A DNA stretch of 64,000 nucleotides from positions 353 to 64,352 of the forward strand of contig NZ_DAOLHN010000011.1 of assembly GCF_035329025.1 (NCBI RefSeq), read 5' to 3'. The translations under genes were made by a program, and so were the position numbers. Positions 1 through 64,000 of the stretch are shown here, piece after piece. This stretch comes from Sphingorhabdus sp. Lineage in GTDB: Bacteria; Pseudomonadota; Alphaproteobacteria; Sphingomonadales; Sphingomonadaceae. The notes beneath the pieces were generated by a model. The model made no database searches and was not told the origin of the DNA. It saw only the letters and a list, made by a program, of their open reading frames with translations. Every line of letters begins with the position of its first letter. Within the stretch, counting starts at the first letter, position 1.

Positions 1-2160
1 ATTGCTGTGAATGATCGCCCAGGCCTCGGCATATGCATCATAGACCTTTATCTGCGCCTCGATCAGTTCATGCTCCAATATCTCATATTCGACACCCGCA
101 AAGGAGAGCGCACGGGCTGTGTAAAGGCCCAGTGATTTGAGATCGCGGGCGACCAGCTCCATCGCTGCAATGCCACCTTTCCGAATATCATCGACAAAGC
201 GCTCACGCGTCGCAAAGGCGGTCTCAGGTCCCCACAGGCCAAGCCGCGCTGCATAGGCCAAATTATTCACATCAGACGCGCCGGTTGCGGAGACATAAAG
301 GACACGCGCGCGGGGCAGAAGATTTTGGAGGCGTACACCAGCAACGCCCTGCTCACTGCCTTTGACCTTACCGCGGCTTCCCTCGCCGCCTGCAGCATTG
401 GCCATTGCATGGGCTTCATCAAAGGCAATCACACCATCAAAATCTTCGCCCGTCCAGTCGAGGATTTGCTGCAGCCGTGTCGCATCAGCGCGGCCCGACC
501 GGAGCGTCGGATAGGTCACGAACAAAATGCCTTCTCCCATTGTGACATTCTGGCCGAGTTTCCATTGCGATAGCGGCTGGACGTCGAGCGGCAAACCGCC
601 AAGCGAACTCCAATCGCGCCGTGCGTCCTCCAGCAGCGCTTCATTCTTTGACAACCAGATATGGCGGCGTTCGCCGCGCAGCCAGCGGTCGAGGAAAATG
701 GCTGCAACCTGCCTGCCCTTTCCGGCTCCGGTACCGTCGCCCAGAAAATAGCCGCAACGATAGACTGAGCCTTCTTCATGCGGCTGCAAAGTGCATCCAT
801 TGTCATGGGGCAGATAGAGGCCGGGAAGATCGCGCTCGAAGGCATTTGCTGCATAGACCAAGGTTTCGAGCTGCGCGTCGGACAGCAGCCCGTCAGCAAC
901 ACAATTTGCCATGACCAGCGGCTGGACATGGGGAATGGGTGCGGCAATCGAGCCCATCGCGACCGATTCCACAAGTGCCGTAGGGTGATTGCGCGCGCCG
1001 GTAATGATCATCCGGCTGGGCCGATATGGGAGATAATGACCGACCTGTTCGGATATGGGAGCCGCTTCATTGAGCGGCACAAACTCGAGCGCATGCGGTT
1101 CAGCAGCGTTGGATGAGATCGAAGGAGCCGGCGCGATTGGGCGGCTTATCGTTCGCGGCGCAACTCGCAGAGCGGGCCTTAAGGGTCGGGCGGGCACAGC
1201 CAGCGGCTGGCGCGAAGCACGAATCGGCAGGGCATCGACAAGCGACACAAGCTCACTGAAATCACCGATATGGCAGGTTACCGTGGCTCGGCTATCGTCA
1301 ACCTTTTCGAGAACGATAAGCCGCGTTGAAATTGAAGTTCCCGCACGTGCGAAAGCGCGATCCATTGATGCATTGAGCCGGACGGCAACGGGCATCCGCG
1401 AACGCTCGACAAAGGCATGGAGGTCGAACCATTCGGGCATGATCGCAACCGCCCTGCCGCCGACCGCCAATCGGGCGAGCGCAGAGCGCAAATGGCGAGC
1501 GCCCGTTCGGCCATCTTCGCCGCGTTCGAGCCCGACTGAATAGGGTGGATTGATCAGGACCGTATCCGGCAGGATCGCAGGATCGAGAAGCTCCTCGATG
1601 AGCTCACCGTCATGCATCGAAATCCTTACGTCCGGGAAGAGCGCATGGAGTGCATCGCGCCGCAAGACATGGATTTCATTGAGCGCAAGTTTGGAGCCGC
1701 TCTGCTTGGCCCAGAAGGCGAGCATGCCGGTTCCCGCAGACGGTTCGAGCGTCAGATTGCTGCTCGACAATGCAGCTGCACGCGCCGCAATCCAGGCTAG
1801 GCGCAATGGTGTCGAGAATTGCTGGAAGCGAACCTGTTCTTCGGACCGGTTATGCTGGATGGGGGTTAGGCTTTCGAGCTTGTCGAAGCAGGCAAAGGCT
1901 TCTGGCATTTGGCTATCGGGCGTGATCGAGGATGTCGCCTGCAGATAGAGGAGTTGCGCCAATTCCACCGACGCGTAGGTATCAGACAGGGACCAGCGGT
2001 TGTCTGCATCGGTTGCACCCGTCAGTCGGGTGAAGGTCTCTGAGAGAAGCTTGCGGGTGATTGGTACATTGGCGGCAAGATCGTCCGCAAGGCTGCGCGC
2101 AGCGGTGATTGCTGGAAGTTCGTTAGGCGAGAATTCGAGAATGAACGCGGGCTGGTTCAT
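1..2160 (-). CDS. Strawberry-notch-like methyltransferase/SF2 helicase fusion, N-terminal 720 aa (3' end beyond the window; absent from the ORF track)
   Basis: My translation from ATG 2160 (AGGAGG upstream) stays in frame to base 1. It shows QQFSTP, MTase motif I LEPSAGTG, motif IV INPPY, Walker A GDGTGAGKGR, DEAH and SAT. Confidence 0.9.
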   Translation of the reverse strand, partial: MNQPAFILEFSPNELPAITAARSLADDLAANVPITRKLLSETFTRLTGATDADNRWSLSDTYASVELAQLLYLQATSSITPDSQMPEAFACFDKLESLTPIQHNRSEEQVRFQQFSTPLRLAWIAARAAALSSSNLTLEPSAGTGMLAFWAKQSGSKLALNEIHVLRRDALHALFPDVRISMHDGELIEELLDPAILPDTVLINPPYSVGLERGEDGRTGARHLRSALARLAVGGRAVAIMPEWFDLHAFVERSRMPVAVRLNASMDRAFARAGTSISTRLIVLEKVDDSRATVTCHIGDFSELVSLVDALPIRASRQPLAVPARPLRPALRVAPRTISRPIAPAPSISSNAAEPHALEFVPLNEAAPISEQVGHYLPYRPSRMIITGARNHPTALVESVAMGSIAAPIPHVQPLVMANCVADGLLSDAQLETLVYAANAFERDLPGLYLPHDNGCTLQPHEEGSVYRCGYFLGDGTGAGKGRQVAAIFLDRWLRGERRHIWLSKNEALLEDARRDWSSLGGLPLDVQPLSQWKLGQNVTMGEGILFVTYPTLRSGRADATRLQQILDWTGEDFDGVIAFDEAHAMANAAGGEGSRGKVKGSEQGVAGVRLQNLLPRARVLYVSATGASDVNNLAYAARLGLWGPETAFATRERFVDDIRKGGIAAMELVARDLKSLGLYTARALSFAGVEYEILEHELIEAQIKVYDAYAEAWAIIHSN

Positions 2161-2251
2161 GGGTTGGGCCTCCTGAAAGAGGCCAGCGATCTTCGCAGGA
2201 TTGCCGACCGGGCCTCAGAAGACGAACGGCCTCCTCCACTCTACGCTGCCG

Positions 2252-3160
2252 TCAGGCAGCCGCAGTCGTGCCAAGCTGTTCTCGCAGCGCATCGTTCCAA
2301 TCATCGTCCGGACGGTCAGGCTTGTGCGGGATGATCGTTCGTCCGGCGCGCTCGTAAGCCTCCATTCCGCGCTTCAGCGCCAGATCGCCCCCTTTGTCGT
2401 TATCGACAAACAGATGCAGCTCGGTGACACTTTCGGGAATGGAGACGATGCCGAACCGCTCATTTCCGAGAGTGGCCCAGCAAGGAATGCCAAACAGCAC
2501 CTGCGCCGAAAAGGCGCTTTCGGTTCCTTCAGCCAGTCCCAGCCTTCCATCAATCGGATCTGCCAGACGGATGGCGCCTGCCCCAAATTGCCCCAGCGCA
2601 CGCTTGGGTTTGAAGAAATCAGCTTTGCTAGCGGTGACAGGGTCGAGGAATGTCCGATGGATAGCGACGATGCCGATATCCATTCGTACCGCGGCAATGA
2701 GTGCCGGCAGAAAGCGAACGTCGGGTTTTCGTCCCAACGGCGTTCGGTCGAGATACCGCAATTCAGATGAACGAAGTGGTATTGATCGATTGACGAGATA
2801 GCGCTCGGCAATCGTCCCCGCGAGCGGAACAGCTTCGCGCCAAAGCCTGCAAGCGTTGGCATCTGGTCCGAATGGCTTCGCGGCCATAGTGATCGGTCCG
2901 CCCTTCCCATCGAACAGATCGCGCGGCTGGATGCCATGACGCTTGAGGCCTTCTAGTACCTCATCGCTGGTGCAGCCCGCAAAGCAATGGAACAGGATCG
3001 CATTGCTTGTCAGCCCGACGGAAAGCGACGGGGTCTTATCGTCGTGGGCCGGACAGCAGCACATGCCCTGCCGGCCCGTCCAACGGCCGCCAAGCGCGTC
3101 AACAATCTGTCGTGCGCGTCTTTCGAGGGCAATGGGCACATGCTTTGCGGTCTTCGTCAT
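2252..3160 (-). CDS. Zn-finger + TOPRIM domain primase-like protein
   Basis: N-terminal CCCPAHDDKTPSLS...FHCFAGC zinc motif; TOPRIM AEGTES and FVDND; C-terminal DWND. Confidence 0.85.
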   Translation of the reverse strand: MTKTAKHVPIALERRARQIVDALGGRWTGRQGMCCCPAHDDKTPSLSVGLTSNAILFHCFAGCTSDEVLEGLKRHGIQPRDLFDGKGGPITMAAKPFGPDANACRLWREAVPLAGTIAERYLVNRSIPLRSSELRYLDRTPLGRKPDVRFLPALIAAVRMDIGIVAIHRTFLDPVTASKADFFKPKRALGQFGAGAIRLADPIDGRLGLAEGTESAFSAQVLFGIPCWATLGNERFGIVSIPESVTELHLFVDNDKGGDLALKRGMEAYERAGRTIIPHKPDRPDDDWNDALREQLGTTAAA

Positions 3161-3241
3161 CGATCATTCCTGTTGCCAAAGGCTTGCTGTGGCCTTGGCT
3201 GCCTCCACTCTGCGCCGTGTGGAGTTTTCCTACACATACAT

Positions 3242-3256
3242 GTTCATTGTATGTTC
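3242..3256 (+). promoter_or_regulatory. LexA (SOS) box, alphaproteobacterial type
   Basis: GTTCattgtatGTTC is an exact GTTC-N7-GTTC, in the divergent intergenic region between the primase and transglycosylase genes. Confidence 0.7.
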
Positions 3257-3287
3257 TCGCATCAACAATCGCGAGAAGGAATGAGTG

Positions 3288-3962
3288 ATGAGATATATCG
3301 CCCTGGGATTTTTCGCCGCACTGCCACTTTCAGCGGCTTTTGCGAGCGAACTACCGGATGAACCACAGGCTATAGTTTCGAGCCAAACGCCCATCGAAGC
3401 CTCCGAAACGTCCTCGCTCGGCTACCGAATCAATGACGCGTCGGGATTTCAATTGATTGAACATGGCCACTGGGCACCACCGCTGCGGGAAGAAGTGGCC
3501 GAACATTTGGCCAATGATGGCGGTCAACGCGGTCAGTTGAAGACGACTCCTCAGCCCAAGCCAAAAAAACCTCGGACAAATTTCCGACGAGCGGCATTTC
3601 TTCCTCACGTTTATGCCGCCGAAACCCGGTTCGGACTACCGGTCGGGCTTCTCGATGCTCTCATCTGGACGGAATCGCGCTACGATCCAACAGCAGTCAG
3701 CCATGCTGGTGCTGCAGGGCTTGGTCAGTTGATGCCCGGAACGGCCAAGGATTTAGGTGTCACCAATCGCTTCGATCCCTATGCCAACATAAGCGGCGCA
3801 GCGCGCTACCTGCGCCAGATGCTGGATCGGTTTGGCGTGGTTCATCTCGCGGTAGCAGCATACAATGCTGGACCGGGCGCAGTTTCTCGTGTGAGAGGAA
3901 TTCCTCTCAATGGTGAAACACCGTCCTATGTCCGGAATGTCCTGACATTCTGGCAAAATTGA
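3288..3962 (+). CDS. Lytic transglycosylase (SLT domain) with signal peptide
   Basis: Hydrophobic N-terminus; SLT motifs TES, GLGQLMP, AAYNAG, ETPSYV; AGAAGGA RBS. Confidence 0.9.
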
Positions 3963-3974
3963 TGTGGAGGCAAT

Positions 3975-4178
3975 GTGAGCTCGGGTGAAAGAATTCGCGT
4001 GTCAGGCCAAGTCAGGCAAAGCCGACGTGGGAAAATCGTAAAAACCGATGACAACACGATCTGGGTCATTGAGGTGCCTGACGACATCGAATTTCCTGGA
4101 TCGGGAAGCGTAATCGTCGAGGGCACCAAGATCGGATTTGATCGACTCCGGATCGATTGGTTCGGGCTGGCTGTCTAA
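3975..4178 (+). CDS. Small beta-rich hypothetical protein (DUF5818-like)
   Basis: 67 aa, GGAGG RBS, pattern RIRVSG..RRG..VKTDD..IW...G..VIVEG recalled as DUF5818-like; not verified. Confidence 0.6.
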   Translation: MSSGERIRVSGQVRQSRRGKIVKTDDNTIWVIEVPDDIEFPGSGSVIVEGTKIGFDRLRIDWFGLAV

Positions 4179-5437
4179 CGCCGAAACGGCAAAACTTGTG
4201 CGCCGAAATTGGCTGCTTCTCGTACTTCATCCAAGACTTCAACGGCCTTCAATTTAAATTCAGGAGCAAGATGTGCGTATCGCAAGGTCATTGCATAGTC
4301 GCTATGGCCTAGCAGTTCGCGAATGGTGTTTAGATCAACGCCACCCATCGCCAATCTCGATGCGAAATGGTGCCGCATGTCATGCCAGCGGAAATCTTCG
4401 ATTTGAGCGGCTTTGAGCAGTCGTCTCCAGGAGGAATTGACGCGATCAAAACGCTGGCCTTGCTCATTCATAAATACCAGGCCCGACAAATCATCGCATT
4501 GAGCCCGCCAGTTTAGCAATGTGGATGTTGCTTCGCGATTCAGCGGAATATGCCGTGTTCTTCTGGATTTGGCGGTGGCGCCCGTGACAGTCAAAATTCG
4601 CCGATCTAGATTCACATTCGACCATGTAAGATCAAACAACTCGCCGCGACGGCATCCCGTGTTGAGCGATAATAGAATGAGCGGTTTTACATGATCAGTA
4701 AACACGACATCCCTTAAATCTGGTAGGACAACATATCCACGCTCGGTTCTCCATCGATTGGCGGATTCCCGTTCGACCCTTCGGCTCTCTTCACGTTCTT
4801 CGATTGCTCTTCGCAACCGTCCTTCTTCGCCTGCGCTGAGGAAGCGCACTTTCAGACAATCATCAACCCGCGCCTTTTTGACCTTTGAAAGGGGATTGTG
4901 CGGCAAAATGCCCCAGTCAACCGCCCGATTAAAGCTCGCTTTGATTGACGCAATGTCGCGATTGATCGTTTGATTGCTTAATCCTCTTTCGACCTGTTGC
5001 CCTCTCCAGCGCTCAATATCGAGACCGGTTATCTTGTCGAGTTTCTTGTCAAGCAGCGATTTGAACGCAGTCTGCAACCGATTTACGTTCTGCTTCCAGG
5101 AGCGCTGGCTGGATTTGGCCCAGGCCAAGTAGTCGCCCTGAAGGAACGCGCGGTAGGTCGGAACTACTTGTTTGGGCTTCCGAGCCTCCATGGGATCTAT
5201 ACCCCGGTAGACATCCGCAAGTATCGCCCGCGCACTTTCACGCGCATCTGCTACGCCCAAAGCATCCGCTCGACCAAGCATGATGCGCTTTCCCCGCGCA
5301 TATTCACAGTACCAAGACTTTGTTCCAGTCGGTGTAATGCGAAGAACAAGTCCTTTGAGCCGCGTGTCACGATGCTCCACCATCGCGTTAGGAATTTGCA
5401 TTTTGTCGATCGACATTTGTGTAAATGCATAGCGCAT
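4175..5437 (-). CDS. Tyrosine recombinase/integrase with N-terminal arm-binding domain
   Basis: Arm domain D..LKGLVLRITPTGTKSW; catalytic TGCRRGE, K, HDMRH, LLGH, RYAH all intact. Start set to ATG 5437 (GGGGTG upstream); the ORF track start is 5482. Confidence 0.95.
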   Translation of the reverse strand: MRYAFTQMSIDKMQIPNAMVEHRDTRLKGLVLRITPTGTKSWYCEYARGKRIMLGRADALGVADARESARAILADVYRGIDPMEARKPKQVVPTYRAFLQGDYLAWAKSSQRSWKQNVNRLQTAFKSLLDKKLDKITGLDIERWRGQQVERGLSNQTINRDIASIKASFNRAVDWGILPHNPLSKVKKARVDDCLKVRFLSAGEEGRLRRAIEEREESRRVERESANRWRTERGYVVLPDLRDVVFTDHVKPLILLSLNTGCRRGELFDLTWSNVNLDRRILTVTGATAKSRRTRHIPLNREATSTLLNWRAQCDDLSGLVFMNEQGQRFDRVNSSWRRLLKAAQIEDFRWHDMRHHFASRLAMGGVDLNTIRELLGHSDYAMTLRYAHLAPEFKLKAVEVLDEVREAANFGAQVLPFRR

Positions 5438-5624
5438 ATTAAGAGCACCCCTCATGGAACAAAAAGGGTACTGGTGGTGCACTCATGGTGCAACTTGACG
5501 AAACAAAATGGAACATAATGGAAACACTTTGAACAACGATATTCATCTTTTCATATCGTTTTTCAGTTACTTATACAAGTATTTCCGTTCCATTAGGTTG
5601 CACTAAAAACACCCCAAAAGTCGG

Positions 5625-5669
5625 CTGGGGGTGTGGGGGTCGGAGGTTCGAATCCTCTCGTCCCGACCA
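5625..5669 (+). tRNA. 3' half only of tRNA-Pro(GGG), the att duplication; not a functional tRNA
   Basis: CTGGGGG anticodon loop, TGTGG stem, GGGTC variable loop, GGAGG-TTCGAAT-CCTCT T arm, CGTCCCG-A-CCA end. No D arm or 5' acceptor strand upstream. Confidence 0.9.
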
Positions 5670-5687
5670 ATTTTTCCCAAACCCCTC

Positions 5688-6659
5688 TTAAGCAGCTATC
5701 CGTTTCCGCACTGCCTCGGCCTGCGCCATGATGTTCTTGACGAGGTCTGCACATGTCGGGATGTCGTGGATCAGCGCCTGGCTCTGCCCACTGGTCCAGA
5801 TACCGCCATCTGTATCGCCCGCCGCGAGCACATTTTCACGGCCGCGCACGCCCGCCATCAATTCCTTCACATCGGCAAAGGTCTTGGTCGGGTCTTTCTG
5901 GATTTCTGCGACCTGCTCCGAAATCGCGTTGCGCGCAACGCGGGCGGTGTTGCGAAGGCTGCGTCCGACCAGGACCGTGTCGAGTTCGGTATTGTCGACG
6001 ATCTTCTGCTTCACATTCTGGTGAATGTTGGCCTCGACGGTCGCGCAGAAGCGGGTGCCCATATTGACGCCATCGGCACCAAGCGCGAGTGCCGCAACCA
6101 GGCTGCGGCCATCTGCCATGCCACCCGAAGCGATGATCGGGGTATCTGGCAGCGCATCGACGGTGGCGGGAAGTAACACCACAAGGCCCACATCATCCTC
6201 ACCGGGGTGGCCAGCGCATTCAAAGCCGTCGATCGAAATCACATCGACACCCTTTTTCACAGCCGAAACCGAATGGCGCACACTGGTGCATTTGTGGATG
6301 ACCTTGACGCCATTTTCCTTGAAACGCGGCAAGTGGTCGGTCGGCGCGCGGCCAGCGGTTTCCACAATCTTCACGCCCGAGGCGATGATTGCTTCACGAT
6401 AATCGTCATACGGAATCGGATTGATCGAGGGCAGCAAAGTCAGGTTTACGCCAAAGGGCTTGTCAGTCAGCTTGCGGGTCTTTTCGATCTCGTCAAACAG
6501 CGCCTGCCCGCTTTCAAACATATGCGCGGTGATGAAGCCGAGCGCGCCTGCATTGGCGACAGCCGCCACCAGCTCGCCATAGCCCACGCCGGTCATGCCG
6601 CCCATGACTATGGGGGTTTCGACACCGAACATTTCGGTGATGCGGGTCTTGATTGCCAT
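5688..6659 (-). CDS. Nitronate monooxygenase/FabK-like flavin oxidoreductase
   Basis: PIVMGGM, IDGFECAGHPG, PIIASGGMADG, GVNMGTRF. Confidence 0.9.
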   Translation of the reverse strand: MAIKTRITEMFGVETPIVMGGMTGVGYGELVAAVANAGALGFITAHMFESGQALFDEIEKTRKLTDKPFGVNLTLLPSINPIPYDDYREAIIASGVKIVETAGRAPTDHLPRFKENGVKVIHKCTSVRHSVSAVKKGVDVISIDGFECAGHPGEDDVGLVVLLPATVDALPDTPIIASGGMADGRSLVAALALGADGVNMGTRFCATVEANIHQNVKQKIVDNTELDTVLVGRSLRNTARVARNAISEQVAEIQKDPTKTFADVKELMAGVRGRENVLAAGDTDGGIWTSGQSQALIHDIPTCADLVKNIMAQAEAVRKRIAA

Positions 6660-6690
6660 TTATCCTTCTCCTGATCCTGTTATTTCTGAA

Positions 6691-7467
6691 TTAGTTACGC
6701 GCACTCTGCCCGTCATCGACGCGGATGACCGCGCCGGTCACACATTCGGATGCGGGTGATACGAGATAGAGCAAGGTGCTGTCCATCTGTGCAGGGTCGC
6801 AAACGCGCTTGCGCACCACATGCTGGCTGAGGTCACCGACGCGTTCCAGCATGCCGTCAAGCATTTCGGTTTTGAACATACCGGGGCAGATCGCGTTGAC
6901 GTTAATGTCATATTTCGCCCATTCGAGCGAAAGAGCCTCGGTCATCCGCGCAACCGCCGTCTTGGTAATCGCGTACAGCGCCGCACCATTGCCCGAATAG
7001 CTGTAATGCGCAACCGAGCTGATATTGACGATCCGTCCCGGCTTTTTCGCCGCCATCAACCGCCGCGCCACTTCGCATGAGAGGATATAGGGCGCACGGA
7101 GATTGACCCCGAGCACTCGGTCGATCAGCTCGACCTCCATCTTGTGCGCGCGCTGGGCATCCGGAATGCCTGCATTGTTGATGAGGATATCAACCGTTCC
7201 ATAGGCTTTTTCGAGCGTATCGACCGCCGCGAACAGCTGATCGGCATCGGTCGCATCCATCGGGATGCAGATTGCCTCGCCGCCTGCGGCGCGGATTTCC
7301 TCCGCAACCGCCTCGAGACGGTCGACGCGACGCGCCGCCAACCCGACCTTGGCTCCGCACGCGGCAAGCGCCTTTGCAAAACGCACACCGAAGCCCGACG
7401 AGGCACCAGTGACGAGCGCCACCCGCCCGTTCAAGTCATTCGACACATTGGGCAAGGGAAACGTCAT
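6691..7467 (-). CDS. SDR family oxidoreductase
   Basis: TGASSGFG, NNAG, YAITK; AGGAGG before ATG 7467. Confidence 0.9.
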   Translation of the reverse strand: MTFPLPNVSNDLNGRVALVTGASSGFGVRFAKALAACGAKVGLAARRVDRLEAVAEEIRAAGGEAICIPMDATDADQLFAAVDTLEKAYGTVDILINNAGIPDAQRAHKMEVELIDRVLGVNLRAPYILSCEVARRLMAAKKPGRIVNISSVAHYSYSGNGAALYAITKTAVARMTEALSLEWAKYDINVNAICPGMFKTEMLDGMLERVGDLSQHVVRKRVCDPAQMDSTLLYLVSPASECVTGAVIRVDDGQSARN

Positions 7468-7481
7468 CACCTGTCCTCCTA

Positions 7482-8741
7482 TCAACGCCCGGTGGGCAGG
7501 TCCTTGAACGGTACGCCCTTGTCGACGCGGATTTCACCGGGCAGGCCAAGTACGCGTTCAGCGATGATGTTGCGCAGGATTTCGTCCGTCCCGCCCGCGA
7601 TACGACCACCGGGTGATCCAAGGAACATCTCCTGGAAATCGGCATTTTCAACCGCAAGCGAAGGATCGCGGATGATGCCTGCCTGATCCTGCAAATCGAC
7701 CATGAATTCGGCCAGATCCTGCATGCCGGCTGCCTGCACCAGCTTGGTTACCGATTGCTCGGGCCCCGGCGTCTTGCCCTGCGACAGTGCGGTCAGCGAG
7801 CGCATACCGGTGAAGCGCAGCCCTTCGGCACGAACATAATGTTCGGCAATCTTTTCGCGCACCGTGCTGTTATTCGACAGCGGATCGCCATTTTCGTCGC
7901 GGATTTTCTGCGCTACCTGCAATGCCTTGATCGCACCGCCGCCGCGCGCACCGCCGCCACCGCCGACCGAGGCACGCTCGTTCATCAGCGTGATGATCGA
8001 CACATTCCAGCCATCGTTGAGCGCACCGAGGCGCTGGCTGTCCTTGATTCGAACATCGGTGAAGAACACTTCGTTGAAGCCACGCGCGCCCGACATCTGG
8101 TGGATCGTCTTGCACTGCACACCCGGCGACTTCATGTCGATCCAGAACATGGTGAGGCCTTTGTGCTTCACCGCATCGGGATCGGTGCGGACGAGGACGA
8201 TGCCATAATCGGCATAATGCGCGCCCGAGGTCCAGATTTTCTGGCCGTTGACGACCCAATCGAAATCGCCATTTTCATCGACGCTGCTTTCATCCTTGAT
8301 CGCACGCGTACGGATGGCTGCAACGTCGGATCCGCCAGCGGGTTCAGAGAAAAGCTGGCACCAGATGGTTTCGCCGCGCACGGCTGGGCCGACGAAACGC
8401 TTCTTGGTTTCGTCGTCAGCGGTCGCCATCACGGTAGGGATGCACATGCCAAGGCCGATCGCGAACGGGCCGCCAAGCTGCACGCCCATGCGCGATTCTT
8501 CCTGCGCAAAGATCACGCTCTGGATGGTGGTGCCGCCACCGCCACCCCATTCCTTGGGCCAGCGGATTTGTGCGTATCCAGCCGCAGCCTTTTTGGCCTG
8601 CCATGCCTTGCACGCATCCATCTGGCTTTCATCCTCGTCACCGAGCGATGCGCCCTTCACGCCGCGCGGCGCGTTTTCTTCGAGCCACGCGCGAACCTTG
8701 GCGCGATATTCGGCTTCTTCGGGAGTGTCGTTGAAATCCAT
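7482..8741 (-). CDS. Acyl-CoA dehydrogenase family protein
   Basis: WCQLFSEPAGGSD, NGQKIWTS, FNEVFF, IAGGTDEILRNII. Confidence 0.92.
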   Translation of the reverse strand: MDFNDTPEEAEYRAKVRAWLEENAPRGVKGASLGDEDESQMDACKAWQAKKAAAGYAQIRWPKEWGGGGGTTIQSVIFAQEESRMGVQLGGPFAIGLGMCIPTVMATADDETKKRFVGPAVRGETIWCQLFSEPAGGSDVAAIRTRAIKDESSVDENGDFDWVVNGQKIWTSGAHYADYGIVLVRTDPDAVKHKGLTMFWIDMKSPGVQCKTIHQMSGARGFNEVFFTDVRIKDSQRLGALNDGWNVSIITLMNERASVGGGGGARGGGAIKALQVAQKIRDENGDPLSNNSTVREKIAEHYVRAEGLRFTGMRSLTALSQGKTPGPEQSVTKLVQAAGMQDLAEFMVDLQDQAGIIRDPSLAVENADFQEMFLGSPGGRIAGGTDEILRNIIAERVLGLPGEIRVDKGVPFKDLPTGR

Positions 8742-8765
8742 TTTCTCGTTCCTTCCCTAAAAATT

Positions 8766-9881
8766 TCAGGCCGCGTTGCGGCGTTCAAGCATGCTGACCA
8801 AACGGTGTTTCCAGTTGCGCGCCGAACCAGCAACCAGCGCCAGCTGGCGGCTGCGGCGATAATGCAGGTGGGCATCGATTTCCCAGGTGAAGCCCATGCC
8901 GCCATGCACCTGGACATTTTCCTTGGCCGCAAACCAATAGGCATCGCACGCCGAAATGCGAGCGCCAGCCGCGGCAATCGGCAATTCCGGGGCATCGCTG
9001 TTGAGTGCCCAGGCGCCATAATAAGCATTGCCGCGTGCGAGCACGTTCTTGGCGTACATATCGGCGAGGCGATGCTTGATCGCCTGATAGCCGCCGATTG
9101 CGCGGCCAAAGGCAAAGCGTTCGAGCGCGTAATTCTTGGCCATTTCAAGGCACATGTCGGAGCCGCCGACCTGTTCGAACGCAATCAACACCGCGGCGCG
9201 GTCGTTAATGGCTTCAAACAGCGCGAGGCCATCGCCCACTTCGCCCAGCCGCTCAACCGGCGCATCCTTGAATTCGACTCGCGCCGCTTCGCGCGATCGG
9301 TCGATGGTGTTGACCGCTTCACGGGTGACGCCGGGACCATTGAGGTCGACCAGATACAGCGTCGGCTTGCCGCCTTCTTTCGCAAGAACCACCGCATGGT
9401 GCGCAACCGCTCCGTCGGTGACAGGCAGTTTAACACCGGTCAGCTTGCCGCCCGATACTTCAGCGCTAATATTGGCGGCGGAAACTGCACCTGCCTGCTC
9501 TGCACTGGCGATGGTGCCAATCAGTTCGCCGGTGACGACCTGCGGCAGATATTTAGCCTTCTGTTCGGCACTGCCCGCACGCAGCAACGCTTCAGCGAAG
9601 AAGTAAACCGTCGAGGCGAAAGGCACCGGCGCAACCGCACGGCCCAACTCCTCGGCAATGCAGCACAGCTCAAGATAACCAAGGCCAAGCCCGCCATGCT
9701 CTTCCGGAATTGCGGCGCCCAGCCAGCCCTGCTCGGCGACCTGCGCCCAAAGCTCCGGATCAAAACCCGGGCTATCCTCATCCATCAATTTGCGGACGCG
9801 GTCGGGCGGGCATTTCGCGGCGAGAAATTTGCGTGCCTCATCCTTCAGCGCGAGTTGCTCTTCGGAAAAATCGAAATTCAT
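8766..9881 (-). CDS. Acyl-CoA dehydrogenase family protein (probable partner subunit)
   Basis: R.AFGRAIGGYQAIKH, QVHGGMGFTWE; tandem with the preceding ACAD as in heteromeric ACAD pairs. Confidence 0.9.
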   Translation of the reverse strand: MNFDFSEEQLALKDEARKFLAAKCPPDRVRKLMDEDSPGFDPELWAQVAEQGWLGAAIPEEHGGLGLGYLELCCIAEELGRAVAPVPFASTVYFFAEALLRAGSAEQKAKYLPQVVTGELIGTIASAEQAGAVSAANISAEVSGGKLTGVKLPVTDGAVAHHAVVLAKEGGKPTLYLVDLNGPGVTREAVNTIDRSREAARVEFKDAPVERLGEVGDGLALFEAINDRAAVLIAFEQVGGSDMCLEMAKNYALERFAFGRAIGGYQAIKHRLADMYAKNVLARGNAYYGAWALNSDAPELPIAAAGARISACDAYWFAAKENVQVHGGMGFTWEIDAHLHYRRSRQLALVAGSARNWKHRLVSMLERRNAA

Positions 9882-9957
9882 CTTGGGACCTCTCCTGTCA
9901 TGCCTTCGGGCAGTTATTGATTCTTCAATACGCCATTCAGCCTGTCGGGCAATAAGA

Positions 9958-9975
9958 TTTAATCGCGCGATTAAA
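9958..9975. promoter_or_regulatory. 18-bp palindromic operator candidate TTTAATCG-NN-CGATTAAA, copy 1
   Basis: Perfect palindrome tttaatcgcgcgattaaa in a divergent intergenic region; second copy at 45025-45042. Confidence 0.6.
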
Positions 9976-10087
9976 AAAATCCTGCAGCACAGGAAAAGCC
10001 CCGTATCCGAGCGACTGGATTTTTCTCTGTCCTACATTGTACCTATTTGGTTATTTGATTCGCCTGTCACAAGAATGGATCGAAACA

Positions 10088-10630
10088 ATGACCAATATTG
10101 ACGAGTTGATCGACGACGTAATCGAACGCGAGGGCGGATATGTGAACCATCCAGCCGATCGCGGCGGGCCGACAAATTGGGGGATAACAGAGGCCGTTGC
10201 CCGGCGACAGGGATATGTCGGCGACATGCGCGCCTTGCCGCGTAGCGATGCGGCGGCAATCTACAAACGGCTATATTGGTTCAAGCCGCGCTTTGACGAA
10301 GTGGCCATCCAAGCCCCTGCCCTGGCGGCTGAACTGTTCGATACCGGCATCAACATGGGCACAGGCACAGCGACCGCCTTTTTGCAACGTGCGCTCAATG
10401 CGCTCAACCGTGAAGGCCGGGACTATGCCGACCTTGCCGTCGACCGACAGATCGGTCCCGCGACCATCACCGCTCTGCAAGCCTTCCTGCGCAAACGCGG
10501 CGGCAATGGGGAGTCAGTGCTGCTTAAGGCCGTCGAGGCACTGCAGGGCGCGCATTATATCAACATCGCAGAAGCGCGACCAAGCCAAGAAGCCTTTGTC
10601 TATGGCTGGTTGGCCAACCGGATTGGCTGA
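10088..10630 (+). CDS. Glycoside hydrolase family 108 endolysin with peptidoglycan-binding domain
   Basis: EREGGYVNHPADRGGPTNWGIT catalytic motif; DGxxG-like D..IGP.T; C-terminal FVYGW. Confidence 0.9.
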   Translation: MTNIDELIDDVIEREGGYVNHPADRGGPTNWGITEAVARRQGYVGDMRALPRSDAAAIYKRLYWFKPRFDEVAIQAPALAAELFDTGINMGTGTATAFLQRALNALNREGRDYADLAVDRQIGPATITALQAFLRKRGGNGESVLLKAVEALQGAHYINIAEARPSQEAFVYGWLANRIG

Positions 10631-10678
10631 ATGCCCCCGTTTCAAGTGTGACTTAAGTGAGACCTTTGGAGGAAAAAT

Positions 10679-11092
10679 ATGGCCATAATCGAAACCCTGA
10701 TCGGCCCCATCGCTGCGCTGATCGACAAACTGATCCCAGACCCGAAGGCGCGCGATGCGGCGAAGATCGAGTTGATCAAATTACAGGGCAGCCAGGAACT
10801 GGAAACGCTGCGCACCCAGCTTTCGGCCATCCTCGCCGAGGCACAATCGCCTGACCCATGGACCAGCCGGGCAAGGCCCAGCTTCCTATATGTGATGTAC
10901 GCCATCATCCTCTGGTCGCTGCCCATGGGCCTGATCGCCGCCTTCCGCCCGCAAGCCGCGCTCGACATTGCGGCGGGGATGAACGCCTATTTGAATGGCC
11001 TGCCCGAACCGCTCTACGCGCTCTTCGGCACCGGCTATCTGGGCTACACAGCGGCCCGGCAATGGGGGAAGGTCAAGGGGGTGGAGAGGTGA
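10679..11092 (+). CDS. 3TM holin family protein (GTA-holin-like)
   Basis: LIDKLIPDP, EAQS..W.SRARP, GYLGY..AR..GK; directly downstream of GH108. Confidence 0.8.
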   Translation: MAIIETLIGPIAALIDKLIPDPKARDAAKIELIKLQGSQELETLRTQLSAILAEAQSPDPWTSRARPSFLYVMYAIILWSLPMGLIAAFRPQAALDIAAGMNAYLNGLPEPLYALFGTGYLGYTAARQWGKVKGVER

Positions 11093-11102
11093 GCATACAT
11101 CT

Positions 11103-11199
11103 CCCCTCCCGCTTGCGGGAGGGGCCGGGGGAGGGCCTGAAACCGCACCAAGCTCGCTTCGCTCGCACCCTCCCCTTCCCCTCCCGCAAGCGGGAGGGG
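11103..11199 (+). repeat. REP/MITE-like element, family A, copy 1
   Basis: Two 22-bp hairpins in inverted orientation: cccctcccgcttgcgggagggg and cccctcccgcaagcgggagggg. Confidence 0.9.
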
Positions 11200-11240
11200 G
11201 ATTGACCTGCGCAATTTGCGGGCTTAACCGCCCTCCCCGT

Positions 11241-11396
11241 AACAGGTGCCCAGGGAAACCGGGGTGAAAAGGGAAGCCGGTGACAATCCGGCGCTGTACC
11301 CGCAACTGTGACCGGCGAGTGTCTTCCTCGCATACCACTGGGAAACCGGGAAGGTAGGTAGACGCAACGACCCGGGAGCCAGGAGACCTGCCTGTT
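11241..11396 (+). ncRNA. Cobalamin (AdoCbl) riboswitch
   Basis: AGGTG...AAAAGGGAAGCCGGTG..AATCCGGCGCTGTACCCGCAACTGTGA...CCACTGGGAAACCGGGAAGG...GAGCCAGGAGACCTGCC; P1 aacagg/cctgtt; lies upstream of a TonB-dependent receptor. Confidence 0.95.
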
Positions 11397-11506
11397 GCAG
11401 CCAGTCCTTCGCCCGTGCGGGAAAACGCGGACGATCGAATGAAGCTTCTCAGGAGCTTTCCTTCGCGTGACGGCATTTGAATGCATCGTCACAGGAAGGA
11501 AATTTT

Positions 11507-13408
11507 ATGACCATATTGAAACTGACTGCAGCGGCACTGGCGATATTGCCGTTCAGCGCACAGGCCCAAACTAAGGCTTCAACCGCAGGCCCGTTTCAAG
11601 GCGACAGCGGCTGCTGCAGCTTCTTTTCAGAACGTTTGCCGTCTCGTGACACAATTGTTGTCACAGCGACCGGCACAGAATTGCTGGCCAGGAAGAGCGG
11701 CTATTCGGTTTCCAATATCGGCATAGACGAGATCGAGCTGAGCCAGCCCTCAACCTTGTCGGACCTGCTGGCCACCCTTCCCGGCGTGACGGTATCCAAC
11801 ACCGGCCCCATCGGCGGCTTTTCCGCAGTCCGTATCCGTGGTGCCGAAGGTGAACAGACGCTGACCTTGATCGATGGCGTTCGCGTCAACGACCCCTCCT
11901 CCCCCGGTGGCGGTTTCGATTTTGGCAATTTGCTGATTGGCAATCTGGACAGAGTCGAGGTGCTGCGCGGGCCAAACTCGGTTCCGTGGGGCAGTCAGGC
12001 GATTGGCGGTGTGGTGAATATCATCACTGCCCGCCCCGGATCCGCCAACAACCGCGCCGTACGCGCTGAATATGGCAGCAACAACCGCACCAATCTGGTC
12101 GGCCAATATGGGATATCGGGCGACCGAATTTCGGCCAGCCTTGGCGGTGGTTTTTTCCGCGACGACGGAATATCCGCAGCGGCCAACGGCAGCGAGGCCG
12201 ATGGCTATAAGCAATATGCGGCCAACGGGGCTTTTGAGGTCAAACTCAGCGACACGGTGAGCATCGATCTGCGGGGATTCTATTCGCACAGCCGTGCGGA
12301 ACTGGATGGCTTCCCCCCGCCCTTTTACAGCCTATCAGACACACCCGAATATTCGACCGGCCAGCAAGTGATCGGCTATGCCGGTATCCATGCTGACATG
12401 GGAAATCTGAAGAACCGGATTGCCCTTACTGTCAACGACATCAACCGGGATAATTATGCTGCTCCCGGCGCAGCAGCACCTGACTTTTTGTCGCGCGGCC
12501 GGACGGAGCGGTTCGAATATCAGGGCGATTGGCAACTCGCCCCGCCAGTACGCGCCGTGTTTGGTGTCGAACATGAGAGGTCGCGATTCACCGACGGATT
12601 TGCACCCGCCAAAACCCGGCATTCGGGTGCATATGCGCAAGCTATCATAGATCCGACCGAAACGATAACCATCACTATGGGCGCCCGCGTCGACGACCAC
12701 AAAAGCTTTGGCAGCAAAGCAACATTCAGTGCGAACGCCGCATGGCGACCCAAATCCCAAACGGTCATCCGCGCGGCCTATGGCGAGGGCTTCAAGGCAC
12801 CGACCTTATATCAGCTCTTCAGCTTTTACGGCGATCCCGGTCTGCAGCCGGAAGTCGCCAAAAGCTATGAACTGGGCTTTGAGCAAGGCCTGCTTGAGGG
12901 TCAATTGCGTTTTGGCGCGACCGCGTTCCAACGGCGCACGCAAAACATGATTGATTTCGATCTACTTACCTACCGTTACAACAATATCATCCGTTCGCGC
13001 GCCAAGGGGATCGAAACCTTTGTCGAACTGCGCCCCAGCGACCATCTAAGCGTTCGTGCGAATTACAGCTATGTAGACTCAGAAAAGCGCGAAGACGGTG
13101 CCGCGAATTTCGTCCGCCATCTGCGCCGACCGGTGCACAGCCTGAACGCCAGCATCGATTGGCAAGCAATGGCTAAGTTGAAACTGGGCGCCGACCTGCG
13201 TCTCGCCAGCGACAGCCTCGATGGCTTTGGCGGCTCGGTGCGGATGGACGGCTATGCTTTGGTGGGTATTCGCGCCGCCTATGATGTCAGCGACGCACTC
13301 GAACTTTATAGCCGCGTCGAAAATGCAGCCGATGCCGATTACCAAACTGTCGCGGGCTACAAAGCCTATGGCCGTAACGCCCATATCGGGCTGCGCGCTA
13401 AATTTTAG
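11507..13408 (+). CDS. btuB: TonB-dependent vitamin B12 receptor
   Basis: Signal peptide, TonB box DTIVVTA, plug IRG...LIDGVR, RVEVLRG, C-terminal F; controlled by the cobalamin riboswitch. Confidence 0.85.
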   Translation: MTILKLTAAALAILPFSAQAQTKASTAGPFQGDSGCCSFFSERLPSRDTIVVTATGTELLARKSGYSVSNIGIDEIELSQPSTLSDLLATLPGVTVSNTGPIGGFSAVRIRGAEGEQTLTLIDGVRVNDPSSPGGGFDFGNLLIGNLDRVEVLRGPNSVPWGSQAIGGVVNIITARPGSANNRAVRAEYGSNNRTNLVGQYGISGDRISASLGGGFFRDDGISAAANGSEADGYKQYAANGAFEVKLSDTVSIDLRGFYSHSRAELDGFPPPFYSLSDTPEYSTGQQVIGYAGIHADMGNLKNRIALTVNDINRDNYAAPGAAAPDFLSRGRTERFEYQGDWQLAPPVRAVFGVEHERSRFTDGFAPAKTRHSGAYAQAIIDPTETITITMGARVDDHKSFGSKATFSANAAWRPKSQTVIRAAYGEGFKAPTLYQLFSFYGDPGLQPEVAKSYELGFEQGLLEGQLRFGATAFQRRTQNMIDFDLLTYRYNNIIRSRAKGIETFVELRPSDHLSVRANYSYVDSEKREDGAANFVRHLRRPVHSLNASIDWQAMAKLKLGADLRLASDSLDGFGGSVRMDGYALVGIRAAYDVSDALELYSRVENAADADYQTVAGYKAYGRNAHIGLRAKF

Positions 13409-13461
13409 GGAGTTGACGGTGGGCCGATGGCCGCTACCGTTGGAATGACAAGGAAGGGAAT

Positions 13462-14001
13462 ATGACTATGGCGAATGCAATGTTGAACCCAAAGACCGCT
13501 GCTTGGCCAGCGACGCTGGCAGGTGCAACCGTCCTCGGCAGCCTTGCGCTCGCCTGCATATTCCCTTTCGCTGCAATTGCGGCGCTTGCTGCGCTCACGC
13601 TTGATCGTCGCGCAGGCATCGCGCTGGTCGGTGCCGTCTGGGCGGCCAATCAGGCGGTTGGTTTTCTGCTGATGAACTTCCCGTGGGATGCGCAGGCCGT
13701 AGGACATGGTATCGCCATCCTCGCTGCGACACTAGCCGGATTTGGCGTGGCACGCATGGTCGCAAGCAAAGTCGAAGGAAGCGTGCTGCGCAGCGTTGCC
13801 GCACTCACCTCGGCCTTTGCCGTCTACGAAGTGCTGCTGCGCGCTTATGCCCAATTTGGCGGCGGGGCAGAGAATTTCTCCGCAGAAATCGTCACCGGTG
13901 TCGCAGTGAACGATGCAATGTGGTTTGTCGGTTTGCTTGCGCTGCGTTGGGCAATTGGCCAAGCCACGGGCGGAAAGGCAGTCGTCAGCCCCGCCCGCTG
14001 A
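13462..14001 (+). CDS. Hypothetical integral membrane protein (about 5 TM)
   Basis: 179 aa, almost entirely hydrophobic helices, AGGAAGGG RBS, co-oriented after btuB. Confidence 0.75.
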   Translation: MTMANAMLNPKTAAWPATLAGATVLGSLALACIFPFAAIAALAALTLDRRAGIALVGAVWAANQAVGFLLMNFPWDAQAVGHGIAILAATLAGFGVARMVASKVEGSVLRSVAALTSAFAVYEVLLRAYAQFGGGAENFSAEIVTGVAVNDAMWFVGLLALRWAIGQATGGKAVVSPAR

Positions 14002-14503
14002 ATGTCCAACTCTGGATAGGCTCCCATGGGCCGCCGCGATAATAATGCGCGGCGAGCCCTGAGATTTCCAACGGTCGCGGTTCGAAGCCAGCTGAAAGCT
14101 CAGCGAACAACGCCTTGGCGACCGCCGGTTCGACCTTGTTCTGCACCGTGATATGCAAACGCGGCTTGGCCTGATCCTGCAGCGTCAGCAGGCCGTGCAA
14201 GTCAGCCGCCAACTCCTCGCGCATGGCTAGCAGTTCAGGGCATTCAACCCGATAGGCAACCCCCCGTCCTAAAAACATCACGTCGCGCAAATAGGCTTCA
14301 GGCTGCGGAAATTCATGGGCCAACCCTGCCAGCCGCGCCTTGATCTCCGGCCAATGCGACGGTGGCAGGTGGTGGAATAGCGTGATGTGCGCCTGCAAAT
14401 AATTGCGCTCCGGCGGAAAATGCTTTGTCCTAAGCGCATTCGCCCAGGCCTGATCGGCCTTTCCCATGGTTGCGGTGACGATGATGGGCGCGGTTTCCGG
14501 CAT
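13985..14503 (-). CDS. 2'-5' RNA ligase / 2H phosphoesterase family protein
   Basis: Two HxT motifs (HITL, HITV). Confidence 0.85.
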   Translation of the reverse strand: MPETAPIIVTATMGKADQAWANALRTKHFPPERNYLQAHITLFHHLPPSHWPEIKARLAGLAHEFPQPEAYLRDVMFLGRGVAYRVECPELLAMREELAADLHGLLTLQDQAKPRLHITVQNKVEPAVAKALFAELSAGFEPRPLEISGLAAHYYRGGPWEPIQSWTFSGRG

Positions 14504-14734
14504 GGATCGGGACTATGCGCAGTGGAAGCGCACCGCAAGATAGGGAGATTGCCGGAACCGGGCGAGGGTTTGGAGGGGGTACCGGCACCGGCCCCGGCGA
14601 TGAGGGCGCACTAGCCGTGCCTCTCGCTGGAGTGAAACCGAGTATCTCGCATTCACTAATCGACTTGAGCGATATCAATGAGGGTTGCAGTGCATCGCCT
14701 TACTGACTTAGGTGTCAGTCGAGGGAGAGAAAAT

Positions 14735-16681
14735 ATGCGTTTAATTCCGCTTTTGCTGCTGGGTGTGTCGACACCCGCGATTGCCGCCGATCCTGCATTG
14801 GAACCTAAGCCTGCGAGTGAGGCTACGATTGCCGCGCAAAAGGCAGAGGAAGCGAACCTGCCGGTAGAGGACGGACGCGATCTGCAATTTGCGCAGCAGG
14901 GGTTCGTGGCTACCCGCACCGACCCGATCATCCGCGCCAAGGATGGCCGCCCGGTCTGGAACCTTGACGCCTATAAGTGGATGGAGGGCGAAGCCCCCGC
15001 CACCGTCAACCCCAGCCTTTGGCGGCACATGACCGTTCTGCGCCATCACGGACTGTTCAAAGTCACCGACAATATCTGGCAGGTGCGCGGGTTCGATGTG
15101 TCGAACATGACCGTCATCAAGGGCCAGACCGGCTGGATCCTGATTGACCCGCTGACCACACGCGAAACCGCTGCGGCTGCGCTCGAACTGGTGAACAAGG
15201 AACTCGGCCCGCGCCCGGTTACCGGCGTGATCTACAGCCACAGCCATGGCGACCATTTCGGTGGCGCGCGCGGCGTGACCAGTGAGGCCGATATCAAGGC
15301 TGGTAAGGTCGCCATCATCGCGCCTGAACATTTCATTGAAGAAACCGCGTCCGAAAATGTGATGGCCGGCGGTGCAATGGGGCGGCGCGCCAATTACCAG
15401 TTTGGCACCGGTCTTACGCCCGGCGCTCAAGGCCAAATGGGAAGCGGCATCGGCAAGGGAGTAGCTGGTGGAGAGATCACCTTACTGACGCCGACAGACA
15501 CTATCCAGAAGACGGGAGACAAGCGTGTTGTCGACGGGGTTGAACTGGAATTCCAGATGGTCCCGGAATCCGAAGCACCTGCGGAAATGAATGTCTATGT
15601 GCCCGCCGCACGCACTTTCCTCGCCGCAGAAATCGCCACATGCACACTGCACAATGTACTAACACCGCGCGGGGCAAAAGTGCGCGATACACTGGCCTGG
15701 TCGCAATATCTGGGCGAAGCAGTAAATCTCTACGCGGGACGCAGTGATAATATCATGTCGAGCCATTGTTGGCCACGTTTCGGGCAGAAGGAAGTCGAAG
15801 GCTGGCTATCCGGGCATCGCGACAATTATCGCTACCTCCACGACCAGACGGTACGATTGATGAACCAGGGTTTGACCCAAACCGAAATCGCAGAGCGGTT
15901 GAAAGCCCCGCCTGCCCTCGCCAATCAATGGTTCAACCGTGGCTATTATGGCACCTACAGCCATAATTCGAAGGCCATCTACCAGCGCTATCTGGGTTGG
16001 TATGATGCGATTCCGGCCAACCTCAACCCGCACCCACCCGAGGAACGCGGTAAGCGTCTTGTGGCTGCTATGGGTGGCTCCAAGAAAGTGGTGGCAGAAG
16101 CCAAGCGCGCAATGAACGCCGGCGACTATCGCTGGTCCTCCGACCTGCTCCATCAACTCGTCTTCGCAGACCCCAAAAACGCGGAAGCGCGTGCCTTGCT
16201 GGCCGACAGCTATGAACAGCAGGGCTATCAGGCGGAATCGGCGATCTGGCGCAACCAGTACCTGACAGCAGCCAGTGATCTGCGGAAGGGCATGACGCCC
16301 AGTATTGCGACACAAAGCGTGGACATGATTTCCGCAATTGCGACGCCGTTACTGCTCGATTCCGTCGCGACACGGCTCAATCCGGACATCATCAAGGATC
16401 GGAAGCTGGCGATCAACTTTGTTATCCCCGACCGGCAGGAAAAGGCGAAGATCAGCGTCGGCAATTCGGTGATGTTTAGCGAGATGGGGGCGGCACATAC
16501 AGCGCCCGACGCAACGGTCACTGGCCCGCGTCAGCTGTATCTCGCCATGCTGTTCCTGAAAATGCCGTTGGCCCAGTTAGAAGCGGCGGGATTAAAGATT
16601 GAAGGCGATAAAGCCGCTGTCGAAGCCCTACAGGCAGCGCTCGATCCGATGCCCACTGCCTTCAACATAGCCGAGCCGTAA
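14735..16681 (+). CDS. Alkyl/aryl sulfatase (SdsA-like MBL fold, dimerization and SCP2-like domains)
   Basis: Signal peptide, IYSHSHGDH, PESEAPAEM, HCWP, YYGTYSHN. Confidence 0.9.
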   Translation: MRLIPLLLLGVSTPAIAADPALEPKPASEATIAAQKAEEANLPVEDGRDLQFAQQGFVATRTDPIIRAKDGRPVWNLDAYKWMEGEAPATVNPSLWRHMTVLRHHGLFKVTDNIWQVRGFDVSNMTVIKGQTGWILIDPLTTRETAAAALELVNKELGPRPVTGVIYSHSHGDHFGGARGVTSEADIKAGKVAIIAPEHFIEETASENVMAGGAMGRRANYQFGTGLTPGAQGQMGSGIGKGVAGGEITLLTPTDTIQKTGDKRVVDGVELEFQMVPESEAPAEMNVYVPAARTFLAAEIATCTLHNVLTPRGAKVRDTLAWSQYLGEAVNLYAGRSDNIMSSHCWPRFGQKEVEGWLSGHRDNYRYLHDQTVRLMNQGLTQTEIAERLKAPPALANQWFNRGYYGTYSHNSKAIYQRYLGWYDAIPANLNPHPPEERGKRLVAAMGGSKKVVAEAKRAMNAGDYRWSSDLLHQLVFADPKNAEARALLADSYEQQGYQAESAIWRNQYLTAASDLRKGMTPSIATQSVDMISAIATPLLLDSVATRLNPDIIKDRKLAINFVIPDRQEKAKISVGNSVMFSEMGAAHTAPDATVTGPRQLYLAMLFLKMPLAQLEAAGLKIEGDKAAVEALQAALDPMPTAFNIAEP

Positions 16682-16687
16682 GCGGGG

Positions 16688-17659
16688 TTACATTTCCCCC
16701 CGCTCGCGGCGGATTGCGTACCATTTTTCGACATTGGCATTATGCTCTTCGAGCGTTTTGGCAAAGATATGGCCGCCCGTGCCATCGGCGACGAAGAACA
16801 GATAGTCGGTCTTTTCCGGATTGAGCACCGCCTCGATCGCCGCTCGCGACGGATTGGCTATCGGGCCTTTGGGAAGGCCGACCATCGAATAGGTGTTGTA
16901 ATCATTGACCGATGCGATTTCGGACTGGCGGATGCGCCGGCCCAGCGGCTTGCCCTTGGTGATCGGATAAATGATCGTAGGGTCAGCCTGCAGCATCATG
17001 CCGACTTTCAGCCGGTTCGAGTAAACACCAGCCACGATCCTGAGTTCGGATTTCTTGGATGTTTCCTTCTCGACGATCGACGCCAGCGTGACAGCCTCCT
17101 GCGGCGTTTTCACGACCGCATCGGAGCTTCGCTTGGGCCAAAGTTCGTCGATGGTCTTTTTCATGGCTGCCTGCATGCGCGCGACAACGGCAGCGCGTGC
17201 TTCTCCTTTTTCAAAGGCATAGCTGTCCGGCAGGACCGAACCTTCGGGCGGAACCGGGATCTGGCCGGTTAACCGGTCATTAGCCATCAGCCTTTCATAG
17301 ACCATGATCGACGGCATGCCCTCAGGCACGGTGACCATGCGTTGCACGGTTTTTCCGCCGGTCAGGATCGACAGGATTTCGGAGTTGGAGGCCCGGGCGG
17401 GGATCAGGAACTCCCCGGTTTTGATGGTGCTGGAGGCTCCAAAAATCCGGGCCCGGTTAACAAAGGCATCGGCAGACTTGATCGCGCCCATATCCTCCAA
17501 CTGCTCTGCAGCCGAGCGGATGCTGGCACCCGACTTGATGACAATCGCGGTCTCCTTCGCCAGCGGCCCGGCCGCATTCCATCCGTAGATGAAATTTCCT
17601 GCGATGATCAGGAACAGCAGGCCGCCCGCAACGAGCAGCCCTTTGAACAGCCGGTTCAT
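16688..17659 (-). CDS. mltG: Endolytic transglycosylase MltG
   Basis: LASIVEKET, LQADPT..Y, YNTY...GLP.GPIANP, YLFFVA; conserved position after fabF. Confidence 0.95.
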   Translation of the reverse strand: MNRLFKGLLVAGGLLFLIIAGNFIYGWNAAGPLAKETAIVIKSGASIRSAAEQLEDMGAIKSADAFVNRARIFGASSTIKTGEFLIPARASNSEILSILTGGKTVQRMVTVPEGMPSIMVYERLMANDRLTGQIPVPPEGSVLPDSYAFEKGEARAAVVARMQAAMKKTIDELWPKRSSDAVVKTPQEAVTLASIVEKETSKKSELRIVAGVYSNRLKVGMMLQADPTIIYPITKGKPLGRRIRQSEIASVNDYNTYSMVGLPKGPIANPSRAAIEAVLNPEKTDYLFFVADGTGGHIFAKTLEEHNANVEKWYAIRRERGEM

Positions 17660-17663
17660 TCGA

Positions 17664-18926
17664 TCAGATGGCCTTTACGATAAGGCTGGCATTGGTGCCG
17701 CCGAAACCGAAACTGTTGTTGAGCGCCGCCTTGACCTCCCGCTTCCGGGCAACATGCGGAACAAGATCGACGCCCTCGGTGCCTTCGTCAGGATTGTCGA
17801 GGTTCAGAGTCGGCGGCACGATCTGGTCGCGGATTGCGAGGATACAGAAGATCGCCTCAACCGCGCCGGCGCCGCCTAAAAGATGGCCGATCGCCGATTT
17901 GGTGCTGCTCATCGATGCGCCGCTCAGATCATCTCCAAGCACACGCTTCACCGCGGCGAGCTCGATCGTGTCGGCCATGGTCGAAGTGCCGTGCGCGTTG
18001 ACATAGTCAATGTCGCCAGCCTCAAGCCCTGCCTTGCGCAGCGCCATTCGCATGGCGAGTTCCGCACCCTTGCCTTCAGGATGCGGCGCCGTGACGTGAT
18101 AGGCATCGCCCGAAAGGCCATAGCCAATCACTTCGGCATAGATTTTTGCGCCGCGCGCCTTGGCATGCTCATATTCCTCAAGCACCACCACGCCTGCACC
18201 TTCACCCATCACAAAGCCATCGCGGTCCTTGTCATAGGGGCGGCTGGCCTGTTCAGGACGATCATTGAAACTTGAATTGAGCGCGCGCGCCTGGGCAAAG
18301 CCGGCAACGCCCAGCGGGTTGATGGTGCTTTCGGCACCACCTGCCAACATGATATCGGCATCGCCATCCTTGATCATCCGCGCGGCATCGCCAATCGAAT
18401 GCGCGCCGGTCGAGCAGGCGGTCACCACGGCATGGTTCGGGCCCATCAGGCCATATTTGATCGAAACCTGACCTGAGATCAGGTTGATCAGGCGCCCGTG
18501 TACGAAGTGCGGCGAAACGCGGCCCGGGCCTTTTTCGTGGAGCACGATTGATTCGCTCTCAATACCCGGCAGGCCGCCAATGCCCGAACCAATCGAGCAT
18601 CCGGTGCGAGTTTTCAGGTCATCATCCATATCGGTGAGACCGGCATCTTCGAGCGCCTGTCCGGCAGCGTCGATGCCATAGACGATGAACGGATCGACCT
18701 GACGCTGGATCTTGTGATCGACACGCTTGTCGGGATCGAAACCCCAGGGATGGTCCTTGGGCTTTACTTCGCAAGCGATATGGCATTTCTGGCCACCGGC
18801 TTCTGCGTCGAAGCGGGTGATTTTCCCCGCGCCCGATCTTGATGCCAATAGGTTCGCCCAAGTCGTTTCAACATCGCCACCAAGCGGCGTAACCAGACCC
18901 AGACCCGTAACTACAACCCGACGCAT
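17664..18926 (-). CDS. fabF: Beta-ketoacyl-ACP synthase II
   Basis: RRVVVTGLG, TACSTG, NAHGTST, GHLLG, NSFGFGG. Confidence 0.97.
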   Translation of the reverse strand: MRRVVVTGLGLVTPLGGDVETTWANLLASRSGAGKITRFDAEAGGQKCHIACEVKPKDHPWGFDPDKRVDHKIQRQVDPFIVYGIDAAGQALEDAGLTDMDDDLKTRTGCSIGSGIGGLPGIESESIVLHEKGPGRVSPHFVHGRLINLISGQVSIKYGLMGPNHAVVTACSTGAHSIGDAARMIKDGDADIMLAGGAESTINPLGVAGFAQARALNSSFNDRPEQASRPYDKDRDGFVMGEGAGVVVLEEYEHAKARGAKIYAEVIGYGLSGDAYHVTAPHPEGKGAELAMRMALRKAGLEAGDIDYVNAHGTSTMADTIELAAVKRVLGDDLSGASMSSTKSAIGHLLGGAGAVEAIFCILAIRDQIVPPTLNLDNPDEGTEGVDLVPHVARKREVKAALNNSFGFGGTNASLIVKAI

Positions 18927-18979
18927 GTGACGCTCTCCATCGTGCAATTGGTTCGCGCCCATTAAGGCGAGCGCGTACA

Positions 18980-19026
18980 AAAAAGCAAACGGCTTTCCAG
19001 CAGGTTCACGCCTGTCCGGAAAGCCG
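18980..19026 (-). terminator. Rho-independent terminator candidate after acpP
   Basis: cggctttcc...ggaaagccg stem followed on the minus strand by a T-rich tract. Confidence 0.5.
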
Positions 19027-19068
19027 CCTGTAAATTTCGCTCATTCAGCTGCGCAAAGCAGCCCCAAC

Positions 19069-19302
19069 TCAGCTGTTGGCGTTGATGAAATCGATCGCGT
19101 CCTTGACGGTCGAAATCTTTTCAGCCGCATCGTCGGGGATTTCGACGTTGAATTCTTCTTCGAACGCCATCACAAGCTCGACGATGTCAAGGCTGTCTGC
19201 GCCCAGATCGTCGATGAAGCTGGCTGCTTCGGTGACCTTGTCAGCTTCAACGCCGAGATGCTCGACTACGATCTTCTTTACACGATCCGCGGTGTCGCTC
19301 AT
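19069..19302 (-). CDS. acpP: Acyl carrier protein
   Basis: [19 protein letters not shown]. Confidence 0.98.
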
Positions 19303-19404
19303 TTTATGCCCCTTCTTGTTTGGGATTTGAATAACGAAATCCGCCCCTAATGCCCAGCAAGGCGGCTGGCAAGGGGGGAGTGCTTTTGTGGCCGACGAAG
19401 CGCG

Positions 19405-20142
19405 TCAGAGCATCGCCATCCCGCCATTCACGTGCAGTGTCTGGCCGGTGACATAGCCCGCATCTTTGGACGCCAGATAGGCGACGGCTGCGCCAATATC
19501 GCTACCCTCTCCCATGCGGCCCATCGGGATTCGCGCATTGAGCGCGTCTTTCTGCGCATCGGGTAAGACGTCTGTCATCGCGGTACGGATGAAGCCCGGG
19601 GCGACACAGTTGACGGTAACATTGCGGCTTGCGAGTTCTGCCGCCAACGCCTTGGACATGCCCACAAGGCCAGCCTTGGACGCGGCATAGTTGACTTGCC
19701 CCGGATTGCCGGTCGCGCCAACGACGCTGGTGATGGTGATGATGCGGCCAAAACGCGCCTTCATCATCGGCTTGGTCGCCGCACGCATCAGGCGGAAGGC
19801 CGCTTCGAGGTTGATCTTGATAACCTCTTCCCACTCCTCATCCTTCATGCGCATGGCAAGGTTGTCGCGGGTAACGCCGGCATTGTTGACGAGGATGTCG
19901 ATCTGGCCAAGTTTTTCGAGAGCAGCCGGAACCAGCGCTTCCACGCTGTCCTTGTCGCCAAGGTTGCACGGCACGGCAACATGGTCACCGCCAAGTGAAG
20001 CACGGAAATCCTTCAGCTTTTCGACATTGCTGCCCGATACCGCGAGACGAGCGCCCTGCCCCGCCAACGCATGGCAAATGGCACTGCCAATTCCGCCCGA
20101 AGCGCCCGTGACAAGCGCGGTCATGCCTGTAAGATCGAACAT
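19405..20142 (-). CDS. fabG: 3-oxoacyl-ACP reductase
   Basis: TGASGGIG, NNAGVTRD, NYAASK, GQTLHVNGGM. Confidence 0.97.
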   Translation of the reverse strand: MFDLTGMTALVTGASGGIGSAICHALAGQGARLAVSGSNVEKLKDFRASLGGDHVAVPCNLGDKDSVEALVPAALEKLGQIDILVNNAGVTRDNLAMRMKDEEWEEVIKINLEAAFRLMRAATKPMMKARFGRIITITSVVGATGNPGQVNYAASKAGLVGMSKALAAELASRNVTVNCVAPGFIRTAMTDVLPDAQKDALNARIPMGRMGEGSDIGAAVAYLASKDAGYVTGQTLHVNGGMAML

Positions 20143-20143
20143 C

Positions 20144-20938
20144 TTATTCTCCTGTGAAAACCGGTGTGCGCTTTTCGATGAACGCGTTGATCGCCTCATC
20201 ATTGTCGCGGGTGTTGTGCGCAAGGCTTTGCATCGCCGCTGACATTTCGAGGATGTTCTTGAGGTCCGCCATTTGCCCTTCACGCAGCAGACGCTTGGTC
20301 ATGCGCACGGCATGTGGCGGGTTGGCGGCGATCTTGGCGGCGATTTCGCGCGCTTTTGTCAGCAAGTCGGCGTCGGGAACGACGTGACTGACAAGCCCAA
20401 TTTTCAGCGCTTCCGCCGCGTCGATCATTTCGCCGGTCAGCGCCAGTTCGGTCGCGCGGCTGAAGCCGACGATGCGTGGCAGCAACCACGCCCCGCCATC
20501 GCCCGGGATGATGCCCAGCTTGACGAAGCTTTCGGCGAATTTGGCGCTCTCGGCGGCCACACGCACGTCGCACATCGTGGCTAGATCAAGCCCGGCGCCA
20601 ATCGCATGGCCGTTAACCGCCGCCACCACCGGCACCTCGAGCGCCTGGAACATTAACGGCAGGCGCTGGATGCCATATTTATAGTTGCGACGCGTTTCGA
20701 CCGGATTGCCCGAACGCAGGCCGCCGCTATCGGGGCGCATCTGCTTCAGGTCGCCCCCGGCAGAGAAAGCCGTACCTGCACCTGTCAGGATTACACAACG
20801 TACTGAAATATCCCGGTCAGCCTCTTCAAAGGCATTGCAAATCGCATCCACAACAGCGACGTCAGAAATCGGATTACGCTTTTCGGGCATGTTAAGGGTG
20901 ATCGTCAGGATCGATCCGTCACGTTCTTGCAACAGCAT
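20144..20938 (-). CDS. Crotonase/enoyl-CoA hydratase-isomerase family protein
   Basis: AFSAGGDL, AAVNGHAIGAG, LGIIPGDGG. Confidence 0.92.
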   Translation of the reverse strand: MLLQERDGSILTITLNMPEKRNPISDVAVVDAICNAFEEADRDISVRCVILTGAGTAFSAGGDLKQMRPDSGGLRSGNPVETRRNYKYGIQRLPLMFQALEVPVVAAVNGHAIGAGLDLATMCDVRVAAESAKFAESFVKLGIIPGDGGAWLLPRIVGFSRATELALTGEMIDAAEALKIGLVSHVVPDADLLTKAREIAAKIAANPPHAVRMTKRLLREGQMADLKNILEMSAAMQSLAHNTRDNDEAINAFIEKRTPVFTGE

Positions 20939-20941
20939 GGA

Positions 20942-21880
20942 TTAAAGCTCCTTCAGGGCGGCTTCGATGTCGTCCATCGAAATGATACTGGTGGTAGCAA
21001 CCTCGTCACCTGCGCTGCGCTTCACCATCGGCGAGAGCACTTTGCCGCCAAATTCGAAGAAATGGCTGACGCCGGCGTCACGCATCGCAATCGCTGATTC
21101 GCGCCAGCGGACGCGGCCGGTGACCTGTTCGACGAGCAGTTTGCGGATTTCATCGGGCTCGGAAACCGGTGCTGCCAGCACATTGGCAAAAACCGGTACA
21201 TAAGGCGCATTGATCGCCGTCTGCGCCAGTGCATCGGCCATGCGGTCGGCGGCGGGCTGCATGAGCGGGCAATGGAAAGGTGCGGATACCGGCAGGAGGA
21301 TGCCGCGTTTGATGCCATGATCCTTGACCAGCTCCACCGCGCGATCAATCGCGCCCTTATGGCCGGAAATCACGACCTGCGTCGGGTCATTGTCATTGGC
21401 AACGGTGCAGGTCTCTCCGTTCGCCGCAGCAGCTGCGAGTGCCTCCGCTTTTTCAATATCGGCACCGAGCAAGGCTGCCATCGCGCCGGCGCCCACCGGG
21501 ACCGCCGCCTGCATCGCCTGCCCGCGCAGCTTTAGCAGCTTGGCGGTCGTCGCCAGATCGAAAGCACCGGCAGCACAGAGCGCCGTATATTCGCCAAGGC
21601 TATGGCCTGCAACGAAACTGGCCTCATCGGAGAGCTTCACGCCGCCTTCCTTCTCCAGCACGCGCAACGTGGCGATCGCATTAGCCATGATTGCGGGCTG
21701 GGCATTTTCGGTGAGCGTCAGGTCGGCCTCCGGACCTTCGCACATCAGCTTGAACAGGCTTTGTCCTAGGGCGTCGTCAACCTCTTGGAAAACCGCGCGC
21801 GCAACCGCACTTGCCTCGGCCAGCGCCTTGCCCATGCCGACAGCCTGGCTGCCTTGCCCCGGAAAGATGAATGCCCGCAT
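20942..21880 (-). CDS. fabD: Malonyl CoA-ACP transacylase
   Basis: FPGQGSQ, GHSLGEY, SAPFH. Confidence 0.97.
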   Translation of the reverse strand: MRAFIFPGQGSQAVGMGKALAEASAVARAVFQEVDDALGQSLFKLMCEGPEADLTLTENAQPAIMANAIATLRVLEKEGGVKLSDEASFVAGHSLGEYTALCAAGAFDLATTAKLLKLRGQAMQAAVPVGAGAMAALLGADIEKAEALAAAAANGETCTVANDNDPTQVVISGHKGAIDRAVELVKDHGIKRGILLPVSAPFHCPLMQPAADRMADALAQTAINAPYVPVFANVLAAPVSEPDEIRKLLVEQVTGRVRWRESAIAMRDAGVSHFFEFGGKVLSPMVKRSAGDEVATTSIISMDDIEAALKEL

Positions 21881-21955
21881 GTTCGCTCCCTTATGCATCT
21901 TGTCGTTTCCAGCCGCCTATGGCGGGAAAGCCCGTGATGCAAGCAAGAGTGCGCG

Positions 21956-23041
21956 TCAGGGGATGATAGTTGTGAACAAATAGACCCCGAAAATGACAAG
22001 GTGGACGACGCCTTGCAGGATTGTCGTCTTGCCGGTCGCGAGGGCTTGCGCGCTGACCAGCAGCGTCAGCATCAGCAGCACCATCGACTTGCTGTCGAGC
22101 CCCAGCGCAATCGGCATCGCCATCGCAATGGAAAGCGCCGCAACGGCGGGGATGGTCAGTCCGATCGTCGCCAAGGCTGAACCGAGCGCGAGGTTAAGGC
22201 TGGTCTGCAGCCGGTTTGACAGAGTAGCGCGGACAGCAGCAACGCTTTCGGGCAAAAGCACCAGCCCGGCAATGATGACCCCGACCAGCGCGCGCGGCGC
22301 ACCCCATTCCGCCACCATCTGCTCGACCGGCGCTGCCAATTGCTTTGCGAGCAGAACCACCGCAACAAGGCAGGCCAGCAATAAGGCAAAGGAGAGAGCG
22401 GCAGCGCGCGAAGTTGGGCGTTCGGCATGTTCGTCGACATTTGCCACCTTTTCCTTGGGCGGCAGGAAATAGTCGCGGTGCCGGAAGGTCTGAACACCAA
22501 CGAAGGTCCCATAGAGGATCACCGACACAATCGCGACGAACGCCAGTTGCGAGGTTGAATAGACAGGCCCAGCTTCGGAAACGGTATAATTGGGCAGCAC
22601 CAGACTGAAGACAGTTAACGCCGACAGCGTCGCCAGCGAAGCGCTCACGCCGGTTTGCTGAAAACTCTGTTCACGGTGCCGCAATCCGCCGATCAGAAGA
22701 CAGATTCCGATAAGTCCGTTGAGAATGATCATGACCGCTGCGAACACGGTGTCGCGGGCCAGCGTCGCAGCGCCTTCTCCCGCAGCAGACATCAATGTGA
22801 TTATGAGGCCCAACTCGATAACTGTTACTGCAAGCGCCAGCACCAGCGTTCCGTAAGGCTCGCCAATCCGGTGCGCGACCAGTTCGGCATGGTGGACTGC
22901 CGCGACCACAGCGCCCGCGAGCAAAATGCCGACCAGCCCCACCGGCAGCACCGCACCGAGGCTTGCCAATACACCCAGCAATGCGAGCAGCGGAAATGTC
23001 CAAACCCAGTGCGACAGCAATTTACCAAGCGTTCCCTGCAT
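21956..23041 (-). CDS. Ca2+/H+ antiporter (ChaA/CaCA family)
   Basis: GEPYGTLVLALAVTVIE and LVLLPE alpha-repeats; about 11 TM. Confidence 0.85.
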   Translation of the reverse strand: MQGTLGKLLSHWVWTFPLLALLGVLASLGAVLPVGLVGILLAGAVVAAVHHAELVAHRIGEPYGTLVLALAVTVIELGLIITLMSAAGEGAATLARDTVFAAVMIILNGLIGICLLIGGLRHREQSFQQTGVSASLATLSALTVFSLVLPNYTVSEAGPVYSTSQLAFVAIVSVILYGTFVGVQTFRHRDYFLPPKEKVANVDEHAERPTSRAAALSFALLLACLVAVVLLAKQLAAPVEQMVAEWGAPRALVGVIIAGLVLLPESVAAVRATLSNRLQTSLNLALGSALATIGLTIPAVAALSIAMAMPIALGLDSKSMVLLMLTLLVSAQALATGKTTILQGVVHLVIFGVYLFTTIIP

Positions 23042-23213
23042 GGGGGCAATGTAGGCACAAATGACAGAAAGGAAAGGTCGGGATGCCGACTTTCCGAGCC
23101 ACGCCTTCTGATAAGCAATTGCTTAAATGCCGGTTATCAGCGGCTGTCGGATGGACGGCAGCCGCTGCTCGCTACAATTGCCCCAGTTGAAACCGCAAGC
23201 ACTGGAGCATCCT

Positions 23214-23867
23214 ATGTCCGTCATCGAACCTACAAAACGGTGGGACCCCATCGTCAAACTGACCCATTGGGGGGTCGCGTCTGCCGTCATCGCCAACGCC
23301 CTTTTCACCGAAGAAGGATCGGGTTGGCATGTCTGGGTGGGTTATGCGCTGGCTGGTCTGCTCTTGCTGCGCTGGCTGTGGGGCTTTGTCGGCACCCGCA
23401 ATGCCCGTTTTTCCGCCTTCCCCCCCAATCCGATGCGCGCCGTGCGCTACATAGTCGGAGCCCGAAAGGGCCAGCAAACACAGCATAGTTCACACAATCC
23501 GCTCGGCACGCTGATGGTATATGTCTTGTGGTCATGTCTGGCCGTCATCATCGCCAGCGGCATCGCCATGTCCGGCCCACCGCCTGCCAATCCTAATGTT
23601 CGTGAGGCTGGAGAGGCCTATGAGGCAGCTTCTTCCGAGGTGCGCGGCTATTCCGAAGAAGAAGGCGAGCAAGAGCGAGAAGAGCAGGAAGGTGGTGAAT
23701 CGAGCGAAGGTGGCGAAGAGGTTCTGGAAGAAGTCCATGAAGTCGCGGTCAATCTGCTCTATGTCCTGATCGCATTGCACATATTGGGTGTCCTGTTCGA
23801 AACAATGCGGCATGGACGTGGAACCGTGGGAGCGATGATTCCCTTTATGAACCGAAGGAAGCCATGA
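23214..23867 (+). CDS. Cytochrome b/b6 (b561-like) membrane protein with acidic loop
   Basis: WD...KLTHW, HVWVGY, HNPLG, EVHE, HILG heme-ligand pattern. Confidence 0.85.
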   Translation: MSVIEPTKRWDPIVKLTHWGVASAVIANALFTEEGSGWHVWVGYALAGLLLLRWLWGFVGTRNARFSAFPPNPMRAVRYIVGARKGQQTQHSSHNPLGTLMVYVLWSCLAVIIASGIAMSGPPPANPNVREAGEAYEAASSEVRGYSEEEGEQEREEQEGGESSEGGEEVLEEVHEVAVNLLYVLIALHILGVLFETMRHGRGTVGAMIPFMNRRKP

Positions 23868-24382
23868 CGCGAAAAGTCGACAAACCAGCGACGACCGGCC
23901 CCGCAAGGGCCGGTCTGGTCGCTGTGATTGTCGGTATTCAGGCAATCGCCGCGATCTTTTTCATCGCCGATGCCATAGGCGATCTGGCGGCAGGCGAAAT
24001 GGACTTTCACATATTGGTCGAAGCGCTGATCGCCTTTGCCTTGCTGGCAGGCGTCGGCATTGGCGCGCTGATGGCACGCCGCCTTTTGGCCGAGGCGCAG
24101 GAACGCGAACGCATATTGGCGATCGCCTCGGGCGCGCTCACCGAGCATATTCAGATGCGCTTTCGCGACTGGAAGCTGACCGATGCCGAAGCTGAAGTGG
24201 CGCTATTCGCCATCAAGGGCTGCGATGCCGCCGAGATCGCCCGGCTGCGTGGTGCGGCCCAAGGAACCGTGCGGGCCCAGCTAAGCCATGTTTACGCCAA
24301 GTCGGGCGTCGCTACCCAGGCCGAATTGGTCAGTCTGTTTATCGATGACCTGCTGCAGGTGGACTTGCGAAACCCGAACTAA
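23864..24382 (+). CDS. Membrane-anchored LuxR-type HTH regulator
   Basis: Two N-terminal TM helices; C-terminal LTDAEAEVA...EIARLRG...TVRAQLSHVYAKSG; ATGA overlap with cytochrome b gene. Confidence 0.85.
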   Translation: MTRKVDKPATTGPARAGLVAVIVGIQAIAAIFFIADAIGDLAAGEMDFHILVEALIAFALLAGVGIGALMARRLLAEAQERERILAIASGALTEHIQMRFRDWKLTDAEAEVALFAIKGCDAAEIARLRGAAQGTVRAQLSHVYAKSGVATQAELVSLFIDDLLQVDLRNPN

Positions 24383-25200
24383 CCGATAGCGCCGAACGGT
24401 ACGACCTTATTCGCGCTGTCATGCCCGATATCCGCTTCGCCCAGATAGCTGATACCGAAACGCTTACACCAGCGCCGCGCAATTTCCTCGGCCGTCTCGC
24501 CAAATGGGCGGTCATTCTCTGGTACATCGCTGACGCGGCCGAGGCGCAAGCCTGCAAGGCCGACCCCCTTCAAATGCTCTCCGACATGGAAAAAAGCGCG
24601 GTCGAAGGCATAGAGATATTCGCTGACTTCCTCGACCATCAAAACATGATCCTTAAGATCGGGCATCAGAGGTGTGCCGACGAGCATGGCGAGCGTCATC
24701 AGGTTGAAAGCCGCATATTTATGGCCTTTAAATATGTTTGATTCGAGAGACTTGGCATCACCTTTTACCAACCAGTCCAATGCTCGTTGAACAGCCTGAT
24801 CGCCACCCTCCCGACGGATATCGGTCGGCATCGGGCCGTGGACAGGCCAGCCGATACCTGCCTTATACAACGCCGCCAGCAGGTTGCCCTGATCGCTATA
24901 GCCAAGATAGCTTTTCGCTCGGGCCGGAGCCTTGAGCCGTTTCACTGCATCTTCGGCAATCCGGCAAGCGCCGTAGCCGCCGCGCACAAACCAGACGGCA
25001 TCAAATGCAGGGTCGTTGGCCAGGCGTACAAACGCTTCCAGCCGCTGCTTGTCGGTTCCTGCGAAATGACCATTTTCGACGAAGCATTGCTCATCAAAGA
25101 CCAGTTTGGCTTCGGGATGGCTTTGTGCGGACAATGCAACCACCCGCTCGGCATCCTCGCGGGTGAAGGGAGTCGAAGGCGCACAAATGCCGATCCTCAT
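24379..25200 (-). CDS. LD-carboxypeptidase (peptidase S66)
   Basis: RGGYG, GYSD, HGP, EEVSE, GH catalytic pattern. Confidence 0.9.
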   Translation of the reverse strand: MRIGICAPSTPFTREDAERVVALSAQSHPEAKLVFDEQCFVENGHFAGTDKQRLEAFVRLANDPAFDAVWFVRGGYGACRIAEDAVKRLKAPARAKSYLGYSDQGNLLAALYKAGIGWPVHGPMPTDIRREGGDQAVQRALDWLVKGDAKSLESNIFKGHKYAAFNLMTLAMLVGTPLMPDLKDHVLMVEEVSEYLYAFDRAFFHVGEHLKGVGLAGLRLGRVSDVPENDRPFGETAEEIARRWCKRFGISYLGEADIGHDSANKVVPFGAIG

Positions 25201-25255
25201 AACCCCTCTCCTTTAAGCGATTGCCAAAATTGCCCTCGCGCAATAGCGGGGCTGG

Positions 25256-26659
25256 ATGTCAAAAAACAAATCCTATTTCTTTTGCGGTATTGGCGGCTCG
25301 GGTATGTTGCCGCTGGCCAATATCGTCCGCGATGGTGGAGCAAAGGTCGCTGGTTCAGATCGCGCGCTCGACCAGGGGCGCCTCGCACCGAAGTTCGAAT
25401 GGCTGCAGAGCCTGGGTATCGACATTTTTCCGCAAGATGGCAGCGGGCTGACCAGTGGCGGCCAAATACTGATCGCATCTGCCGCAGTCGAGGACAGCGT
25501 GCCCGATGTCGCTAAGGCCAAGGAACTGGGTTGCACGCGCATGACACGTGCCGAACTGCTTGCCCAATTGTTCAATGCTGCTCCGCGCTCGGTCGCGGTT
25601 GGCGGCACCAGTGGGAAGTCGACGGTAACCGGCATGATTGGCTGGATATTGACCGACGCCGGGATGGATCCGACCATAATGAATGGCGGGGTGATGAAGA
25701 ATTTCGTCTCGGAAGGCACACCCTTCGCCAGTGCCCGTGTGGGCCATGGCGGGGTTTTTGTGTCCGAGGTCGACGAAAGCGACGGTTCGATTGCGCTTTT
25801 CCGCCCGGAAGTCGCTGTGCTCAACAATATCAGCCTTGACCACAAGTCGCTCGATGAATTGCGCCAGTTGTTCGGTGATTTCGCCAAAACAGCGAAACGC
25901 GCAATCTGGAACGCGGACGATATCGAAACCGTAGCTCTTTTGGCTCCCATGGGATTGCAGGACGCGATCAGTTTCGGCTTCACTGACCGGGCAGATGTAC
26001 GCGCAGTCGATGTTATCGAAATGCCGCTGGGCAGCCGCTTTACACTGAAAGCCAATGGCCAGAGTTGGCCCGTGACATTGCAGGTTCCAGGACGCCACAA
26101 TATCGCCAACGCCCTCGCCGCTATTGCTGCCGCGCTGGCGCTTGATGTGCCGGTCGCGCAGGCGGTCCATGGGGTGGAACGCTTTGCGGGGCTGGCCCGG
26201 CGCTTCGACATTGTCGGTATCGCAGGTGGCATCACTGTAATCGATGATTTCGGTCATAATCCGGACAAGACGGCAGCGACGCTGGCGACGCTGAAGGCTT
26301 TTCCGGGCCGCATTATCGCATTTTTCCAGCCGCACGGCTATGGCCCGATCCGGGTGATGGGCAATGAGCTGGCCGGGGTTTTTGCAAAACATCTCAACCG
26401 CGATGACTATCTGATCCTGTGCGATCCGGTCTATTTTGGCGGTACGGTCGACAAGTCGCTTGGCAGCCAGTCGATCACCGACGCCGTCGTCGCGGCGGGC
26501 AAGCAGGCAGAATATATTCCGAGCCGCGAAGACTGCGGCAACCGCATCGTCGAACTGGCGCAACCCGGCGATCGCATCGTCATCATGGGTGCGCGCGACG
26601 ATACGCTGAGCGGCTTTGCCGCCGATCTGCTGACGCGCCTTGTGAAAGCCAGTGTTTGA
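25256..26659 (+). CDS. Mur ligase, MurC/Mpl-like
   Basis: GIGGSGM, GTSGKST, EVDES, LDH, DDFGHNP, FQPH. Confidence 0.88.
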   Translation: MSKNKSYFFCGIGGSGMLPLANIVRDGGAKVAGSDRALDQGRLAPKFEWLQSLGIDIFPQDGSGLTSGGQILIASAAVEDSVPDVAKAKELGCTRMTRAELLAQLFNAAPRSVAVGGTSGKSTVTGMIGWILTDAGMDPTIMNGGVMKNFVSEGTPFASARVGHGGVFVSEVDESDGSIALFRPEVAVLNNISLDHKSLDELRQLFGDFAKTAKRAIWNADDIETVALLAPMGLQDAISFGFTDRADVRAVDVIEMPLGSRFTLKANGQSWPVTLQVPGRHNIANALAAIAAALALDVPVAQAVHGVERFAGLARRFDIVGIAGGITVIDDFGHNPDKTAATLATLKAFPGRIIAFFQPHGYGPIRVMGNELAGVFAKHLNRDDYLILCDPVYFGGTVDKSLGSQSITDAVVAAGKQAEYIPSREDCGNRIVELAQPGDRIVIMGARDDTLSGFAADLLTRLVKASV

Positions 26660-26695
26660 CTTGAACCCGTCATGCCAGTTTGCCATGGGTCGGCG

Positions 26696-28444
26696 ATGAA
26701 GAAACTGCTCCTCGCTTTCACTGTCCTCGCTTTGCCCGGCTGCGCCAGCACCCGCATGGCGAATGAGACGGTCGCGCCGGTTGATATCCGTATCATCGGC
26801 ATCAACGACTTTCACGGCCATCTCGATCCACCCAAGGCAACGACCGAAGTTCCCAACGAAGCAGGCGTAAAAGTCCGCATCCCATCCGGCGGCGTCGCCT
26901 ATCTCGCCTCTGCCATCGACTCGCTGAAGGCGGATGCACCGAACAATGTCGTGGTGGCTGCAGGCGACCTGATCGGTGCCTCGCCGCTTTCCTCCTCGCT
27001 GTTCCTCGACGAGCCCTCGATCATGGCAATGGGCATGGTGGGGCTGGAGTTTAACGCGGTTGGCAATCATGAATTCGACCGCGGCACCGAAGAATTGCTG
27101 CGCATGCAGAGCGGAGGCTGCGAAAAGTTCACGCAATCCGAGCCGTGCCGAGTCGACAAACCCTTCCCCGGCGCGAAGTTCAAAATGCTGGCTGCGAACA
27201 CAAAGAGGGCCGATGGCAGCACCCTGTTCCCGCCCTTCGCGCTCAAGAATTTCGGCAAGGGCAAGGCGCAGGTGACCGTGGGCTTCATCGGCATGACGCT
27301 CGAAGGGACCGCGAACCTGGTTTCTGCCGGACGGATCAAAGGCATCAGCTTTGCCGATGAGGCAGACACCGCCAATGCCTTGGTCCCGCAACTCAGGAAT
27401 GCAGGTGCGGATGTCATCGTCGTGTTGGTTCACGAAGGGGTGAACAACAGCGGCGATATCAACAATCCCAAATGTGATGGCGTTTCGGGGACTTTGTTTC
27501 CGATACTCGACCGGCTGGACCCGGCTGTCGATCTGGTCGTTTCTGGCCATACGCATCAGAGCTATGTCTGCGACTATGCCAATATCAACCCGGCCCGCCC
27601 GATCCTGCTGACCAGTGCCGGTTCGCGCGGTCAGGTCGTGACCGGTATCGATCTGAAGGTCGACCCCCGAACCGGCAAAATCCTATCCAAAACCGCGCGC
27701 AATGTGGTGGTGCAAAGCGAGGCCTTCTCCAATGCGCGCGGCGAAGTGCCTCTGGTCGAAGGCTTCCCTATCTTCGCGCCGCGTGCTGATCTGGCAGCGC
27801 TGGCCAGCCGGTATCGGGAAGCGGCGAAGGCAGAGGCCAACCGCGTGGTCGGAACGCTAGCGGGCGCTGCGACGCGCGACCGCGGCAAGACCGGCGAGAG
27901 CGTGCTGGGCAATCTGATCGCAGACGCCCAGCTCTCGGCAACCGCGGGTGCCGAAAATGGCGGCGCACAGATTGCCTTCATGAACCCCGACGGCATCAGG
28001 GCCGATGTTGTGCCGGACGCCGACGGTAACGTCAGCTTCGGAATCGTTTTCGCAGCGCAACCCTTCGGCAACACGCTGATCACCAAAACGCTGACGGGAA
28101 ACCAGATTATCGGAATATTGGAGCAACAGCTCAATAATCCGGACTGGTACCGCATTCTTTCTCCATCGAGCGGCTTCCGCTTCGGATATGACCTGTCACG
28201 TCCCATTGGCCAGCGGGTATTGTTTGCGACGCTGAACGGCGTGTCGCTTGACGCCAACGCATCATACCGCGTCACTGTCAGCGACTTCCTGTCAAACGGT
28301 GGCGATGGCTTTTCGCTGTTCAAGGATGGCACCGATCCGGCAGTGGGGCCCACCGATCTGGAAGCTTTCATTGCATTCCTGTCGCGTGGCGGAACCACTG
28401 CGCTGCCAACGCTCTACCGGGTCGAGAACAAAACCCCGCAATAA
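26696..28444 (+). CDS. Lipoprotein bifunctional metallophosphatase/5'-nucleotidase
   Basis: Lipobox LPGC, INDFHG, GD, GNHEFD, GHTH, NPDGIR, PFGN. Confidence 0.92.
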   Translation: MKKLLLAFTVLALPGCASTRMANETVAPVDIRIIGINDFHGHLDPPKATTEVPNEAGVKVRIPSGGVAYLASAIDSLKADAPNNVVVAAGDLIGASPLSSSLFLDEPSIMAMGMVGLEFNAVGNHEFDRGTEELLRMQSGGCEKFTQSEPCRVDKPFPGAKFKMLAANTKRADGSTLFPPFALKNFGKGKAQVTVGFIGMTLEGTANLVSAGRIKGISFADEADTANALVPQLRNAGADVIVVLVHEGVNNSGDINNPKCDGVSGTLFPILDRLDPAVDLVVSGHTHQSYVCDYANINPARPILLTSAGSRGQVVTGIDLKVDPRTGKILSKTARNVVVQSEAFSNARGEVPLVEGFPIFAPRADLAALASRYREAAKAEANRVVGTLAGAATRDRGKTGESVLGNLIADAQLSATAGAENGGAQIAFMNPDGIRADVVPDADGNVSFGIVFAAQPFGNTLITKTLTGNQIIGILEQQLNNPDWYRILSPSSGFRFGYDLSRPIGQRVLFATLNGVSLDANASYRVTVSDFLSNGGDGFSLFKDGTDPAVGPTDLEAFIAFLSRGGTTALPTLYRVENKTPQ

Positions 28445-28583
28445 TCCGCCAAAACCCTTGCATTCCCAGCCATTCCGGCGTAGTGGCGCGCCTTCGCCCG
28501 GGACTGCCCGGCCGAAATGAAGAAAGCCGGAGGGGCGCTCGCATGGGGCGACGTCAGCGATCGGTAAGAGAAGGAAGACGCCC

Positions 28584-29018
28584 ATGCCGTTGTACGAGCA
28601 TGTTTTTTTGGCGCGTCAGGACCTGTCACAAGCACAGGTAGATGCGCTGGCTGAAAATGCCACCAAGATCGTCGAAGAGAATCAGGGCAAGGTCGTGAAG
28701 ACCGAAACCTGGGGCCTTCGCAGCCTTGCCTACAAGATCCAGAAGAACCGCAAGGCGCATTTCGTGATGCTCGACCTTGACGCTTCGGGCGATGCCATCG
28801 CCGAGCTGGAACGCCAGACCCGCATGAACGAAGATGTGATCCGTTACATGACCGTCCGCGTGGACGAGCATGAAAAAGGCCCGTCGGTGATGATGCGCAA
28901 GCAGGAACGCAGCGACCGTGGTGATCGCGGTGGCTTTGGCGACCGTCCTGACCGTGGCCCCCGCCCCGACCGTGGTGATCGCGAAGCCCGCGCTCCCCGT
29001 GCTCAAGAGGAGATCTGA
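28584..29018 (+). CDS. rpsF: 30S ribosomal protein S6
   Basis: [23 protein letters not shown]. Confidence 0.98.
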
Positions 29019-29021
29019 TCC

Positions 29022-29246
29022 ATGGCACGTCCGTTTTTCCGTCGCCGCAAGTCCTGCCCCTTTTCGGGCAAGGATGCTCCGCGCATCGACTATAAAGATA
29101 CCCGCCTGCTTCAGGGTTATATCTCTGAACGTGGTAAGATCGTTCCCAGCCGCATCACCGCCGTTTCGGCGAAGAAGCAGCGTGAACTCAGCCAAGCCAT
29201 CAAGCGTGCACGCCATCTTGGCCTCATGCCCTATGTCGTGAAGTAA
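29022..29246 (+). CDS. rpsR: 30S ribosomal protein S18
   Basis: [23 protein letters not shown]. Confidence 0.98.
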
Positions 29247-29257
29247 GGAGAAGACCC

Positions 29258-29932
29258 ATGGAAATCATCCTGCTTGAACGCGTGGAAAAGCTGGGCCACA
29301 TCGGTGATGTCGTCACCGTGAAGGACGGTTACGCCCGTAACTTCCTGCTTCCCAACAAAAAGGCGCTTCGCGCCAACGAAGCCAACCGCAAGGTTTTCGA
29401 AGCCAATCGTGCGAAGATCGAGGCAGACAATGCCAACCGTCGCGGCGATGCCGAAAAGCATGCGACCAATGTCGAAGGCAAGCAGATCGTCCTGATCCGC
29501 GCGGCTTCGAACACTGGCCAGCTTTATGGCTCGGTTTCGGTCAAGGACATCGTTGACGGCCTGAATGCACAGGACGCGAAGGTTTCGAAGGCGATGATCG
29601 TTCTCGAACGCCCGATCAAGACCCTCGGCGTGTTCGACGTCAAGGTCGTTCTGCACCCCGAAGTTTCGGTGACCGTCACCGTCAACGTTGCGCGTTCGGA
29701 CGATGAAGCCGAACTGCAGAAGGACGGCGTCAACGTCATCGACCAGATGTTCGAAGACGAACAGGCTGAACTCGCAGCCCAGGCCATCGAAATGGCCGAA
29801 GCCCGCGAAGCTGCGGCTGACGAAGCCGATGCCGCCGACGCAGCCCGTATCGAAAAGCTGAAAGAAGAACAGGCCGCCGCCAAGGCAGCCGAAGGTCTTT
29901 CGGCTGACGCAGGCGAAGACGAAGCCAACTAA
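29258..29932 (+). CDS. rplI: 50S ribosomal protein L9
   Basis: VKDGYARNFLLP, LYGSV, PIKTLG; acidic C-terminal tail. Confidence 0.98.
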   Translation: MEIILLERVEKLGHIGDVVTVKDGYARNFLLPNKKALRANEANRKVFEANRAKIEADNANRRGDAEKHATNVEGKQIVLIRAASNTGQLYGSVSVKDIVDGLNAQDAKVSKAMIVLERPIKTLGVFDVKVVLHPEVSVTVTVNVARSDDEAELQKDGVNVIDQMFEDEQAELAAQAIEMAEAREAAADEADAADAARIEKLKEEQAAAKAAEGLSADAGEDEAN

Positions 29933-29957
29933 GCTTCCGTCGCAGACGCAAACAAAG

Positions 29958-29989
29958 AGCCGCCCCGCCACACGCCGGGCGGCTTTTTT
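29958..29989 (+). terminator. Rho-independent terminator of rpsF-rpsR-rplI
   Basis: agccgccc...gggcggct followed by a T run. Confidence 0.85.
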
Positions 29990-30392
29990 GTTGCGCCCAA
30001 CACAACTTTGGGCGCGGAGCTTAACAACGCATAACCGGAGAAAATTCTCTTTGCTTACTTAGATTCTAGCCTGCCCGACTATTCAGGAATCCCTAGGCAT
30101 GCAATTTTGATGGTATTGGAAAAAGAGATGATTGGTGGCCTGTACCGTCATTGAGTGACCAGCAACTTTCAGCGCCAGGCTCGCAAACCAGTAATACATT
30201 GCAAGCGCAAAGCGCTTACGAAAGGCCGCACTAATGTCGGCCGGTCGACAAAGACGACATACAGCATCGTCTGAGTTGTAACGCAATGTTGACCGTGACA
30301 TAGATCACAGCACCACGACCTTAGTATCCACCATTGCCAAGCACAATAAATCTGGCAAGGTTGCGGATTAGGCTGTTGGGGACAAAAGCAGA

Positions 30393-32846
30393 ATGATGAA
30401 GCGGTTGACGGTATTGGCAACGGCAATGTTGCTTCCATATGGGGCAAGCACACAGACTGTTGAGCCAGCCAAGACGGTACTGACGCCGCTTGTAACGTCC
30501 GCTCCGCGCCTACCGTTCGATGCCAATAGTCCGCAGACATGGGCCCCACTCACCAAATACCCGATTGACAAGCTGCCTCCGGAAATGGCCGATGCTGTTA
30601 GGATGTACGAACGCATTGTTGGCCCCGCCAACGCTATGGCCCCCGTAAGTACTGGTGTTGGTGGACCGCAGTTTGTTATCAACGCGGCCGTTCCGGTAAA
30701 AAACAATATCCTCGTGCGCCCCAAAACCTGTCTGCCGGAGAAGCAAACGATATCTGCACGCTGGCTTCCGCTGAACCAAAACCCTGAAGAGTCTCCCGAA
30801 AGCTATTATGGCGACGGGGTAAACTGCGCACCTGATGGATATGGAATGCTAACCTATCGCAATGGTACAGTATGGATCGGAGAGGTCGCGGAAGTCTATC
30901 ACAGTCAGTATATAGAAAAAAATGGATCAGAGAAAGCTTTGAAAAAGAAACAAAGCTTTATCGCGGTTGTGCCAGTTGGCGTCGGCATTTTGCGAACAAG
31001 AGATCGAAAAAAATATGGTGGAGGTTTGATCGTACGATCTGTGTTCAAATCGAAGGCTGATGTTACGCAACTGCCGATGCCGCTCCAGCAAGACCCTCAA
31101 TTGAAGATTTATGCCATACCCAAAACGATCGTTCCGGTCGGGCGACTATACGAAACTAATTATGCTGTTGGTCTCGATCATGCTGGAAATGGACAAGGTC
31201 AGCTATTTTATGCAGATGGTAACCGCCTAACCGCGCTTTTCAAAAATGCAGTCGTCGCTCCAAAAGCCATTGGTCGACATTATCTACCGAACGGCGATCA
31301 ACGTTCTGGCGAGGTCGCGTTCACAGGTCGATCAGGGGTAAAATTGACAGGAATTGTTGAAGAAACACTCCGAAATCCAGATCCGATTAGCAAAGTTCCT
31401 GCCGGAAAATATCTGTTCTTCCATAGAAGAGGAGAAGACGGGGATTGGGTGCGAGAGCTGATTAGACCGCTGGGTGAAACATTGTTCGCCGGTGGACCAA
31501 AGCCCGCACATTGTTTGGAGCCAAGCTTTCGGCCGGCGGATTGGGTGACTTTTTGGCCAATGTGTCGTGACAAGGGAACCAATAAACAAGGGAAATCTGT
31601 CCCGGCCTTTTCTGTCTCTTTCTCTCCAAATGGAGAGCAAGCTATTTGGGAATATTTCGGTGATGGAGCAGGTTCGCAGGACGACCGCGAAAAGTGGCAA
31701 TTTTTCTGGCAGCAACTGGATTCATCAGGGAAGCTAGTGCGTTCTGTCGCTGCTAATATGCTAACTACAGCGCCCGTATTCGGACCGGTTGGTTTTGCCC
31801 GTGCATCTGATTCAAAGGGAGAGTTTGCTGGAGAGTTTCTGGGGCTAGTACCTAATGGACCTGGCACATGTCGGCTATGGGAAGAGAAAGGTAGCGAACC
31901 ATGCTTTTATGCCAATGGTGTACGAACCGATGAAATTCACCTAGCCCGACAGGAACTAAAGGCGCTCGAGTTAGAGACTAAACGTGAAAATGAGCGTATC
32001 GCGGCAGAACGTGCAGCCGAAAGGCAGCGCATAGAATTGGTACAACAAAACCACGAAATCAAGCTAGCAGAGGCACGGCGGCAGGCGGAGCAAGCAGAAA
32101 TTGATGCCGAAAATGCAGAGATCGATGCGCAAAATGCTGCCCAAGGCAACCCGATCGCCAATGTTTTTGCAGATTTGAATGACAAATTCAGGGTTGCGGC
32201 AGAAGAAAATCGACGCGGCTGGGAAGAGGTTGACGCGATCAACGCCGAGCAGCGCCGACAGGCTGAGGAACGCGCTGCAGCGGCAAGAGCCGAGCAATCC
32301 CGCCAGGCTCAAGTCAATGCCGAGGCATCACAGGCAAGAAACCAGCAAATCGCACAAGCGCAGGCACAAAGTGCTGCCGAAGCACAACGACGTCACAAGG
32401 AAGTCCGGGCTAGGCTGGAAGCAGCGAAGCAGAAAGCGGCTGCGGACCGGGCGATTGCATCTCAAGCCTCCGTCAATCAAAGCAATGGCAATGGCACAGC
32501 TGGCGGTCAGGCAAGCGCGGCTGCTGTAAATATCATATGGCTGGAAGGCGTCGTGATATGCCCCGCGAAGGAAGGCTTCATAGGCAGTACAATGTGCCAC
32601 GGCCCTTTCCAAAATGCGCTTGTGAACCTTACCGTGCCTGCCGAAATTGCCAGAGCATGCGGCACAAGTCAGCCGGTTCGCAATATGGGGACACTAGCGG
32701 GGAACCGCGTTTACGGTTGCGGTTTCGGCATCAATCCGACGCAGGACAGCTCACCGCATATCGATCAAGCCAATCGTTTTGGTATTAATGTGCCTAACCG
32801 GCAAATTTACCGCTGCCCGCAAACCCAGTCGACTATTTGCCGCTAA
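30393..32846 (+). CDS. Orphan secreted protein: MORN-like beta repeats, coiled coil, Cys-rich C-terminal domain
   Basis: 817-aa ORF with signal peptide; visibly AT-richer than flanks. Confidence 0.8.
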   Translation: MMKRLTVLATAMLLPYGASTQTVEPAKTVLTPLVTSAPRLPFDANSPQTWAPLTKYPIDKLPPEMADAVRMYERIVGPANAMAPVSTGVGGPQFVINAAVPVKNNILVRPKTCLPEKQTISARWLPLNQNPEESPESYYGDGVNCAPDGYGMLTYRNGTVWIGEVAEVYHSQYIEKNGSEKALKKKQSFIAVVPVGVGILRTRDRKKYGGGLIVRSVFKSKADVTQLPMPLQQDPQLKIYAIPKTIVPVGRLYETNYAVGLDHAGNGQGQLFYADGNRLTALFKNAVVAPKAIGRHYLPNGDQRSGEVAFTGRSGVKLTGIVEETLRNPDPISKVPAGKYLFFHRRGEDGDWVRELIRPLGETLFAGGPKPAHCLEPSFRPADWVTFWPMCRDKGTNKQGKSVPAFSVSFSPNGEQAIWEYFGDGAGSQDDREKWQFFWQQLDSSGKLVRSVAANMLTTAPVFGPVGFARASDSKGEFAGEFLGLVPNGPGTCRLWEEKGSEPCFYANGVRTDEIHLARQELKALELETKRENERIAAERAAERQRIELVQQNHEIKLAEARRQAEQAEIDAENAEIDAQNAAQGNPIANVFADLNDKFRVAAEENRRGWEEVDAINAEQRRQAEERAAAARAEQSRQAQVNAEASQARNQQIAQAQAQSAAEAQRRHKEVRARLEAAKQKAAADRAIASQASVNQSNGNGTAGGQASAAAVNIIWLEGVVICPAKEGFIGSTMCHGPFQNALVNLTVPAEIARACGTSQPVRNMGTLAGNRVYGCGFGINPTQDSSPHIDQANRFGINVPNRQIYRCPQTQSTICR

Positions 32847-32882
32847 GAATGTAAATTCAGGACAGTTCCGCCCCCTCCCCCC

Positions 32883-33314
32883 TCAAGCCCCGCAAAGCTG
32901 CTCCGCCAGCGCGTGGCCCATATCAGCCTCGGGGAACACCACCTTGGAAACGCCCAGCCGGGTCAGGATCAGGCCGTGCTGGCGGGTCGAAGCCTTCGCC
33001 CAGATATCCTTGATGCCCAACTCCTGGAGCGCGAGGACGGAGAGCACGCTGCCCTCCAGGCTCGCGCCGATCGCGACCACGGCATAGTCGACCTCGTTCA
33101 CGCCCAGCGCGCGCAGCGCCTCTGCCTCGGTTGAATCCGCCTGCACCACATGCGGCAGGTCGTCGGCGAGTTTCTGGACAATATCGGCATTGCCATCAAT
33201 GCCGACCACCTCATGCCCCAGCTCGACCAGACGCAGCGCAACAGCCTCGCCAAAGCGGCCAAGGCCGATCACCGCGACGCTTTTCTTCTCCGCGTTTTTT
33301 GCTTTCCTAGCCAA
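32883..33314 (-). CDS. ktrA: TrkA/KtrA potassium uptake regulatory subunit (RCK_N only)
   Basis: VIGLGRFG, VAIG, VVFPE; TTG start overlapping the ktrB stop. Confidence 0.85.
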   Translation of the reverse strand: MARKAKNAEKKSVAVIGLGRFGEAVALRLVELGHEVVGIDGNADIVQKLADDLPHVVQADSTEAEALRALGVNEVDYAVVAIGASLEGSVLSVLALQELGIKDIWAKASTRQHGLILTRLGVSKVVFPEADMGHALAEQLCGA

Positions 33315-34707
33315 TGAGAACCTCCTCTTTTGGGTAATGGTAAAATACGGGTTTGCCGCGTGACGCAAGCGCCGCGAACAAGGTAATCGGGCCGACCCGC
33401 CCGACGAACATCAGGAATATCAGCAGATATTTGCCGGAATCGGTGAACTGTGCGGTAACGCCGGTGGAGAGGCCGACGGTAGCGAAGGCCGAAACTGCCT
33501 CAAACATCGCATCGCGCGGGGCAATCTGCGGCGAAAGCGCGACGAGCAGATAGCCGAGCCCGAGCACCAGCACCGTCGCGAGCGCGACAACCGAAATGGC
33601 ACGCCGCTGATTATGCTCCCCGATGCGGCGACCGAATGCCTCGACATCGGGCTTGCCGCGGATTTCGGACCAGATGATCAGCAGGATGACGACCACCGTC
33701 GCCACCTTGACGCCGCCCGCAGTCCCCGCGCTGCCCCCGCCGATGAACATCAGGATAGAGGTGAGCATCAGCGACTGGTCGGAAAGCTCCCCGATATTGA
33801 CCGCGTTGAACCCCGCGGTGCGCGCGGTGACCGACTGGAACAGGCCGTTGAGCACATGCGCGTGCGGCTCCATATTGCCCATCGTCGCGCCATTTTCCCA
33901 TTCAAGTATTATGAACAGCAGCGCGCCCGCAACCAACAGGAAGGCATAGCCATAGAGCGTCAACCGCCCGTGCAGCGAAATCCGCTTCCAGCCGCGCTGC
34001 GTCCACATGTCGCGATAGACCGGATAGCCGATGCCCCCCGCGACAACCGCCGCCATGATCGGGGTGAGGAACAGCCAGTCCGATTGGAAGCCCATCAGAT
34101 TATCGCTCCACAGCGCGAAACCGGCATTGTTGAAGGCAGAAACCGCGTGGAAGAGCCCGTTCCATGCCGCGTCCGCCAGCGGCTGGCCATGGCCAAGCGC
34201 AAGCCAGCCAAACAGCCAGAGCCCGACTATGGCTTCGAAGGTGAAGGTGAAGGCGACGATGATCTTCAGCAGCGGGCGGACATTGCCCGGGGTGATCCCG
34301 CTATTTTCCGCCGCCAGCCCGCGCCTGATGCCAAAGCCCATAGTGCGGCTGAACAAGGCCACGAGCAGCACCGAGGCGCTCATAATGCCAAGGCCGCCCA
34401 ATTGGATCAGCACGAGGATCGTCAGCTCACCCTGCCCCGACCAGTGGTTGGGCACATCGAGCGTCGACAGCCCGGTGACGCACAGCGCCGAGACAGCGGT
34501 GAACCAGGCGTCGACAAAAGGCGTCCCCTGCCCGCTTTCAGTCGCCGAGGGCAATGACAGAGCAAAAGCGCCGAGCAGCGAGACGAGGAAGAAAAGCAAC
34601 GGCACGATCTGCACCGGCCGCGCGAACAAGAGGTTCACCAACCGGTCGAGCGTGCCGACGGCGAGCCGTTCTACAAGATGTTCGGGATGATGTGGTTGTT
34701 CCGCCAA
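33307..34707 (-). CDS. ktrB: TrkH/KtrB potassium uptake membrane subunit
   Basis: SALCVTGL, SAFNNAGF, TARTAGF, SAFATVGLS pore loops. Confidence 0.92.
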   Translation of the reverse strand: MAEQPHHPEHLVERLAVGTLDRLVNLLFARPVQIVPLLFFLVSLLGAFALSLPSATESGQGTPFVDAWFTAVSALCVTGLSTLDVPNHWSGQGELTILVLIQLGGLGIMSASVLLVALFSRTMGFGIRRGLAAENSGITPGNVRPLLKIIVAFTFTFEAIVGLWLFGWLALGHGQPLADAAWNGLFHAVSAFNNAGFALWSDNLMGFQSDWLFLTPIMAAVVAGGIGYPVYRDMWTQRGWKRISLHGRLTLYGYAFLLVAGALLFIILEWENGATMGNMEPHAHVLNGLFQSVTARTAGFNAVNIGELSDQSLMLTSILMFIGGGSAGTAGGVKVATVVVILLIIWSEIRGKPDVEAFGRRIGEHNQRRAISVVALATVLVLGLGYLLVALSPQIAPRDAMFEAVSAFATVGLSTGVTAQFTDSGKYLLIFLMFVGRVGPITLFAALASRGKPVFYHYPKEEVLIG

Positions 34708-34798
34708 GACTTTCCCCTCTGCCGCAGGGCCTTAACGGCAATGATTGTGCTGGGGAAGAAAAATGCCGTGGCGATGCCACAGCCAGTGCACAGAGCAT

Positions 34799-34884
34799 CG
34801 TCATTCCCGCGAAGGCGGGAATCCATCACCGGCTATTCAAATTTACTCGTCCGGTGATGGACCCCCGCCTTCGCGGGGGTGACG
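34799..34884. repeat. REP/MITE-like element, family B, copy 1
   Basis: cgtcattcccgcgaaggcgggaatccatcaccgg ... ccggtgatggacccccgccttcgcgggggtgacg inverted arms. Confidence 0.85.
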
Positions 34885-34925
34885 AACTTGGGGTGAAGGT
34901 AGGGAGAAAAAACTATCCGGCGTCC

Positions 34926-35561
34926 TCAATAACCCATCAGACTCATCACTTCCTTGCGGCTCGACTGGTCGTCAAGGAAGCAGCCGAGCAGTTTGGAAGT
35001 GACCATATTGACGCCGTGCACCTTCACCCCGCGCCCGGTCATGCAGCCGTGCTGCGCCTCGATCACCACCGCGACGCCTTCTGGCTTCAGATGCTCCCAG
35101 ATGCAGTTCGCGACCTCTGCCGTCAGCCTTTCCTGCACCTGCAGGCGGCGGGCAAAACCGTGGAGGACGCGGGCGAGCTTGGATATGCCGACAACACGGT
35201 CGGTCGGCATGTAGGCGATTGAGGCCTTGCCGATGATCGGCGCCATATGATGCTCGCAATGCGACTGGAACGGAATGTCCTTGAGCAGCACCAATTCGTG
35301 ATAGCCGCCTACTTCTTCAAAAGTGCGCGAAAGATGGACAGAGGGGTCTTCGCCATAGCCGGCGCAATATTCGCGCCAGGCACGACCGACACGGCGCGGT
35401 GTATCGATCAGGCCTTCACGGCGCGGATCGTCACCCGTCCAGCGGATCAGCGTCTTGATCGCTTCAAGCACCTCGTCTGGAACGACAACCTTGCCACTCT
35501 CGTCAATCTCGTCATCATAGTGAATGTGCGCGATGGGAAACACCATTTCGGGTCTGTTCAT
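34926..35561 (-). CDS. folE: GTP cyclohydrolase I
   Basis: TPRRV, SHCEHH, GISKLAR, QVQERLT, HGCM..RG. Confidence 0.97.
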   Translation of the reverse strand: MNRPEMVFPIAHIHYDDEIDESGKVVVPDEVLEAIKTLIRWTGDDPRREGLIDTPRRVGRAWREYCAGYGEDPSVHLSRTFEEVGGYHELVLLKDIPFQSHCEHHMAPIIGKASIAYMPTDRVVGISKLARVLHGFARRLQVQERLTAEVANCIWEHLKPEGVAVVIEAQHGCMTGRGVKVHGVNMVTSKLLGCFLDDQSSRKEVMSLMGY

Positions 35562-35654
35562 GCTGGTCCTCCTGCCGATCAACTCGGTCTATGGCCTATC
35601 CAGCTACGCTCGCCCGCCTTTCCATTCCATACAGCCAAAGGCCTTTAGGGTTAA

Positions 35655-36308
35655 TCACCCGATAGCCTGCCCCGTTTTCGCCCAGTCAGCGAGGAAACCT
35701 TCTATGCCCTTGTCGGTCAGCACATGTTTGAACAGCCCTTTGATCACCGAAGGTGGAGCGGTCATCACGTCAGCACCGATCTTTGCCGCCTCAAGCACAT
35801 GGATGCCATGGCGCACGCTGGCGACGAGGATTTCGGTACCGAAATCATAATTGTCGTAGATCAGGCGGATATCGGAAATCAGGTTCATCCCGTCAAAGCC
35901 ATTGTCGTCATGACGACCGACGAAAGGCGAAATGAAGGTCGCCCCTGCCTTGGCCGCGAGCAGCGCCTGGTTGGCCGAGAAGCAAAGCGTGACATTGACC
36001 ATCGTGCCGTCGCTGGTCAGCGCCTTGCAGGTTTTGAGACCGTCGATGGTCAGCGGCACCTTGATGCAGACATTGTCGGCAATCTTGCGCAGAACCTCCG
36101 CCTCTTTCATCATTGTCGCATGATCGAGTGCGACGACTTCTGCCGAGACCGGCCCGTCGGTCAACCCGCAAATCTCTTTGGTCACTTCCATGAAATCGCG
36201 GCCCGATTTCATGATCAACGAAGGGTTGGTGGTTACACCATCCAGCAGGCCGGTTGCGGCCAGTTCCTTGATGTCGTCGATTTCGGCGGTGTCGGCGAAG
36301 AATTTCAT
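35655..36308 (-). CDS. fsa: Transaldolase / fructose-6-phosphate aldolase family
   Basis: [30 protein letters not shown]. Confidence 0.93.
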
Positions 36309-36393
36309 TGGTGCGCAGCTCTCAATAGATGGGTGGAATCACTTCACCGCCTATAGGCAAAAGCGCCATCGCTTGGACAGCGCTATATTGCGC

Positions 36394-37074
36394 CTATTTG
36401 AGCAAACCGAACACGGCGATCAGCATCGGGTCATTGGTCTTCTGCGGATTCGCGCGGATGCCTTCTTCCTCAAGCCCGATCGCCGCCCAGATCGCATCGT
36501 CGGCCTTGCGGGTGATATCCTGACCGAGCGCCTGCATATCAAAGCCGGTGACCGACTGGACCGCGCGGTTGATCACCTGATCGTCGAACAGGCGCAGCCC
36601 TTCGGAAATGCCCGGCAGCATGGCGTCGAACAGCGCAATGCCCATCTTTCCGCGCAGGAACCGAGTGGCGGCTTGCGGCCCGCCGCGCACGATTTCGTCG
36701 GCAGCTTCGATGCTGACCATCCGGATCGTATCGGCAATCAACGGGGCGGCACGCTCGGCACCTTTTTCGGCAGCCCGATTGAGTTGGCGATGCAGCCGGT
36801 CGCGGAAGGACTGGCTTTGCAGCACAACCGACAGGATTCCCGTCCCGCGACTGCCACCCAACCGGTCAGGCAAGGCAATGCGCGCAACCGAGTGATCGTA
36901 GAAACCACCGGGTTGCAAAAGCAGTGCGAACGCATTTTGCGATGCCGCCACCAGCAACCGGCGAATGACTTCGGCAAGGCTGTAGCGCGGACCGGACGCG
37001 CAGCCGGCCAGAGCGAGCGTCGCCCCTGCTGCACTCGCAAGCAAAAACTGGCGGCGTTCAAACACTATCGACAT
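36394..37074 (-). CDS. DUF4197-like exported protein
   Basis: Tat/lipoprotein-like RRQFLL...LAGC; LNRAAE, I..EE..IR.NP pattern. Confidence 0.75.
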   Translation of the reverse strand: MSIVFERRQFLLASAAGATLALAGCASGPRYSLAEVIRRLLVAASQNAFALLLQPGGFYDHSVARIALPDRLGGSRGTGILSVVLQSQSFRDRLHRQLNRAAEKGAERAAPLIADTIRMVSIEAADEIVRGGPQAATRFLRGKMGIALFDAMLPGISEGLRLFDDQVINRAVQSVTGFDMQALGQDITRKADDAIWAAIGLEEEGIRANPQKTNDPMLIAVFGLLK

Positions 37075-37187
37075 GAAACGACTCCTCCCAAACCCTATCG
37101 CGTTTGAATATCAGAAAAATTCCGTCTCTGCCATGAATGGGACGCCAAATACGTGACGCAGCGATGGGCGCACCCTATATCCGCCGG

Positions 37188-39374
37188 ATGAATCGTCCCC
37201 GTCCCTCCGGCAAGCGTGTGCGCGTGGTCCTGTTGACGCAAGTCATCGGGCCGCTCGACTATCGCCTGCCCGACTGGATGGAAGCCGATGTCGGTTCAGC
37301 GGTCGTCGTACCTCTGGGGCCGCGCAAGATGGTTGGCGTGATCTGGGATGACGGCGTATTCGGCGACGAGGCGGTCGAGGAGCACCGCCTGCGCAACGTG
37401 TTGGAGGTTATCGACGTCCCGCCTATCAAGCGCGGTCTGAGAAGGCTCGTTGATTGGGTCGCCGACTATTATTTGTCTAACCATGCTGCCGTGTTGCGGA
37501 TGGTGATTTCATCCTCTGCCGCGCTGTCAGCCGGAGGAACTGTCACCGAATATCGGCCTTCAGGAATTGAGCCCGCCCGGTTGACCCCGCAACGCGCAGC
37601 TGCGCTGGATGCTTTGGTGGACGTGCAAGGGCTGGTGCGTGAGCTGGCCGAACAAGCGGGCGTCAGTGAAGGCGTGATCCGTGGGCTGGTAAAAGTTGGC
37701 GCGCTGGAGCCGGTGACAGTCAGCATCGATGCGCCCTTTGCGGCACCGGATCCGGAGCATCATCGTCCAGAACTATCTGACCTACAGGAAGCTGCTGCCG
37801 GGGTGATGCGCGATGCGGTGAAACAAGGCGCGTTCGAGCCGATTGTGCTCGATGGCGTTACCGGTTCGGGCAAGACCGAAACCTATTTTGAAGCGGTCGC
37901 AGAAGCTCTCAAGACTGGCAAACAAGTGCTTGTCTTGCTACCGGAAATTGCACTCACGCAGCCCTTTCTTCAACGCTTTGAGGCACGCTTCGGGGTCGAA
38001 CCTGCAACATGGCATTCGGGGATGAAACAGTCGCAGCGCCGCCGCGTGTGGCGCGGCGTAGCCGAGGGACGGGTGCAAGTCGTCGCCGGTGCACGCTCGG
38101 CACTGTTCCTGCCTTTTGCCAACCCCGGACTGATCGTCGTCGACGAGGCGCATGAGATCAGTTTCAAACAGGAGGATGGCGTGCGCTATCATGCGCGCGA
38201 CGTTGCCGTGATGCGTGGCAAGTTTGAAGGCTTCCCGGTCGTGCTGGCGTCGGCAACCCCAGCGCTTGAGAGCCGCCACATGGTCAGCATCGGCCGCTAT
38301 AAGGGCCTGGAAATCCCATCACGCTTTGGCGCTGCGAAGATGCCACGGATCGAAGCGATCGACCTGACGCAGGATCAGCCAGAGCGCGGCCACTGGATTG
38401 CCCCTACATTGCTCAAGGCGCTGGAGGAAAGGCTGGAACGCGGCGAGCAGAGCCTGCTGTTCCTCAACCGCCGAGGTTATGCGCCACTCACCTTGTGTCG
38501 CAATTGCGGACATCGGTTCGAATGCCCCAATTGCACTGCATGGATGGTCGAGCACCGGCTGGTCCGCCGCCTTGCCTGCCATCATTGCGGCCATGTGATG
38601 CCGCCGCCTGACGCCTGCCCCGAATGCAGCGCCGAAGACAGCCTCGTCCCCTGCGGGCCCGGGGTCGAGCGCATCTGCGACGAGGTGCAGCGCATGTTAC
38701 CCGAGGCGCGGACCATCGTCGCAACTTCAGACACATTATGGTCGCCGGAAAAGGCCGCCGAATTTGTTGCACTGGTCGAGAATAAGGCCGTAGACATCAT
38801 CATCGGCACGCAATTGGTGACCAAGGGCTATCACTTTCCCGAACTGACGCTGGTGGGTGTGATCGACGCTGATCTTGGTTTGGAGGGCGGCGATTTGCGC
38901 GCCGCCGAGCGCACCTTCCAGCAGATCGCGCAAGCCGCCGGGCGGGCAGGTCGAGCAGAGAAGCCCGGCGAAGTCTTCATCCAGACTCGCAATCCGTCGC
39001 ACCCTGTGATCGCGGCACTGGTCGAAGGCGATCGCGATGCCTTTTACGACGCCGAAACCGCGCAACGCCGCCGCGCCGGCGCCCCGCCTTTTGGGCGTTT
39101 CGCCGCGATCATCATCAGTTCTGAAGATGAACGCGAAGCCATCGAAGCTGCGCGCGCAATCGGCGGTTCGGCTCCTGAAATTGAGGGGATGCACGTCTAT
39201 GGCCCCGCTCCTGCTCCGCTCGCCATGCTGCGCGGGCGGCACCGGCAACGCCTGCTGGTTCACGCCCAACGCTCGGTCGAGCTGCAGAATATCATGCGCG
39301 AGTGGCTCGGTGGCCTACAATTCCCGCGCGGGGTGCGCGTCGGGGTGGATGTAGATCCATACAGCTTCCTGTAA
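37188..39374 (+). CDS. priA: Primosomal protein N'
   Basis: GVTGSGKT, LLPEIALT, DEAH, four CxxC, GTQ..KG. Confidence 0.97.
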   Translation: MNRPRPSGKRVRVVLLTQVIGPLDYRLPDWMEADVGSAVVVPLGPRKMVGVIWDDGVFGDEAVEEHRLRNVLEVIDVPPIKRGLRRLVDWVADYYLSNHAAVLRMVISSSAALSAGGTVTEYRPSGIEPARLTPQRAAALDALVDVQGLVRELAEQAGVSEGVIRGLVKVGALEPVTVSIDAPFAAPDPEHHRPELSDLQEAAAGVMRDAVKQGAFEPIVLDGVTGSGKTETYFEAVAEALKTGKQVLVLLPEIALTQPFLQRFEARFGVEPATWHSGMKQSQRRRVWRGVAEGRVQVVAGARSALFLPFANPGLIVVDEAHEISFKQEDGVRYHARDVAVMRGKFEGFPVVLASATPALESRHMVSIGRYKGLEIPSRFGAAKMPRIEAIDLTQDQPERGHWIAPTLLKALEERLERGEQSLLFLNRRGYAPLTLCRNCGHRFECPNCTAWMVEHRLVRRLACHHCGHVMPPPDACPECSAEDSLVPCGPGVERICDEVQRMLPEARTIVATSDTLWSPEKAAEFVALVENKAVDIIIGTQLVTKGYHFPELTLVGVIDADLGLEGGDLRAAERTFQQIAQAAGRAGRAEKPGEVFIQTRNPSHPVIAALVEGDRDAFYDAETAQRRRAGAPPFGRFAAIIISSEDEREAIEAARAIGGSAPEIEGMHVYGPAPAPLAMLRGRHRQRLLVHAQRSVELQNIMREWLGGLQFPRGVRVGVDVDPYSFL

Positions 39375-39426
39375 GCCAAAATTTGCTCTACCCTTAGCCG
39401 TCTTATTCCTATAACACAGCATATCG

Positions 39427-41538
39427 ATGTTCTTCCGCCGATCCAAAACCCCTCCCCCGACCAATATCGACAGCAGACTGGCGGCGTTCGACCGTGCCTA
39501 TGCCGGGATGTTTCCCGGCGAAGCAAAGCCTTGGGAAAGCACGACACCTGCAGCATCGCCGTCAATCGAAACTGCGAAGAAATGGTTGCTCGGCAAAACC
39601 CGTTGGTGGTGGTTCACCCGTGCCAGCGCTGGCCTGTTGCTGCTGTTCATCCTGATTGTTTTCTGGCTGGCGGTCACGGCCCCGCTTTCCAAATCGCTGC
39701 AGCCCATCGCGCCGCCGCGCATCACCCTGCTGGCATGGGATGGCACACCGATTGCCCGCAACGGTGCAATTGTCGACAAGCCCGTCAAGGTCAAGGAATT
39801 GCCGCCGCATGTCGTGCAGGCCTTCCTTTCGATTGAGGACAGGCGTTTCTATTCGCACTGGGGCGTCGACCCGCGCAGCATCGCCCGCGCGATGTGGAGC
39901 AACACCTTCGGCAGCGGCCTCAAACAGGGCGGCAGTACGATAACCCAGCAGCTTGCGAAATTCACCTTCCTGACACCAGAGCGCAGCCTGACTCGTAAGG
40001 CGCGTGAGGCGCTGATCGCATTCTGGCTGGAGGCTTGGCTGACCAAGGATGAAATCCTTGAACGCTATCTGTCAAATGCCTATTTCGGAGACAATATTTA
40101 CGGCCTGCGCGCGGCATCGATGCACTATTTCTATCGCAAGCCCGAAAATCTGACGCTGTCGCAGGCGGCGATGCTTGCAGGACTGGTGCAAGCGCCTAAC
40201 CGCCTTGCCCCGACGCGCAATCCCCAGCGCGCGGCAAAACGCGCGAAGCTGGTGTTGAACGCGATGGTCGCAACCGGTGCAATCAGCGAGGCCAAGGCCG
40301 ATGCGACACCGATCGCGCGGATCGATGTGCGCTATAAGGAAACGCTGCCGACCGGCACCTATTTCGCCGACTGGGCGATGCCACAAGCGCGGCTCGATGC
40401 CGAAACTGGCTATTCGGATCAGGTCATTCGCACCACGCTGGATTCGCGCCTGCAGAATATCGCCCGCAAGGTGATTGCGCGCGCACCTTTGGGTAATGCG
40501 CAGGTTGCGCTGGTCGCGATGCGGCCCAATGGCGAAGTCGTGGCGATGGTGGGCGGCAAAAGCTACAAAGACAGCCCCTTCAACCGGGCGACGCAGGCGA
40601 AGCGCCAGCCGGGTTCGACCTTCAAGCTGTTTGTTTATACCGCTGCGCTGCGCAGCGGGATGACGCCCGAGAGCAAGGTTGATGACAGCCCGATTATCGA
40701 AGGTGCCTATCGCCCCAAAAATTACAGCGACCGCTATCGCGGCGAAATCACGCTGAAACAGGCTTTTGCACAATCGAGCAACGTCGTCGCCGTGCGCCTT
40801 TACAACCAGCTGGGCTATAGCGCGGTGGCGCGTGCGGCAAAGGATTTGGGGGTACAAAGCCCGTTAACGCGCGACGCCAGCCTGGCGCTTGGCAGTTCAG
40901 GCATGACCTTGCTCGAACTGACATCGGCTTATGCCGGCATTGCCGGGAATAAATGGCCGGTCGAACCGAGGGCGTTTGTGGCCGAGGATGAAGGCTGGTT
41001 CGGCTGGCTGATGTCGGCGCAGCGCAGCTTCAGCAATGCCCAGCACAAGGCGCTGCTCGAACTGCTTGGCGCGACCGTCAATCAGGGCACCGGACGTGCG
41101 GCGCGGCTTTCGATCCCGGCCTATGGCAAGACAGGCACCAGCCAGGACTATCGCGATGCGTTGTTCATCGGCTTTGCGGGTGACCTGGTGGTTGGCGTGT
41201 GGATCGGCAATGACGACAATACTCCGCTGAGGAACATGACCGGCGGCGGCCTGCCCGCGCGCATCTGGCGTGACTTCATGGGCCAGGCAGTCAAAGGCGC
41301 CGGTGCGCGGCCCAAGCCAAAACCGGCAGTCGAGCCCGATCCAACGGGACCGATCGAACCGCTCGACCTGCCGGACATCCCGGAACTGCCGGTCAATATC
41401 AATGGCACCGAAGTCCGCGTCGACCCCGGCAAGGGCGTGACTGTCAGCGGGCAAGTCGAAGGTGTGCCGCTGGATGTCACTATCGGGCGCGATGGGGTGA
41501 ACGTGCAGGCGCGTGAAGAGCCTGTAAGGAAGCAGTGA
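39427..41538 (+). CDS. Class A penicillin-binding protein
   Basis: EDRRF, GGSTITQQ, QPGSTFK, SSN, KTG. Confidence 0.93.
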   Translation: MFFRRSKTPPPTNIDSRLAAFDRAYAGMFPGEAKPWESTTPAASPSIETAKKWLLGKTRWWWFTRASAGLLLLFILIVFWLAVTAPLSKSLQPIAPPRITLLAWDGTPIARNGAIVDKPVKVKELPPHVVQAFLSIEDRRFYSHWGVDPRSIARAMWSNTFGSGLKQGGSTITQQLAKFTFLTPERSLTRKAREALIAFWLEAWLTKDEILERYLSNAYFGDNIYGLRAASMHYFYRKPENLTLSQAAMLAGLVQAPNRLAPTRNPQRAAKRAKLVLNAMVATGAISEAKADATPIARIDVRYKETLPTGTYFADWAMPQARLDAETGYSDQVIRTTLDSRLQNIARKVIARAPLGNAQVALVAMRPNGEVVAMVGGKSYKDSPFNRATQAKRQPGSTFKLFVYTAALRSGMTPESKVDDSPIIEGAYRPKNYSDRYRGEITLKQAFAQSSNVVAVRLYNQLGYSAVARAAKDLGVQSPLTRDASLALGSSGMTLLELTSAYAGIAGNKWPVEPRAFVAEDEGWFGWLMSAQRSFSNAQHKALLELLGATVNQGTGRAARLSIPAYGKTGTSQDYRDALFIGFAGDLVVGVWIGNDDNTPLRNMTGGGLPARIWRDFMGQAVKGAGARPKPKPAVEPDPTGPIEPLDLPDIPELPVNINGTEVRVDPGKGVTVSGQVEGVPLDVTIGRDGVNVQAREEPVRKQ

Positions 41539-41611
41539 GGCTGATAGCCTTTGCATTGAACCAAGGGCTTAAATGTGTTCGAAGGCTTTGCGGGGCCTGA
41601 GGGAGATTCGT

Positions 41612-43135
41612 GTGCGACTTAGTTTGACCGGCCTTATTGCTACGATGATCGCGTTGATTTTTGCATCGACTGCCCGCGCCGACCCGGAAGACATTGCCGC
41701 CGCCAGCCGCAGCGTCGTTCGCGTGGTCGTCTTCCCGGCATCGGGCGGGGACACGCCGATCGGTCACGGATCAGGTATCGTTGTTGCACCGGACAAGGTG
41801 CTGACCAACGCCCATGTCGTTTCCGAGGAGGAATATGACGGGGCCATCCGCATCGTAATCGTGCCTTCAGATGGCGGCGAGGCGATAGCTGCCGAGGTGA
41901 TGGATCGATCCCCGCGCAACGACCTGGCTCTGATCGCGTTGAATGACGGCAAGCGCCTTACACCGGCCACTTTTTTCAGTGGCCCGGTAGGCGATGGCGC
42001 CGATGTCTTTGCGATTGGCTATCCCGGTGGCGTCGATATCGCGCAGGGCCTCAATATGGCCGACGTCCTGCGCCCGCAGACGCCAGTGAAAACCCGCGGC
42101 AATATTTCGGGCGGACGATCTGCGAAGGATTTCGAGACCTTGCTGCACACAGCGGCGATCGGTGGCGGCAATAGCGGCGGACCTTTGGTCGATGGCTGCG
42201 GACGCGTTCTGGGCGTCAACAGCTTTGGCAGCCTTTCGGATGGCAGTGATGCCGAATTCTTTTTCGCAGTCGCGCAGCGCGAAGCTGCCGCTTTCTTGCG
42301 AAAAAATGGTGTCGCTTTCCGCTCGGTCGATAGCGAATGCCTCTCGCGCGCCGAGATGAGCCGGGCCGAAGCCGAAAGGGCAGCCGCCGAAGCTGCCCGA
42401 ATTGCCGAGGAAAACCGGCTGACCGAAGCGGCCCGTAGCAAAAGTTTCGGCGAAGCGCGGCGACTGGCCGAATATGACATCATCGAATCACGCGACAATC
42501 TGTCGATGTTGACCGTTGTCCTGATATTTCTCGCGCTGGGTGCAGCGGGGACGAGTTGGCAGTTGCTGGAGCGCGAAAGACGCGATCAGGCAAAGCTGGC
42601 TGGTGGTGCGGCAGCGGCGCTGGTCATTGCGGCCCTGCTTACCTGGTACGCAAGGCCGAGCTTTTCCGAAGTGGATGAACTCACCAAGGCCCGCCTGACC
42701 GACATCGAAGACCCGGCCGCCCCAGCCAAGGTTGCGCAAGAAGGCAAGCTGACCTGCGTGATAGACCGTAGCCGCAGCCGGATTACTGTTTCGGATACAG
42801 CCGATGTCCCATTCGAATGGGCAGCCAATGGCTGCGTCAACGGAAGGACGCAATATGCGGAGGATGGCGATCGCTGGGTCCGCACATTCGTTCCCAATAA
42901 CGAAGCACAGGTTTCGATCATCAGTTTCCAACCGGGAAGCAGCACCTATCGCATCGAGAGGCATTTGCTTGGGTCGGAGGCGATGCAAAAGGCCCGCGAT
43001 GCACGAAACCAATATGATGTGAAAAGCTGTTCAGCCGATTCTGCGATGCTGGAAAAGGTGGCGTCGATGAATGCAGCCGTTCGCCAGTTGCTGCCCCAGC
43101 AACCGAATGAATTGCTCGTTTTCAATTGCAGCTGA
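41612..43135 (+). CDS. Trypsin-like serine protease with TM segments and C-terminal domain
   Basis: LTNAHV, DLAL, GNSGGP; GTG start after GGGAG. Confidence 0.88.
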   Translation: MRLSLTGLIATMIALIFASTARADPEDIAAASRSVVRVVVFPASGGDTPIGHGSGIVVAPDKVLTNAHVVSEEEYDGAIRIVIVPSDGGEAIAAEVMDRSPRNDLALIALNDGKRLTPATFFSGPVGDGADVFAIGYPGGVDIAQGLNMADVLRPQTPVKTRGNISGGRSAKDFETLLHTAAIGGGNSGGPLVDGCGRVLGVNSFGSLSDGSDAEFFFAVAQREAAAFLRKNGVAFRSVDSECLSRAEMSRAEAERAAAEAARIAEENRLTEAARSKSFGEARRLAEYDIIESRDNLSMLTVVLIFLALGAAGTSWQLLERERRDQAKLAGGAAAALVIAALLTWYARPSFSEVDELTKARLTDIEDPAAPAKVAQEGKLTCVIDRSRSRITVSDTADVPFEWAANGCVNGRTQYAEDGDRWVRTFVPNNEAQVSIISFQPGSSTYRIERHLLGSEAMQKARDARNQYDVKSCSADSAMLEKVASMNAAVRQLLPQQPNELLVFNCS

Positions 43136-43179
43136 ACCTTTGCGTGGTGGAAATTTGCCGTTAAGGCCCTGAGTCGATC

Positions 43180-44994
43180 ATGGCAGACAACTCCCCTCTC
43201 GAACAATTTAAACAGGTGCTGACCGGCACCTCGCGCGCCATTGCGAACGATCCAGAGATCGAACTGGCCTTCACCGCCGACGCGCCGACACAGGCGGGGA
43301 AGAATTTTCGCGTGCCGATGCCGGGCCGTTCGCTGCCCCCCGAACAGGTTGCCGAAGCGCGGGGTTTTGCTGACAGTTTCGCGCTTCGCCTTAAACATCA
43401 TGATGCGGCACGCCATGCAGCACTGCGACCTCATGAGGCAATGGCAGGGGCCGCCTTCGACGCCATAGAGACGGCTCGTATCGAGGCGCTGGGCTCGCGC
43501 GCGATGGAGGGCGTGAAGGGCAACCTGACCCACTCGCTGGAGATGCGGCTGCGCACCGACCCGATTTCGCGCGCGCAGGCGGCGGAAGAAGTACCGATCT
43601 CAACCGCACTCGCGCTGATGGTGCGCGAACGGCTGACCGGCCAGCCGGTTCCCGAAAATGCCGCGCAAGGCGTCGACATGCTGCGCGAATGGATTGAGGA
43701 AAAGGCTGGGGGCGACTTGGATGCCCTTGGCCTCGCACTCGACGATCAGGCAGCCTTTGCTTCGCTCGCGCAGACGATGCTCGAGCATCTCGACCTGACC
43801 GAGGGTGAAATCGAACCCAATGAAGCCGACGAAGGCGGAGACGAATCCGAACAGGAGCAAGAGCAGGACGGCGAAAGCGAAGATGAGGGCCAGGGCGAAG
43901 CCGGACAGGCCGAAGCCCGCGCCGAACCGCAAGAGGGCGAAGGCGAAGAGTCCGAAGCCGAATATGACCAGTCGCAAATGGACGACATGGATGATACCGA
44001 TGGCGACATGGGTGAAGACGGCATGCAGCCGGTCAACCCGCAGCGCCGCAACTGGGATCATTTACCGCAAAGCGATTACAAAAGCTGGACGACCAAATAT
44101 GACGAAGTTGTCGGTGCGACCGACCTCGCCGATGAGGAAGAACTCAACCGGCTGCGCGCCTATCTCGACCAGCAACTGTCGGGCTTGCAGGGCGCGGTGA
44201 CACGGCTCGCCAACCGCCTGCAACGCCGCCTGATGGCACAACAGAATCGCAGCTGGGATTTCGATCAGGAAGAAGGGCTGCTCGACGCCGCGCGGCTTGC
44301 CCGCATAGTCGTCGCTCCGGGAAGCTCATTGAGCTATAAGGTCGAACGCGATGTCGAATTCCGCGATACGGTGGTCACGCTGCTAATCGACAACAGCGGC
44401 TCAATGCGCGGACGGCCGATTTCGATCGCCGCGATCAGCGCCGACATCATGGCCCGCACGCTCGAACGCTGCGGCGTGAAGACCGAGATTTTGGGCTTCA
44501 CTACGCGCGCGTGGAAAGGCGGGCAATCGCGTGAGGATTGGCTTGCCGCCGGACGTCCCGCCATGCCCGGCCGCCTCAACGACTTGCGCCACATCGTCTA
44601 CAAAAAGGCCGATGAGCCCTGGCGGCACGCCCGCCGCAACCTCGGCCTGATGATGCGCGAAGGCTTGCTCAAAGAAAATATCGACGGTGAGGCCCTGCTC
44701 TGGGCGCACAACCGCCTGATCGCCCGCCCCGAAGACCGCCGCATCCTGATGGTGATCTCCGACGGTGCGCCGGTCGATGACTCGACCTTGTCGGTCAACC
44801 ATGGCGGCTATCTGGAACAGCATCTGAGGCGCGTGATAGAAATGATCGAAAGCCGCAGCCCGGTGCAACTGGTCGCGATCGGCATCGGCCATGATGTCAC
44901 TCGTTACTACCGACGCGCTGTCACCATCATGGATGCGGAGCAACTGGGCGGGACGATGATCGAGCAATTGGCCGGACTGTTCGACGAGGAATAG
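43180..44994 (+). CDS. cobT: Cobaltochelatase subunit CobT (VWA domain)
   Basis: RGFAD..AL, acidic linker, [28 protein letters not shown]. Confidence 0.95.
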
Positions 44995-45024
44995 GCTTGC
45001 AATTCGCTGAAGGCGTGACAGAAT

Positions 45025-45042
45025 TTTAATCGAACGATTAAA
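45025..45042. promoter_or_regulatory. 18-bp palindromic operator candidate TTTAATCG-NN-CGATTAAA, copy 2
   Basis: tttaatcgaacgattaaa, 17 nt upstream of the nitroreductase ATG. Confidence 0.6.
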
Positions 45043-45059
45043 TCTCTGGAGGGCAGCAT

Positions 45060-45731
45060 ATGAACGTCACCGAAGCAGTCGCATCCCGTCGGTCGGTGCG
45101 CGAATTTCTCGATAAGCCGGTCGACAAGGCATTGCTCGAACGCATCCTTACCAAAGCGCAGAATGCGCCCTCTGGCGGTAACACGCAGCCTTGGAATGCG
45201 GTGATGGCAACGGGCGAGCCGTTGAAGAAATTGCTGGCAGCTGTAGCTGAAGTCGTTCCGCAAGGCCCGGCTGCCCATAAACCCGAGTACAACATCTACC
45301 CGCCCGAACTCGATGGCCGATACAAGGATAGCCGCTTTGGCGTGGGCGAAGCGATGTACGCCGCGCTCGATATCCCACGTGACAACAAGATGGCGCGGTT
45401 GATGTGGTTCGCGCGCAATTTCCGCGCCTTTGACGCTCCGGTGCTGATGCTGATCCACACCCCGCGCTATATGGGCCCGCCGCAATGGTCGGATATCGGC
45501 ATGTGGTTGCAGACGGTTGCGCTGTTGCTGCGTGAGGAAGGGCTCGATTGCTGCTTTCAGGAGGCGTGGGCAATCTACACGCCGCAAATCAGGGCGTGCT
45601 TTAACATTCCCGACGATCATATCTTTTTCTGCGGGGCGGCGATCGGCCATCGCGATCCGGATGCGCCGGTGAATAACTTTCCTGTGCCGAGAGCGCCGCT
45701 GGATGAAGTGGTGACTTGGGAAGGGTTTTAA
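45060..45731 (+). CDS. Nitroreductase family protein
   Basis: SRRSVR.F, APSGGNTQPW, FDAP. Confidence 0.9.
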   Translation: MNVTEAVASRRSVREFLDKPVDKALLERILTKAQNAPSGGNTQPWNAVMATGEPLKKLLAAVAEVVPQGPAAHKPEYNIYPPELDGRYKDSRFGVGEAMYAALDIPRDNKMARLMWFARNFRAFDAPVLMLIHTPRYMGPPQWSDIGMWLQTVALLLREEGLDCCFQEAWAIYTPQIRACFNIPDDHIFFCGAAIGHRDPDAPVNNFPVPRAPLDEVVTWEGF

Positions 45732-45737
45732 CGCACC

Positions 45738-45827
45738 CGTCGCCCCTGCGCAGGCAGGGGCCGCTTGAAGTTTATTCGTCCATTGTTGGGTAAATCTACC
45801 GCGGCCCCTGCCTGCGCAGGGGCGACG
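45738..45827. repeat. REP/MITE-like element, family B, copy 2
   Basis: Perfect 27-bp inverted arms cgtcgcccctgcgcaggcaggggccgc / gcggcccctgcctgcgcaggggcgacg. Confidence 0.85.
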
Positions 45828-45869
45828 TGGTTCTTGACTGCAAGGCCTCGCTAAGCCATCGCCCAGCCC

Positions 45870-47312
45870 ATGTCCGACCTGAAACTCTTCAACAGCCTGA
45901 CCCGCCAACTGGAAACATTCCAGCCCGTCCACCCCGGCGAGGCGCGTGTCTATAGCTGCGGACCGACGGTCTATAATTACCCGCATATCGGCAATATGCG
46001 CGCCTATGTCTTTGCCGATACGCTTGGTCGCGTGCTGAGCTACAAGGGCTATAAGCTGACCCACATCATCAACATCACTGATGTCGGCCATCTGACCGAC
46101 GATGCCGATGCGGGTGAGGACAAGATGGAGAAGATGGCGGCGGAAAGAGCGCAGTCTATCTGGGATATCGCGCGCCATTATACCGAGGCCTATTGGGCCG
46201 ATATCAAGGCGCTGAACATCCGCCAACCCGCCAAATGGTCGATCGCCACCGACTATGTGCCGCAGATGATCGAGTTCGCCAAAAGCATCGCCGACAAGCA
46301 TTGCTATGAACTGGAAAGCGGGCTGTATTTCGATACCTCGACAGTCGCCAATTATGGCGCGCTCGCCCGCGCGCAGACCGACGAAGGCGCCAATAGTCAG
46401 GGGGGCCGCATCGAGGCCGTCGAAGGCAAACGCCATGCGGCGGACTTCGCGATCTGGCGCAAGACGCCGGAGGGCGAAAAGCGCCAGATGGAATGGGACA
46501 GTCCCTGGGGCCGCGGCGCGCCGGGTTGGCACCTTGAATGCTCGGTGATGTCGGGCGACTTGCTCGGCTTTCCGTTTGATATCCACACCGGCGGCATCGA
46601 CCATCGCGAGATCCACCACCCGAACGAGATCGCGCAGAACCAGGCCTTTTGCCATAGCGACCACAGTGGCGCGCGGATGTGGATGCACAATAATTTCCTG
46701 ATCGAGCGTAGCGGCAAGATGAGCAAGAGCGCAGGCGAATTCTTGCGTGTGCAGTTGCTGATCGACAAGGGCTTCCACCCCCTCGCCTACCGCCTGATGT
46801 GCCTGCAGGCGCATTATCGGAGCGAGCTGGAGTTTAGCTGGGAAGGACTACAGGCGGCCTTCACACGGTTGAAGCGGATGGTGATGGCGGTCGCGGCTGT
46901 AAAAGGCATCGAGCCAGCAAGCGAGACGACCGACAAGCGTTTGCTCGACCTGTTTGAGCGTTTCGATGATGCTGTATCGGATGACCTGAACACGGCCATC
47001 GCCTTGACGGCGCTCGAAGAAACGCTGTCGCTCAAAAAGGTCGATCAAGGGCAAAAGCTGCTCGCCATCGCGCAAATGGACACAGTGCTAGGCCTCGACC
47101 TGCTGCAACTGGAACGCGCCGACTTGCGGGTGCAGCCGAAAAAGGCGCAAATCAGCGCAACGGAAATCGAAGCGGCCCTGACCAGCCGCAAGGAAGCCCG
47201 TGCGAACAAGGATTTTGCCAAATCCGACGCAATCCGCGACGAACTCATCGCCAAGGGCGTCGAGGTGATGGACGGCGATCCGTTGGGGTGGGATTGGCGG
47301 ATTGAGGTGTAA
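45870..47312 (+). CDS. cysS: Cysteine--tRNA ligase
   Basis: CGPTVY, HIGN, PGWHLEC, KMSKS. Confidence 0.97.
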   Translation: MSDLKLFNSLTRQLETFQPVHPGEARVYSCGPTVYNYPHIGNMRAYVFADTLGRVLSYKGYKLTHIINITDVGHLTDDADAGEDKMEKMAAERAQSIWDIARHYTEAYWADIKALNIRQPAKWSIATDYVPQMIEFAKSIADKHCYELESGLYFDTSTVANYGALARAQTDEGANSQGGRIEAVEGKRHAADFAIWRKTPEGEKRQMEWDSPWGRGAPGWHLECSVMSGDLLGFPFDIHTGGIDHREIHHPNEIAQNQAFCHSDHSGARMWMHNNFLIERSGKMSKSAGEFLRVQLLIDKGFHPLAYRLMCLQAHYRSELEFSWEGLQAAFTRLKRMVMAVAAVKGIEPASETTDKRLLDLFERFDDAVSDDLNTAIALTALEETLSLKKVDQGQKLLAIAQMDTVLGLDLLQLERADLRVQPKKAQISATEIEAALTSRKEARANKDFAKSDAIRDELIAKGVEVMDGDPLGWDWRIEV

Positions 47313-47315
47313 TTC

Positions 47316-47411
47316 CCCCTCCCGCTTGCGGGAGGGGTCAGGGGAGGGCATGAGTGTTCTTCCAAGTTGCGGGACAGGCCCTCCCCCGGCCCCTCCCGCA
47401 AGCGGGAGGGG
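47316..47411 (-). repeat. REP/MITE-like element, family A, copy 2
   Basis: Same 22-bp hairpins as 11103; 47375-47413 is the exact reverse complement of 11101-11139 (39/39). Confidence 0.9.
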
Positions 47412-47420
47412 AGTAAGTAA

Positions 47421-48365
47421 GTGACCAAAACCAAATTTGTGGCCTCCAGCCTGATCCGCGCGATGGTCGAACCGCGTCTGCCTGATTGGGTCGAGGCGCA
47501 TTGGTATGTCACCAAGGAAGAGGCGCTCGAACTCGCGCTGCTCGCCGAAATCGGCTGGTTCGACATGTATGACAAGGCCGACATGGCGGCGATCATCACG
47601 GCGGCGACCAACCTGAAATGGCTCAACAGCATCTATGCAGGTGTCGATGGCATGCCGCTCGCCGAGCTCAAGAAACGCGGGACCAAGGTTACCAACGGCG
47701 CGGGGATCAACGCGATCACTATCGCCGAATATGTCGTCATGGGGATGCTCAATATCGCCAAGGGCTATCGCGACGTAATGCACGCGCAGGACCGGCGCGA
47801 ATGGCTGATCGATTCGCCTGGCAAGGTGGAACTCTATGGATCAAAGGCCTTGCTGCTGGGCTATGGCGCGATCGGCAAGCTGATCGAGGAACGGCTGAAG
47901 GCATTCAATGTCGATGTGACGATAGTCCGCCGCACACCGGGCCCGTCGAGCCTCGCGCCCGATGCCTGGCAAGCGCGGCTGGGCGAGTTTGACTGGGTGA
48001 TACTTGCCGTCCCCGCAACGCCCGAAACCGAGGAAATGATCGGTGCCGACGAGCTGGCCGAGATGAAGCAGAGCGCGGTGCTGGTGAATATCGCGCGCGG
48101 ATCGGTGGTCGATCAGGATGCGCTGGTGAAGGCATTGCAGGACCAGCAAATTGGTGGTGCATTCCTCGACGTAACGACGCCCGAACCACTCCCTGCCCAC
48201 CACCCGTTATGGAACCTCGACAATTGCCATATCAGCATGCACCTGTCAGGTCGCGCGCAGGACAAGATGTTTGTGCGCTCTGCCGAACGCTTCCTCGAAA
48301 ATCTGAAACGCTATCACAAGGGCGAGAAGCTGGAGCCTTTGGTCAATTTGGATTTGGGATACTAA
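47421..48365 (+). CDS. D-2-hydroxyacid dehydrogenase
   Basis: GYGAIG, NIARG, FLDVT.PEP, HLSG. Confidence 0.92.
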   Translation: MTKTKFVASSLIRAMVEPRLPDWVEAHWYVTKEEALELALLAEIGWFDMYDKADMAAIITAATNLKWLNSIYAGVDGMPLAELKKRGTKVTNGAGINAITIAEYVVMGMLNIAKGYRDVMHAQDRREWLIDSPGKVELYGSKALLLGYGAIGKLIEERLKAFNVDVTIVRRTPGPSSLAPDAWQARLGEFDWVILAVPATPETEEMIGADELAEMKQSAVLVNIARGSVVDQDALVKALQDQQIGGAFLDVTTPEPLPAHHPLWNLDNCHISMHLSGRAQDKMFVRSAERFLENLKRYHKGEKLEPLVNLDLGY

Positions 48366-48367
48366 CC

Positions 48368-48436
48368 ACCGCAGTGCTGAGCCTGTCGAAGCACGTTTTA
48401 CGGACAAGCGCCCTTCGACAGGCTCAGGGCTCCGGT
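48368..48436. repeat. REP/MITE-like element, family C, copy 1
   Basis: gtgctgagcctgtcgaagcac ... cccttcgacaggctcagggc. Confidence 0.85.
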
Positions 48437-48453
48437 TTGGGAGGATAGAAAAT

Positions 48454-48846
48454 ATGGCACACAACCCCGCAGAAATCTGGCACCGCGTCGCGCTGTCGAA
48501 AGATGTCGCCGAGATTGAAAAGATCCTGCACGACGACTGTGTTTTCGAAAGCCCGGTCGTCCACAGCCCGCAGCTAGGCAAGGCTATCACCTCCAAATAT
48601 CTCGCTGCTGCCGGCCACACGCTGGGCAATGATACATTCCGCTATGTCGGCGAATGGCACCGCGAGAACAGCTCAATCCTGGAATTCACAGCCGAAATCG
48701 ACGGTATCAAAATCAATGGCATCGACATGATTTCATGTGACGATGATGGCCTGATCACCCATTTCAAAGTGATGGTGCGTCCTTTGAAAGCCGTGAATAT
48801 GCTTCACCAAAAAATGGGCGAGATGCTGGCAGCGATGAAGGGCTGA
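48454..48846 (+). CDS. NTF2/SnoaL-like protein
   Basis: F.SPVVH, F.Y..E, GID.I..DDDG.I..F.VMVRP. Confidence 0.85.
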   Translation: MAHNPAEIWHRVALSKDVAEIEKILHDDCVFESPVVHSPQLGKAITSKYLAAAGHTLGNDTFRYVGEWHRENSSILEFTAEIDGIKINGIDMISCDDDGLITHFKVMVRPLKAVNMLHQKMGEMLAAMKG

Positions 48847-49547
48847 TGCAGCGACTGCGCCTGTTTGTGCCCCTGCTCGCCGGGGCAAGCCTGCGTGATC
48901 GCAGCGGCGCTGCTGCCGGCGCAGCCTTTGGCGTATTGGGGGCCGCCCTCACAGGCATGCTGATTGGATATGCCTTTCCCGATTTTCCGTTCCTGGTTGC
49001 GCCTATCGGCGCCTCGGCAGTTCTGGTTTTTGCCGTGCCCGCCAGCCCCCTCGCCCAGCCGTGGCCGGTATTCGGCGGCAATGTGGTTTCCGGCTCTGTC
49101 GCCGTAGCGGTTGCCTATGCAATTCCCGATCCGGCGCTTGCCGTCGGACTGGCAGTCGGGCTGGCGATCATGGGAATGTCGATCCTGCGCTGCCTCCACC
49201 CGCCCGGCGGTGCCGTTGCGATTACTGCAATATTGGGTGGGGATGCCATCGTGAAGGCAAGCTTTGCTTATCCGGTAACGCTGGTCGCCGCGAACAGTGC
49301 GGCATTGCTGGCAATGGGCTGGCTCTACCATCGTTTTTCACGCCACAGTTATCCGCATCGACCGGAACCTGTGGTCGAGTCCCCCATATTGTCGGGCCTG
49401 CTGCGCGCCGACATCGATCAAGCCATTGCCGAAAGCGGCGAAACCTTTGACATTGATCTGGAAGATCTGGAAAATCTCTTGCTCCGCGCAGAGGCCATTT
49501 CTGCCGACCGGCAGCAACGAGAGGCCAACACCGACTATTCGATCTGA
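48846..49547 (+). CDS. HPP family membrane protein
   Basis: APIGASAVLVF, SPLAQP, LHPPGGA. Confidence 0.92.
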   Translation: MQRLRLFVPLLAGASLRDRSGAAAGAAFGVLGAALTGMLIGYAFPDFPFLVAPIGASAVLVFAVPASPLAQPWPVFGGNVVSGSVAVAVAYAIPDPALAVGLAVGLAIMGMSILRCLHPPGGAVAITAILGGDAIVKASFAYPVTLVAANSAALLAMGWLYHRFSRHSYPHRPEPVVESPILSGLLRADIDQAIAESGETFDIDLEDLENLLLRAEAISADRQQREANTDYSI

Positions 49548-49642
49548 GTGGCATCGACATGGCGGGAGGCAACTGCCGTCGTTGCTACAGGTAAATTCCC
49601 AGTTGAATTTCGCGGCATAATCCCTAAATCGACGCTCGATCC

Positions 49643-49752
49643 GGGCCCCTCTGGCGCATGCGGCGGCATGCGTGATGTCGGATTGTTCATCCGAAAGCGC
49701 GACACGCGGCGCAACCTCCGTCTCTCGGGACGGATTGGACACATAGGGGCCC
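49643..49752 (+). ncRNA. Structured cis-regulatory leader RNA upstream of terC (terC-motif-like candidate)
   Basis: Closing stem gggcccct/aggggccc containing the SD, enclosing four hairpins. Confidence 0.7.
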
Positions 49753-49757
49753 TACAG

Positions 49758-50744
49758 ATGGATTTCCTGTTCGATATGTTTTTGGGTACGCCGGTCTGGT
49801 TCTGGCTTGCCTTCATCGGCATTGTTGTTGCCTTGACCGCCTTTGACCTTGGTTTCCTGCACAAGGAAGATAAGGAAATGGGCATTAAGGAAAGCCTGAA
49901 GCTTTCCGCATTCTACATCGGCATCGCCTTGGCCTTCGGCCTGTGGGTCTGGTATGCCAAAGGCCCCGATCTGGGCATGAAATATTATACCGGCTTCTTC
50001 ATCGAAAAGGCGCTGTCGATCGACAATGTCTTCGTGATCAGCCTGATTTTCACCTATTTCGCGATCCCAGCCAAATATCAGTACCGAGCCCTGCTTTGGG
50101 GCATCATCGCGGTGATTGTGTTGCGCGGCCTGATGATCGCGGCGGGTGCTGCACTGGTGCAGGAGTTCTACTGGACGCTCTATCTGTTCGCGGCCTTCCT
50201 GATCGCGACGGGTGTGAAGATGCTGTTCAGCGGCGATCAGGAAATGGACGTGTCCAAAAATCCTGTCGTCAAGTTCATGAACAAGCATTTCCGCGTCACG
50301 CATGAGCTGCATGGCGAGAAGTTCCTCGTGAAGGTCCCTGATAGCAAGACCGGCAAAATGGTCACCGCGATGACCCCGCTGTTGCTGGCGTTGATCGTTA
50401 TCAATCTGGCGGACTTGGTATTCGCGGTGGATTCGGTACCGGCGATCTTTGCGATCACGACCGACACCTTCATCGTTTACACCTCGAACATCATGGCGAT
50501 CCTTGGCCTGCGCGCGCTCTATTTCGCGCTGGCGGCGATGGTGCACCGTTTCCATTACCTCAAATATGCACTCGCGCTGGTGCTGGTGTTTATCGGGTCG
50601 AAGATTTTCATCTCCGACTTCCTGATCGGCGGCGACAAATTCCCGCCGGTAATCAGCCTGAGCGTGACCTTCGCGTTGATATTGGGCGGGATATTCTACT
50701 CGCTCTGGAAGACGAAGAGCGAGGACCAGCAAGCAGCGGCTTAA
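49758..50744 (+). CDS. TerC/Alx family membrane protein
   Basis: EKALSIDNVFV, DLVFAVDSVPA, SNIMAILGLRALYF. Confidence 0.93.
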   Translation: MDFLFDMFLGTPVWFWLAFIGIVVALTAFDLGFLHKEDKEMGIKESLKLSAFYIGIALAFGLWVWYAKGPDLGMKYYTGFFIEKALSIDNVFVISLIFTYFAIPAKYQYRALLWGIIAVIVLRGLMIAAGAALVQEFYWTLYLFAAFLIATGVKMLFSGDQEMDVSKNPVVKFMNKHFRVTHELHGEKFLVKVPDSKTGKMVTAMTPLLLALIVINLADLVFAVDSVPAIFAITTDTFIVYTSNIMAILGLRALYFALAAMVHRFHYLKYALALVLVFIGSKIFISDFLIGGDKFPPVISLSVTFALILGGIFYSLWKTKSEDQQAAA

Positions 50745-50765
50745 ACCGACCGGTTTCTCCCAGGG

Positions 50766-50805
50766 AAGACCCCGTACCTTGAACAAGGGTGCGGGGTTTT
50801 CTTTT
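50766..50805 (+). terminator. Rho-independent terminator after terC
   Basis: aagaccccgtacc / ggtgcggggtttt stem followed by ctttt. Confidence 0.75.
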
Positions 50806-50861
50806 GGCCGGAGAAGGAAAAAGGCCTTGTGTCCCCTGCCCGCTCTCCCCAAATGGAGGGC

Positions 50862-51437
50862 ATGATTATCGAGACCGAACTGACGCCGAATCCGGCCACA
50901 ATCAAATTCCTGCCCGGACGCATCGTAATGGATGCCGGAACCCGCGATTTTGCCGACCATGAAGAGGCGGAAGCTTCTCCACTCGCCGAAGCCTTGTTTG
51001 GCCTTGGCGATGTGACCGGTGTCTTTTTCGGTCGCGAATTTATCTCGGTAACCGCTGCCCCCGGCGTCAGCTGGGCCGACCTGAAGCCCGATGTGCTGTC
51101 GATCCTGCTCGATCATTTCTCGGCCGACATGCCGTTGTTCCATGCGCCCAAGGCCGGTTTCTCGGTTCCCGCAGCGGATGACGAATATCCGCTCGACGAC
51201 CCCGCCGACGCAGAAATTGTCGACCAGATCAAGGAACTGATCGAAACCCGCGTCCGTCCCGCGGTCGCCAATGATGGCGGCGATATTGTCTATCGCGGTT
51301 TCCAGCGCGGCGTCGTTTTCCTGCAGATGCAAGGGGCCTGTTCGGGCTGCCCTTCATCGAGCGCGACGCTGAAAAATGGCATCGAACAGCTTTTGAAACA
51401 TTATGTGCCCGAAGTGACCGAAGTCCGCGCGGCCTGA
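50862..51437 (+). CDS. nfuA: NifU/NfuA family Fe-S carrier
   Basis: TPNPATIKF, RPAVANDGGD, GACSGCPSS. Confidence 0.93.
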   Translation: MIIETELTPNPATIKFLPGRIVMDAGTRDFADHEEAEASPLAEALFGLGDVTGVFFGREFISVTAAPGVSWADLKPDVLSILLDHFSADMPLFHAPKAGFSVPAADDEYPLDDPADAEIVDQIKELIETRVRPAVANDGGDIVYRGFQRGVVFLQMQGACSGCPSSSATLKNGIEQLLKHYVPEVTEVRAA

Positions 51438-51461
51438 CAACTTACCAACTGGGGAACCAAT

Positions 51462-52058
51462 ATGCCGATCAATCAGCCGCTGGGCGATGCCGCGCTCGAC
51501 CAGCTTTTCCGCACCGCTCGCACCTATAATGGCTATCTCGACACGCCGGTGTCGAACGACCAGTTGGAAGCGGTGTGGGAGCTGATGAAGTACGGTCCGA
51601 CTTCGGCCAACTGCCTGCCCGCGCGCATTGTCTGGTGCGTCAGCGATGAATCGAAGCAAAAGCTTGCGGCGCTTGCCATGCCCGCCAATGGCGAGAAAAT
51701 CCTGCAGGCACCTGCAACCGCGATCATTGGCATGGACATGGAATTCTACGAAAACCTGCCCGAACTGTTCCCGCATACCGATGCACGCAGCTGGTTCGTC
51801 GGAAATGATGCGCTGATCGAAAAAACCGCGTTCCGCAACAGCAGCCTTCAGGGCGGCTATTTCATTCTCGCCGCGCGTGCGCTCGGGTTGGATACCGGTG
51901 CGATGTCGGGTTTCAACAATGATGCGGTAGACGCCGAGTTCTTTGCCGGCACCAAGGTGAAATCGAACTTCATCTCGACCATCGGCTATGGCGACCCGGC
52001 GACAATCTTCGAACGCAGCCCGCGTCCGGAATTTGCCCGCTTTAACAAGATCGTCTGA
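51462..52058 (+). CDS. RutE-like malonic semialdehyde reductase (nitroreductase family)
   Basis: LFRTART, GPTSANC.P.R, RNSSLQGGY, R.LGLD.G.MSGF. Confidence 0.85.
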   Translation: MPINQPLGDAALDQLFRTARTYNGYLDTPVSNDQLEAVWELMKYGPTSANCLPARIVWCVSDESKQKLAALAMPANGEKILQAPATAIIGMDMEFYENLPELFPHTDARSWFVGNDALIEKTAFRNSSLQGGYFILAARALGLDTGAMSGFNNDAVDAEFFAGTKVKSNFISTIGYGDPATIFERSPRPEFARFNKIV

Positions 52059-52076
52059 TCGTCTACGCGACGTCGC

Positions 52077-52694
52077 GTGAGACGGCTGGTTATCGACACT
52101 GCATCGCGCGCCTGCTCGGTTGCGCTCTTTGAAGGCACTGAGTGCATCGACGCGCGCCATGAAGTGATCGGGCGCGGCCATGCCGAGCGGCTGGTGCCGA
52201 TGATTGCTGAACTCCCTGAAAAGGGGCTGGCCGATATTATCTCGGTAAATGTCGGACCGGGCAGCTTCACCGGTATCCGCGTTGGCCTGTCTGCCGCCAA
52301 AGCTCTGGGATTGGCATGGAATGTCGATTGCGAAGGCTATAATAGCCTGGCCATGCTTGCCGCAATTGCGCTCGACAAAATCGGAAACGCCGAACCGATA
52401 GATGTCGCCATCCACGGTGGCCATGGTGAATTGTTTTTCCAGTCTTTCGATGCCGTGGGTTCAGCGATTGCTGATGCTTGTTCCTTATTACCTGAAGCGG
52501 CAGCCCTAAGGTCCAAGGCCAACTATATTGTTGGCGATGCTGCAGCCGCTTTGATTGACATACGTGAAGCAGGCATTGCGGTAGAGGCTGTCTCTGACGC
52601 TCGCTTTTGGCCTGCCATCGCCCATCTTCCAACGCTCGCGCCTTCCGCCGCTTATGTGCGCGGCCCGGACGCAAAATTACCGACGGCCCGATGA
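52077..52694 (+). CDS. tsaB: t6A biosynthesis protein TsaB
   Basis: IDTAS, HAERL, GPGSFTGIRVG. Confidence 0.95.
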   Translation: MRRLVIDTASRACSVALFEGTECIDARHEVIGRGHAERLVPMIAELPEKGLADIISVNVGPGSFTGIRVGLSAAKALGLAWNVDCEGYNSLAMLAAIALDKIGNAEPIDVAIHGGHGELFFQSFDAVGSAIADACSLLPEAAALRSKANYIVGDAAAALIDIREAGIAVEAVSDARFWPAIAHLPTLAPSAAYVRGPDAKLPTAR

Positions 52695-53152
52695 CAGATA
52701 TCTCCATCATCACGGGCGACGCCAGCGACATTGCTGCGATAATGCCCGTCATGAACAGTGCTTTTGATCCGAAATATGGAGAAGCGTGGACAGCGGCCCA
52801 ATGCCTTTCACTATTAGCCTTGCCCCAAACCAGCATATTGCTGGCGGAGCAAAGCGGCAAAATTGCAGGATTTGCCCTCACCCGTTGGGTTTGTGATGAA
52901 GAAGAATTGTTGATGATCGGGGTCGCACCGGAACATCAGCGCAAAGGCATAGCGCGCGCTCTCTTGGCGCATATTGTTGATCAAGCAAGACAGGCTGGGC
53001 GCAACCGCATTTTCCTCGAAGTACGGTCAAACAACAGCGCACTGCTCTTCTATCAGAACCACGGCTTCGAACGCTGCGGAACCCGGAAGTCTTACTACAG
53101 AGGTATCAACGGTGATCGCTTCGATGCGAGCACCATGGCATTGAACTTTTGA
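52691..53152 (+). CDS. rimI: RimI-like GNAT acetyltransferase
   Basis: QRKGIAR, LEVRSNN, FYQ.HGF, RKSYY; conserved position after tsaB. Confidence 0.85.
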   Translation: MTDISIITGDASDIAAIMPVMNSAFDPKYGEAWTAAQCLSLLALPQTSILLAEQSGKIAGFALTRWVCDEEELLMIGVAPEHQRKGIARALLAHIVDQARQAGRNRIFLEVRSNNSALLFYQNHGFERCGTRKSYYRGINGDRFDASTMALNF

Positions 53153-53285
53153 TATACTTTCAACCCGAATGATGATTTGGACTGAATTGGGAAAATTTCT
53201 CTGTGAAATTTATTGATAATGAACAGTTGAGATGCTTTAATAACATTGCTGTCAAAAACAAAATACCGGGTAAGGGAGAATATAT

Positions 53286-53720
53286 ATGGCTGAAGATAGC
53301 AATGACACGAATGAAATGCTGATCACGCTCACCGCAGATATTGTGGCGGCGCATGTCAGCAACAATACGGTGGCGGTTTCTGATTTGCCGACCTTGATTT
53401 CCAATATCCATGGCGCACTAGCCGGCCTGTCTGCGGGCGCTGCTGCACCTGCAGTGGCACTTGAACCTGCCGTTCCGATCCGTTCTTCTGTAAAGCGCGA
53501 TTATATCGTCTGCCTTGAAGACGGCAAGAAACTGAAAATGCTCAAGCGCCACCTGATGACACATTATGGCATGACGCCGGATGACTATCGTGCAAAGTGG
53601 GGTCTGGCAGCGGACTATCCGATGGTTGCCCCGGCCTATGCCGAACAGCGTCGCGACCTTGCAAAGGCAATCGGCCTGGGCCGTGCACCGGGTTCTGGCC
53701 GCAAAAAGAAAGTGAAATAG
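53286..53720 (+). CDS. mucR: MucR/Ros family transcriptional regulator
   Basis: [31 protein letters not shown]. Confidence 0.95.
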
Positions 53721-53742
53721 TCTTTCACTCAAAGCGGAATTG

Positions 53743-53780
53743 ATGAAAGGGCCGGTCTGGTGTGGACTGGCCCTTTTCAT
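53743..53780. terminator. Hairpin/terminator after mucR
   Basis: atgaaagggccggtc / gactggcccttttcat. Confidence 0.7.
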
Positions 53781-53814
53781 TGACGAATCCCCGCGCGACA
53801 CTAAATACCGTAAC

Positions 53815-54237
53815 ATGGAATCCCGGATTGACCTTGAAGCGCTGTGCGCCGAACGCGGCCTGCGCATTACCGACCAGCGGCGCGTAATCGCGCGCGTCAT
53901 ATCCGATGCAGACGATCATCCCGATGTCGAAGAACTCTATCGCCGCGCATCTGCGATAGACGCAAAGATTTCGATTGCGACCGTTTACCGCACGGTCCGC
54001 CTGTTCGAAGAAGCAGGCATTCTCGACCGCCATGATTTTGGCGACGGGCGCGCGCGCTATGAGGCATCGCCGGAGGCGCATCACGACCATTTGATCGACG
54101 TCGAAACCGGCAAAGTCATCGAGTTTGTCGATCCGGAACTTGAGGCGTTGCAAAAAGTGATAGCGGAAAAGCTGGGTTATCGCTTAGTCGACCACCGTAT
54201 GGAGCTATACGGCGTTGCACTCAGCCGCGACGATTAA
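53815..54237 (+). CDS. fur: Fur family regulator
   Basis: GLRITDQR, HP, ISIATVYRT, HHDHLI. Confidence 0.92.
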   Translation: MESRIDLEALCAERGLRITDQRRVIARVISDADDHPDVEELYRRASAIDAKISIATVYRTVRLFEEAGILDRHDFGDGRARYEASPEAHHDHLIDVETGKVIEFVDPELEALQKVIAEKLGYRLVDHRMELYGVALSRDD

Positions 54238-55009
54238 GCAGCGCAACCCGATCGGCCTGATTTTCGGGCAGATCCTGTTTGGCGCGCGCCTGTTGCTGAT
54301 GGCCGCATCGCTTCTGGTCGGGCTGCTCCTCCACAATATCTGGCGCCTGTTTCGCCAGCCATCACCCTGGCCACGACTTTTCCTGCTGTCGATTAGCTGG
54401 ACCGCCGGTATTGCGACCGCAACCAGCGGTCAGCGCATCCGAAAAAATGTCTTCTACGCAGCAAACCATCATAGCTGGATCGATATTCCAGTGATTTCTG
54501 GCGTCACCGGCTGCACCTTTGTCGCCAATGACGGGATCGAAAAATGGCCGCTGATCGGCTGGCTGTGCACGATCAACAACACTATCTTTGTCAGCCGCGA
54601 AAACCGTTTGAGCGTCGGCGATCAGGTCGACGATTTGCGCGAAGCGATGAGCGGCGAGCAACCTGTCACGATCTTCCCCGAAGGCACCACGCATGATGGC
54701 TCCGGCTTGCTCCCCTTCAAACCCTCGCTTTTTGCCGCGCTTGTTCCGCCTCCTGAAGGCATGATGGTGCAGCCGGTATTCCTCACCTATGGCGAACATA
54801 CGCGTCGCCTATCCTGGGTGGGCGAAGAGGGCATTGTCGAAAATTTCTGGCGGATCATGACCTATGTGATGCCCGTCACCGCGACACTCCATTTTCTGGA
54901 ACCGTTCGATCCATCCCACTACCCCGATCGCAAGGCGATTTCGGCGGAAGTGCGGCATCGCATCACGGAGGCAATGCAGGCTGGCGACCACTATAGGCGC
55001 GATGTATAG
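54215..55009 (+). CDS. Lysophospholipid acyltransferase (PlsC/OlsA-like)
   Basis: NHHSWID, FPEGTT; start codon uncertain. Confidence 0.88.
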   Translation: MHSAATIKQRNPIGLIFGQILFGARLLLMAASLLVGLLLHNIWRLFRQPSPWPRLFLLSISWTAGIATATSGQRIRKNVFYAANHHSWIDIPVISGVTGCTFVANDGIEKWPLIGWLCTINNTIFVSRENRLSVGDQVDDLREAMSGEQPVTIFPEGTTHDGSGLLPFKPSLFAALVPPPEGMMVQPVFLTYGEHTRRLSWVGEEGIVENFWRIMTYVMPVTATLHFLEPFDPSHYPDRKAISAEVRHRITEAMQAGDHYRRDV

Positions 55010-55018
55010 CGCCGCTCC

Positions 55019-56335
55019 ATGAGCAACGAGTCGCCCAAGACCTTTCACGTCAAAAATTACGGCTGCCAGATGAACGTCTATGATGGCGAGCGCATGGCAG
55101 AGATGTTTGCCGCGCGCGGCATGGAGGCGTCGGACAAGGAGGATGCCGACCTTGTCATCCTCAATACCTGCCATATCCGTGAGAAAGCGGCCGAGAAAGT
55201 CTATTCCGAAATCGGTCGGCTGCGCCGCAAGGATGGCAGTTCGCCGGTGATCGCCGTGGCTGGCTGTGTCGCGCAGGCCGAAGGCGGAGAAATCAGCCGC
55301 CGCGCCAGCGAAGTTGACATCGTCGTCGGCCCACAGGCGTATCACAAACTGCCCGACATGGTTGCTGCCGTCGCCAAGGGCGAAAGCACGGTTGACCTGG
55401 GCTTGCCCGGGCTCGACAAGTTCGCCGCCCTGCCCAAGCGCCGCAAGACCGGACCAACCGCCTTCCTGACCGTGCAGGAAGGCTGCGACAAATTCTGCAC
55501 CTATTGTGTGGTGCCCTATACGCGCGGCGCTGAAATCAGCCGTCCCTTCGCCGAACTGGTCGATGAAGCCAAAGCGCTGGTCGATGCGGGGGCGAAGGAA
55601 ATCACCCTGCTGGGCCAGAATGTGAACGCTTGGGGTGATGGTGAACAGGATCTGGGAACATTGATCCGCGCGCTCGACCGAATCGATGGCTTGCACCGCA
55701 TCCGCTATATGACCAGTCATCCCAACGACATGACCGACGGGCTGATTGCCGCGCATGGCGATGTCGAAAAGCTGATGCCTTATCTGCACCTCCCGGTGCA
55801 GGCGGGCAATGACCGCATATTGAAAGCCATGAACCGCAGCCACAGCCGTGAGAGTTATTTGCGGATCATCGAAAAGGTGCGCGCGGTACGCCCCGATATC
55901 GCGCTGTCTGGCGATTTCATCGTTGGCTTCCCCGGCGAGACCGACGCCGAGTTTGAAGACACGCTGAGCATCGTGCGCGAGACAGTCTATTCCTACGCAT
56001 ACTCTTTCAAATACAGCCCCCGCCCGGGCACGCCTGCCGCAACGATGGACGGACAGATTGCGCCCGAAGTGGCGGACGAACGGCTGCAAAGGCTGCAGGC
56101 ATTGATCAGCGAGCAGCAGGCGGCTTTCAACCGCGGCACTCTAGGCAAACGCACATCGGTGTTGCTCGAAAAGCCCGGCAAGCTCGAAGGCCAGCTGATT
56201 GGCAAGTCGCCCTGGCTACAATCTGTGCATATCTTGGCACCGGGGCTTTCCATCGGCGATATTGTCGATGTAGATATAGTCGAAGCCGGTCCACTGAGTC
56301 TCAAGGGAGAGTTATTGATGCAGGTCGCAGCCTGA
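55019..56335 (+). CDS. miaB: tRNA methylthiotransferase MiaB
   Basis: [20 protein letters not shown] radical SAM, TRAM domain. Confidence 0.97.
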
Positions 56336-57331
56336 ATGGCGAAAAAAGCCCAAGCGCAAGCCGGCGATATGTCGCGGCTCGAAATCACCTTCGACCGCCC
56401 GCACCTCATCAATACCGTATTCGGCGAATTTGATCGCAATTTGGTCGCCATTGAGAACCGGCTGGGAGTCTATATTTCAGCGCGCGGCAACCGGGTGCAG
56501 ATTGAGGGCGAGGCAGGAGCAATCGCCCGCGCCCGCGATGTCCTGAACGATATTTACAGCCGCGTGATGCGCGGCGAGGAGATTGACCCTGAAGCTGTGC
56601 AAGCGATCATTTCGATGAGCGCCGAACCGACACTCGACGGTATTGTCCGCAAGGATGCCGACGGCGCCCCCGAGGTGATGATCCGCACCCGCAAGAAAAC
56701 GCTGGTGCCGCGATCGGCCACGCAGGTGCCCTATATGCACGCGCTGGCGCGCGACGAGATTATCTTCGCGCTCGGCCCGGCAGGAACGGGCAAGACCTAT
56801 CTTGCGGTGGCGCAGGCGGTAGCGATGCTGATTACCGGGGCGGTTGACCGGCTCATCCTGTCACGCCCTGCGGTTGAAGCGGGCGAACGGCTGGGCTTCC
56901 TTCCCGGCGACATGAAGGAAAAGGTCGATCCCTATCTCCGCCCGATTTACGACGCGCTGCATGACACTTTGCCGGTCGAGCAGGTCGAGCGGCGGATCGC
57001 CAGCGGTGAGATTGAAATCGCCCCCCTCGCGTTCATGCGCGGGCGCACGCTTTCCAACGCCTTCATCATCCTCGACGAGGCGCAGAACACCACGCCTGCG
57101 CAGATGAAGATGTTCCTCACCCGTTTTGGCATGGACAGCCGCATGGTGATCTGCGGCGACCCCAATCAGGTCGATATTCCCGGTGGCGCGACCTATTCGG
57201 GGCTGAATGATGCAGTGCAGCGGCTCGAAGGCGTCGAAGGCATAACCACCATCCGCTTCAACAGCAGCGACGTTGTCCGCCACCCGCTGGTCGGTCGCAT
57301 TGTCGATGCTTATGAGGGGCCAAATGCTTGA
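56336..57331 (+). CDS. phoH: PhoH family ATPase
   Basis: [31 protein letters not shown]. Confidence 0.96.
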
Positions 57332-57914
57332 GGTCGACATCGACCGGACGCGCGATTGGGATGGCCAGATTGACTGGGATCGAATAGCGGAAGACGCAGT
57401 AAAGGCAGCTTTTTCAGTATCATCGCATGGCGATTTGGCGGATGCGCCTTTCAAAATGTCGATCAGCATACAACTGTCGGATGATCAAGAAGTGCATGAA
57501 CTCAATCGTAATTGGCGGGGTAAGGACAAGCCCACCAATGTGCTGAGTTTTCCGATGCTCGAATCCGACGAACTGGCAGCGTTGCTTTCTCCCCTCCCCT
57601 TCAGGGGAGGGGTCGGGGGTGGGGCTGCTCAGCCCTTGCGCGACATCGGACAGCCCCACCCCAACCCCTCCCCTGAAGGGGAGGGGCTAGAAGTGCTGCT
57701 CGGTGATATGATATTGGCCTATGGTGTCTGCGCATCCGAAGCCGAGGACAAGGCCATCCCGCTGACGCGGCACGTAAGCCACCTGATCGTCCACGGCACG
57801 CTGCACCTTCTAGGGCTCGACCATATCGATGAAGCAGAGGCCGAGCATATGGAGGCACTGGAGGTAAAAGCGCTTGCATCGCTGGGCATCGCCAATCCAT
57901 ATAGCGACCATTGA
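57324..57914 (+). CDS. ybeY: rRNA maturation endoribonuclease YbeY carrying a 32-aa in-frame palindromic insertion
   Basis: LN..WRGKDKPTNVLSFP, LGD, HGTLHLLGLDH intact; extra segment between ELAALLS and LEVLLGD. Confidence 0.95.
   Translation: MLEVDIDRTRDWDGQIDWDRIAEDAVKAAFSVSSHGDLADAPFKMSISIQLSDDQEVHELNRNWRGKDKPTNVLSFPMLESDELAALLSPLPFRGGVGGGAAQPLRDIGQPHPNPSPEGEGLEVLLGDMILAYGVCASEAEDKAIPLTRHVSHLIVHGTLHLLGLDHIDEAEAEHMEALEVKALASLGIANPYSDH
57591..57686 (+). repeat. REP/MITE-like element, family A, copy 3 (intragenic, in frame)
   Basis: cccctccccttcaggggagggg (57591-57612) and its exact reverse complement (57665-57686); 96 bp. Confidence 0.92.
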
Positions 57915-57943
57915 AAACAGCCGGAGGCAGCATAGCCAACCCC

Positions 57944-58879
57944 ATGACGGAGGGCGATAGTAGTAGCGGTTTACGACCCCGCAAGGACGAAACCGAGGAA
58001 GGACGAATATGGCAGCGGCTGAAGTCGCTTCTATTCGGACGCAATCATGAGCCGACGCTGCGCGAGCAGCTCGAAGAAAAAATCGCTGAACATGAAGAAG
58101 ATGTAGAGGAAGGCGACGCTCCTGAAGACGAGGGCGACCTGTCAGCTCCCGAGCGTCTGATGCTGCGCAACCTGCTCCATTTCTCGGAAAACCGCGTCGA
58201 TGATGTCATGGTGCCGCGCAGCGACATTCTTGGCCTGCGCGAGGATGCCAGTTTCGACGAAGCGGTCGCCGCCTTTGCCGAACATGGCCATAGCCGCATG
58301 CCGGTTTACAAGGACACGCTCGATAACATCACCGGCATGATCCATGTGAAGGATATCTTTGCCGTACTGGCTGAGGGCAAGGAAAAACCTGACAGTCTGG
58401 AGGCTTTCATCCGCCAGCCGCGCTATGTGCCGCAAAGCATGGGGGCTATCGAGCTGCTCGACGAAATGCGTCGGACGCGGACGCACCTCGCAATCGTGAT
58501 CGACGAATATTCAGGCACCGAAGGCCTAGTGACAATCGAAGATCTGGTCGAGGAAATTGTCGGCGAGATCGAAGACGAGCATGACGATGAACCGGAGGCG
58601 CTGTTCACCGAGACCGCGCCGGGTATCTGGGAAGCAGATGCGCGCACGGAACTGGACGACCTTGCCGAAGCCCTCGACGAAAAACTCGCGGATGTGGACG
58701 AGGATGTCGACACCATTGGCGGCCTGGCCTTTGTGATTGCCGGACAGGTTCCCAACATCGGCGACATATTGGTCCACGAGGAAAGCGACTGGAAGATCGA
58801 GATACTCGAAGGCGATGATCGCCGGGTGACGCGTGTGCGGCTATATCGGCCGGAGGTGGTTGGCGCGGCGGCGGGGTAA
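57944..58879 (+). CDS. corC: HlyC/CorC family CBS-domain protein
   Basis: DVMVPR, HSRMPVY, IDEYSG..GLVTIED, CorC C-terminal domain; alternative TTG start 57911. Confidence 0.92.
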   Translation: MTEGDSSSGLRPRKDETEEGRIWQRLKSLLFGRNHEPTLREQLEEKIAEHEEDVEEGDAPEDEGDLSAPERLMLRNLLHFSENRVDDVMVPRSDILGLREDASFDEAVAAFAEHGHSRMPVYKDTLDNITGMIHVKDIFAVLAEGKEKPDSLEAFIRQPRYVPQSMGAIELLDEMRRTRTHLAIVIDEYSGTEGLVTIEDLVEEIVGEIEDEHDDEPEALFTETAPGIWEADARTELDDLAEALDEKLADVDEDVDTIGGLAFVIAGQVPNIGDILVHEESDWKIEILEGDDRRVTRVRLYRPEVVGAAAG

Positions 58880-58898
58880 CTAACCCTTTCCAGCTATC

Positions 58899-58982
58899 AC
58901 CGTAGCCCTGAGCCTGTCGAAGGGCGCCTATCAGCGTCAATGCAAACCTTGAGACGCCCTTCGACAGGCTCAGGGCTGCGGT
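58899..58982. repeat. REP/MITE-like element, family C, copy 2
   Basis: accgtagccctgagcctgtcgaagggcg / cgcccttcgacaggctcagggctgcggt, between convergent corC and msrA. Confidence 0.88.
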
Positions 58983-58993
58983 AAAAAAACGCG

Positions 58994-59602
58994 TTACTTA
59001 GCCCAAACCTCCGCCAGTCGATCATCTCTTCCGCAACGGCTGCGGTAATAGCGGTAGCGGATCGGGTTCTTTTTATAATAATCCTGATGGTAATCTTCGG
59101 CGCGGTAGAAAGCGCTGCGTGCCACTATTTTGGTTGCCAGATCGCGTTTGAAGAAGCCCACCAAATAGTCGAACGAAGCTTTTGCTGCCTTCTGTTCGGC
59201 AGCACCTTGCGGAAAGATCGCGGCGCGATAGCTCTCGCCCTTGTCGCAAAACTGTCCTGCTGCGTCGAATGGATCGACATTCTTCCAGAAGACCGAAATC
59301 AGTTCGGAATATTTCACCTTCACCGGATCGTAGGTAACCAGCACCGCTTCGTAATGACCTGTTCCACCGGCGCTCACCTGCTCATAGGCCGGGTTCCGCA
59401 CCCGACCGCCAGTGTAACCGGATACGACATCAATCACGCCGTCGACCTTCTCGAAATCGGCCTCGGCGCACCAGAAACATCCCATCGCAAAGACGGCGGT
59501 TGCAGTTTCGGTCTTTCCGCGCACTTCGGAAGCGCTCGCCAACGCAAAGAGGAGCATGGCCGAAAACATGGCGACGGCAATTTGACTCAGCTTTTTCATC
59601 AT
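58994..59602 (-). CDS. msrA: Exported peptide-methionine (S)-S-oxide reductase
   Basis: Signal peptide, GCFWC, GYTGG, GHYE, AEDYHQDY. Confidence 0.93.
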   Translation of the reverse strand: MMKKLSQIAVAMFSAMLLFALASASEVRGKTETATAVFAMGCFWCAEADFEKVDGVIDVVSGYTGGRVRNPAYEQVSAGGTGHYEAVLVTYDPVKVKYSELISVFWKNVDPFDAAGQFCDKGESYRAAIFPQGAAEQKAAKASFDYLVGFFKRDLATKIVARSAFYRAEDYHQDYYKKNPIRYRYYRSRCGRDDRLAEVWAK

Positions 59603-59633
59603 AGCCTCTGGTTCGCCTCGATTGACCTTAAAG

Positions 59634-60323
59634 TTACGCCTCGCCCTGACTTTCAAGCAACTGGCGCGCACGCCAGCGCCAATGAAGGGCAAGTGTCTCC
59701 ATTTCCGCCAATTCGCGCAATGCGGTATTTGCCCCGTCCATTCGGTGCATACCGCCGATTAACAACTGAAACGCGCGCTCGACGGTCCAGCCATGCCGCG
59801 CGCGTTCCACTTGTTCGATGCTGTCATCGGGCTTGATATGGCCGACTTCCATCACCCTGAAATAATAGCCGCTGCGGCCGGTTTGAACGACTGCAGCCAT
59901 TATGCCTTTCATTCCAAAATGATGGTCTAATTTCCAGCAAGGCTGCCGACCTTGGCTGATCTCGACCAACGCCTCACCAATCCGGAAGCGGTCGCCAATC
60001 TGGACACGGTCTTCGGTCATTTCCAACGCCGAGATATTCTCGCCAAAACCGCCCAAGCGGCCAAGATGCGGGTGAGGTTCACGCCCGGCTTTGGCAAAAT
60101 CGGCCTCCCAAAGCGGATAATGCTCGCCCGGGTAGAAATGCACTGCCTTATCCTCACCGCCATGCACAGTCGGGTCGCCGACGCGATCCCCCTCAAATCC
60201 GGTGAAGGTCAGATAAACCGGATGGTCGACCGAAAGGCGCGAGCCGATGGAACTGTCTTCCCCCTCGCCTCTGAACGAAACGGGTTTGCCGATTAACAAG
60301 GCTTCGATGTTCGTTTTGATCAT
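59634..60323 (-). CDS. MOSC domain protein (YiiM-like)
   Basis: HGGEDKAV, GFGEN, GDRFRIG, RQPCWKL, GYYFRV. Confidence 0.9.
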   Translation of the reverse strand: MIKTNIEALLIGKPVSFRGEGEDSSIGSRLSVDHPVYLTFTGFEGDRVGDPTVHGGEDKAVHFYPGEHYPLWEADFAKAGREPHPHLGRLGGFGENISALEMTEDRVQIGDRFRIGEALVEISQGRQPCWKLDHHFGMKGIMAAVVQTGRSGYYFRVMEVGHIKPDDSIEQVERARHGWTVERAFQLLIGGMHRMDGANTALRELAEMETLALHWRWRARQLLESQGEA

Positions 60324-60393
60324 GCCAGAGCTTAACCGTCCGGTCACGGCTTGGCCATTGGCAATCGCGCCCGCGATGTCTAATAGGCTGCGG

Positions 60394-61557
60394 ATGCAGA
60401 CGGCGGACCTTCGCATTGCCCTGTTTAGCGGCAATTATAATTATGTGCGCGATGGCGCAAACCAGGCACTCAACCGGCTGGTGGGGTATTTGCTGCGCCA
60501 AGGCGCGCAGGTGCGGGTCTATTCTCCTACCGTCGACGAACCTGCCTTCCCGCCCACCGGCGATTTGGTCAGCGTACCGTCGATGGCGATCCCAAACCGC
60601 CCCGAATATCGCATTCCACTGGCGCTTTCCGGCGCAGTAAAGCGTGATCTGGAAGCCTTCGCGCCCAATGTCGTGCATATCTCCAGCCCGGACCGGGTTG
60701 CGCGCAAGGCGGTGAAATGGGCGCGTAAACGCAATTTGCCGGTGCTCGCCTCGGTGCACACGCGGTTCGAAACCTATTTCCGTTATTACAACATGTCGTT
60801 CCTCGAACCGTTGGTTGAAGCTTGGTTGCGCACGCTTTACCGGAAATGCGATGCGCTGGTCGCACCATCGGAATCGATGGCACAGGTGCTTCGCCAACAG
60901 CGGATGAATTACGATATCGATATCTGGTCGCGTGGCGTTGATCGCGACATATTCGATCCCTCTCGCCGAGACCTGCAATGGCGCAATGAATTGGGCATAG
61001 CCGACGATATGCCGGTCATTGGATTTCTGGGCCGTTTAGTCATGGAAAAGGGCCTCGACGTGTTTTCCGACTCCATCGACCAGCTCAACCGTCGCAATGT
61101 TAGGCATAAGGTGCTGGTTATCGGCGAAGGCCCGGCGCGCGGCTGGTTCGAAAGCCGCCTGCCAGACGCCGCCTTTGTCGGCTTCCAGGGCGGTGCCGAT
61201 CTGGCGCGCGCAGTCGCCAGCATGGACATATTGTTCAACCCCAGCGTCACCGAAACCTTTGGCAATGTGACGCTGGAGGCGATGGCTTGCGGCCTACCGG
61301 TTGTCGCGGCAAAAGCCACCGGCAGCCAAAGCTTGGTCGATGACAACCGCTCAGGGCGGCTTATCACCCCGGGCGCCATTGCTCAGTTTGCCGAGGCGTT
61401 GCGCAATTATTGTGAAGACCCGGCATTGCGTATGGAGCATGGCAAGGCCGGTGAACAACGCAGCCTCGAATATAGCTGGGATGCGATCAATCAGGCCGTG
61501 GCCGATACCTATGTCCGGCTGGTCCGGCAACGTCGCACGGAGCTGACCAAGGCGTGA
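60394..61557 (+). CDS. GT-B glycosyltransferase (family 4-like)
   Basis: RIALFSGNY, HTRF, GRL..EKG, ETFGNVTLEAMACG. Confidence 0.9.
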   Translation: MQTADLRIALFSGNYNYVRDGANQALNRLVGYLLRQGAQVRVYSPTVDEPAFPPTGDLVSVPSMAIPNRPEYRIPLALSGAVKRDLEAFAPNVVHISSPDRVARKAVKWARKRNLPVLASVHTRFETYFRYYNMSFLEPLVEAWLRTLYRKCDALVAPSESMAQVLRQQRMNYDIDIWSRGVDRDIFDPSRRDLQWRNELGIADDMPVIGFLGRLVMEKGLDVFSDSIDQLNRRNVRHKVLVIGEGPARGWFESRLPDAAFVGFQGGADLARAVASMDILFNPSVTETFGNVTLEAMACGLPVVAAKATGSQSLVDDNRSGRLITPGAIAQFAEALRNYCEDPALRMEHGKAGEQRSLEYSWDAINQAVADTYVRLVRQRRTELTKA

Positions 61558-62876
61558 GCGACCTTTTCGGCGCCCCGTCCCCAACCCGTCCCGAAACTGT
61601 TTCGGCACATTCGCCGCTTGCCGATCGGATACGCCCGCAGTCGCTTTCGGAAGTTGTAGGGCAGGAGCATCTGACTGGGCCTGATGGGGCCATCGGTCGC
61701 ATGGTCGCCGCCGGGCGATTGTCCTCAATGATCCTGTGGGGGCCGCCGGGAACAGGAAAAACCAGCATCGCGCGTCTTTTGGCCGACGCGGTTGGCATGC
61801 ATTATATGGCGGTTTCGGCGGTTTTTTCGGGCGTCGCCGATCTGAAAAAGGCCTTTGCCGAGGCCGAACAGGTAGCGCGCACCGGCAAAGCCACATTGCT
61901 GTTCGTCGACGAAATCCACCGTTTCAATCGCGCGCAGCAGGACGGATTTCTGCCCTTTGTCGAGCGTGGCATTGTCACACTTGTTGGCGCGACCACTGAA
62001 AATCCCAGTTTCGAACTGAACGCCGCATTGCTCAGCCGGGCGCAGGTGCTGGTATTGAAACGCCTTGATGAGGCCGCCCTTCTCAAACTCTTCGAACGTG
62101 CCGAAGCCGTCGAAGGAAAGCCCCTGCCCCTCACCGGCGATGCGCGCTTGGCTCTGATTGCGAGTGCGGACGGCGACGGTCGGTTCCTGCTCAACCAGGC
62201 CGAAACGCTATTCGCCATCGCGCCGCCAGACGCCCCCTTGGACCCTCAGGCCATGGCCGCCCTGCTCCATCGCCGGATGCCGGTTTATGACAAGGACCGT
62301 GAGGGGCATTACAATCTCATTTCGGCCCTGCACAAATCGATGCGCGGTTCAGACCCGCAGGCCGCGCTCTATTGGCTGGCGAGGATGCTGGTTGCGGGCG
62401 AAGAACCGCTCTATGTGCTCCGTCGCATCACCCGTTTTGCAGTTGAGGATGTTGGCCTCGCCGATCCGCGGGCGCTCGAACAATGCATCGCGGCCAAGGA
62501 TGCCTATGAATTTCTGGGATCTCCGGAAGGTGAATTGGCCATTGTCCAAGCCTGCCTCTATTGCGCCACTGCGCCCAAATCGAACGCAGCTTACAAGGCC
62601 CAAAAAGCCGCATGGAAGCTGGCCAAAGAAACCGGTTCGTTGATGCCGCCAGCCAATATTCTGAACGCGCCGACCAAGCTGATGAAGGATATCGGCTATG
62701 GCCAAGGCTATGCCTATGACCATGACATTGAGGAAGGTTTTTCGGGTGCCAATTATTGGCCAGAGGAGATGCAGCCAGCGGAACTTTACCGCCCTGTCCC
62801 GCGTGGACTGGAGGCCAAAATAGCCGAGCGCCTCGCTTATTGGGATGGCCTGCGCAGGGAGAGGAACAGCAAATGA
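61554..62876 (+). CDS. rarA: Replication-associated recombination protein A
   Basis: GPPGTGKT, DEIHRF, GATTENPSF, SALHKS.RGSD, EDVG. Confidence 0.96.
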   Translation: MSDLFGAPSPTRPETVSAHSPLADRIRPQSLSEVVGQEHLTGPDGAIGRMVAAGRLSSMILWGPPGTGKTSIARLLADAVGMHYMAVSAVFSGVADLKKAFAEAEQVARTGKATLLFVDEIHRFNRAQQDGFLPFVERGIVTLVGATTENPSFELNAALLSRAQVLVLKRLDEAALLKLFERAEAVEGKPLPLTGDARLALIASADGDGRFLLNQAETLFAIAPPDAPLDPQAMAALLHRRMPVYDKDREGHYNLISALHKSMRGSDPQAALYWLARMLVAGEEPLYVLRRITRFAVEDVGLADPRALEQCIAAKDAYEFLGSPEGELAIVQACLYCATAPKSNAAYKAQKAAWKLAKETGSLMPPANILNAPTKLMKDIGYGQGYAYDHDIEEGFSGANYWPEEMQPAELYRPVPRGLEAKIAERLAYWDGLRRERNSK

Positions 62877-63859
62877 GGTATCGCGCCGCCGTCTGTACGG
62901 CATTGACCGGACCCGAGAGCATCCGGATTGAGGAATGCGAACGCAAGCCGTTGCAACCCGGCGAGGTTCGTATTGCCATCAAGGCGGCGGGGCTCAATTT
63001 CCCCGACTTGCTGATGACTTACGGCAAATACCAGTTCCGCCCCGATCCGCCCTTCGTTCCGGGTATGGAATTTTCGGGAGAAGTCATCGAGGTCGGCGCC
63101 GGTGTGACCAATTGGAAACCGGGCGATGGCGTGATGGGTGGCGGCAAGGGCGACTGTATTGCGGAAGAAGCGGTCGTTCCTGCCGCAGCTTTGGCAACCA
63201 AGCCCGATGCATTAAGCTGGGAAGAGGCAGCGTGCTGGCGCGCAGGCGGCGTTACTGCATGGCACGCGTTACACGACAAGGCTGCGCTCAAAGCAGGTGA
63301 GACCTTGCTGGTGCTGGGCGCCGCTGGCGGAGTCGGCATGGCGGCGGTTTCGCTCGGCAAATATATGGGGGCGATTGTCATCGGCACGGGTTCCAGCCCG
63401 GAAAAGCGCGCAGCTATCCTTGCGGCTGGCGCAGACCATGCGCTCGATCCGGCCGATCCGGACTTAGCGGCCAAGGTCAAGGAACTGACCGACGGCAAAG
63501 GCTGCGATGTCGTATTCGATCCTGTAGGAGGTGATCTGTCGATTACCGCAACACGCGCGATCGGATGGGGCGGACGTTTCCTGATTGTCGGCTTTGCCAG
63601 CGGCAGCACGCCCAGCTTCCCCGCCAACCATGCGCTAATCAAAGGATATAGCCTGATCGGCCTGCGCGCAGGTGAGGCCAGCCGCCGCGATCCGGAACTT
63701 GCGGCCAGAACATCCATCGAACTGAAGAAATTGGCTGAAGCAGGTGTCATGCGCCCGCATATTTCACACCGCCTTCCGCTCGATCAAACCCGCGACGCAT
63801 TGCTGGTGCTCGAACGGCGCGAGGCCATTGGCCGCGTCGTTTTAACCTTGGGCGATTGA
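62873..63859 (+). CDS. NADPH:quinone oxidoreductase (MDR family)
   Basis: GLNFPD, PFVPG.E, GAAGGVG, VGFASG. Confidence 0.92.
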   Translation: MRYRAAVCTALTGPESIRIEECERKPLQPGEVRIAIKAAGLNFPDLLMTYGKYQFRPDPPFVPGMEFSGEVIEVGAGVTNWKPGDGVMGGGKGDCIAEEAVVPAAALATKPDALSWEEAACWRAGGVTAWHALHDKAALKAGETLLVLGAAGGVGMAAVSLGKYMGAIVIGTGSSPEKRAAILAAGADHALDPADPDLAAKVKELTDGKGCDVVFDPVGGDLSITATRAIGWGGRFLIVGFASGSTPSFPANHALIKGYSLIGLRAGEASRRDPELAARTSIELKKLAEAGVMRPHISHRLPLDQTRDALLVLERREAIGRVVLTLGD

Positions 63860-64000
63860 GCCCGGCAGGGTCGCGTAGCCGGGCCCAATCGCAACGCTGA
63901 ATGCTCCGCATACAAATGCAGGGCACTCCGGATTACTGGTTGGTGCGGATCTGGCCGACTCTTCCGCTACGATTGCTTTGCCCTTCGCCGGCCTTGCGAG

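Follow-up and report, generated by a model that had tools for sequence, protein, structure and literature searches.

The window analysed here is a 64,000-nucleotide stretch of Sphingorhabdus sp. DNA in which terC, encoding a TerC family integral membrane protein of 328 residues, is preceded by a structured leader and followed by a strong hairpin. The gene assignment, already made in a sequence-only reading of this DNA, is confirmed by a match to PF03741 (E = 7e-50), and the N-terminus of the protein (MDFLFDMFLGTPVWFW) is conserved in 80 relatives. The features of the locus are as follows, with residues abbreviated in the text by their last two digits (G43 is position 49643).

49603 to 49630, plus strand: promoter-like elements, -35 TTGAAT (49603-49608) and -10 CTAAAT/TAAATC (49624-49630), recognized by conservation
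49633 to 49690, plus strand: terC RNA motif RF03067, full length (cmscan)
49638 to 49644, plus strand: 5′ arm of P1, GAUCCGG, partner of 49678-49684 (Rfam alignment)
49643 to 49653, plus strand: conserved strand GGGCCCCUCUG (capital letters in the consensus of Rfam)
49654 to 49673, plus strand: P2 hairpin of the terC motif, common to both conformers (strong covariation)
49655 to 49672, plus strand: hairpin 1, CGCATGC/GCATGCG, inside P2
49674 to 49677, plus strand: conserved GAUG, the 3′ internal-loop strand (Rfam consensus)
49678 to 49694, plus strand: hairpin 2, UCGGAUU (the P1 3′ arm, 49678-49684) with AUCCGA (49689-49694) (sequence, minimum free energy (MFE) fold)
49697 to 49712, plus strand: hairpin 3, GCGC/GCGC, a clade-specific spacer (MFE fold)
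49715 to 49738, plus strand: hairpin 4, UCCGUC/GACGGA (core 49717-49734) extended by CC/GG, a clade-specific spacer (compensatory changes)
49745 to 49752, plus strand: AGGGGCCC, the Shine-Dalgarno (SD) region and 3′ strand of the predicted locking helix (sequence, pair probabilities, copy count)
49758 to 50744, plus strand: terC (PF03741)
50762 to 50805, plus strand: strong hairpin followed by UUUUCUUUU, likely intrinsic terminator (folding)

Around the promoter-like elements, GTTGAA and CCCTAAAT blocks are conserved in three Sphingorhabdus relatives (L081, L121 and L122), and a weak -35/-10 signal recurs family-wide at -43 to -38 and -21 to -16 relative to G49644; a promoter scan did not flag the site at 49603-49630. 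These elements would put the first transcribed base near 49636-49639, at the base of P1. Two wastewater metatranscriptome contigs (X25 and X26) cover 49424-49752 at low depth, reaching upstream of this predicted start; they show no resolved 5′ end and do not establish read-through. At the other end of the gene, the 71-nt stretch 50745-50815, with the terminator hairpin inside it, folds at -38.6 kcal/mol, and the hairpin at 50762-50805 is likely the terminator of a single-gene terC unit. A coding role for the leader was rejected: an in-frame GTG at 49548 would add 70 codons, and this extension is not conserved, being broken by a stop one codon before the ATG in L124 and by a frame change from a 1-nt indel in L121. 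Two minus-strand open reading frames that overlap the leader (49338-49742 and 49535-49885) are without support.

The leader RNA is a clear member of the known terC motif and is not a new RNA class. It matched RF03067 over the full length of the model (positions 1-59 of 59) at 56.9 bits, where the gathering score is 39.9; the E-value was 3e-7 in the search of the whole window and 2e-9 in that of the local region. The sequence-only reading had proposed this cmscan comparison and cited the terC motif, but did not recognize it here, where the 5′ half of the structure it described is a full-length, above-threshold match. It had also seen no hallmark motifs of the Mn2+-sensing yybP-ykoY element, and with permissive filters RF00080 indeed gave no match at E≤10 across 49450-49900; a covariance-model search of the leader for the sul1 RNA motif likewise gave no match at E≤10, which rules out either identity. 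All 15 pairs of P1 and P2 are standard in the window leader, and its internal-loop sequences are identical to the Rfam consensus. Within GGGCCCCUCUG, the motif's internal loop draws its 5′ strand from 49645-49653, and 49643-49650 make up the anti-SD strand. Among 185 unique instances P1 covaries (sixth pair 94% paired versus 66% in shuffled controls; GC, AU, CG and UA types), and covariation in P2 is strong (83-87% paired versus ∼40% shuffled, with all six pair types). The match ends 67 nt upstream of the terC ATG, on the same strand. The nearest relatives of both the TerC protein and the leader come from Sphingorhabdus spp. (90% amino-acid identity), which fits the Alphaproteobacteria/Pseudomonadales range of the motif, and S. 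buctiana carries an almost identical leader; elsewhere, genes for alpha carbonic anhydrase, Bax1-I channels and TerC/DUF475 proteins also lie downstream of it. The motif was described in 2017 as an orphan riboswitch candidate by Weinberg et al., who found that no metal cation altered the structure of terC RNA (PMC5737381). A September 2026 preprint still terms RF03067 a “putative riboswitch,” and our literature search for a ligand or follow-up found only these two reports.

Upstream of the gene, GGGCCCCT at 49643-49650 is perfectly complementary to AGGGGCCC at 49745-49752, and the ATG at 49758 lies 8 nt downstream of the final G of the SD (49749). This helix closes a five-way junction that is the predicted MFE fold of the leader (-61.4 kcal/mol, ViennaRNA). 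The junction is the MFE fold of segment 49643-49752 at -57.5 kcal/mol (z = -4.36, 0 of 200 shuffles as stable) and of the longer segment 49630-49775 (z = -2.35, 6 of 200 shuffles as stable), and in the ensemble of 49636-49775 each of the eight anti-SD pairs has a probability of 0.93-1.0. The closing helix, the SD-to-ATG spacing and the four hairpins that the sequence-only reading had described are all present in the sequence, and the predicted fold and pair probabilities agree with its GC-rich helix over the SD; what it called purine-rich joins proved to be just two unpaired A's each (49695-49696 and 49713-49714). In hairpin 2, AUCCGA (49689-49694) is a mimic of AUCCGG in the 5′ arm of P1.

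The five-way fold was also found in L081, L121, L122 and L124 and is confined to the Sphingorhabdus clade. Hairpin 4 carries two compensatory double changes in L121 and L122 (G20-C31 to A-U and U21-A30 to C-G) and is replaced at its site by a longer hairpin in L124, while P2 shows a compensatory change in L081 (A58-U69 to G-C). The stem of hairpin 2 is invariant across the clade with a variable loop (UGUUC, UAAUC, UUCUC), and hairpin 3 likewise has an invariant stem and a variable loop, so it shows no covariation. The SD strand is kept with a register shift in L124 (GGGGCCUG) and L168 (GGGCCCG), preserving the SD helix. Hairpins 2-4 were not found beyond the clade: L168, L159, L166 and L174 keep the SD helix, with spacer hairpins that are different or absent. 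Covariation among terC leaders, which the earlier reading had put forward as a check, is found for P1 and P2 of the family fold and for hairpin 4, but not for the stems of hairpins 2 and 3 or the 5′ strand of the locking helix, which are invariant. The junction is the MFE fold of this leader, but it is not the conserved architecture, being seen only in the closest Sphingorhabdus relatives; “translational riboswitch candidate” is still the best description of the leader, but it no longer denotes a new RNA, since the 5′ half is RF03067. The structure makes more sense as an alternative conformer, with the SD locked, of a known motif than as the sensor fold itself.

The junction and the family fold cannot coexist, because the closing helix uses G43-G44 together with GGGCCCCU and hairpin 2 takes the 3′ arm of P1; the nucleotides common to family P1 and the junction are G43, G44 and 49678-49683. 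The 3′ arm of P1 can pair perfectly with either of two strands, which lie only 45 nt apart. When folding of the growing transcript was computed, the RF03067 fold was the MFE structure of the first 55 and 81 nt (nascent RNA to 49690 and to 49716), and the five-way junction took over after the SD was transcribed. The locked fold is predicted to be more stable than the aptamer fold by 12.8 kcal/mol in this leader and by 12-14 kcal/mol in its clade, a gap so large for a thermodynamic switch that kinetic trapping or strong tertiary or ligand energy would be required. Family-wide, nearest-neighbor energies never favor the covarying P1 in full leaders (0.2-0.3 of 7 nt), as would be expected if P1 needs outside stabilization. 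The predictions include both an upstream strand paired with the SD and an alternative fold, incompatible with that pairing, that would release the SD. When the aptamer is imposed on the window leader, predicted SD accessibility rises from 0.21 to just 0.28, because a weak local hairpin takes the place of the lock. Among 18 leaders with predicted loop-SD pairing, the core of the anti-SD helix maps to G43-U50, with G43 and G44 in the helix at probabilities of 0.85 and 0.83, and it often extends further into the P1 arm.

We asked how far this SD pairing exceeds chance. AGGGGCCC occurs twice on the two strands of the 64-kb window, as the SD site and as the reverse complement of the 5′ strand, against an expectation of ∼2.2 copies per 128 kb; the arithmetic chance of a copy within ∼15 nt upstream of this start codon is about 3e-4. 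The duplex between the conserved 13-mer and the terC ribosome-binding window, at -20.0 kcal/mol, ranks among the strongest 1.6% when compared with 1,748 generic gene-start windows taken from related genomes. For the wider family, we separated leaders with an extra conserved hairpin, CCGCAUCG...CGRUGC (type A, n = 24), from TerC-direct leaders without it (type B, n = 29). In 19 of the 29 type B leaders the SD pairs mainly with the conserved strand, and these 19 span several bacterial orders. Type B duplexes reach -16 kcal/mol or lower in 44% of cases versus 11.6% of the generic start windows, and -19 kcal/mol or lower in 22% versus 2.5% (Mann-Whitney p = 5e-4). Exchange of the type B ribosome-binding regions for generic ones from the same locus lowered loop pairing from 66% to 17% (p = 1.5e-4), and for the window leader the native value was reached by 0 of 12 chimeras. 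Collapsed to lineages (manual grouping, ∼20 lineages), the counts are 7/20 and 11/20 (binomial p = 0.006 and 1e-4), with SD-side partner sequences that vary by lineage (AGGGGCCC, GGAGGGGCUC, GGAGGCCCC, CAGAGAGGGUC and GCGGGGGCC).

The enrichment is significant only in tests anchored at the ribosome-binding site; a site-agnostic comparison found no family-wide enrichment of 13-mer complements downstream of the motif (48% downstream versus 47% upstream at -16 kcal/mol or lower). An SD is purine-rich and is therefore partially complementary to any CCUCU-like strand, and the invariance of the 5′ strand makes the locking helix inaccessible to true covariation. Loop-SD pairing is unused in 10 of the 29 type B leaders and in nearly all 24 type A leaders. 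In type A the conserved strand is equally invariant, yet the SD pairs elsewhere, with a local CU-rich linker; anti-SD duty alone cannot explain the conservation, which points to an added role in the sensor core. The same mechanism was also considered for type A and rejected: forcing the aptamer leaves predicted SD access nearly flat (0.35 to 0.38), the SD being paired with the local linker.

We propose that the ∼120-nt leader comprises RF03067 and an expression platform, and that translation is controlled by two exclusive folds with a cue that turns terC on, a reading whose chances we judge to be about even. In the first fold, which would form first, during transcription, P1 (49638-49644/49678-49684) and P2 (49654-49673) would flank the internal loop GCCCCUCUG/GAUG and leave the SD free of the long-range lock. 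In the second, strand G43-U50 would leave the motif and make eight GC-rich pairs with the SD region (49745-49752), while the freed 3′ arm of P1 would be captured by the AUCCGA mimic in hairpin 2, with hairpins 3 and 4 as spacers. The cue could be a ligand or else something physical, for instance a divalent cation or alkaline pH; it would stabilize the first fold and switch terC translation on. In its absence, the leader would relax into the second fold and the ribosome site would be locked.

The junction could instead be a constitutive fold that damps terC translation or shields the 5′ end from RNases, with any regulation through the motif exerted by a protein or small RNA that reads its conserved nucleotides. 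Such a static role would suit the ∼13 kcal/mol preference for the locked fold, with a probability near 1 at equilibrium, and the fact that no ligand has been reported for the terC motif nine years after its discovery. We nevertheless regard it as unlikely, since the static fold lacks P1, which covaries family-wide, the nascent transcript folds best as the aptamer, and the 3′ arm of P1 keeps its two closely spaced perfect partners.

Somewhat less probable still is an OFF switch in which the internal-loop strand pairs with the SD while P1 and P2 are mostly kept, as an H-type pseudoknot that the cue would stabilize to turn terC off. Six of the eight locking pairs (G45-U50 with 49745-49750) use internal-loop nucleotides only and are topologically compatible with P1 and P2, and the invariance of the strand would suit a helix that belongs to the sensor. 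Yet the predicted helices in the 18 leaders consistently take in G43 and G44, which form the two inner pairs of P1, the mimic in hairpin 2 that captures the freed 3′ arm only makes sense with P1 open, and type A leaders retain the strand without pairing it to the SD. The precedent for a TerC-type metal exporter or chaperone, yybP-ykoY, is induction by the substrate.

We give only a slim chance to a ligand-free physical sensor, in which the same two folds would be balanced by transcription speed or pausing, pH or temperature, as has been proposed for the alkaline-induced alx leader of E. coli. The large energy gap implies kinetic control, the carbonic anhydrase, Bax1-I and TerC/DUF475 genes behind the motif elsewhere hint at a pH or cation theme, and no cation modulated terC RNA in vitro (PMC5737381); about 20 invariant internal-loop nucleotides, however, are what one would sooner expect in a binding pocket than in a device that is purely kinetic, and the alx element itself is reported to be a Mn2+ riboswitch tuned by pH. 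An equally slim chance falls to fortuitous complementarity between a G-rich SD and a C-rich loop in a GC-rich genome, with the motif acting otherwise, for example on transcription or RNA stability: 13-mer complements at -16 kcal/mol or lower occur in about half of any 252-nt stretches of these genomes and this value is reached by 11.6% of generic ribosome-binding windows, but the eight perfect pairs of the window rank in the top 1.6% of start windows, AGGGGCCC is absent elsewhere on either strand of the 64 kb, the enrichment at the ribosome-binding site survives collapse to lineages, and L124 and L168 keep the helix despite sequence change.

Returning to control by two exclusive folds, a broader version, which we hold more tentatively, has the RNAs of the terC motif acting on translation as ON switches, with the invariant GGGCCCCUCU contributing to the sensor core and doubling as the anti-SD; Sphingorhabdus would have added a dedicated P1-arm mimic along with a pair of spacer hairpins, for an unusually clean two-state design whose lock, ∼13 kcal/mol deep, would have to be set kinetically during transcription.

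The widespread TerC family of membrane proteins has been linked to the handling of manganese and other metals and to their export, and in many bacteria its genes are under the Mn2+-sensing yybP-ykoY riboswitch. The terC motif stands in for yybP-ykoY in Alphaproteobacteria and some pseudomonads, and this leader shows compactly how the motif could be wired to translation, with the conserved strand as anti-SD, a wiring that recurs in several bacterial orders. The predicted strand-SD pairing suggests a testable on/off mechanism for an orphan riboswitch candidate, and the proposed model predicts the direction of control, with the signal switching terC on. If it is true, translational reporters on this leader could reveal the cue of the orphan class and what alphaproteobacterial TerC-type proteins respond to.

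The leader shares with the published terC motif (RF03067, PMC5737381) the same P1/P2 hairpin, the GGGCCCCUCUG/GAUG loop, the position in a TerC 5′ UTR and the proteobacterial range. The published and Rfam models end at the aptamer-like hairpin, and the main text of PMC5737381 yielded no account of an expression platform; here, by contrast, a candidate platform is visible as conserved strand-SD pairing, a P1-arm mimic and the pair of spacer hairpins, in a clade-specific junction. The yybP-ykoY leaders (RF00080), including those of E. coli alx and mntP, control the same gene family (TerC/Alx) from the 5′ UTR. Known yybP-ykoY members are reported to be ON switches, and alx to be controlled translationally, by a leader that adopts alternative folds and responds to alkaline pH. 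Whereas yybP-ykoY is a Mn2+ riboswitch, terC RNAs were not modulated by Mn2+ or other cations in the tests of their discoverers (PMC5737381). The four-helix, two-stack aptamer of yybP-ykoY also differs from the single bulged hairpin of the terC motif, with no match in sequence or structure at E≤10.

In the add adenine riboswitch of Vibrio vulnificus, the aptamer competes with an SD-sequestering helix across a small energy gap, and the strand exchanged between them belongs to the aptamer's 3′ side. The proposed terC switch would share this logic, in that a stabilized aptamer frees the ribosome site; unlike in add, the conserved 5′ loop strand would itself act as the anti-SD, across a predicted gap of about 13 kcal/mol. 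SAM-II, preQ1-II and Guanidine-III riboswitches are OFF switches in which the SD is buried in an aptamer pseudoknot, so that the SD helix lies within the ligand-bound fold. The terC leader resembles them in the direct pairing predicted between its ribosome-binding site and a conserved strand of the aptamer, but differs in that this SD helix overlaps and excludes the covarying P1.

The leader of terC matches the Rfam family terC RNA (RF03067) at 49633–49690 of the forward strand, with a score of 56.9 bits versus a gathering score of 39.9 over the full model. We scanned the whole window against Rfam 15 and rescanned locally with a permissive threshold (E≤10); RF03067 was the sole match in the region, and the local scan returned no match to yybP-ykoY or sul1, its extra matches being noise only. 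The sequence-only reading had proposed scanning for all three families and had seen no yybP-ykoY hallmark; terC was found above threshold, the other two were not, and the missing hallmark agrees with the local scan. All testable criteria (score, helices, conserved loop, gene context and taxon) place the leader in RF03067; it lies outside yybP-ykoY. The 2017 description proposed the motif as a likely cis-regulator of TerC genes, identified no ligand and saw no cation alter the RNA structure (PMC5737381); a September 2026 preprint still terms it a “putative riboswitch.” The window leader is this known motif plus a plausible mechanistic reading, not a new RNA class. The wiring of a loop strand to the Shine-Dalgarno sequence (SD) is not described in the main text of PMC5737381, and an earlier mention may exist. 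Elsewhere in the window, a full-length cobalamin riboswitch aptamer (RF00174, 130 bits) lies at 11227–11409 on the forward strand.

The motif and the terC transcription unit comprise the following features:

49603–49608, TTGAAT, −35-like, and 49624–49630, CTAAAT/TAAATC, −10-like: conserved blocks that would place the transcription start at the foot of P1
49638–49644 (GAUCCGG) with 49678–49684 (UCGGAUU), forward strand: P1, outer helix of the Rfam consensus
49645–49653 (GCCCCUCUG) and 49674–49677 (GAUG), forward strand: asymmetric internal loop of conserved nucleotides in the Rfam consensus
49654–49673, forward strand: P2, inner hairpin of the Rfam consensus, which includes hairpin 1 of the sequence-only reading
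49758–50744, forward strand: terC, TerC-family membrane protein (PF03741, E = 7e-50)
50762–50805, forward strand: strong hairpin followed by a U-tract, UUUUCUUUU, directly 3′ of the terC stop codon

With promoter-like blocks and a 3′ hairpin/U-tract of its own, the terC gene looks self-contained. The A-rich 5′ flank of the 3′ hairpin, which a simple terminator scan missed, pairs with the U-tract, and bidirectional termination is possible. The neighbors (48454–49547 and 50829–51437) encode a SnoaL-like protein, an HPP-family membrane protein, whose gene stops at 49547, 90 nt upstream of the motif, and a NifU/Nfu iron-sulfur scaffold protein; none has an evident functional link to terC. DNA near-identical to 49300–50900 occurs in many activated-sludge/wastewater metagenomes (runs X1–X20), and two wastewater metatranscriptomes (X25 and X26) yield contigs over the leader (49424–49752), two of which stop at 49747–49752 in the SD region, at a depth too low for interpretation.

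Covariation in P1 and P2 supports the family fold. Counting pairs directly in 185 unique motif instances out of >190 genome loci, we found P2 positions 4–6 paired in 82–87% versus ∼40% with shuffled partners, with all six pair types occurring, and the sixth pair of P1 paired in 94% versus 66%. Exact matches to the motif-core pattern also occur outside the usual taxa, in an actinobacterial MAG (L102; seemingly inside coding sequence and probably a chance match) and a Synechococcus MAG (L070; possibly a binning artefact).

The sequence-only reading had drawn a different fold at 49643–49760, a five-way junction whose closing helix covers the SD and encloses four hairpins, and all of its pairings are present. 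This junction is the minimum-energy fold (ViennaRNA) of 49643–49752 (−57.5 kcal/mol, z = −4.36, with 0/200 dinucleotide shuffles as good), and again of 49630–49775 (z = −2.35) and 49636–49775 (−61.4 kcal/mol). The eight pairs between GGGCCCCU (49643–49650) and AGGGGCCC (49745–49752) each have a probability of 0.93–1.0 in the equilibrium ensemble, and AGGGGCCC is unique in the 64-kb window on both strands, except for the reverse complement of the 5′ strand. Of 1,748 generic gene-start windows taken from related genomes, a conservative control that favors good SD sequences, only 1.6% do as well as the −20.0 kcal/mol duplex between the conserved 13-mer CCGGGCCCCUCUG and the 28-nt stretch that ends at the start codon. 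The observation is real and exceeds chance.

The two folds cannot coexist, because the closing helix consists of G43 and G44 of P1 (49643 and 49644) plus six loop nucleotides, and hairpin 2 takes the entire inner part of the P1 3′ arm (49678–49683). The full leader loses 12.8 kcal/mol of predicted stability when held in the Rfam fold (−48.6 versus −61.4), yet in nascent RNA to 49690 and to 49716 the Rfam fold is predicted to be best, overtaken only once the SD region is transcribed. The partner strand in hairpin 2, AUCCGA (49689–49694), differs by a single letter from the P1 5′ arm AUCCGG (49639–49644), and therefore the P1 3′ arm has two alternative perfect partners. Family-wide, the covarying P1 is never favored in full leaders by nearest-neighbor energies, as expected if P1 depends on outside stabilization, but models of this kind also give too little credit to large structured internal loops.

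The predicted five-way junction is restricted to one clade, Sphingorhabdus and close relatives (L081, L121, L122 and L124), where it recurs with an energy gap of 12–14 kcal/mol. The changes within this clade fit real helices: A58-U69 of P2 becomes G-C in L081, and in hairpin 4 of L121 and L122 G20-C31 becomes A-U and U21-A30 becomes C-G. L124 has a longer hairpin where hairpin 4 sits and retains the 8-bp SD helix through a register shift of one position (GGGGCCUG); hairpins 2 and 3 have fixed stems and variable loops within the clade. More distant sphingomonads with the motif directly before terC (L168, L159, L166 and L174) keep the SD helix, with spacer hairpins different or absent and smaller energy gaps (2.7–8.4 kcal/mol). 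Across sphingomonad terC leaders, where the sequence-only reading had proposed to look for covariation, there are compensatory changes in P2 and hairpin 4, and the junction is confined to the Sphingorhabdus clade; the 5′ strand is invariant, and true covariation of the locking helix can therefore not be scored.

Eighty relatives share the conserved TerC N-terminus MDFLFDMFLGTPVWFW, the best-matching being Sphingorhabdus species at 90% identity. In most other sphingomonad orthologues (L123–L200; e.g., L131 1077–1500, L141 and L150) the motif lies ∼430 nt upstream, in the order motif, small DUF465 gene (PF04325), hairpin, terC; in the window clade it directly precedes terC, without the DUF465 gene. 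Fixing TerC starts by protein homology, we compared 53 leaders with the motif directly before TerC, which split into two designs. Type A (24/53; e.g., L128 1329–1503, L007, L021, L190 and L195) has an extra conserved hairpin directly 3′ of P1, CCGCAUCG...CGRUGC (CCGCAUCGrG...CyCGrUGC); the partner of its SD is a nearby CU-rich linker instead of the loop strand, and predicted SD access is unchanged when the aptamer fold is forced. Its expression platform would be a different design. Type B (n = 29, window included) lacks this hairpin, and the conserved strand (49643–49653 in the window) is the main predicted SD partner in 19/29; the pairing goes unused by the other 10 and by nearly all type A leaders. 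Type B ribosome-binding-site duplexes have a median of −14.5 versus −11.0 kcal/mol for generic gene starts (Mann-Whitney p = 5e-4), although SDs are purine-rich by nature; 44% versus 11.6% reach −16 kcal/mol and 22% versus 2.5% reach −19. TerC orthologues not directly behind the motif form weaker duplexes than type B (median −6.8 kcal/mol, p = 6e-8). Chimeras that carry generic ribosome-binding regions of the same locus lower the type B share with loop-SD pairing from 66% to 17% (p = 1.5e-4), and 0/12 window chimeras attain the native value. Collapsed by hand to ∼20 lineages, among them the Sphingorhabdus clade, Allosphingosinicella, Pseudomonas, Minwuia, Phenylobacterium, Methylobacterium and one Acetobacterales genome, type B gives 7/20 and 11/20 (binomial p = 0.006 and 1e-4), and the SD-side sequences vary between lineages (AGGGGCCC, GGAGGGGCUC, GGAGGCCCC, CAGAGAGGGUC and GCGGGGGCC).

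The window leader is best supported as a translational switch with two states. On the nascent RNA, the aptamer fold, made up of P1, P2 and the conserved loop, would form first; a cue that stabilizes it would leave the SD outside the long-range lock and allow terC translation, whereas in the absence of the cue the conserved strand would pair with the SD, the P1-arm mimic would capture the freed P1 arm, and the ribosome site would be locked. We infer that the cue turns expression on, because the conserved, covarying fold is the SD-open one, because the strand, being invariant even in type A, where it is not anti-SD, must serve another function as well (for instance as a binding core), and because TerC/Alx genes are induced through yybP-ykoY riboswitches. 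Other first genes behind terC motifs (L001, L098, L029, L094, L119 and L089) encode Bax1-I/YccA-type channels, Zn_ribbon_TFIIB (COG3809-like), DUF4112, DUF475/TerC and an alpha-type carbonic anhydrase, and the genes behind the motif hint that the signal may relate to pH or divalent cations.

A pseudoknot OFF switch would have the loop-SD helix coexist with P1; the predicted anti-SD helix has its core at G43–U50 and regularly includes G43 and G44 (0.85 and 0.83), which argues for exchange with P1. A static structure that damps or stabilizes is another alternative. Counting against the two-state switch, predicted SD access rises only modestly when the aptamer is forced in the window (0.21 to 0.28). 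The large energy gap in the Sphingorhabdus clade likewise counts against it, since kinetic control is implied, and a kinetic or pH sensor without a ligand is a further alternative. Chance complementarity would accord with a site-agnostic search, in which complements of the 13-mer were equally good upstream and downstream of the motif.

The two-state switch resembles the add adenine riboswitch, a translational ON switch with strand exchange, in this shared logic. It would differ in that the anti-SD of the window leader is the conserved loop strand itself.
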